Part shown: positions 1 to 32,642 of the stretch, piece after piece
Numbering within the stretch: the stretch's first letter is position 1
Layout of the letters: the number at the start of each line of letters is the position of its first letter
Notes under the pieces: model-generated
Databases searched by the model: none
What the model saw: only the letters and a program-made list of their open reading frames with translations
What the model was told of the DNA's origin: nothing
Origin: a virus
Lineage: Duplodnaviria > Caudoviricetes
IMG/VR virus record: IMGVR_UViG_3300013114_000348
Location: 1 to 32,642 of that record
Reading direction: 5' to 3' (one strand)
Length of the DNA stretch: 32,642 bases
Program-made: the position numbers and the translations under genes

Positions 1-1
1 A

Positions 2-2821
2 AGTACTTCCTTAAATCAAAATGCGCTACTCGTAGAGAATAGTGAGGGAACTGATACGGCTAGGTTCCGCAACGATGGGACGATTATATTCAGTGGCAGC
101 AATTATCTTTATATAACTAAGTCAGCGGGTTTATATGTAGAAAATTCCATCAAAGCTCGCGGAGGTATTAATAATGATGGTGGTGATTTAGTTCTAAGCG
201 ATACAGTAAGCATTACAGGCTCTCTGAAAATGGGCAGCACAACAGTAATAGACTCTTCACGCAATATAACTGCAACAACGGTAGGCGTTACAAATATCGT
301 CACCAATAAAGTGGTGAAGTTTAACGGCACAATCCTTGATGACTCTAATATTACGGACACAGGCAGCGCGATCACGCTAGGGTCTGCTACAACTGTATCT
401 GGCAATCTTACTGTTTCCGGTAATACTAATGCTGGTCATATCTATTCAGGTACTTCCGGTGGTACTCAGGGGGTTATAACAGCTTATTTCACTGACGGTT
501 CTCATACCTTAATGACCGGATACGGGATTACCATGAGCAGGGGTTCTAGTTATATCAGACCCACTGCTGATGATTCTCAAGTCTTAAAAATTGGTCATTC
601 CAGCGGCAATCAAGCTTGGGCTTCGGTTGGTATAGATTCGACTAGCGGTCTTTCCTTAAACGGCATCAATTTCATAAATGAATCTGGCAACATAGGCGCT
701 GGTGGCGCAGCACATAGCTCGTATGATCTAAAAGTTTACGCACTTTCCAGATTTGAAGGCACGGCTAATTTCGTGAAATCTGGTGCTGCTATACAGGTAG
801 GCGGTCAAACAGTCTTTGATTCTGATAGGAGAGCGTATGTATCTGACGGCAGTTCGTCGGCTCCATCTTTATCCAATATCGGTGATACTGATACTGGACT
901 ATGGTTCCCGTCAGCAAACCAAGTCGGGCTAGAGGCAAGTAGCGGCTTTTTGGTGAATGGGGCGCACAACAATAGCGGTAAAGCCGACATGGCTATCGAT
1001 ATTGACGGAAATCCAACTATCAGTCTCCTTGATGATCAAGTTCAGTTCGGCTCATCGGACATGAACTACAACATGAGAATGTTTTACACTGGCGATGTTG
1101 GTTATTTGGAGAGCTGGGACAATCACTTGTACCTCAAGACTACAGGATCGTCTGGGTCTACTAGTACCAAAGATATTGTTTTTTACACAATGAACGGTGC
1201 TGGCTCCAGTCCTGAAGCATTGAGGGTGAAGTCTGTAGGGACAGAAGTAAGCGGATACCTTCAATCCGGAACGAATGGCTCCACAACTGGAAGCATTACC
1301 TTAACAAATCATTATGTGAATGATGCCCGAAAGATAAACACACTTGGAACTCTACAGAGTTCTAGCGCTTGGTTGCTTGGTTACGCAATTCAGCCAAGAG
1401 AGGGAACGCCAGCTTCCGGAGAGACTAGATATGTCAGTTCTAATTCAAGCGCACTTGCAAGATCAGCGCTTGAGCTAAAACACGATCACGTCAAATTTCA
1501 TTATGCAGCGAGTCAGACTACTGCGATTGGCGATGACATAACTGGCTTAACAACACCATTCGATATGGATTTAACGAGTGGCGATCTTACTCTTGCAGGA
1601 GATTTGGATGTAACGGGCAATATCACCGCTGCCAATATAGCTAAAGCGTATACAGGTACGGTGAGCGGAGTCAGCAACTCTGGCTTCACCACAGCGTTTA
1701 AAGTTGTGGGTGCGTCAGGCGCGTTGGACACTGCGATCAGAGTGCATTTTGGGGGAACCACTGGAAGCGTGGTAGTTAGTTGTGTCGCTGACATTCAGGT
1801 CGGACACTACAGAGATATGCGGTGCGAAACGACCAGCCTATTTTATGGGAACGGGCGATTGACGTTAAAAATTGTCTCAGACGGACACGACAATTTTGCT
1901 GTGGAAGTTAAAGGAAATCATGCTAATACGGTGACACTCATAGTGCGGGTTGAGCAGCTTGACAAAGGCACAGTTACCTTTACAAATAGCCATTCGTACT
2001 CTGACTCTACGCTTGAGCATATCGCATACGGGGGTAAGCATTCTAGCTCGTATGATAGTGGCGGTTATACAGACGATCTCAGAATTGGAGGGGATTTAAG
2101 TATCCGCAAATTCCAGACCACAGGATCAGGAACGCTAACCGCCCCCCGATGGGATACCAGCATGTATGTGATGCAGAGTCAGCACTGGTACGGACACAAC
2201 TCATCTCAGCAAATGTTTTTAGGCGAAAGCGGCAATAATATTCGTGTTCGTGGCGAAATGAATATCGGGTCTGATGCTGATGCTGATGCTGGCTATAAGC
2301 TAACTGTTCGTGGTGATGCCAACACAACTGGCAGTTTTGATGTGGCTGGCGTTATTACCTGTAACCAAGTCGCATCAGATAAGAAAATGAAGTTTCGCAG
2401 GACTGGCGGAGACAACATATCTATTGAGCATGATTCGGGGCAGATTTATTTTTACAACGAGTCTGATACAACTCCGATGTGTAAGTTTAAAAATGGCGGA
2501 GATGTTGTCGCTACCGGAAACGTCACAGCATATTCAGATCAACGACTTAAAGACAACATCCAGACGCTAGATGGCTCAAAGGTAATGGAGATGCGTGGTG
2601 TCTCTTACCAAAGAGATGGAGAGGGCGGTTCTGGTGTTATAGCCCAGGAACTAGAAAAAGTTGCGCCTGAGTTAGTTCATACAGAAAGCGACGAAATGGG
2701 AACGAAAAGCGTGGCATACGGCAATCTCGTAGGCTACCTAGTGGAGTGCTGCAAGATGCAGCAAAGTCAAATTGAGGCTCTGTCCTCAGAAATAGAACTT
2801 CTAAAGGAGAAGTGCAAATGA
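2..2821 (+). CDS. Long tail fibre with C-terminal intramolecular chaperone (peptidase S74-type), 5'-truncated
   Basis: The frame is open from base 2 (STSLNQNALLVENSEG...), so the true start lies upstream of the window. The body is Gly/Ser/Thr-rich and beta-type. The C-terminus GNVTAY|SDQRLKDNI...RGVSY...GVIAQELEKVAPELV...SVAYGNLVGYLVE plus a coiled coil is the classic autocleaving chaperone. Confidence 0.93.
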   Translation, partial: STSLNQNALLVENSEGTDTARFRNDGTIIFSGSNYLYITKSAGLYVENSIKARGGINNDGGDLVLSDTVSITGSLKMGSTTVIDSSRNITATTVGVTNIVTNKVVKFNGTILDDSNITDTGSAITLGSATTVSGNLTVSGNTNAGHIYSGTSGGTQGVITAYFTDGSHTLMTGYGITMSRGSSYIRPTADDSQVLKIGHSSGNQAWASVGIDSTSGLSLNGINFINESGNIGAGGAAHSSYDLKVYALSRFEGTANFVKSGAAIQVGGQTVFDSDRRAYVSDGSSSAPSLSNIGDTDTGLWFPSANQVGLEASSGFLVNGAHNNSGKADMAIDIDGNPTISLLDDQVQFGSSDMNYNMRMFYTGDVGYLESWDNHLYLKTTGSSGSTSTKDIVFYTMNGAGSSPEALRVKSVGTEVSGYLQSGTNGSTTGSITLTNHYVNDARKINTLGTLQSSSAWLLGYAIQPREGTPASGETRYVSSNSSALARSALELKHDHVKFHYAASQTTAIGDDITGLTTPFDMDLTSGDLTLAGDLDVTGNITAANIAKAYTGTVSGVSNSGFTTAFKVVGASGALDTAIRVHFGGTTGSVVVSCVADIQVGHYRDMRCETTSLFYGNGRLTLKIVSDGHDNFAVEVKGNHANTVTLIVRVEQLDKGTVTFTNSHSYSDSTLEHIAYGGKHSSSYDSGGYTDDLRIGGDLSIRKFQTTGSGTLTAPRWDTSMYVMQSQHWYGHNSSQQMFLGESGNNIRVRGEMNIGSDADADAGYKLTVRGDANTTGSFDVAGVITCNQVASDKKMKFRRTGGDNISIEHDSGQIYFYNESDTTPMCKFKNGGDVVATGNVTAYSDQRLKDNIQTLDGSKVMEMRGVSYQRDGEGGSGVIAQELEKVAPELVHTESDEMGTKSVAYGNLVGYLVECCKMQQSQIEALSSEIELLKEKCK

Positions 2822-3081
2822 TAGTTAGAACAAGAAGCGTACAGCGCTGCGAGGTTTATGGACCTGTAGATGGCGAACTGCCCACGGTTATGGTGGTTTA
2901 CTCAGACAGCTTTGATGATCCAGATGATGACACGTTGCCAGTGGAAACCATTAAGACGGTACATCTCCACCACTCTAATTCGCAGATGGACGAGGAAGGG
3001 ATAACCACAGAGACGGTGACAGATATCTCTGGCGAAGACCCCATGGTGGTCACTATTTGTAATGCGGTCTGGGATCGTTAA
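2818..3081 (+). CDS. Small acidic protein, probable tail-fibre accessory/assembly protein
   Basis: ATGA overlap with the fibre stop codon and AAGGAG RBS upstream. C-terminal 'TDISGEDPMVVTICNAVW' motif is typical of small genes that follow phage fibres. Function inferred from position. Confidence 0.6.
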   Translation: MIVRTRSVQRCEVYGPVDGELPTVMVVYSDSFDDPDDDTLPVETIKTVHLHHSNSQMDEEGITTETVTDISGEDPMVVTICNAVWDR

Positions 3082-3725
3082 TGACGCTACCTTCTTCTGG
3101 CACAATATCGTTTGGAAGCCTTCAGACTGAGTTTGGAGGTTCCCATCCGATTACCATGGCAGAGTATAACGGGTATACCGGAATAGGCTCGACGGTAGAG
3201 GTTAGCCTGGACGATTTTTATGGGCTGTACCGAAGACCTCTTCATCCATCAAGGCTTTCTACTGACACTTCTGGATTAGGCTATTGTCAGGTTGACAATG
3301 CATTTACAACTGCTTCAGGCACTGATCAGGGAACGGGTTCGTACACAGCCTTGTCTATCGATGTTACAGCTGGACAGAAGGTCATCGTGGCGCTTTACGG
3401 TTATGCGGACTCAGATGACGATGACTACAATGTTGCGGGTTTTTATGGGAAGGCTAATACGAGCGCTGCCGTTACTACAACCGCTGCCAGTCACAAGAAC
3501 ACAGGCAATATAGGAACCCCAACAGACGAAACAACTTGGTCGATTCCTACTTCATCAATTACTAAGATGTATTCTTATCCATCTGTGGACCAGGGGGATT
3601 GGCATCAAACCTCCGTTGAATTTACAGCAACCCAAGAAATGATAAACATCTCTGGTGCTGCTTTTACATTTATGACAGCTAGCTATTTAAACCACTACAG
3701 ATACTTTGACGTTACTTTTACCTAA
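3081..3725 (+). CDS. Putative fibre-tip adhesin / receptor-binding accessory protein
   Basis: TAATG coupling. N-terminal motif MTLPSSGTISF...QTEFGGSHPITMAEY...SLDDFYG is recurrent in genes downstream of S74-type fibres. The C-terminal domain is beta-rich. Confidence 0.6.
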   Translation: MTLPSSGTISFGSLQTEFGGSHPITMAEYNGYTGIGSTVEVSLDDFYGLYRRPLHPSRLSTDTSGLGYCQVDNAFTTASGTDQGTGSYTALSIDVTAGQKVIVALYGYADSDDDDYNVAGFYGKANTSAAVTTTAASHKNTGNIGTPTDETTWSIPTSSITKMYSYPSVDQGDWHQTSVEFTATQEMINISGAAFTFMTASYLNHYRYFDVTFT

Positions 3726-3735
3726 GGAGCTATTT

Positions 3736-4050
3736 ATGGACATCGTTAAAACAATTAATCACGTTAAAGTTGAGCCTGTTTTGGTTGATGATAATGGGGT
3801 TACTCGCTCTGACGTTATTACTGGCGCGGAGGTCTTTGTGAGCGCCACTGAGGGGGAGTTTGAGAATTCCATGCGAACCACATTGCCCTTGGATGCGAGT
3901 GATCTCTCTGATTTTGTTTCTTTTAGTGCCATGAATAACGAGCTAGTAATAGGGTGGCTTAACAATCAAATCGAGCCAATTATCCTGGCTCTAGAAAATG
4001 CCGTTATGGCAAAGGCGAATCAAACATTTCAAATTAGGATTCTAGAGTGA
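3736..4050 (+). CDS. Small tail-fibre-associated protein (resembles DUF7936-like family, from recall)
   Basis: TAAGGAG RBS before ATG 3736, a better start than 3706. Motif 'SDFVSFSAMNNELVIGWL'. Confidence 0.55.
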   Translation: MDIVKTINHVKVEPVLVDDNGVTRSDVITGAEVFVSATEGEFENSMRTTLPLDASDLSDFVSFSAMNNELVIGWLNNQIEPIILALENAVMAKANQTFQIRILE

Positions 4051-4430
4051 GCATTATTGGCAACATTCTGGGGGGATTAGGAGGCAAGGTTGTAGAAGCT
4101 TGGTCTGCCCGTGGAGAACGAAAACATACCGAAAAGGTCCGCGCACTTGAGATTGATGAGTTGCGTCATAAGGCTAGATTAGAGATGGCTACCAAAGCGC
4201 AGGAAATGGATAATTCTTGGGAGCTTGAGCAGATAAAGAACTCAGGATTCAAAGATGAGTGGGTCTTGTTTTTGTTGAGCATCCCGTTGGTGATGAGCTT
4301 TATTCCAGCCACAGTCGGCTATGTAGAGGCTGGGTTTGCAGCGCTGGAGAAAACACCTTCTTGGTATCAGTGGCTCATTTTGGCAATTTTTGCTGGAATT
4401 TATGGAATCAGAATCTGGAGGCGCAAATGA
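4047..4430 (+). CDS. Holin-like membrane protein
   Basis: GTGA overlap. Amphipathic N-terminus, coiled coil, 'SGFKDEWVLFLLSIPLVMSFIP' and 'TPSWYQWLILAIFAGIYGIR' hydrophobic helices, and a basic C-terminus. Confidence 0.75.
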   Translation: MSIIGNILGGLGGKVVEAWSARGERKHTEKVRALEIDELRHKARLEMATKAQEMDNSWELEQIKNSGFKDEWVLFLLSIPLVMSFIPATVGYVEAGFAALEKTPSWYQWLILAIFAGIYGIRIWRRK

Positions 4431-6103
4431 GCGGCTTCAAGCTGACCACGTTTGGAGGTAAGGCTCCTAAAATATATAGCAGATTGCTGCCTAACGACAT
4501 GGCTACTGTTGCCACAAATACGAGGCTTGACTCTGGTCGGTTAGAGCCATGGAAGTCAAACGCTTCTGCTAGCGTTACGCCTGTAGCTAGCTACTCCATA
4601 AGCGGATCAACAAAGACGCTTTTTCGATACTCAAGTTCAATCTGGATAGGATCTGACGCTGTCCTGGATATTGTGCGAAGCCCTATTGCGGAAGATCAGC
4701 ACGAAAGATTGTATGTAACAGGAATGGGAGCCAGCCAGTCACCATATAACAGCACCTCCGGTTATCCTCGAATGACAACAGCTCAGATAGTCGGCAACTC
4801 AACTTATTATAGACTGGGGATGCCAGTACCAGCAGACCTAGATTCGGTAACACTCAGCCCAACCACCTCAACGAAAGTGGATTCGGAAATCCCTCAATCT
4901 AGAAGTTATATTTTCTCTTATGTATCTGCTTATGGAGAGGAGGGCGTACCAAGCACAGCGCTAGTTAGCCAGGTTGTAGATGTCTACAGCGATCAGACCG
5001 TTACAGTAGATTTCCCAGCCAACCCGTCTGGCAATTATAATCTTACGAAGAAAAGACTCTACCGCACAGATAGCGGAGGAGTGTTTCGGCATGTTACGGA
5101 TGTTGCTCTTGCAACAGACACGCACCCAGATACAACGACAGAATCTAATTTGGGGGAAGAGATTCCCACAACTACTTTTGATGCTCCGCCAGATGATGTT
5201 TCGGCAGACCACCCTGACGGTCCTTTGCTTGGGTTGGTGAGCATGCCAAATGGAATCTTGGCTGGCTTTTCCGGTCAGACGGTTTCGTTCTCTCAGGCAT
5301 TCCAGCCTCATGCCTTCCCCGACGAGTTTAAGCTTACGGTTAAGAGTGACATTGTTGCTATTGCTCCGTTAAATACGGGGTTATTGGTTTTAACGAAAGA
5401 GAAGCCTTCTCTTATTCAAGGCTTGGACCCTAGCTCGATGAGCATGATTGAGGTTGACTCAACCTTGTCTTGTGTATCTAAGCGCAGCGTTGTGGACATG
5501 GGCGATAGTGTGATGTACGCAAGCCCAGACGGTCTTGTTGTTGCAACAGACAGCGGCGTTAATTTGGCGACTGAAGGTTTGCTGAGCAGAGATCAATGGC
5601 AAGAGCTTTCGCCGTCATCAATTGTTGGCTTTCAGTGGGAAGGACACTATTTGGGGTTTTATACGAATAGTACAGAGAGCAAGGGTTTTATTTTTGACCC
5701 CAGAGGCGGGAAAGCAAGTTACGTTAAATTAGACTTCCACGCGACTGCTGGCTACAACGATCTGGAGAACGATGAACTATATTTGGTGGTAGGTGGTTCT
5801 GTTGTGAAGTTTGCAACAGGAGCAGCGTCAAATTTTACTTGGCGGACAAAAAAGTTCTACACCCCCAATCCAGTTAATCCTGGGGTGGCAAAGGTTAATT
5901 GCGATGCATATAGTCCGTCTCCAGTGTTCAAGCTATACGCAGACGGTGTATTGAAGCACACGCAAACAGTTTCCGACTCAGAGATATTTAAGCTTCCTTC
6001 TGGATACAAGGCTCGTGAATTTGAAGTAGAGCTAACAGGCTCTGTTCCAATAAATGAAGTCTGTGTTTACGAAAGCTCTGGAGAAATTGGTGAGCAAGGC
6101 TAA
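4427..6103 (+). CDS. Podovirus tail nozzle / stabilisation-type protein (beta-propeller-rich)
   Basis: ATGA overlap and GGAGG RBS put the start at 4427, not 4259. 'FGGKAPKIYSRLLP', 'RSYIFSYVSAYGEEGVPS', 'SCVSKRSVV...VMYASPDGLV' and 'FTWRTKKF' motifs match this tail-protein class. Confidence 0.75.
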   Translation: MSGFKLTTFGGKAPKIYSRLLPNDMATVATNTRLDSGRLEPWKSNASASVTPVASYSISGSTKTLFRYSSSIWIGSDAVLDIVRSPIAEDQHERLYVTGMGASQSPYNSTSGYPRMTTAQIVGNSTYYRLGMPVPADLDSVTLSPTTSTKVDSEIPQSRSYIFSYVSAYGEEGVPSTALVSQVVDVYSDQTVTVDFPANPSGNYNLTKKRLYRTDSGGVFRHVTDVALATDTHPDTTTESNLGEEIPTTTFDAPPDDVSADHPDGPLLGLVSMPNGILAGFSGQTVSFSQAFQPHAFPDEFKLTVKSDIVAIAPLNTGLLVLTKEKPSLIQGLDPSSMSMIEVDSTLSCVSKRSVVDMGDSVMYASPDGLVVATDSGVNLATEGLLSRDQWQELSPSSIVGFQWEGHYLGFYTNSTESKGFIFDPRGGKASYVKLDFHATAGYNDLENDELYLVVGGSVVKFATGAASNFTWRTKKFYTPNPVNPGVAKVNCDAYSPSPVFKLYADGVLKHTQTVSDSEIFKLPSGYKAREFEVELTGSVPINEVCVYESSGEIGEQG

Positions 6104-9100
6104 TTTATCCGTTCCTTATCATTGGTCAAATCCCGATAAAAGGTTTGGCGAATCAATCAAAGAAAACCTAGATGTCTTGCTTGGTCATCGTGGCGCATCT
6201 CTTGATCGAGCGGTAACATTTAGAGACCTTGTTAGCTCTGGGGTTGTTGCATTGCGATCAGGCGAGTCAACCTTTGATGGTAGTGCCACGTCTGTCGCAC
6301 CCGTAAATTCTACGGTCATTTATGATACTCCCCCTGCACCTACTAATCTAACTGCCAGTGGGGCATTTCAATCAGTCCTTCTCAGCTGGGACATCCAGAC
6401 CTATACGGGGCATAGCGGGATTGAAGTATGGAGACATACTAGCGACAGCATATCTGACGCGACAATGGTTGCCCAGGTAAGTGGGTACACATCATCTTAC
6501 TCTGATCCTGTTGGGGGAGGGGTAACTCGATATTATTGGGTTCGGGGTGTAAATCAGAACGGAGCATTTGGCTCATTCAATAATTCAACCGGAACGGCAG
6601 GGACCACAGTAGCTGACCTTTCTGTGGTTATGACGCTCTTGTCCAACCAAATAACAACATCAGAACTGGCTACATCCCTTGCGACACCTATTGCCAGCAT
6701 CTCGACTATCAGTGGATTGCAGACGGCATTCAGCACCTATACTGGTTATACAGCTAGCTATAGTGGTAGCAGTTTGTTGTCGAGAATTACGAGCAGCGAG
6801 ACAAGCATTACGAGCGCAAATAGCTCTATCAGCAGCTTGCAAACAACATCCAATTCGTTGTCTTCATCTGTTACGTCTTTGAACACCACGACTAGCGGAT
6901 TATCAACCAGCGTTACATCTCTTAATACCACGGTCAGCAGTCTGTCAACGACTTCAGCATCCCACACAAGTTCTATTGATGACCTGGACGACGAAGTCTT
7001 TAATGCCAACGGCACAGCTAGGCTGGCAACTTCCTCTGCCCTAACGAGCGTTCAGACATCTGTTTCCTCGTTAAACACGTCTGTCTCCAATCTGCAAAGT
7101 TCAGTTTCGGATCTTACGACAGGGGTGAGTAGTGTTTATGTCCAAGCTTCTGCTCCGACAGGGACCATCAGCACTAATAGCCGCTGGTATGATAGCGACG
7201 ATTCAATGTCGCCATATTACTACTCAGGGTCAGCTTGGGTCAGCTTGGAAGACCCTAGAATAGGGGATAATGAAACAGAGATAACTTCACTTAAAGCTGA
7301 GGTGTTTACGGCTAATGGAGGTTCCAGGCTAGCCACAGCATCCGCATTGAGTACGCTTGACACAACTGTGGTCAGTCAGGGTAATAGCATCACAAGCATA
7401 TCGGCAGATGTGACCGCTCTCAATAATTCAGTTTACGACTCATCAGGGAATTTGGAGCTTGCGACTAGCTCTGCACTGAGCAGTCTTACCAGTACAGTGA
7501 ACTCTCAAGGCGGCAGCATATCGGCAGCGCAGACAGATATCACAGACCTGGAAGCAGATGTCTACGACTCCAGCGGAAGTGTAAAGCTTGCAACCACATC
7601 AGCAGTGAACCAGCTAACCAACTCAGTTGAGGCAATCTATGACGGAACAAACGCTAGTATTGTTAAGACTATTCAGACTGATGTTTCGGCTCTAGATGCG
7701 GAGGTTTTTAACAATGACGGGACTTCTAGATTAGCCACTGGTTCCGCTTTAAGTGGGTTGACAAACACGGTTACGTCACAAGGAAGCTCGATCAGCAGCA
7801 TACAGACTGACGTGTCCGCCCTAGAGGGGCAAGTATTTGACTCAAGCGGTAATCTAGCATTAGCGACAGGTTCCGCTCTAAGCGGTGTTAGCAATACTGT
7901 CACTTCGCAAGGCACTACGTTAACGAGTGCGCAAGATGATATCAGCGATCTAAATGCAGAAGTTTTTAATGGCGATGGGACAGCCCGCCTGGCAACCGGA
8001 TCTTCAGTATCGAGTTTAACCAACACGGTAACCAGTCAGGGCAATTCAATTTCATCCGCGCAGACAGACATTTCTGCGCTAGAAGCCGATGTGTTTAATT
8101 CGGACGGAACTTCTCGTCTGGCAACTGGATCAGCGCTAACGGGTCTCACAAACTCTGTTACGGCAATTTATGACGGAACAAATGCCAGCGTGGTTAAGTC
8201 TGTTCAAACCGATATCTCAACCCTCGAAAGCGAAGTCTTCAACGGTGACGGGTCTTCTAGGCTTGCGACTGGGACTGCTTTGTCTGGGTTGACCAATACG
8301 GTCAGCGCTCAAAGTGACAGCATCAGCGGATTACAAACATCCGTATCCAGTTCACAGACCGACATATCAACATTGGAAGGGGCTGTATTTGATAGCTCAG
8401 GCAACGTTCAGCTGGCGACATCTAGCGCTCTTACTGGACTAACCAACTCAGTTGAGGCAATTTATGATGGAACTAATCCTAGTGTTATCAAGACGGTTCA
8501 GACTGATGTAGCTTCTCTTGAGGGAGAGGTATTCAATGCAAATGGAACCTCTAGGTTAGCTACAGGGTCTGCATTAACCGGATTAACGAATACGGTCACA
8601 GCAATTTATGATGGCGATAATCCCAGCACGGTTAAATCCATTCAATCAGATGTCAGCACCATCAATGGGGTTCTGTTTGATGCCAACGGCAACACTCAAA
8701 TTGCCACCTCTTCTGCAATTGCTGGAATACAGAACGATTTAGAGGTTATTTATGATGGCGAAAATGCTTCCCTTGTTAAGTCCATTCAGTCGGATATTGT
8801 TGACCTAGAGGGAGAGGTTTTCAACTCAAATGGAACGGCACGACTAGCGACAGGAAGTGCTGTCAGTAGTCTCTCTAACGATGTTACGGCAATCTATGAT
8901 GGAACAAATGCCAGTGTTGTGAAGTCTGTGCAGACAGACGTGTCTGCTATCCAAGGAGTCTTGTATGACAGCAACGGGAACGTGCAGATTGCAACCTCTG
9001 CCGCAATTGCTGGATTGTCGAATGACCTAGAGGCAGTTTATGACGGTGATAATCCCAGCATTATAAAGACCGTTCAGACAGATGTGTCCGCGTTAGAGGG

Positions 9101-12100
9101 GCAAGTATTTAATTCTGACGGTACTGCCAGACTAGCCACAGGAACCGCGCTAACGGGGCTTACTAATAGCGTTACTGCCATCTATGACGGAGGCAATGCT
9201 AGTGTGGTTAAGCTTGTTCAGGATGATGTCTCAGCCTTGGAGGGTGAAGTATTTAATGCAAACGGCACATCCAGACTGGCTACTGGCGCAGCGTTAACGG
9301 GTCTCACAAATTCTGTTACCGCTATCTACGATGGAGAAAATGCCAGTTATATTAAGACGATTCAGACGGATGTTTCGGCTCTAGATGCCGAAGTATTTAA
9401 TGCAAACGGCACTTCCCGACTTGCCACAGGATCAGCGCTAACGGGTTTAACGAATAGCGTGGAAGCAATCTATGACGGGACAAACGCTAGCGTAGTAAAG
9501 ACCGTGCAAGAAGACGTGTCTGATATTCAGGGTGTTTTATACGACAGCAACGGGAATGTGCAGATTGCAACATCGGCAGCAATCGCAGGGTTAAGCGCTA
9601 AAATTATAGCCATATATGATCCGGATGACTCGACAGCAGTTACCCAGGTTAGCGTTATTCAAGGAGATATAACTGATCTAGAAGGAGAGGTGTTCAATGC
9701 CAATGGAACCGCTCGATTGGCTACGACAACCGCGCTGACTGGTGTTAGCAACGCTGTAACTGCGATATATGATCCAGATGATGCTAGCGCTGTTACTCAA
9801 ATCAGCATAGTGCAAGGGAACGTGGCAGACTTGGAAGCTGAAGTTTTCAATGCAAACGGAACGGGGCGACTGGCTACTGTTTCAGCCTTGACAGGGGTGA
9901 CCAACAGCGTTGAGGCAATTTATGACGGTGACGAACCTAGCGTTGTCAAAACCATCCAGGGCGATATAACTGATTTAAACTCCGCTGTTTTTGATGCAAG
10001 TGGCGCAGTCCAGTTAGCGACAACATCCGCTTTAACTGGGTTAACGAATAACGTGCTAGCTGTCTATAATGCTGACGATAGCACTGCTGTCACTATTGTT
10101 TCTACCTTGCAGAGCGATGTAACTGATTTAAGCACTGAAGTTTTCGCTACAGATGGGTCCAGCTTGCTAGCAACTGCTGACGCATTAAGTTCTCTTACCT
10201 CTGATGTTGAAGCAATTTATGACGGTGATAACGCCAGCTATGTTAAGGCAATTCAAGAAGATATCTCTACACTAAACAGCAGCGTTTATAACAATGACGG
10301 GACCGCAAAGCTTGCGGAAGCAACTGCTGTTAGCGCCTTACTGACGGAAGTTTATGGCGCTGGCAATGAGAGCGGGGCGAATTTATCTAGAATAGACAGC
10401 CTGGATGCAACAGTCACGAATGAGACCACTGGAATTTCAGCGATTGGCACAGCGGTCAGCACTTTAAATGTTGAGTTGTGGGGATCAGGTGTTACGCCAG
10501 GTTCTGCCGCTAGTAGGCTGGACACGATTAGTTCTGCCTTGACAAATGAAAGCGGAGAAATTGAGGTAGTCAGCGCAGATGCTTTTAGCGCTTTGCAGAC
10601 TGAGGTTTTAGGATCAAACACGGTGAGCGCATCACGGATCGACGGACTTTCTTCTGTCGTTTTTGATGAGAACGGGGCAGTAGCCCTTGCGACAGCCGAA
10701 GCGCTAGAAGAAGTTAAAGTAGAAATAACAACCGGAGGGGCGCTTGCCAGCAGGATAGATAATTTGTCAGCTGCCATGTGGGTTGACGGGGCATCTGGGA
10801 CAACTAATTTTGCTTCAGCCACATCTTTTGATAACGTCAATAACGAAGTCTTTCCTAACGGTCAAGCTTCAGCATCTCGATTAAGCCAGCTATCAGCTGC
10901 CATGTGGACAGACGGAGATCCAACTAAAGACCCTCTTCTCAGTGCTGACGTGCTAAGTAGTGTTACGGCTGAAATATTCCCAGACAGCAACACAGCTTCA
11001 GCTAGCAGAATTGATACTTTAACCACCACAGTGTCTGGCGAGGACGGAGAAAGCGGATTGGTTGGCAGCATGTCAACAATCGAAAATTTAGTTACAGGGG
11101 AAAACGGACTCACCAGCCAGCATATGGTGAAAACCGACTTAAACGGTTACATCACTGGATACGGACTAACTTCTAGCGTTGAGAGCGGAACAGGGAATAC
11201 TGACAGCGCCTTCATTGTTGTTGCAGACAAGTTTGCTTTGGTCCCGCCTGGTGCAGGAACATTATCAAACCCCAACAACGTAAGTACCGCGCAACCAGAT
11301 GTCATTGTCCCGTTTTCTGTTAAAAGCACAGCAGAAACATTAGATTCGGGAACAGTTGTGCCAGCTGGTGTTTATATTGACTCTGCATTCATAGAGAACG
11401 GATCGATCACTACCGCGCAAATAGAGACCGCTACCGTTGATATTTTAAATGTGACAGGAAATCTAAGCGCAAACAGGATTCAAGGCGGAACAATTGAAAC
11501 CAGTCTCCTCAATATTGATGACAGCACACTGACGAGTGTTACGGTCAACGGGGTCGCGCAGCTTCAAGTAGGCAATCTAAATGCCTCTGCAATCACGGCA
11601 GGGAACATCTCAGCCGATGTAATGGAAGGCACAACGGTTTACGCTAATCGTCTGGAGGGGGATGTAAATACCCTTCTTCCGTTCAGGAATACGACTGTAA
11701 CAAGTTTTCAAAACAACGAAACCACTGTTATAGAAGTGAGCCTGAGTGAAAGCACCCATGTGACAGAAGGGCATCAGGTCTTCGCTCAAGCGTCTGGCTA
11801 TCTCAATTGCACCGCTGAGAAAGTTTACAGAATGCGGATGTATATGAAGACGGACGTAAATACAAGCGACAATCTGGGAACGCCAAACAGCGTGGGTTAT
11901 TCACAATCCGGTTATAGCTTTTATTTTTACGTTGTGTATACCGGAGATTTTTCCTCTAGAGTCAGTGTTGGTGGAACCATCAGCACCTCATCTAAATCTG
12001 GATATGTTTCTGGCGTAACCTATAGCGGAGGGTCAACAAAAATTTATTACAACATACAGAGCGGGTCTGCATTTGACGCTAGCGACAACATTACCTTCTA

Positions 12101-12323
12101 CCCGAACACTGATTATCAAATAGTAGGCGAATCACGGTTTAAGCCATTTACCAGCACATCTGAAAACTTTAGCATCTCTGGCGCAATGAGCGCAGACACA
12201 ACCGGAGAGGTGAGCATGAAGATAACCATTCAGAGATATAACGGCTCAGACAGCGCCCCATCAAATGCTAGCTCAACTGACTATATGAAGGAATGCGTTG
12301 GAGTCATCATGGGAGTTAAATAA
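6090..12323 (+). CDS. Very long tail fibre / host-specificity protein: FnIII-like domain, repeat coiled-coil shaft, J-like (DUF1983-type) C-terminal region
   Basis: GTG 6090 with GGAGA RBS. PPAPTNLTASG...LLSWD...RYYWVRGVN is FnIII-like. About 23 shaft repeats. 'VKTDLNGYITGYGL...FIVVADKFAL...GVYIDSAFIENGSITTAQI' is typical of lambda-J-like C-termini. Confidence 0.85.
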   Translation: MSKANLSVPYHWSNPDKRFGESIKENLDVLLGHRGASLDRAVTFRDLVSSGVVALRSGESTFDGSATSVAPVNSTVIYDTPPAPTNLTASGAFQSVLLSWDIQTYTGHSGIEVWRHTSDSISDATMVAQVSGYTSSYSDPVGGGVTRYYWVRGVNQNGAFGSFNNSTGTAGTTVADLSVVMTLLSNQITTSELATSLATPIASISTISGLQTAFSTYTGYTASYSGSSLLSRITSSETSITSANSSISSLQTTSNSLSSSVTSLNTTTSGLSTSVTSLNTTVSSLSTTSASHTSSIDDLDDEVFNANGTARLATSSALTSVQTSVSSLNTSVSNLQSSVSDLTTGVSSVYVQASAPTGTISTNSRWYDSDDSMSPYYYSGSAWVSLEDPRIGDNETEITSLKAEVFTANGGSRLATASALSTLDTTVVSQGNSITSISADVTALNNSVYDSSGNLELATSSALSSLTSTVNSQGGSISAAQTDITDLEADVYDSSGSVKLATTSAVNQLTNSVEAIYDGTNASIVKTIQTDVSALDAEVFNNDGTSRLATGSALSGLTNTVTSQGSSISSIQTDVSALEGQVFDSSGNLALATGSALSGVSNTVTSQGTTLTSAQDDISDLNAEVFNGDGTARLATGSSVSSLTNTVTSQGNSISSAQTDISALEADVFNSDGTSRLATGSALTGLTNSVTAIYDGTNASVVKSVQTDISTLESEVFNGDGSSRLATGTALSGLTNTVSAQSDSISGLQTSVSSSQTDISTLEGAVFDSSGNVQLATSSALTGLTNSVEAIYDGTNPSVIKTVQTDVASLEGEVFNANGTSRLATGSALTGLTNTVTAIYDGDNPSTVKSIQSDVSTINGVLFDANGNTQIATSSAIAGIQNDLEVIYDGENASLVKSIQSDIVDLEGEVFNSNGTARLATGSAVSSLSNDVTAIYDGTNASVVKSVQTDVSAIQGVLYDSNGNVQIATSAAIAGLSNDLEAVYDGDNPSIIKTVQTDVSALEGQVFNSDGTARLATGTALTGLTNSVTAIYDGGNASVVKLVQDDVSALEGEVFNANGTSRLATGAALTGLTNSVTAIYDGENASYIKTIQTDVSALDAEVFNANGTSRLATGSALTGLTNSVEAIYDGTNASVVKTVQEDVSDIQGVLYDSNGNVQIATSAAIAGLSAKIIAIYDPDDSTAVTQVSVIQGDITDLEGEVFNANGTARLATTTALTGVSNAVTAIYDPDDASAVTQISIVQGNVADLEAEVFNANGTGRLATVSALTGVTNSVEAIYDGDEPSVVKTIQGDITDLNSAVFDASGAVQLATTSALTGLTNNVLAVYNADDSTAVTIVSTLQSDVTDLSTEVFATDGSSLLATADALSSLTSDVEAIYDGDNASYVKAIQEDISTLNSSVYNNDGTAKLAEATAVSALLTEVYGAGNESGANLSRIDSLDATVTNETTGISAIGTAVSTLNVELWGSGVTPGSAASRLDTISSALTNESGEIEVVSADAFSALQTEVLGSNTVSASRIDGLSSVVFDENGAVALATAEALEEVKVEITTGGALASRIDNLSAAMWVDGASGTTNFASATSFDNVNNEVFPNGQASASRLSQLSAAMWTDGDPTKDPLLSADVLSSVTAEIFPDSNTASASRIDTLTTTVSGEDGESGLVGSMSTIENLVTGENGLTSQHMVKTDLNGYITGYGLTSSVESGTGNTDSAFIVVADKFALVPPGAGTLSNPNNVSTAQPDVIVPFSVKSTAETLDSGTVVPAGVYIDSAFIENGSITTAQIETATVDILNVTGNLSANRIQGGTIETSLLNIDDSTLTSVTVNGVAQLQVGNLNASAITAGNISADVMEGTTVYANRLEGDVNTLLPFRNTTVTSFQNNETTVIEVSLSESTHVTEGHQVFAQASGYLNCTAEKVYRMRMYMKTDVNTSDNLGTPNSVGYSQSGYSFYFYVVYTGDFSSRVSVGGTISTSSKSGYVSGVTYSGGSTKIYYNIQSGSAFDASDNITFYPNTDYQIVGESRFKPFTSTSENFSISGAMSADTTGEVSMKITIQRYNGSDSAPSNASSTDYMKECVGVIMGVK
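6996..10350 (+). repeat. About 23 imperfect coding repeats of 43/48/50/51 aa (VFNxxGTxRLATxSALxGLTNxV...QTDVSxLExE)
   Basis: Counted directly from the translation. DNA-level near-identical patches also occur, e.g. GACAGCAACGGGAAYGTGCAGATTGCAAC at ~8967 and ~9543. Confidence 0.92.
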
Positions 12324-12664
12324 TGTTCGTTAAATGGAATGACGCAGAAGGCAAAATAATAATGGGACCGCAGGGCGCTCCAGGTGGAGGAGATAACTGG
12401 TATCCATACCTGGAATCAGACTCTGTAGTAAATGCCCGAACTCAAACGACTAGCTACAGACTAGACACGGGTCTAAATGCAGTTGTTCAGGAGATAAATG
12501 GCGAAGGAAGCCTCACTTATGACCAGGAGAGGATTGCACTCTATAAAGCAATTGGCGATCAGCTGGATTTGATTTGGCACGATATCGACAACGGGACACT
12601 AGATATTACAGGTGAGTTCTATAGCGCAATTAAATCTGTGAAAGATGCTCACCCTAAAATATAA
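12323..12664 (+). CDS. Tail-fibre assembly-like protein
   Basis: TAATG coupling. C-terminal 'YDQERIALYKAIGDQLDLIWHD...FYSAIKSVKDAHPK' motif is characteristic of small post-fibre genes. Confidence 0.65.
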   Translation: MFVKWNDAEGKIIMGPQGAPGGGDNWYPYLESDSVVNARTQTTSYRLDTGLNAVVQEINGEGSLTYDQERIALYKAIGDQLDLIWHDIDNGTLDITGEFYSAIKSVKDAHPKI

Positions 12665-12709
12665 AAAGTGGGAAAGATTCATGATTTGCTTTAATATAGG
12701 GAATGAACT

Positions 12710-13114
12710 GTGTCCTTAGAATTTGCGGATATCCGCACTAACTGGGGCATAGTAAAAGAAGGGCTGGAGACAATATTAACGGAGTCTCAGCCTGATTGGA
12801 AGGTTGAAGATGTATACGCTGAATGCGTAGCTGGAAACGCTCACCTTCTCATGAACACCGCACGGACTGCCACTGGGTTTACAATAATTCAGTCGGTGAA
12901 GATACCTTTTTCCAACCGCTCTAAATTATTGATCTGGATAGCATTTGACCCGCTTCCAGACAGTTCCCTCGCTCATGGCGCGGAAATTGAAACCCTCGCA
13001 AAAAACACTGGTCATGTTGAAATTGAGTTTTTGACACCGCATCGCGCACTTTGGTCTCTTGGTGAGACGCATGGATACCAGCTGCGATACGGGATCATGA
13101 ACAAAAAATTATGA
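12710..13114 (+). CDS. GNAT-fold-like virion assembly protein (positional analogue of T7 gp13 / P22 gp14)
   Basis: 134 aa alpha/beta pattern (W..VK.GL..I....DW..EDVY..C..G.A.L), located directly ahead of the ejection genes. Confidence 0.55.
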   Translation: MSLEFADIRTNWGIVKEGLETILTESQPDWKVEDVYAECVAGNAHLLMNTARTATGFTIIQSVKIPFSNRSKLLIWIAFDPLPDSSLAHGAEIETLAKNTGHVEIEFLTPHRALWSLGETHGYQLRYGIMNKKL

Positions 13115-13123
13115 GGGTAGTTT

Positions 13124-13699
13124 ATGGGTGGTGGAGACAGTTACGAACCAGAGGAAATGGAAGCGAAACAAGCGCTGGCTGAACAAGCAGCGGTTAGCTT
13201 ACAAAGATACGGAGAACATTTTGTTCCCCTGGAAAATTCATTTATCCAATCAAGTCTAAATAGGTTTGGGGATCAAGCCTATACGGATGCTATGGGCAGA
13301 GCCTCTACTCAAACAGCTGGACTCTATGATCAAGCATTTGAAGACCAAGCTGGAGCGGCATTTAACCAAGGCATAGACCCCACGTCAGGCAGATATACAG
13401 AAGAATCATCTGCTTTGCGAGAAGCTCAGGCGAGAGGAATGGGGCTTGCGGCAGCTGACGCAGGAATAACCAATACCGATCAGGGTTATGCGGGTTTGGC
13501 TAATGTGGTGAAGATGGGTCAGGGGCTTGCCACAGACAGCATGGAAGGCACTATCTCCCTTGCTCAAACTGGATTAGATCGAGCAAGCCAACAATCTCAA
13601 AGAGATTTTGCTAGAAGCCAAAGCTTAAACAATATCGCTGGGACTGTTGGCGGAATGGCAGCGAATTACGGGCTTAATAATTACGGAGGTACAGGCTAA
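13124..13699 (+). CDS. Putative internal virion / DNA ejection protein
   Basis: GAGG RBS, MGGG N-terminus, Ala/Gln/Gly-rich helical body and a C-terminal 'IAGTVGGMAA' segment. Confidence 0.65.
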   Translation: MGGGDSYEPEEMEAKQALAEQAAVSLQRYGEHFVPLENSFIQSSLNRFGDQAYTDAMGRASTQTAGLYDQAFEDQAGAAFNQGIDPTSGRYTEESSALREAQARGMGLAAADAGITNTDQGYAGLANVVKMGQGLATDSMEGTISLAQTGLDRASQQSQRDFARSQSLNNIAGTVGGMAANYGLNNYGGTG

Positions 13700-14262
13700 T
13701 GGATTGGGGAGATTTTTTGCGAAATTTAGGACCAGGCATAGGTTCTCAGGTTTCGGGTTTTTACGGGCAGCAAGAAGGAGATCCGATTATAGATCCTGGT
13801 GACGGGTCTGCTCCCTATTATACCGGAGGGGGGTATAACCCATATACCACCATTAGTCCGTACAGATACTCACATCTCAGACCTGAGGACAACCCTGGCG
13901 ATAGACTCTACGCAGATTTAATCAGGGCGCAGACTTCAGACTACCTTACACGTTTCGCGCCAATAGAAAATTATCTAGCGGGACAAGTTACAGCAACAGG
14001 CACAAGATCGCTCCCAGGCGATTTAGAGCGCACTAGAGGCGCTGTTCTTGGTGCAGGAATGAACGTCCAAGGCATGCAGAATCGGCAGTCAGAACGCTAC
14101 GGATTGGCTCCAACTTCAAACATAGGAACCTCCAATTCAACCGTGAGCGCATTGGTGGGAGGCTTGAACGATACACGAATGAGAGACGCTGATCGACGCT
14201 TGGCGCTGTTGTCAGGCGGATTATCGGGACTCAGTCAAAAAGCGAGGAATATAGCAGGATGA
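13699..14262 (+). CDS. Putative internal virion protein
   Basis: TAATG coupling with GGAGG RBS. Gly-rich and helical; lies within the ejection cluster. Confidence 0.55.
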   Translation: MDWGDFLRNLGPGIGSQVSGFYGQQEGDPIIDPGDGSAPYYTGGGYNPYTTISPYRYSHLRPEDNPGDRLYADLIRAQTSDYLTRFAPIENYLAGQVTATGTRSLPGDLERTRGAVLGAGMNVQGMQNRQSERYGLAPTSNIGTSNSTVSALVGGLNDTRMRDADRRLALLSGGLSGLSQKARNIAG

Positions 14263-14786
14263 CATTAATAGCAGCGGGGCAAGGTCTGAGGAAAAGGGCA
14301 AATGTTGGTTTTGCAGAAGTTGCCAGATTAGAAGGCGAAGAGAATCAACAGCGTATAGCACAAGAGATGGCAAGGGATGCCCAGCAAGCTCAGATGATGG
14401 GTACGGGCGGTGGAATCGGAGCCATGTACGGACTGAAAGGGTTGCAAGGTTCAGGCGGAGTTGCAGCTGGGGCAGGAGGAACACCTCCCCTTCCTGTATT
14501 CGGAGACCCAGTAACGGTTGGTGGTATTACAGCTGTCCCAGAAGCTGGGGGTGTCGCTATCCCTGGAGGGGTCAATGTAACGTCTCAAGTGGCTGGTGGG
14601 GCAGAGGTGGTAACCAACACGGCGGCGGCAACTGAAGCCGCCACAGGTGCAGCAGCAGTAACAGAAGCGGGTGCTACAAGCGCAGCAGCTGGCGGAGGAG
14701 GAGGATGGGCTGGTCTGGCAAGTCTGGCAGCACCAGTTGCTATTGGTCTGGGTGTAGCTTTTTTATTAAACAAACTTTTTGATTAG
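14259..14786 (+). CDS. Gly/Ala-rich putative ejection (membrane-penetrating) protein
   Basis: ATGA overlap. 'MMGTGGGIGAMYG' and a C-terminal hydrophobic helix 'LAAPVAIGLGVAFLLNKLF'. Confidence 0.6.
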   Translation: MTLIAAGQGLRKRANVGFAEVARLEGEENQQRIAQEMARDAQQAQMMGTGGGIGAMYGLKGLQGSGGVAAGAGGTPPLPVFGDPVTVGGITAVPEAGGVAIPGGVNVTSQVAGGAEVVTNTAAATEAATGAAAVTEAGATSAAAGGGGGWAGLASLAAPVAIGLGVAFLLNKLFD

Positions 14787-14796
14787 GTGACAACAA

Positions 14797-16356
14797 ATGG
14801 CTAGAAATCCATACGCATATCAAGCAGATGGTTTTGCTGAAGGCTTCCAGTCCGGCTTTGGACTCATGAGCGATCATTATGAGCGGCAAGACAGGAAAGA
14901 CATTGCCAGGGAAGAGCTAAGAGCAAATGCGCAATATAGAGCCGATGAGCTAGGACTCAAGCGAGATGAGCTAAGAGGAATGGAAAAGCATAGAGGCGAA
15001 GAGGCAAAGTATAGAGCCGATGAGGCAAAGTATAGAGCCGATGAGGCGGCATTAACAGCTGAACATAGAATCAAGCAACTTGAGAATGAAGCAACCAGTC
15101 TTGAAACTGCGGAAGCACAAAGAAAAGACCAAGCAGAGATAAATAGAATAAGAGCAGAGACGGAAGGCAAACGTCAGGATGGTTTAGATGCTATCGCTGA
15201 CGAGAGGCGTAAAACTCAAGAAAGACAACGGATAAATAGCGAATCCTTTGCCGCAGCTGATCAATTTATAAAGTATTGGAACAGGGTACAACAAGGGGAA
15301 GAGACCTGGGATGTTAGCAAGGCACAGGTTTACCTCGATGCGGCAGAGAAAGGAATGGGGAGTATTTTTCGGAATACCGGACCTCTTGCAGCTGCCGCAG
15401 CGGAGGATTTCAGGCGATCAATGATTGCGGTGAGTAGGGGCGAAATGCCAGATAAAGCTGCGCTTCTCAACATAGCGAATCACGTTCTGAATCAAAGCAA
15501 TAAAAGCGGGACAGGCGAAACAGTGACGGCGGAGACTCACCCGAATGCACCGGAATCGGCGCACGGGATGATAGTTAAGCAGAAAACAATATCGGACGTG
15601 AAATATAGAGATGGGAAATTCACCTTTCAAACAGACGTTGTCGTAGAGGATTCTCAAGGTAAAGAGTATATCTATCAAGCAGGGGTTACGCAGAATAGGG
15701 CTTCTGGTGCGCCCAGTCAGGTTGTGGAGCTAACTTTCGATGAGATATTTAAAGCGGGTGCTGGAATCTTCCAGTACCAGAATTATCTTGCTCCTGCGCG
15801 AGAGGCAGCTATGAGGACAAGGGCGCATGGACAATTTCGAGAAAAATACAGTGATGGAACATATGGAAAATATGATCAAACTAAACATATCGAAGCAATA
15901 GACAGGCAAACTGAAGTAACAAGAGCGCAGTGGCTGGCGAAAGGCGATGCTCCCTCCCCTTTCCCTGGGAAAACCTACGAAGAAGCAGTTCTTGACCCAA
16001 GATTTAACGCCTATGTTGAGGCTGAAGTCTTGAAACTAAATTACTCGAATGAATATCAACCATCAGAAGGCGATGCGCTGGCAGCGGATGTAAGGGAAAC
16101 AAGACAAGCAAAAGATTTGAACAAATTATTATCACAAAAGGATGATACACCTCCTTTATCCAGAAGCCAGTTGTTGCAGATGAGCTACTTCTTTGATGAA
16201 ACAACAGATAGAGCGGGGAATACAACAATAGAGCTAACAAACGAAAAAGGATACACCAATTTCAAGAACAAGGTTCTGGGGAGACCGAAAGGCTATAAAG
16301 GACAATTCCATAACAGAGGGGTTTATGCTAATCCCTTGGGCGGACAACCGGATTAA
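14797..16356 (+). CDS. Putative internal virion / ejection protein with coiled-coil N-terminus
   Basis: AGGTG RBS. 'GFAEGFQSGFGLM' N-terminal motif followed by a charged coiled coil. Sits immediately before the giant protein. Confidence 0.65.
   Translation: MARNPYAYQADGFAEGFQSGFGLMSDHYERQDRKDIAREELRANAQYRADELGLKRDELRGMEKHRGEEAKYRADEAKYRADEAALTAEHRIKQLENEATSLETAEAQRKDQAEINRIRAETEGKRQDGLDAIADERRKTQERQRINSESFAAADQFIKYWNRVQQGEETWDVSKAQVYLDAAEKGMGSIFRNTGPLAAAAAEDFRRSMIAVSRGEMPDKAALLNIANHVLNQSNKSGTGETVTAETHPNAPESAHGMIVKQKTISDVKYRDGKFTFQTDVVVEDSQGKEYIYQAGVTQNRASGAPSQVVELTFDEIFKAGAGIFQYQNYLAPAREAAMRTRAHGQFREKYSDGTYGKYDQTKHIEAIDRQTEVTRAQWLAKGDAPSPFPGKTYEEAVLDPRFNAYVEAEVLKLNYSNEYQPSEGDALAADVRETRQAKDLNKLLSQKDDTPPLSRSQLLQMSYFFDETTDRAGNTTIELTNEKGYTNFKNKVLGRPKGYKGQFHNRGVYANPLGGQPD
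15001..15047 (+). repeat. 21-bp exact tandem duplication (EAKYRAD x2)
   Basis: GAGGCAAAGTATAGAGCCGAT x2 plus GAGGC; a third partial copy TATAGAGCCGATGAG lies at ~14935. Confidence 0.95.
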
Positions 16357-16359
16357 TTA

Positions 16360-19300
16360 ATGCCGCTATCAATTAACCGCAATAGAAATAGATTCCAATC
16401 CTATGATGAAGAGGAAGAAGAGTCTGGATTAGTATCAGAGTTCTCTAAAGGTTTTGGCGCTGGTGTTGACCAACTGCAAGCGCTTGCGGGTGGCGCTAAA
16501 GCATTAGTTGGTTCAGCTGTGGGTGATGATGATTGGTTCTACGATGGGCTGAGTTATTATAACGAGCAGATGGCTGAAGCCGCTGAGAATGCGGGTGACG
16601 TAACCAGAATCGAAGAAGTTGATGCCACGAACTGGGCATCTTATGTTGCCTATACAGTAGGTAACGTAGCCCCTAGCCTTATTGGTGCAGCTGTTACTGG
16701 TGGTATTGGTGGTCTCGCTGCCAAACAAATAACCAGGAAAGGCGTTGAAGCGTCCGTTAAAAATTTTACTGAAAACGTAGTCAAGAAGACTGCAAACAAG
16801 ACTCTCGCAAAAAAAGCTGGAGACGATTACCGAAACAAAGCATTAGCTCCCCTTATTAACGCAGGACGAATTGCTGGCGCTGGTGCTTTCTCTATGACCA
16901 TGGAGTCTGGGTCAAGCTTCACTCGATTGATGGAGGAAGACGGCACAGAAGCCCCAGGCATTGCATTAGCGACAGGGGTAGTCTCTGGAGGATTGGATGC
17001 TATAGCGCCCCTAAAGGCGTTGAAGCGGGTTCTGCCTAAGAATCTGTACGATAAAGCCAAAGACGGTATTGGCAAAGAGGTTGCCAAGAACCGGAAAATA
17101 TATCATCGAGTTGCTAGCGAAGCAGCTAAAATGGCTGGGATTGAAGGCGTAACGGAAGCCACCCAGGAGTTCATTCAGAACCTGGCTGTCGGCTATGTTC
17201 GTTCTGAGCTTAACCCTGACGATGAAGATGCCTACTATAACGCCCTATTTGATGAGACGGCTCAGTCAGCTTACTTGAACAGCTTTGTCGCTGGTGCTTT
17301 GGGTGGCGGCTCAATCGGTGGTGTAACTGGTCTGGCAAGAGATCCCGTTACCCCAGGAAGACCCTTTACAGATGAAGAGCAAGCACAACTCGATTCTTAC
17401 CCCGTTGTCCCAGTCGCTGACCCACCAAGTGAGAAGCAAGTTAGACGGGAAGAGAGACAGAAGCAACGGCTAGATGCTCAGTCTACTGGTCCCACAATTG
17501 CACCCCCCACTAGCGCAGGGCTTGAACAGGAAGGCGTAAGACAACGCATTCGCGGAGAAATGGATGGGCGAGAAGAACAAGATCGTTTAGGCATAACGCC
17601 AGCGGAAGCTCAACAGAGAGCGCAGGAGCGGCTATTCCCTCAAGCTAATGAACGTAGAGGACAAACCCAAGAAGAAGCCAGAGAGAGAACGAGAGAGGCG
17701 TTAGACGAGCAGCAAGATGTGTTTGATGATGACCCTCACGATAAGCCTGTTCTCACAAGAAAAGACCACATAGACAATAGGGTTAATCGACAAGATAAAG
17801 ACGAAGCCAGAGAGTCAGCTAGAGAGCAGCTTGACCAGATAGATGGACGTGATAGACCTTCTTTGCGTGAGGATGGGGAGACCTGGGATGAAGCCAGGAA
17901 ACGGATCGGTGATAGAACCAGAGATCAGATAGATGGTGTTCCGGAGCCTGTAACTCCGCCAGAGCCAAGCAAGGTTCCGCAGGATTTGCCTAGCATAAGG
18001 GAGCGGGTAAGGCAGATGACCCAGGAAGGATTGGGTCAGGTTCCAGCTGAAACGACTACGGTCGGGGATCAAAGAATTCCATTTGAGCAGTTACCAACTA
18101 GCGTCAAGCGTCAAATCATTAAGCAAGCGAAAGAAGAAGGCTTGGTTGTGGAGGATAATGTTGCCCCTGACACGGTTGCTGCTGCGTTAGATCAGGTTCC
18201 CGAAGGGGAGAAAGAATCTGCCGCTAATGAGGTAGATGAGTTATCTAGAATCACCCTAACGAGCGATGAAGAGAGTCGGAGATTAAAAAACCCAGGAAAA
18301 TATGATGGACCGTTAACTGATCCAAAAAAGGTTTCCTTAGCGGAAGCAATTCAGGAAGTTAATAAAAATTTAGGTGGAAATAGAACCCCGCTTTCCGAAG
18401 AGAAATTACTTTCAAAGTCTAAGATAGAGGAAGACACTGTAAGCGGAGGTAGAGAGGATCTCAAAGGCGATGACTCTCTAGGGCTGTCCGATGAAATTCT
18501 TCATGCCTTGGTGGACTTGGTCGGTGCGGGAATGCCTAAGAGTGTTTTAAACGCCATTCCCTCAATCAGGGTAAGGAATGTATATAAGGGTCGAGGGCAT
18601 GCCTCGACAGAGGAAAACTCTCCTGCGTCATACCAGGCTGTTGGTGGGCTTCTTTCGATAAGACGGGACTACCTCCGGAAAGCCGCTGTTGGGCTTCAGG
18701 AAAAGATGACAATAGGTCGAGCGCATCTCCGTTATATATTCTCGCATGAGCTTGGTCATGCCTATGACGCTCAACAGGATATCTCTAGCCAGAATCGCAA
18801 CTGGAGCGTAGAGTTCCTTGATTCCCCGAAGGGTGCAGACGGGAACATTGAATTCAATCTGAATGTGGGCAGTTTTGTCAAAGAATTATTTCAGAATTTT
18901 GAACAAGGCACAGAGCTAGGTAATGAATTGTCTTACCCTTTTGCGGAAATTTATGACCGATTGAATAACCCAATGATGGACGGCGATGATGCATTAAGAA
19001 TAGCCAGGAGCGAAAGCTTCGCTCAGTCCTTTGCAATTTTCCACTCTAATCCTGATATACTAAAAAGTGGAGCCCCAAAAACTTATGAATATTTACGGAA
19101 ATTACTCCGTGAGGATCAAACAAATGCCCAAGATAACACTCAAGCCAGTCCCGAAAACACCGATACTGGAGGAGTACTTCCAGAGGTTCAATCACAACCC
19201 CAGTCCGGAAGCAGCGAAGTTCCAGACCCTGGAGGAACGGGAGGAATTAGCGGAGATGGCTCTGTTTCGGGACAAACCAGTGGAGGCATGGGCGAACAGA

Positions 19301-22300
19301 CACCTGCACAAGACGGGGTCGATACTGGACAACCTGTACAAGAAGAGGTAGCGCCCAGGGTCCAGCAACCTCAAGCAGACCCCAGCAAAATAAGACCTAT
19401 TTATGGAGAATTTGGCGCACCATTAATTTCTGGTGAGTTTGTTGTGTCCTATCCTGACGGGGATCAACGAAGGCTCTGGCTCGATCCTGAAGAAGCAAAA
19501 AAAGTTGTAGACGAGATGGTCCAGAATGAGTCTGATCCAGACTACGGACTTGAAGAGGCGTTACCTAAACATTTTTCGACTGCATTCGCTCTCTTAAAAT
19601 CAAAGCGTCAGGCAGAGTTTGATGCATGGATTGAGAGCAGAGACGATTCGGGTGAGCCTTTCCCTAAGAAGTTTCCTGATGAAGAGATGGACATTCATTT
19701 CGATGACCTCTCCCCAGAAGGGCAAAAGATCACCTCCTCCCCTATCCTCTACGGAGACGAAGTTCCCGATGTCACGGGTACTGGCGTAAACGGCAAGATC
19801 AATGTAGCAGACGTAGGCAGAGCCTTAGATGCCCGTGCGCAGGAAGTCCTAAACGGGGGCGATCTCTCAGAACAAACTCCAGAAAACAGAGCCATTATCA
19901 GCGACATGGTTTCCCACGAAGCCGCGCTAGCCATGATCTCAACTGGCAACGCAGGAGAGTGGTATCAGCAGAAAGTAGCCAATGCGCTTGCTATTGCCGG
20001 AGAAATATTCCCTGAACTGAATGATAATGCGGGAGCCAGAACAGCGTTTACTAGCATTCTTGCAGTGACCAGTAACGGTCAGGCTGTATCGGCAAATTCT
20101 GATATCACCTTCAGGCTCTACGAGGAATTTAGAGATACAAAGAGGTTCCCAGTATTCGGGACAGGAAAAGAGACTCAAAGCATGGAGCGAGGGTTTACCT
20201 ATCTCAATGACATGCTAGATAAAGGCATGACGCTGGAGCAGATAAATACATTCCTTTCTACACCCTATACGGTAAGAGAGCTGAAGCAATTAGGTTATCC
20301 CGTTAATGGCGAACTGATGGATACCCAGGTCTATGGCTCCGCTATCTTGGGTCCAAAAATAGGTCAGGGGTTCTGGCAGAACTTGAACGGAAATTATGAC
20401 ACGCTGACCATGGATATGTGGTTTATGCGCATGTGGGGAAGACTCACTGGCACATTGCTGAAAGACGCTAAAACCAAATTGCCTGTACAGATAGAAAAGT
20501 TTAGAAAGACAGCACTGAAGGATGAGTGGAGAAACAAGCTTCGCAAAGACGGCATCAGTCGTACCAGGCTACGCAAAGACGATGAGTACGCAGAAGCGTA
20601 CGCCCGACAAGTACAGAAGGTCTATGCGGATGGCAAATTTAAGCTCAAGAATACACTGAATAAAGCTAGCAATACTTTGGTCAATAGCCAAAAGATCCAA
20701 GACGCACCTCGTAACGGAGGTGATCGTAACTACATGAGAGGCACATTTACCGATGCGCTAGATAAATTAAACGAGTTTTACCACAACGAGTACCCGATCA
20801 ATATGGGCGCTTTACAGGCGATAATGTGGTATCCTGAGAAGCAATTATACGCCAAAATGGGAGCGGGTAATGCGAAAAGCGAACCCACCGACTACGAAGC
20901 AGAGTTCACCAGAATTGCCGAAGGTCGCGGAATCAGCGGATCAAGGATACTGGAACTCGTTGGACAACAGGAACCTGGATCAGGAGGAGTACAACAGGAC
21001 GGGGTACAAGCATCTGACACCACAGTTAGCGGAGAACGTGCGCAAAATGATGGAAGAGAAGGGGCAACTGTAACCCTCGAATACCGCACCCCCGAAATTG
21101 AAGAAATCGCGGAAAAAGTCCTCTCCACCCCCAGTTCAGAAGTCCCCACAAAAGAAAAGATAGCTAGAGCCGTAGACGCAGCCCAGCCTGGAGAAGGATG
21201 GTGGTCTGGCTTCTGGCAGAAGCAAGCTCAAGGCATATTTGATGAAAGCAATCGGATAGGCTATCTAGAAAAACAACTCAATGACGGCAAACTTAAAGAC
21301 GCTTCCTCTAGCGGCTATAAGGCTACTCTGTGGTCGAAGAACAATGAGACCGTTATGCAAGCGATCTTGTACGGTGGTCCTGTTGAGTTAAAAGATGGCG
21401 CTTTCCAGCTGATTGAGGGCGAAGGAAGCTTCTACGATATATTTGAGGGATTCACCGAATCGGATCTGAGACAATGGGAACTATGGGCAGCTGCTAACAG
21501 AGCCAAGCGCCTCAAGAAAGAAGATCGTGAGAACCTGTTCGATCAGGCGGACATCGATGCCGTGTTGGCGGAAGCTAGGACCAGCGGTCAGGAAGAGCTA
21601 TACCAGGAAACTCTTGCCAAATGGATTCGTTTCAATAGGAAAATTTTGGATCTCGCGGAACAAACAGGAACCCTCAACCCTGAAAGACGTAGAGGATGGG
21701 ATCATGATGACTATGTGCCGTTCTTCAGGTTTGAAGACGAGATGGAGATCAACGATCTACAGAACGATGCGGTCAGGAATAGGCAGGGTCTAACTAATCA
21801 GGGTGTCAAGACCAAAAGATTAAAAGGCGGAGAGGGCAAACTAAACCCCCTTGAGAGTATGATTGGTCAGCTAACAACGATGATCGACAGAAGCTTTAAG
21901 AACGAAGCCATGACCCGTATTGCCAGGGACATGAGCGAACTAGGTGTAATGGAAGAGATTCCTAATACGCCAGCCAACAAAGCACTAGCAAATGAAAATG
22001 ATACGACTATCGTCAAAGTATTTGAGAACGGTGACGTAAAACTCTTCGCTGTCCATGACCCAATGCTGCTCAGAAGCATAGGTAGTCTTGGCGGCTACGA
22101 TATCAGCAAGATCAGTCAGATAACAGGCAAGGCTAAGACCGTGCTAACGCGAGGCGTTACTATCGATCCAGGCTTCATGTTCTTCAATGCCTTCCGAGAT
22201 ATTATCGCTGCGAGCATGCAGTTCCCCAATGCTCCTGGTCCACTCGATGCTTTGGCTAAAGCGACAAAATACATCGCCAGAGGTGTAGGCGAAGAAATAG

Positions 22301-23727
22301 GAATGGAGAAGGTTGACACAGAGCAGAAGCAGAACCTGTTAAAGATCATGGCATCTGGTGGAATGGCGATAGGCGATTACTATGGAACGGGCAAAGCAGA
22401 CGATATCAGAGCAGAGATCAAGCGAATTAACGGACTGGACACCACGCTTAACACCCCAGAGAAGCTAGAGAAATTCTGGGGAGACTACCTCGATGACGGC
22501 ATACAACCGTTGAAAACACTGTGGCGAAAATGGAACAAAGCGGGTCAGACGTTTGAGCATGCTAGTAGAATAAACGTCTATGAAGGCGCTCGTGCCAACG
22601 GTGAGACTCACGCAGAAGCGGTCAGTCAAGCAGCTGACGTTCTTAACTTTTCGATGCGAGGTGACTACTGGGTCATAAGAGAACTGGTGGCAAACTTTCC
22701 ATTCCTCAATGCTCGACTGCAAGGTCTCAATGTTTTAACAAGAAGCCTTAGAGATAACACTGGGCATGTTCTTCTGTCTAGAGGACTGCCTATAGCAGCG
22801 CTGAGTGTTGCCCTTTACATGATAAATAAAGATCGTGATGAATATGAGGAAATGCCAGACTATGACAAGGATCGGAACTGGCACTTTTATATAGGCGATG
22901 AGCATTACAGGCTCCCGAAACCATTTGAGCTAGGTTTCGCTTTCGCTACTTTTCCGGAACGGGTAGCAACTTATTCGATGGAGGATGATAAGGAATTTGC
23001 TCCCTATTTCTGGGAGACTTTCAAGAGCGGTATTTTCCAGACGCTGGGCATGCAGATGATGCCGCAAATCATGAACCCAATGGTCGAAAGCTATGCGAAC
23101 TATGAGCAGTTCAGAGACAAGAAGATAGTGGGAGGTGCGCTTGAGAGAGCGCCAGCACCTGAGCAGTACAATCTGTTCACTAGTGATACGGCTAAGTACA
23201 TGGCACAGAGCATGCCAGAGTTTATGCCAGATATGTACAGAAGCCCGATGAAGCTAGAGCATATGCTGAACGGCTATTTCGCTAGCTTTAGCTTCTTTGG
23301 TCAGATGGTGTTGGACCCGATTACGAGAGATCCTTCGCTGCCAGTAATGCCCTCACTCAGCCCTTCTCAATACCCTGTCGTTAAGCGCTTCATTCGCACA
23401 GATGTAAGAGGGACGAAGTACGCGGAAAAATTCTTTGACATGAGAGGTGATCTAGACAACATCCACCGATCCTACTCTGCCCTGATAAACGAAGGCAAGA
23501 ATAAAGAAGCGAAGGAGTATCTGCAAGAAAATGGCGGCTATGTCGAAAGTAGGAAAGATATCGCTAGATACTATAAAAAAATCAAAGCAGTCAACAACAA
23601 AATAAAGTTGATTTACAAGGACCGCAAGCTTTCAGCTAATCAGAAACGAGCGGCACTTAAAGCAGCGTATATTGAACGAAATGCATTATATAAGGAAGCG
23701 TTTAAGAAACACGAAAGGGCGTACTAA
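16360..23727 (+). CDS. Giant polyvalent internal virion protein: zincin-like metallopeptidase + HhH-GPD-like domain + LPD38-like C-terminus
   Basis: 2455 aa. Gly/Ala membrane-type N-terminus with 'EGVTEATQE'. HELGH (18745-18759) and ESFAQSF (19012). WY / GPK / TMDMW / QAIMW motifs (19960-20830). 'YEEMPDYDKDRNWHF...RLPKPFELG' LPD38-like motif (~22843 onward). Confidence 0.88.
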   Translation: MPLSINRNRNRFQSYDEEEEESGLVSEFSKGFGAGVDQLQALAGGAKALVGSAVGDDDWFYDGLSYYNEQMAEAAENAGDVTRIEEVDATNWASYVAYTVGNVAPSLIGAAVTGGIGGLAAKQITRKGVEASVKNFTENVVKKTANKTLAKKAGDDYRNKALAPLINAGRIAGAGAFSMTMESGSSFTRLMEEDGTEAPGIALATGVVSGGLDAIAPLKALKRVLPKNLYDKAKDGIGKEVAKNRKIYHRVASEAAKMAGIEGVTEATQEFIQNLAVGYVRSELNPDDEDAYYNALFDETAQSAYLNSFVAGALGGGSIGGVTGLARDPVTPGRPFTDEEQAQLDSYPVVPVADPPSEKQVRREERQKQRLDAQSTGPTIAPPTSAGLEQEGVRQRIRGEMDGREEQDRLGITPAEAQQRAQERLFPQANERRGQTQEEARERTREALDEQQDVFDDDPHDKPVLTRKDHIDNRVNRQDKDEARESAREQLDQIDGRDRPSLREDGETWDEARKRIGDRTRDQIDGVPEPVTPPEPSKVPQDLPSIRERVRQMTQEGLGQVPAETTTVGDQRIPFEQLPTSVKRQIIKQAKEEGLVVEDNVAPDTVAAALDQVPEGEKESAANEVDELSRITLTSDEESRRLKNPGKYDGPLTDPKKVSLAEAIQEVNKNLGGNRTPLSEEKLLSKSKIEEDTVSGGREDLKGDDSLGLSDEILHALVDLVGAGMPKSVLNAIPSIRVRNVYKGRGHASTEENSPASYQAVGGLLSIRRDYLRKAAVGLQEKMTIGRAHLRYIFSHELGHAYDAQQDISSQNRNWSVEFLDSPKGADGNIEFNLNVGSFVKELFQNFEQGTELGNELSYPFAEIYDRLNNPMMDGDDALRIARSESFAQSFAIFHSNPDILKSGAPKTYEYLRKLLREDQTNAQDNTQASPENTDTGGVLPEVQSQPQSGSSEVPDPGGTGGISGDGSVSGQTSGGMGEQTPAQDGVDTGQPVQEEVAPRVQQPQADPSKIRPIYGEFGAPLISGEFVVSYPDGDQRRLWLDPEEAKKVVDEMVQNESDPDYGLEEALPKHFSTAFALLKSKRQAEFDAWIESRDDSGEPFPKKFPDEEMDIHFDDLSPEGQKITSSPILYGDEVPDVTGTGVNGKINVADVGRALDARAQEVLNGGDLSEQTPENRAIISDMVSHEAALAMISTGNAGEWYQQKVANALAIAGEIFPELNDNAGARTAFTSILAVTSNGQAVSANSDITFRLYEEFRDTKRFPVFGTGKETQSMERGFTYLNDMLDKGMTLEQINTFLSTPYTVRELKQLGYPVNGELMDTQVYGSAILGPKIGQGFWQNLNGNYDTLTMDMWFMRMWGRLTGTLLKDAKTKLPVQIEKFRKTALKDEWRNKLRKDGISRTRLRKDDEYAEAYARQVQKVYADGKFKLKNTLNKASNTLVNSQKIQDAPRNGGDRNYMRGTFTDALDKLNEFYHNEYPINMGALQAIMWYPEKQLYAKMGAGNAKSEPTDYEAEFTRIAEGRGISGSRILELVGQQEPGSGGVQQDGVQASDTTVSGERAQNDGREGATVTLEYRTPEIEEIAEKVLSTPSSEVPTKEKIARAVDAAQPGEGWWSGFWQKQAQGIFDESNRIGYLEKQLNDGKLKDASSSGYKATLWSKNNETVMQAILYGGPVELKDGAFQLIEGEGSFYDIFEGFTESDLRQWELWAAANRAKRLKKEDRENLFDQADIDAVLAEARTSGQEELYQETLAKWIRFNRKILDLAEQTGTLNPERRRGWDHDDYVPFFRFEDEMEINDLQNDAVRNRQGLTNQGVKTKRLKGGEGKLNPLESMIGQLTTMIDRSFKNEAMTRIARDMSELGVMEEIPNTPANKALANENDTTIVKVFENGDVKLFAVHDPMLLRSIGSLGGYDISKISQITGKAKTVLTRGVTIDPGFMFFNAFRDIIAASMQFPNAPGPLDALAKATKYIARGVGEEIGMEKVDTEQKQNLLKIMASGGMAIGDYYGTGKADDIRAEIKRINGLDTTLNTPEKLEKFWGDYLDDGIQPLKTLWRKWNKAGQTFEHASRINVYEGARANGETHAEAVSQAADVLNFSMRGDYWVIRELVANFPFLNARLQGLNVLTRSLRDNTGHVLLSRGLPIAALSVALYMINKDRDEYEEMPDYDKDRNWHFYIGDEHYRLPKPFELGFAFATFPERVATYSMEDDKEFAPYFWETFKSGIFQTLGMQMMPQIMNPMVESYANYEQFRDKKIVGGALERAPAPEQYNLFTSDTAKYMAQSMPEFMPDMYRSPMKLEHMLNGYFASFSFFGQMVLDPITRDPSLPVMPSLSPSQYPVVKRFIRTDVRGTKYAEKFFDMRGDLDNIHRSYSALINEGKNKEAKEYLQENGGYVESRKDIARYYKKIKAVNNKIKLIYKDRKLSANQKRAALKAAYIERNALYKEAFKKHERAY
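19124..19351 (+). CDS. Nested +1-frame small protein (75 aa), candidate immunity/inhibitor of the preceding metallopeptidase domain
   Basis: TGAGGA RBS shortly before ATG 19124. Protein-like sequence MPKITLKPVPKTPILEEYFQRFNHNPS...LEEREELAEMALFRDKPVEAW, while the host frame here is only low-complexity G/S/Q/P linker. Confidence 0.65.
   Translation: MPKITLKPVPKTPILEEYFQRFNHNPSPEAAKFQTLEEREELAEMALFRDKPVEAWANRHLHKTGSILDNLYKKR
20870..21073 (+). CDS. Second nested +1-frame small protein (67 aa) behind the HhH-GPD-like domain
   Basis: GGGAG (20859-20863) 6 nt before the ATG. The ORF coincides with the second G/Q/S-rich linker of the host frame and ends in an amphipathic helix (LTPQLAENVRKMMEEKGQL). 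Confidence 0.45.
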   Translation: MRKANPPTTKQSSPELPKVAESADQGYWNSLDNRNLDQEEYNRTGYKHLTPQLAENVRKMMEEKGQL

Positions 23728-23882
23728 TGGAGGGGGTGACTCTTTTATCTGACTACTACGGGTTGATCCTGGGCTTCATTTCTCTGGTGATTGTCCTCGC
23801 CAAAATGCATGCGAATATAGAGACGCTAAACGAAAAAGTAAAAGTAGTATTTTCTATTCTAAACTCTCGTCGCAAGGACTAA
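23727..23882 (+). CDS. Small single-pass membrane protein (51 aa), not in the ORF track
   Basis: TAATG coupling to the giant gene. MEGVTLLSDYYGLILGFISLVIVLAKMHANIETLNEKVKVVFSILNSRRKD: one TM helix plus a short coiled coil. Confidence 0.7.
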   Translation: MEGVTLLSDYYGLILGFISLVIVLAKMHANIETLNEKVKVVFSILNSRRKD

Positions 23883-24027
23883 TTCCCTTTGCCTTTTCTT
23901 CGGCATGCTCATACGCAAGAGCGCTTACCCAACCCAGAGCCAACAAAGGAATCGCTAACGCGAACAAGAAAAAACAGAGGACACGAAATGCAAACTCTAT
24001 CGTTTCCCACATGAGTTTTATTGCCAT
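23854..24027 (-). CDS. Small membrane protein (57 aa), not in the ORF track
   Basis: AAAGGT RBS. MAIKLMWETIEFAFRVLCFFLFALAIPLLALGWVSALAYEHAEEKAKGISPCDESLE has a long hydrophobic stretch; the ORF lies downstream of int. Confidence 0.5.
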   Translation of the reverse strand: MAIKLMWETIEFAFRVLCFFLFALAIPLLALGWVSALAYEHAEEKAKGISPCDESLE

Positions 24028-24072
24028 CTTAATTTTACCTTTCTGACACTATTTTATTCTTTCTCTTTGGTC

Positions 24073-24102
24073 TAGCAACTCTGGTACAGGGGTGCTATTT
24101 TT
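24073..24102 (+). terminator. Imperfect palindrome plus T-tract: late-operon terminator and/or recombinase core site
   Basis: TAGCAACTCTG-GTA-CAGGGGTGCTA-TTTTT; the arms match at 9 of 11 positions. Confidence 0.6.
24082..24095 (+). repeat. Left copy of 14-bp inverted repeat flanking the integrase
   Basis: TGGTACAGGGGTGC is the exact reverse complement of 25061-25074. Confidence 0.9.
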
Positions 24103-24171
24103 GTGAGAATGTAAGTTAAAAGGGAAGATGTTATGTCAGAGGAAACCATTTTTTAGCCCTGGCTCTCCTTT

Positions 24172-25038
24172 TTATACCATCATTCCCTCTATGTTTTGGC
24201 TAGCTTGCGCCAAGCCTTTAGTGTCAAGATGAGCATATCTCTCCATGCTTGTTATGCTCTCCCAGCCTCCCAGTTTCTGCAAAACAGCAGCTGTTGTGCC
24301 GCTCCTCAAATGCCAAGATGCAAACGTGTGCCTAAGGGTATGAAATACCACCCCTCTTGGAAGATTTGCTGCCTTTAGAGCCTTGTGCCAGGTCTTGTTA
24401 ACCAACCCGCTAGCAGAAAATGGCTTGCCATCCTGCTTGCAGAAAACGAAGTCGCTCCTGGGGTGGCGCTGCCGCGAAGCAAGCACCTTCTTAGCTCCAG
24501 AATTGAGCGCAATAATTATACGCTTGCCGTTCTTGGTTTCTTCGCCCTCAAGTGTAAAGGCGGACAAATCGGGTTCAATCTGACTCCAGCGCAGATTCCT
24601 CACGTTTCCGTTCCTCTGCCCAGTGTTGACCGCAAACTCAACCATTGCCGCCCTTACTGGATCGAGGTGAGAGATCAATCTTTTCACCTCATCCGGCGTG
24701 AGAAATATTTCGCGCTTATTTTCTTTCAGCATTTTCATAACCGGAACACCAGAAAGCAACTCCAAATCATCTCTCGCATAATAAAGAATAGCTTTCAGGT
24801 ATCGGAAATATGCATTAACCGTAGCATTTGCCTTTCCTTCCTTCACCAAATCTTCTTTTAGACAGGTTATGAGAAACTTCCCTTTTCCTTTTTTCAGAGG
24901 ACTGAATTCCTCCAGATCAAGATCGCCAAACGTTTCTGTTAATCTAGTGATCACGGACACGGCTGGTGGTCCCAAATCGTTATCATGAGTGGTTTTCCTG
25001 CCCAGATAACGTGTCGCTACTTCATTAAATTTGACCAT
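24172..25038 (-). CDS. int: Tyrosine recombinase / integrase (288 aa, no N-terminal arm-binding domain)
   Basis: Catalytic set present: TGQR, TKNG, FHTLRH, LGGW, RYAH. Core-binding motif 'ANATVNAYFRYLKAIL'. GGAG RBS. Confidence 0.95.
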   Translation of the reverse strand: MVKFNEVATRYLGRKTTHDNDLGPPAVSVITRLTETFGDLDLEEFSPLKKGKGKFLITCLKEDLVKEGKANATVNAYFRYLKAILYYARDDLELLSGVPVMKMLKENKREIFLTPDEVKRLISHLDPVRAAMVEFAVNTGQRNGNVRNLRWSQIEPDLSAFTLEGEETKNGKRIIIALNSGAKKVLASRQRHPRSDFVFCKQDGKPFSASGLVNKTWHKALKAANLPRGVVFHTLRHTFASWHLRSGTTAAVLQKLGGWESITSMERYAHLDTKGLAQASQNIEGMMV

Positions 25039-25041
25039 ATG

Positions 25042-25055
25042 CGCAACTCCTTGCG
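25042..25055 (-). promoter_or_regulatory. Hairpin with the int RBS in its loop (CGCAA-GGAG-UUGCG)
   Basis: Perfect 5-bp stem with a GGAG loop 8 nt upstream of the int ATG; resembles a CsrA/RsmA site. Confidence 0.5.
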
Positions 25056-25060
25056 TTGTT

Positions 25061-25074
25061 GCACCCCTGTACCA
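25061..25074 (-). repeat. Right copy of 14-bp inverted repeat flanking the integrase
   Basis: GCACCCCTGTACCA on the + strand. Confidence 0.9.
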
Positions 25075-25098
25075 ATTTGAAAATTAGCACAACTGCGC

Positions 25099-25138
25099 AA
25101 AAAAAACAAAATAAAGCCCCTATCGTCCACAGCGGGGC
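25099..25138 (-). terminator. Intrinsic terminator of the leftward early operon
   Basis: Minus strand GCCCC-GCTGTGGACGATA-GGGGC followed by TTTATTTTGTTTTTTTT. Confidence 0.65.
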
Positions 25139-25222
25139 GCACTGCGGAGGTCTTTAGACCTGGACTAACTGGCTTTTGCGAAGATCCATCCATCTTCTTT
25201 TTGTAACGCAGCCAGCTGGGCG

Positions 25223-25495
25223 TTAATGCTTTGGCTCTTCTTCCTCGTCACTTTCCAGCAGCGGCTCTGCCCCTTCCTGCTCAACGGGGTCCGGTAGCAG
25301 TTTGGCAAAGTCATCGAATTGAGACTGCCAACCTTCACCAGAAAGCTTCGCCAGACTTTCGAGAACTGCTCTCGCCTGTGTTCCGCTTTGCAAAGCCATA
25401 AAGAGTTCTTGCGCACGGGGAGTGAACTGCTTCGGATCATATAGTTTTTCGCCAACTTGAATTAGCTCTCGCTGGTTAGTTTCTTCTGCTGCCAT
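25223..25495 (-). CDS. Hypothetical acidic protein (90 aa)
   Basis: Likely start MAAEETNQRELIQVGEKLYD at 25495 with GAGG upstream, overlapping the end of the CsrA-like gene; acidic tail. Confidence 0.65.
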   Translation of the reverse strand: MAAEETNQRELIQVGEKLYDPKQFTPRAQELFMALQSGTQARAVLESLAKLSGEGWQSQFDDFAKLLPDPVEQEGAEPLLESDEEEEPKH

Positions 25496-25877
25496 ATTTC
25501 TTTTTCGCCTCTGATCTAAGAATTTGATAACTTCTAGGTGCATCAATCGCTATCCTTGCCATTGGGATTATCTTCCCTTCAAGGATTCCTCGCCCACATG
25601 CGTGGCAAAAGGGTTCCCGTTGTGAAAGATGTTCGTTCACTCCTGTGAACGTCAGACTGACATCATCTGCCGCCTGATAAGTTTCATCGGGGCGCAGAAC
25701 GGCTTCGCTGACACCGTCTGCGCTGATCACATTCATTACTGTTTTTTGCTTTCCACTAATGCTTTCCACTTTCCGGACCCAGAAACGGTGGTCAAAAGTT
25801 CTGCCCAGATTCTCTGAATCCAAATTTCTCCCTCCGTATAGGACGCTATCGACAGGGCGAGTTAAAACTAAACTCAT
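25476..25877 (-). CDS. Divergent CsrA/RsmA-like RNA-binding protein, apparently two fused CsrA units with a CxxC insert
   Basis: MSLVLTRPVDSVLYGG resembles CsrA MLILTRRVGETLMIG. LRPDETYQAADDVSLTFTGV resembles GETLMIGDEVTVTVLGV. ARIAIDAPRSYQILRSE resembles VRIGVNAPKEVSVHREE. Confidence 0.7.
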   Translation of the reverse strand: MSLVLTRPVDSVLYGGRNLDSENLGRTFDHRFWVRKVESISGKQKTVMNVISADGVSEAVLRPDETYQAADDVSLTFTGVNEHLSQREPFCHACGRGILEGKIIPMARIAIDAPRSYQILRSEAKKKYGSRRN

Positions 25878-26189
25878 TTAAAATGCCAAGTCATCATTGA
25901 GGTCGCTGTCAAAATCCAAGGTATCCTCCTGATAACCTTTGTTCTCTTCTGTGCTTGAATCCCCAATCCAGAAGATTTTGCCATTACCACAAATCGGGGT
26001 CTTGATCTTGTTTTCTCTCTCCTCCTGAGTCTTGCTATGGGTGATCATCCCGTGGTCTCCATATTTGCCTGGTTCCTTATCATTCAAGAAACAGGTCAAA
26101 TCCAAATACTTTTGTCCCTTTTTGCCTGGTACTAGACGATTCTTGTCTATTTTCGTCACATCGATGTTTAAGCTAATTCCAATATTCAT
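25878..26189 (-). CDS. Putative single-stranded DNA-binding protein
   Basis: 'IDVTKIDK...GKKGQKYLDL...KYG...PICGNGK' small beta protein with acidic SSB-type tail DDLAF; sits next to the exonuclease and annealase. Confidence 0.7.
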   Translation of the reverse strand: MNIGISLNIDVTKIDKNRLVPGKKGQKYLDLTCFLNDKEPGKYGDHGMITHSKTQEERENKIKTPICGNGKIFWIGDSSTEENKGYQEDTLDFDSDLNDDLAF

Positions 26190-27241
26190 ACTCGTTCCTC
26201 GTTTGGTTTAATCTGAATCTGTCTCGCCCCTGTCTCCCGACGAAAATCTTCAATGTCTTTGTCAAATTTGTTGAGCAGGATGCTCTCGCCACCGATAAAT
26301 TCAAATGCAGTTTTGAAATCAATTGGTGGTGTTTTATTGACAAGCTTTAAGGTGGTGGAGCCATTCGTCACGCTGCTTTCATACCTGTCCGCTATCACGT
26401 TTTTTAACTCGCCAATCTGTTTGTTGATTAGAGTGATTATTTCTGTTTCGTCGGCTATGCGATTGGTCACGTTCAGCAATCTGTCGTGCAAACGGCTCAG
26501 TTTATCCATGTCCTCATCCCTGACCAGCCGAGCCTCTTCGTTGGCTATCGGCTGGAGGTGTTTCCTCTGGAGTGATGGATCTTGGAATTGATTTTGGATT
26601 TCGTTAAACCATTCGTGAAACAAGTCAAGTCTTCGTACCTTCCCTTTTCTGGGATTTGGCAATGTTCTGGCGCTTACTTCCTCACCAAGAAAATCAGGGT
26701 GACGCTCGACTCTCTCTATTTTAAAAACATCATCAGAGAGATAGCAGATAAAATCGGTCCAATCCGTATCGGTCACTTCCATTCCCAGGTAGACCTGATA
26801 GAGGTACATCAGTTTCTTTTTATCAAAGATGCTATATGGAACCCTGGTCCATTTTGGGTATGGACACTTAGCTTCAACCATCCCATCCAAGCCTACTAGC
26901 CCGTCTGGACTTCCAGCCAGCCAATTATGTTCAGGATGGACCACCAAGCCAGTAGCGGTAATCTTGTAGCCTTGTTCGCGCTCAAGGCAAGCTAGAGCAG
27001 CTGGTTCAGTGTCAGTACCATGCTGGACTGCTGGGACCATTACAAACTCACTGTCGGCTCCAGATAAGGCGCGAACTTCTCTGCGCACAGCTTCTTGAGT
27101 AGTTAGGTAAGGATGCTTTCCTTCCCAAACCAGGCAATCGCTTGCTCTAATTTTCCCCGCTCTGGCTTTGAGCCATTCACTGCTGCCCTGTTCAGGCATA
27201 GGGTTCCAGGATTGGTCAGGCACAACTAGCTGTCTATTCAT
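26186..27241 (-). CDS. YqaJ / lambda-exonuclease family recombination nuclease
   Basis: QGSSEWLKARAGKIRAS, GTDTEPAA, LAGSPDGLV, EAKCP and YLYQV motifs; C-terminal coiled coil. Confidence 0.92.
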   Translation of the reverse strand: MNRQLVVPDQSWNPMPEQGSSEWLKARAGKIRASDCLVWEGKHPYLTTQEAVRREVRALSGADSEFVMVPAVQHGTDTEPAALACLEREQGYKITATGLVVHPEHNWLAGSPDGLVGLDGMVEAKCPYPKWTRVPYSIFDKKKLMYLYQVYLGMEVTDTDWTDFICYLSDDVFKIERVERHPDFLGEEVSARTLPNPRKGKVRRLDLFHEWFNEIQNQFQDPSLQRKHLQPIANEEARLVRDEDMDKLSRLHDRLLNVTNRIADETEIITLINKQIGELKNVIADRYESSVTNGSTTLKLVNKTPPIDFKTAFEFIGGESILLNKFDKDIEDFRRETGARQIQIKPNEERV

Positions 27242-27788
27242 GATTGAGTCCGTCCGTCAATTTCCACATACGCACACTTCCATCCGACTGCGTTTGCTGG
27301 CGTACTTTCATTCCTCTTGAACAAGCAAATCTGCGAACCGACATTCCCGTTTTTCTGTTTTTCAGGGTCAAGGATTCGCCAACTGGCAGCTGTAGAAAAA
27401 GCTTGCTGAATTTGCCAGCCCGTCTTCCAGGTCTGATTTCTGGAGGGGGAGCAGGGTTTCCATTCCAATTCAAATTGGAACTCGTCTGCTTCAATATCAT
27501 TCCAACTTCCGGTCTGCTATTGATCCAGCAAGAAATTTCAGAAAAGCGATAACCAGTCGCTAAAACGTCTGCACCGTCTTCGTCCCGCTGCATTCCCAGC
27601 GCCACTTTGAATGGAAAATTGCCTTCTTTAGTCCATCTGGCAATTGACGATTTATCAGCGCCAGTGATTTTGATCACATCGTCTTCCGTTAGAATTTTTT
27701 CGTGCAGCTCGTCGAATTTAGAAACTCTCAGCTCATAGCTATTTGCAACATCTGTTGCCCACACGTCTTGCTCTCTCTGTTCGCTCAT
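27234..27788 (-). CDS. AlpA/excisionase-like HTH fused to a second small DNA-binding-like domain
   Basis: KILTEDDVIKITGADKSSIARWTKEGNFP...GYRFSEISCWI is the AlpA pattern. C-terminal domain FLQLPVGESLTL...GSVRMWKL. Confidence 0.75.
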   Translation of the reverse strand: MSEQREQDVWATDVANSYELRVSKFDELHEKILTEDDVIKITGADKSSIARWTKEGNFPFKVALGMQRDEDGADVLATGYRFSEISCWINSRPEVGMILKQTSSNLNWNGNPAPPPEIRPGRRAGKFSKLFLQLPVGESLTLKNRKTGMSVRRFACSRGMKVRQQTQSDGSVRMWKLTDGLNHE

Positions 27789-28411
27789 TTCTTACTCCTT
27801 TTTTTTAATTCGCTTAGATAGTCCTGTTGTCGGTTAGGATTGCTATCGGTTAATCCCCTGGTCCGAAGGGCATTTTGGAATGTTTCAAAATATTTTTTGG
27901 CTTGGGGAAGGGTCTTCGCTGACATAAATTTGTCGTGGTTAGACTCCCATATCGAGTCGGGTGTTTCTGGTTCTTTTTCTGGTTGTTCAGGTTTAGCAGA
28001 TACGGGAGCATCGACAGACAGTGCGTTGTCCTTGTCCCACAAAGAATGAAACAACCCAAACTCAGCGAGAGCCTTCACTCTGCAACGCTGCTTCGCGGAA
28101 TTAATATCCCATGAGCTTGGGTTGGTAATTGCTTTTAAATTTTTATAGACGGGAAGGCTGGTAATATTGGTATGACCTTCGACGGTCATCTTGCAGCGAA
28201 CCTCAGCAGAGCCATCATCGAAGTAATGGACTTCTCTACCAGTCGCGTCTTCGGAAAATTCCCAGGTATATTCAGGATACTGGTCCATCATGACTGCGTG
28301 GCAAACCATCCAGGGAATGTATTCCACTCCGCCAAATTTTTCAGTGGTTAATTTTTTTGAATCAACTTTCGAGAGTTTCGCCCAAATATCGGCGCGGGTA
28401 ATATCATCCAT
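27785..28411 (-). CDS. Sak3/DUF1071-like single-strand annealing protein
   Basis: IWAKLSKVD...EK..G..YIPW...YP, LPV...AITNPSSWDINSAKQRCRVKALAEFGL. Start is ATG 28411 or GTG 28417. Confidence 0.85.
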   Translation of the reverse strand: MDDITRADIWAKLSKVDSKKLTTEKFGGVEYIPWMVCHAVMMDQYPEYTWEFSEDATGREVHYFDDGSAEVRCKMTVEGHTNITSLPVYKNLKAITNPSSWDINSAKQRCRVKALAEFGLFHSLWDKDNALSVDAPVSAKPEQPEKEPETPDSIWESNHDKFMSAKTLPQAKKYFETFQNALRTRGLTDSNPNRQQDYLSELKKRSKK

Positions 28412-28440
28412 GAACACATTTCCGTGTAATTTGAAATGAT

Positions 28441-28470
28441 ATTATATATCTTTGAACGAAAAAACAACAC
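28441..28470 (-). promoter_or_regulatory. Probable sigma70 promoter of the recombination operon
   Basis: Perfect TATAAT on the minus strand (28446-28441) about 30 nt upstream of the start; the -35 is poor (TTGTTT at 15-nt spacing). Confidence 0.5.
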
Positions 28471-28480
28471 TATAGATTAA

Positions 28481-28993
28481 TTATTGTTTAGCGATATTGT
28501 GCTGGGCGATAGCTAGAATATCGCTATCGCTGTCAACAAATCTTTGAAGAACGCCTAGATCCATTATCGTGATGACCCATGTCTTAGTCTTCGCCTCATG
28601 TATAGAATCCGTGATATACATGCTAGCCGGATAAGTCCCTATGTGCGTTGAGCGCACTATATGGTTCTCTGTTTCCTCTAGCGAGTATAACTCTTTAATT
28701 AATGAGTAAATGGACGGAGCGAAAAATCGAAATTCTTTCGCTGATTCGGGAAATATAGCCTGAGTCCTATTTTCAATGAATCTTCTCATTTCTGGGCAAA
28801 CTTGGATAATTCGCCATTCGTTATCAATTACCATTAACTTGCAAATTGCTGAGTCAGTGTGGTGATAGGTGCTTGTTTCTTGCCATTTATTTCCTGTCGT
28901 TCGATAACAGGCTTTGTTTTTTTCGTTATTTTTATCGCTCATGTAACTTTTAAATTTAGCAAATACTTCTTCATCTGTTGGCGCTTGAATCAT
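28481..28993 (-). CDS. Hypothetical protein with a PAS-like domain (170 aa)
   Basis: Start MIQAPTDEE with GGGACGGA RBS, overlapping the repressor's 3' end. LMVIDNEWRIIQVCPEMRRFI and WVITIMDL resemble PAS N- and C-terminal signatures. Confidence 0.5.
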   Translation of the reverse strand: MIQAPTDEEVFAKFKSYMSDKNNEKNKACYRTTGNKWQETSTYHHTDSAICKLMVIDNEWRIIQVCPEMRRFIENRTQAIFPESAKEFRFFAPSIYSLIKELYSLEETENHIVRSTHIGTYPASMYITDSIHEAKTKTWVITIMDLGVLQRFVDSDSDILAIAQHNIAKQ

Positions 28994-29417
28994 TATTTCC
29001 GTCCCTTGTCTCGTTTTTGAAGAGTGCCACGTTGGCGATGAATTTGACCCCTGCTGCCTCATCATGCAGGATCATGGATGCCAACTTTTCAAACTGTGAG
29101 GAGGTTAAAACCCAGTTCTGTTTTTGCTGGAAATCCAAAATAAGACGAATGCTTTTTAATATACGGCTCAAGGAATAACGGCTATCCTCCTGCTTATTTT
29201 TTTGGGCGGTGACCCACTCTTCAACCGTAAATCCGTAAAATTCCGCCACTTGCAGAGCAAGAGGCACGTTTTTTGGTAGACTGCCTTTTATCCATGCTTG
29301 TGCGCTGGCTGGGCTAACTCCAACATCCTTTACAATCGCTCTAGCTCGCCCATAGTCCTGCGTCCCAGCTGCATCCAACGCGGCTTTAAAAAAAACGGCG
29401 CGGTCCTCTTTTTTCAT
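28971..29417 (-). CDS. CI-like XRE/HTH repressor without an S24 autoprotease domain
   Basis: GRARAIVKDVGVSPASAQAWIKGSLP...VAEFYGFTVEEW HTH; short helical C-domain; GAGAGG RBS; divergent from the replication genes. Confidence 0.82.
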   Translation of the reverse strand: MKKEDRAVFFKAALDAAGTQDYGRARAIVKDVGVSPASAQAWIKGSLPKNVPLALQVAEFYGFTVEEWVTAQKNKQEDSRYSLSRILKSIRLILDFQQKQNWVLTSSQFEKLASMILHDEAAGVKFIANVALFKNETRDGNNDSSANR

Positions 29418-29448
29418 GTTTGCCTCTCTTTTTTGATTTGTTGTTGTC

Positions 29449-29457
29449 TTTATAGCA
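29449..29457 (-). promoter_or_regulatory. Extended -10 promoter for the repressor gene
   Basis: Minus strand TG-C-TATAAA, about 30 nt upstream of the ATG. Confidence 0.5.
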
Positions 29458-29476
29458 CAGCTTTGGATATCGTAGT

Positions 29477-29496
29477 TACTGATCGTTTATACAGTA
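29477..29496. promoter_or_regulatory. LexA (SOS) box
   Basis: TACTGATCGTTTATACAGTA is CTG-N10-CAG with TA flanks; consensus is TACTGTATATATATACAGTA. Confidence 0.7.
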
Positions 29497-29529
29497 AAAA
29501 GTTTCTCTAAATTATTTTCGCTATATATC

Positions 29530-29558
29530 TTGAGTTATTTCTTTTGCAGTACTAGTAT
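29530..29558 (+). promoter_or_regulatory. Rightward sigma70 promoter for the replication operon
   Basis: TTGAGT-N17-TAGTAT. Confidence 0.55.
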
Positions 29559-29592
29559 CTGGTCTCACATGGACGAATTTAAGGAAGGCGAG

Positions 29593-30333
29593 ATGCTGTG
29601 GAGACCCAGATTACCAAATAAGAATTTTGTTATCGTTCCAAATGAGCTTGCCAGATGCAAGATAAAGCCAGAGGCTATTGGCGTTCTTGTTTACCTCCTG
29701 TCTCACCGTGACGATTGGCGGATCACCAATAAAGCGATAGCTAATCATTTTAACATTACCACATCCAGGGTGACCAGGATCGCTGACGATCTTGTACAAG
29801 CAGGATACGTCACGAAATACAAGACAGAGGAAAATAAATTCGATTGGCTTGTCACGATCTTTCCAGACGCATCACCTCTGTGGACCAGAGATAAAATTCT
29901 AGCTTGCACAACAAGCAATCCCAAAAATGTAGATCAGACCAATGTTGATCCCAAAATTGTTGATCCCAAAAATCGTCAGCTAAGTAATAATATAGATAAG
30001 AGAATACTATCATCTAAAGAAAACGAAAAAGAAAAGAAGACCAACTCCCTCCCGAACAAACTTGAGTCTGCCTGTCCTGAAGGCGTTCCACTCAGCGCTT
30101 GGAGATCGTGGTGGAAATACAAACGGGGCAACCGAACCCCTTCTGACCGGATGATCAAAGAACACCGTATTTACTTTGCCGAATTGGTCAGGGCTGGGCA
30201 TACCCAATTTGACACCATTGTTGATCTTGCCATCAGTCGCAAGTGGGCTGTCCCTGGCAAGCCAAGCTGGTCTGCGATCAAAGAGCTAAAACAGGAAAAC
30301 GAAGACCTTCAAATCCTGGGGCTAATCGAGTGA
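29593..30333 (+). CDS. Phage replication initiator (N-terminal winged HTH, lambda-O-like organisation)
   Basis: AAGGAAGG RBS before ATG 29593. NFVIVPNE...EAIGVLVYLLSH..DW...L..AGYV winged HTH, central repeat linker and C-terminal 'PEGVPLSAW..W..Y' domain. Confidence 0.82.
   Translation: MLWRPRLPNKNFVIVPNELARCKIKPEAIGVLVYLLSHRDDWRITNKAIANHFNITTSRVTRIADDLVQAGYVTKYKTEENKFDWLVTIFPDASPLWTRDKILACTTSNPKNVDQTNVDPKIVDPKNRQLSNNIDKRILSSKENEKEKKTNSLPNKLESACPEGVPLSAWRSWWKYKRGNRTPSDRMIKEHRIYFAELVRAGHTQFDTIVDLAISRKWAVPGKPSWSAIKELKQENEDLQILGLIE
29917..29976 (+). repeat. Four 15-bp tandem iteron-like repeats (probable origin)
   Basis: AATCCCAAAAATGTA / GATCAGACCAATGTT / GATCCCAAAATTGTT / GATCCCAAAAATCGT, followed by an A/T-rich tract to ~30040. 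Confidence 0.75.
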
Positions 30334-30488
30334 GCAACCGCAGAGGACATGCCAGTTCAGGCAAAAAAGCAAAAAAATTCAGGAATTTGGTGGCTAAAAG
30401 AGCTTTCAAATACAACAAATGTTTAACGCATGTAGACCGGAAGAAGCGTAACAAGGCTGGATACATGAAGCACAGAGATCAGAGCTAA
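30330..30488 (+). CDS. Small, very basic protein (52 aa; resembles DUF7230-like phage proteins, from recall)
   Basis: GTGA overlap with the initiator stop and TAATG overlap with the primase start. Sequence NLVAKRAFKYNK..THVDRKK..KAGY.KH. Confidence 0.65.
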   Translation: MSNRRGHASSGKKAKKFRNLVAKRAFKYNKCLTHVDRKKRNKAGYMKHRDQS

Positions 30489-32320
30489 TGGATATTAGAG
30501 ATTTAAAAAACCACTTGAACCAACACGCTGCACAGATTTGCCTGGAGACGCTGCCAGAAGGGAAAAAGGAAGGTGATTGTTGGAAGGTTGGATCAATCGA
30601 TGGCGAGAAGGGGCGCTCGTTTAGTTGCCAATTGTCAGGCGCAGATGCTGGTAAGTGGATCGATTTTGCAACGGGTGACCACGGAGATTTACTTGACCTA
30701 ATCTCGATCACGCAAAAGATCAATTTGCAAGAAAGTATGACCTGGGCTAAACGCCGTTTCGGAATTAAAGAAACAGAACAGCAGCGAAAAATTGCTCCAG
30801 CAAAAAAAATTACCGCGAAAAAAGCATGGCTCCCCCAAGCAGACTCAGCCAGTCCCAATCTTCACAATTTCTTGGATAGCAGAGGATTCACAAATCTGGG
30901 CGAACTGGTTGAGAAGTGGAGAATCTACGAGTCCAAAGAAATGAAAACGAAGGGGAGCGATTTAATATTTCCATTTTTTCATATCGATGGGACCGTTCCA
31001 TTTTGCAAGAGCAAGCCGCTGAACTACGAGGGTTCGCCTCGTATCACATCACCGGAACAGAAGCCGATTCTGTACGGGTGGCATACTATCCCTGAATCAG
31101 TCAGAGAAATATTAATTTGCGAGGGCGAGTTGGATGCTATCGCTGCAACTGAGCTTGGGTTATTCGCACTAAGCGTCCCTGCTGGAGCCTCTAACTTTAA
31201 GTGGCTCCAGACTGAATTCCACAATCTGGACCGATTTGAGCATATTGGTGTTGCCACCGATCAGGATGAGCAGGGCGAAAAATGCGCTGCAACTTTAATC
31301 CGCAAGCTGGGTGATCGTGCTTTCCGTGTCAACTGGGAAGGAGGAAAGGACATCAATGACCTTTTAATGAAGTTTGGCGCAGACAAAGCGCGGCTCATTG
31401 TTAAAAAAGCGATAGAGGACAGCAAATGGGTTGATCCAGAACAACTCAAAAGCGTACTGGATTTTAGAGAGGATCTTGACACATATTTTGACGTGGTTGA
31501 CACCACTGGATTCCGCGCTGGCTGGGAAAAATTGGACAATAAAGACTTCCGTTTTAGACCAGGGGAGTTGTGGGGGATCGTCGGATATAACGGATCAGGC
31601 AAGTCATTGTTTATCGGGCAAGTCATTTTAAATTGCATCGAACAAAAGCAGAAGTGCTTGATAGCAAGCATGGAAATGAAACCCCCCAGGTTGCTGGGGC
31701 GGATAATGAAGCAAGCCGCTGGTAGCGGAAGACCTCCGCAGCCATACCGGAACAGTCTGCTCGACTGGATGTCGCAATATCTGTGGCTATTTGTGGATGA
31801 CCTCACGCCCCGTTTTGAGGACCTGATCAAGACTTTCGAGTACGCCTACAAGCGCTATGACATAAACGTATTTGTGGTGGATAGCCTGACCAATTTGGTA
31901 GGTCAGGATGACTATGCGCGGCAACAAAAAATCCTCGAAGCGCTGGTTAATTTCAAACTGAAATACAACATCACTATATTTTTGATCACCCATGCCAGGA
32001 AAGGCGAGAACGAGTCGAAAGCTCCAAACAAATTTGATGTCAAGGGCAGTGGGTCCATAAGTGACCTTGCCGATGGCTTCATGTCGGTCTGGAAAAACAA
32101 AAAGAAGCTGGATCATCTCGAAACGTGTGAACTGCTGGGGCGCGAACCAGATTCTCAGATAGCCCAAGGATGGGATTTTTATCTACATGTTTTGAAAAAC
32201 AGGAACGGCAGCTTTGAAGGTCAGGTTGGATTTGACATGCATGGTGACAGCCTTCAGTACCACGGCAAGCGTAATGCCCCCTCGCGCCAATATATCAAAT
32301 ACAGCAAGGAATCCACATGA
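30488..32320 (+). CDS. Primase-helicase (TOPRIM + SF4/DnaB-type helicase, T7 gp4/Twinkle-like)
   Basis: ICEGELDA, ATDQD and KDIND TOPRIM motifs; Walker A GYNGSGKS; SMEM; Walker B FVVDSL; ITHARK; KGSGSI; KNRNG. Confidence 0.95.
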   Translation: MDIRDLKNHLNQHAAQICLETLPEGKKEGDCWKVGSIDGEKGRSFSCQLSGADAGKWIDFATGDHGDLLDLISITQKINLQESMTWAKRRFGIKETEQQRKIAPAKKITAKKAWLPQADSASPNLHNFLDSRGFTNLGELVEKWRIYESKEMKTKGSDLIFPFFHIDGTVPFCKSKPLNYEGSPRITSPEQKPILYGWHTIPESVREILICEGELDAIAATELGLFALSVPAGASNFKWLQTEFHNLDRFEHIGVATDQDEQGEKCAATLIRKLGDRAFRVNWEGGKDINDLLMKFGADKARLIVKKAIEDSKWVDPEQLKSVLDFREDLDTYFDVVDTTGFRAGWEKLDNKDFRFRPGELWGIVGYNGSGKSLFIGQVILNCIEQKQKCLIASMEMKPPRLLGRIMKQAAGSGRPPQPYRNSLLDWMSQYLWLFVDDLTPRFEDLIKTFEYAYKRYDINVFVVDSLTNLVGQDDYARQQKILEALVNFKLKYNITIFLITHARKGENESKAPNKFDVKGSGSISDLADGFMSVWKNKKKLDHLETCELLGREPDSQIAQGWDFYLHVLKNRNGSFEGQVGFDMHGDSLQYHGKRNAPSRQYIKYSKEST

Positions 32321-32642
32321 TTGAACAGGAAGAATTTGCACAGGGAATTCGAGACGCTGGTGCTGAAGTTGCCGCTGCTGAAATCGATTTAGCGAGAGCA
32401 GAAGCGCTGGAAAAACAGACCTTTGCCAAACTCATGATGATTGGTGAGCATCAGGGGAATAAAACAGCTGCTGCTCAATCCCGATACGCGGATGAGACCG
32501 ACGAGATGTTCCAGGCTCGACTGAACAGAGGTCAGGCTAAAGGATCTCTTGCTGCCGCTAAAGCTAACTACCTCGCAGCGGAAGTTGAGTTTAAAGCCTG
32601 GCAATCCAAGCTTGCGTCTACCCGATTTGAAAAACGAGTTTA
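32317..32642 (+). CDS. Helical coiled-coil phage protein (possibly UvsY-like), 3'-truncated
   Basis: ATGA overlap and AAGGA RBS. MIEQEEFAQGIRDAGAEVAAAE...KTAAAQSRYA...EFKAWQSKLASTRFEKRV stays open to the window end. Confidence 0.6.
   Translation, partial: MIEQEEFAQGIRDAGAEVAAAEIDLARAEALEKQTFAKLMMIGEHQGNKTAAAQSRYADETDEMFQARLNRGQAKGSLAAAKANYLAAEVEFKAWQSKLASTRFEKRV

Follow-up and report, generated by a model that had tools for sequence, protein, structure and literature searches.

Small reading frames nested in the +1 frame behind enzyme domains of a giant LPD38-containing phage gene

Introduction

The stretch of DNA analysed here (the window; 32,642 nucleotides of the virus record IMGVR_UViG_3300013114_000348, completeness estimate 62%) carries one giant gene in which two low-complexity linkers each follow an enzyme-like domain, and in each case a second, small reading frame lies open across the linker in the +1 frame. 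A preliminary description, made from the letters of the window, read these arrangements as toxin-immunity pairs captured whole into a virion gene, with the immunity gene surviving as an overprinted frame. The locus raises the question of whether the small frames are genes at all, whether each belongs to the domain in front of it, and what a gene in such a position could do for a phage.

Two sets of loci were compared. The first consists of 165 loci collected via the second enzyme-like domain (domain 2); with the window included, 103 of the 166 are non-redundant, and 24 of these 103 also hold a complete first domain (domain 1). The second set, 57 loci collected via domain 1 and one homolog of the first nested frame (ORF1), left a held-out set of 29 after training copies, duplicates and two truncated loci had been dropped; the two loci reached via the ORF1 homolog lie on contigs that were also returned by the domain 1 search.

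Results

A giant polyvalent protein gene in the virion module

Upstream of the giant gene are tail, internal virion and virion structural PHROGs, and downstream of it are integrase, recombination and primase-helicase genes; the source phage is of the temperate type. The gene and its parts outside the two domain-linker units are as follows:

16360..23727, + strand: giant polyvalent protein gene (2455 aa), the last long gene of the virion module
16410..17350, + strand: Gly/Ala-rich conserved N-terminal region with moderately hydrophobic segments (BLAST blocks at aa ~20-330 in most close homologs; hydropathy)
19387..19680, + strand: small host-frame domain between the two units (no Pfam match; Atlas matches all <0.9)
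21100..23724, + strand: C-terminal LPD38-containing region, under host-frame selection

The LPD38-like region of the preliminary description is present (LPD38 at aa 2160-2340, E 5e-33). Its 'membrane-type' N-terminus is hydrophobic but moderately so (19-residue Kyte-Doolittle peaks of 1.2-1.5), and the 'charged repeats' that it named have no long DNA repeat behind them. A large multidomain product (LPD38, peptidase, HhH-GPD) encoded among late virion genes places the protein with the polyvalent proteins; no MuF domain was matched in it in Pfam or PHROGs and its enzyme domains are internal, a layout other than that of MuF polymorphic toxins. The 2455-aa protein is likely to be packaged in the virion and ejected, by analogy with the LPD38-containing gp47 of phi24B, which according to the accessible text of its report was detected in virions and proposed as an ejection protein (10.64898/2026.04.10.717836).

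Several smaller observations belong to the same region. In one close relative 30 bases (19651-19680) are missing in frame, which shows that the segment ahead of domain 2 is tolerant there. A 51-aa hydrophobic ORF overlaps the stop of the giant gene, and the integrase gene on the minus strand faces it, so placed that an attachment site may lie between the two (window 23727-25038). A scan for promoters and terminators gave nothing above chance. A third +1 ORF inside the giant gene (21527-21793, 88 aa) was judged to be a chance opening, because the region that it occupies is under host-frame selection.

A conserved small gene behind the peptidase domain

The first unit consists of the following:

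18493..19107, + strand: domain 1 (aa 712-916), zincin-type metallopeptidase (MPTase) with HExxH and distal Glu
19111..19115, + strand: Shine-Dalgarno-like GAGGA of ORF1, 8 nt before the ATG (duplex energy -6.0 kcal/mol)
19124..19351, + strand: nested ORF1 in the +1 frame, 75 aa, a conserved small protein and predicted binding partner of domain 1

The HExxH peptidase proposed at the outset is borne out: the motif (HELGH) lies at aa 796-800, the domain matches Pfam ATLF at 30.6 bits (cut-off 27.4), and the HExxH and distal Glu residues H85, E86, H89 and E174 (domain numbering) are invariant among 23 homologs. Foldseek gave probabilities of up to 0.99, with a best E of only 4e-3, and no match was found among annotated phages. 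By profile and by predicted structure, a small fold of sheet and helices, domain 1 is a zinc peptidase of the ATLF/PPEP type.

Linker 1 coincides, as the preliminary description had it, with a +1 ORF that has a ribosome-binding site, with one correction. The ORF program lists ORF1 as 19067-19351; the start codon lies 21-24 codons before an invariant His in all 24 loci of the family, and we therefore place the start of the window copy at the conserved ATG at 19124. Behind domain 1, each of these 24 loci has a related protein of 73-81 aa in the +1 frame (25-58% identity to the window copy), with 10 invariant residues, or 11 if nearly invariant ones are included. Synonymous resampling of the host codons predicts an open +1 frame in 5.1 loci, against the 24 observed, and a Shine-Dalgarno sequence (<= -4 kcal/mol) in 4.7, against 22 of 24 observed; the expected depletion of +1 stops behind the domain, together with a ribosome-binding site and start codon, was thus found at linker 1.

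The pattern of substitution points the same way. Over linker 1 the +1 frame has a pN/pS of 0.47 and the host frame one of 1.39; the core of domain 1 is its mirror image (1.25 in +1, 0.26 in the host frame). Host codon position 1 is more variable than position 3 in all 12 disjoint pairs across linker 1 and in all 13 held-out pairs (25/25 together), as compared with 0/6 pairs in the domain 1 core. Among the variants listed for ORF1 in the window's closest relatives, 6/7 are silent in +1 and 7/7 change the host residue. The +1 ORF recurs at 27 of the 29 held-out peptidase loci; one of the two loci without it has, by eye, a distant look-alike. Gene callers have annotated 69 proteins of the family, mostly on short contigs, and three of these are 80-93% identical to the window's protein with the same Met start. 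ORF1 has no match in Pfam or PHROGs, and the Atlas returned nothing usable. No RNA sequencing run was listed as carrying the locus. No un-nested pair of peptidase and ORF1 was found in the loci examined.

As far as comparison of sequences can tell, ORF1 is a real protein-coding gene, conserved in about fifty related phages, and the first unit of the window genome looks intact.

A predicted complex of the peptidase and ORF1

A model of domain 1 together with ORF1 scored 0.77 (best of three controls, 0.00). In the benchmark the complex-score mark was reached by 116 of 157 solved pairs and by 2 of 215 mismatched pairs, counts that hold only roughly for our model because it was built with its own alignments and a Zn ion. 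Its runs share at least 72% of their contacts, with a partner pLDDT of at least 68. In the model the N-terminal strand of ORF1 (residues 1-9) is paired with a peptidase strand at residues 120-127, and ORF1 also touches His85 of the HExxH motif and Gln178; most contacts fall on a strand and helices beside the active site, not inside it. The model supports the view that ORF1 binds domain 1, which is a prediction of binding and distinct from one of inhibition.

A second nested family behind an HhH-GPD fold

The second unit is arranged in the same order, with an overlap:

19777..20934, + strand: domain 2 (aa 1140-1525), HhH-GPD-superfamily fold with invariant Lys (GPK) and Asp
20860..20863, + strand: Shine-Dalgarno-like GGAG of ORF2, 6 nt upstream of ORF2 (-6.9 kcal/mol)
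20870..21073, + strand: nested ORF2 in the +1 frame, 67 aa, the positional homolog of a selected partner family, divergent here

The HhH-GPD-like domain suggested earlier was recovered by structure comparison. The model of domain 2 (pLDDT 94.7), a helical fold of two lobes with a helix-hairpin-helix, gave, by VIA-align, a top Z of 10.2 (rmsd 4.3 over 193 aligned residues), and all 23 chains with Z >=5 are HhH-type glycosylases or their relatives, a fold that includes non-DNA enzymes; Foldseek and a sequence-profile search of the PDB returned nothing. In 73 homologs K194 (of GPK) and, 19 residues on, D213 do not vary, and on the pattern of EndoIII and OGG these may be the catalytic Lys and Asp. 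On fold and conserved residues domain 2 is likely to be a DNA glycosylase/lyase. Its core is constrained in the host frame (pN/pS 0.23; host position 1 more variable than position 3 in 0/12 disjoint pairs).

The start of ORF2 falls inside the last ~20 codons of domain 2. Across linker 2 of the 25 closest loci, pN/pS is 0.40 in +1 and 1.70 in the host frame, and host position 1 is more variable than position 3 in 10/11 disjoint pairs of the close clade; among 19 distant pairs, 12 are for and 5 against (p 0.14). The substitution pattern in the close clade indicates that the ORF2 family is under selection in the +1 frame there. ORF2 matches nothing in Pfam or PHROGs.

The window's own copy is a different matter. 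It retains its ATG, its Shine-Dalgarno sequence and an open frame; compared with its 24 nearest homologs it reaches an E of 0.95, and its clade is tied to the un-nested clade described below by a weak link (hhalign probability 35%, E 4e-4). Of ten variants in close relatives, three are silent in +1 and five in the host frame. The reading of linker 2 as a selected gene with a Shine-Dalgarno sequence thus stands for the close clade; in the window's closest relatives these ten variants show no such selection, and the window's ORF2 may be decaying or losing constraint.

One branch of the family also occurs outside giant genes. A profile made solely from 11 nested ORF2s of this branch matches the gene that follows 13 of 25 glycosylase genes (E <1e-4); these 25 genes end at the domain or at most 75 residues beyond it. 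Relative to the glycosylase, eight of the 13 partner matches are in +2, four in +1 and one is fused in frame. The un-nested pairs lie between the portal and scaffold genes of head modules, which is the MuF position, or at the end of internal virion proteins. In this branch ORF2 is an ordinary downstream gene behind a stop-terminated enzyme gene. A small cognate gene directly downstream of an enzyme domain, the arrangement by which toxin-immunity pairs are recognised, is what was found.

On a tree of domain 2, nested and terminal forms change into one another eight times, at least two of them forced; the tree is quick, unrooted and accompanied by long-branch warnings, and it therefore gives no order of events. 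Capture of the pairs as cassettes, in one direction or the other, is plausible.

Individual genomes show variants of these layouts. The cultured Limnohabitans phage DC33 (PQ492659.1; L166:8172-8387) has an unannotated +1 ORF with a Shine-Dalgarno energy of -8.3 kcal/mol after its domain 2 homolog. MW202722.1 carries three unannotated +1 ORFs in one giant gene (L167:7289-7477, 8024-8170 and 8174-8359), two of them back to back and all with strong Shine-Dalgarno sequences (-7.8 to -12.2). In L051:7734-9353, from a phage with tail-sheath genes, a glycosylase has a partner-like segment fused in frame at its C-terminus. In the head modules of L064 (431-3194), L059 and L145 the scaffold gene is preceded by a glycosylase gene whose N-terminus bears a short NPxEARD-like motif; the partner in L064 is part of a fusion with a head-morphogenesis (MuF-like) remnant, and before it stands a second gene with a similar N-terminus. 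In L141, L086, L039 and L166 the nested ORF2 continues at its C-terminus into another small domain, which is helical and has a YPDAS/NPGLT-like motif.

Linker composition and chance openings

Both linkers are G/S/Q-rich, as first noticed (fractions of 0.45 and 0.43, against 0.19 for the whole protein). That such linkers are what an ordinary Glu-rich gene looks like when read out of frame holds in part: ordinary genes read in the -1 frame do lose their hydrophobic residues, but their G/S/Q fraction is 0.24 as compared with 0.39-0.45, and the compositional argument is therefore only part of the story.

A +1 ORF with a Shine-Dalgarno sequence is, moreover, common by chance. Control genes contain about one of at least 40 aa per 1000 aa, so that the raw observation is weak and the comparative data must carry the case. 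In 74 polyvalent genes the raw count shows a modest excess (227 against 159-172 after shuffling), and in 137 other long ORFs it shows none (106 against 94-106). Given the host residues, the chance that the +1 frame stays open over the length of ORF1 is 0.21. For both window ORFs a codon Markov model preferred the host frame, and among 79 family members it chose +1 in only 16; the model did not discriminate.

Because chance openings are so frequent, we scanned 90 long genes for frame-flipped variation with no prior positions. The peaks cover 1277 of 126,057 scored residues and fall on linker 1, on linker 2, on a third family and on one stray position. In the third family a +1 ORF with a Shine-Dalgarno sequence follows an unnamed GGW-motif domain of ~130 aa at 12 of 12 loci (L129, L034, L052, L004 and eight more), several of which are near-copies; its substitution test gave 3 against 2 pairs. 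ART-PolyVal domains had no +1 partner ORF in any of seven cases.

The pairing of partner and domain thus appears to be domain-specific by sequence comparison. Of the preliminary claims, that of nested frames conserved in +1 and tied to a particular upstream domain is upheld by the peptidase (27/29) and third-domain (12/12) loci, and the frame-specific comparison that it called for came out in favour of +1 at linker 1. A partner does not accompany all enzyme domains, as the ART-PolyVal domains (0/7) show. The term 'overprinted' is ill-suited, since the evidence suggests that it is the host linker, rather than the small gene, that is free of constraint; on their substitution patterns, the constrained reading of the linker DNA is that of ORF1 and of the ORF2 family.

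ORF1-like proteins read in their own frame

Among 1.84 billion representatives searched, 80 proteins resemble ORF1; ~20 of them are longer (147-364 aa) and are read in their own frame. These contain tandem copies or fusions to hydrophobic membrane-like segments or to T5orf172, and one cluster includes a protein from a Pseudomonadales genome:

Long ORF1-domain proteins: P0211, P0212, P0213, P0214, P0217, P0218, P0221, P0235, P0239, P0244, P0247, P0248, P0256, P0274, P0278

One or two of the long proteins look like frameshift or assembly chimeras. Their loci were found neither in viral contigs nor in 401 sampled genomes of one order, and 202 genomes of one family gave a single broken copy. The long proteins may be host captures, serving as decoys or sensors.

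Discussion

A proposed model of the nested cassettes

The reading that we favour, and hold to be reasonably probable, is that the giant gene is built of cassettes, each an enzyme domain with a +1 partner, in which the partner likely silences its own domain during synthesis and the protein is packaged and delivered without it. The host frame over the linkers must remain open, and gives a hydrophilic, low-complexity tether. Initiation at the internal Shine-Dalgarno sequence on the late mRNA would produce partner and enzyme together, each domain would be silenced by its partner inside the producing cell, and the giant protein would then be packaged and ejected into the next cell with the partner left behind. 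ORF1 would prevent premature cleavage of the polyprotein or of cell proteins by the peptidase, and partners of the ORF2 type would protect replicating DNA against the glycosylase. With the partner inside the cassette, the pair could shift between virion genes as a unit. In the accessible text of Iyer et al. self-processing is proposed as a main role of such peptidases (PMC5512222), and on that view ORF1 may guard the polyprotein rather than the cell.

The nested proteins may instead be real and binding, and yet accompany the giant protein as chaperones, activators or co-packaged subunits, a reading to which we give a minor but appreciable share. The sequence evidence and the complex model fit it equally well, most of the modelled contacts lie beside the active site, and the L051 glycosylase has its partner-like segment fused in frame. 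Against this, the model also contacts His85 of the HExxH motif and Gln178, and toxin-immunity pairs, as the accessible text of PMC12226406 describes them, have this layout, with a small gene immediately behind an enzyme that ends a virion or MuF-position gene; separate translation would also be more useful for a protein that is not to be delivered. A looser relation, in which the nested genes are translated and hitchhike by linkage with a domain to which they are unrelated, seems improbable to us: physical linkage by itself keeps neighbours together, and ORF1-like domains also occur in unrelated longer proteins, but the near-universal, domain-specific pairing persists across different giant-gene architectures, and the complex model lies well above its controls.

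Readings that deny a separate small gene fare worse. Linkers poor in Leu, Ile, Val and Met lack +1 stops by default (hence the probability of 0.21 for an opening of ORF1 length), and the codon model offers no support for +1 coding, so that the frames could be untranslated relics of swallowed genes or by-products of hydrophilic linker composition. This may fit the window's own ORF2; as a general account we think it scarcely probable, and for ORF1 very unlikely, given that close pairs, and the window's own ORF1 lineage, are still under +1 selection, that the start is fixed and preceded by a Shine-Dalgarno sequence, and that at about 30-50% identity 11 residues are invariant or nearly so. Tail-gene frameshifts are common among phages, and with the one in-frame fusion in L051 they might suggest that ribosomes enter the +1 frame by programmed frameshifting and so make a truncated giant protein with the partner sequence at its end. 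A +1 stop lies at most three codons upstream of the ORF1 start in 8/24 loci, which argues against a frameshift product, and the Shine-Dalgarno sequence and start are kept at a fixed distance; we regard this last account as barely credible.

Returning to the cassettes with silencing partners, a broader form of that reading can be put forward tentatively, at a little under an even chance: that the gene of a phage polyvalent ejection protein is in effect a hidden operon composed of movable effector-inhibitor cassettes, in which a +1 inhibitor gene behind each dangerous domain marks the domains that would harm the producer, and that marine bacteria may have captured the peptidase-binding domain (in the membrane and T5orf172 fusions) as a decoy or sensor for the ejected peptidase. 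The results point to a family-wide layer of small phage genes missed by annotation, and would explain how multi-enzyme virion proteins could gain domains without harming the producer cell. The presence or absence of a nested partner would allow the polyvalent domains that need silencing to be told from sequence, which makes domain function testable, and the nested families are likely to yield new small inhibitors, both of zinc peptidases and of HhH glycosylases.

Comparison with known systems

Small genes with their own start in another frame inside a longer gene are familiar from Rz1 in Rz of lambda (the products of which interact), E of phiX174 and comS in srfAB of B. subtilis. Those are single fixed pairs, whereas in the giant genes the partner family varies with the domain in front of it, domain and partner forming a movable cassette, and the host-frame linker that overlies the partner appears to be unconstrained. 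The closest likeness in layout is engineered: in overlapping alternate-frame insertion (OAFI) an inner gene with its own ribosome-binding site is placed in another frame within a tolerant outer region, and both genes are expressed (10.1101/2024.11.07.622342), so that such a layout is workable. OAFI is synthetic, its accessible text describes no natural modular case, and the cassettes would be its natural counterpart. The out-of-frame remodelled genes of E. coli, 53 families of which are phage-associated, likewise gain new sequence by reading across a neighbour in another frame (PMC8788219); the accessible text of that work, a general survey, does not describe enzyme-partner cassettes in virion proteins.

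Among phage proteins, the nearest are the polyvalent proteins of Iyer et al. (2017), large late-gene products that combine LPD38, listed as phage-specific, with an HExxH MPTase and that were proposed to be delivered at invasion (PMC5512222). In its accessible text nested partner genes are not described and HhH-GPD is not named among the polyvalent domains, and the words 'overlap' and 'linker' are absent from the main text. A full-text search of the literature, covering main texts and few subscription papers, found no description of nested partner genes in polyvalent proteins, in agreement with the preliminary description, which knew of none. The MuF polymorphic toxins share a virion-associated enzyme of temperate phages with a small cognate partner gene directly downstream (PMC12226406, in its accessible text). 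The giant gene differs in having its enzyme domains internal and their partners nested in another frame, in combining several cassettes and in lacking a MuF domain, and the toxicity of its enzymes is putative. The architecture is real and apparently undescribed; it combines known elements, and resembles a toxin-immunity cassette rather than a MuF toxin.
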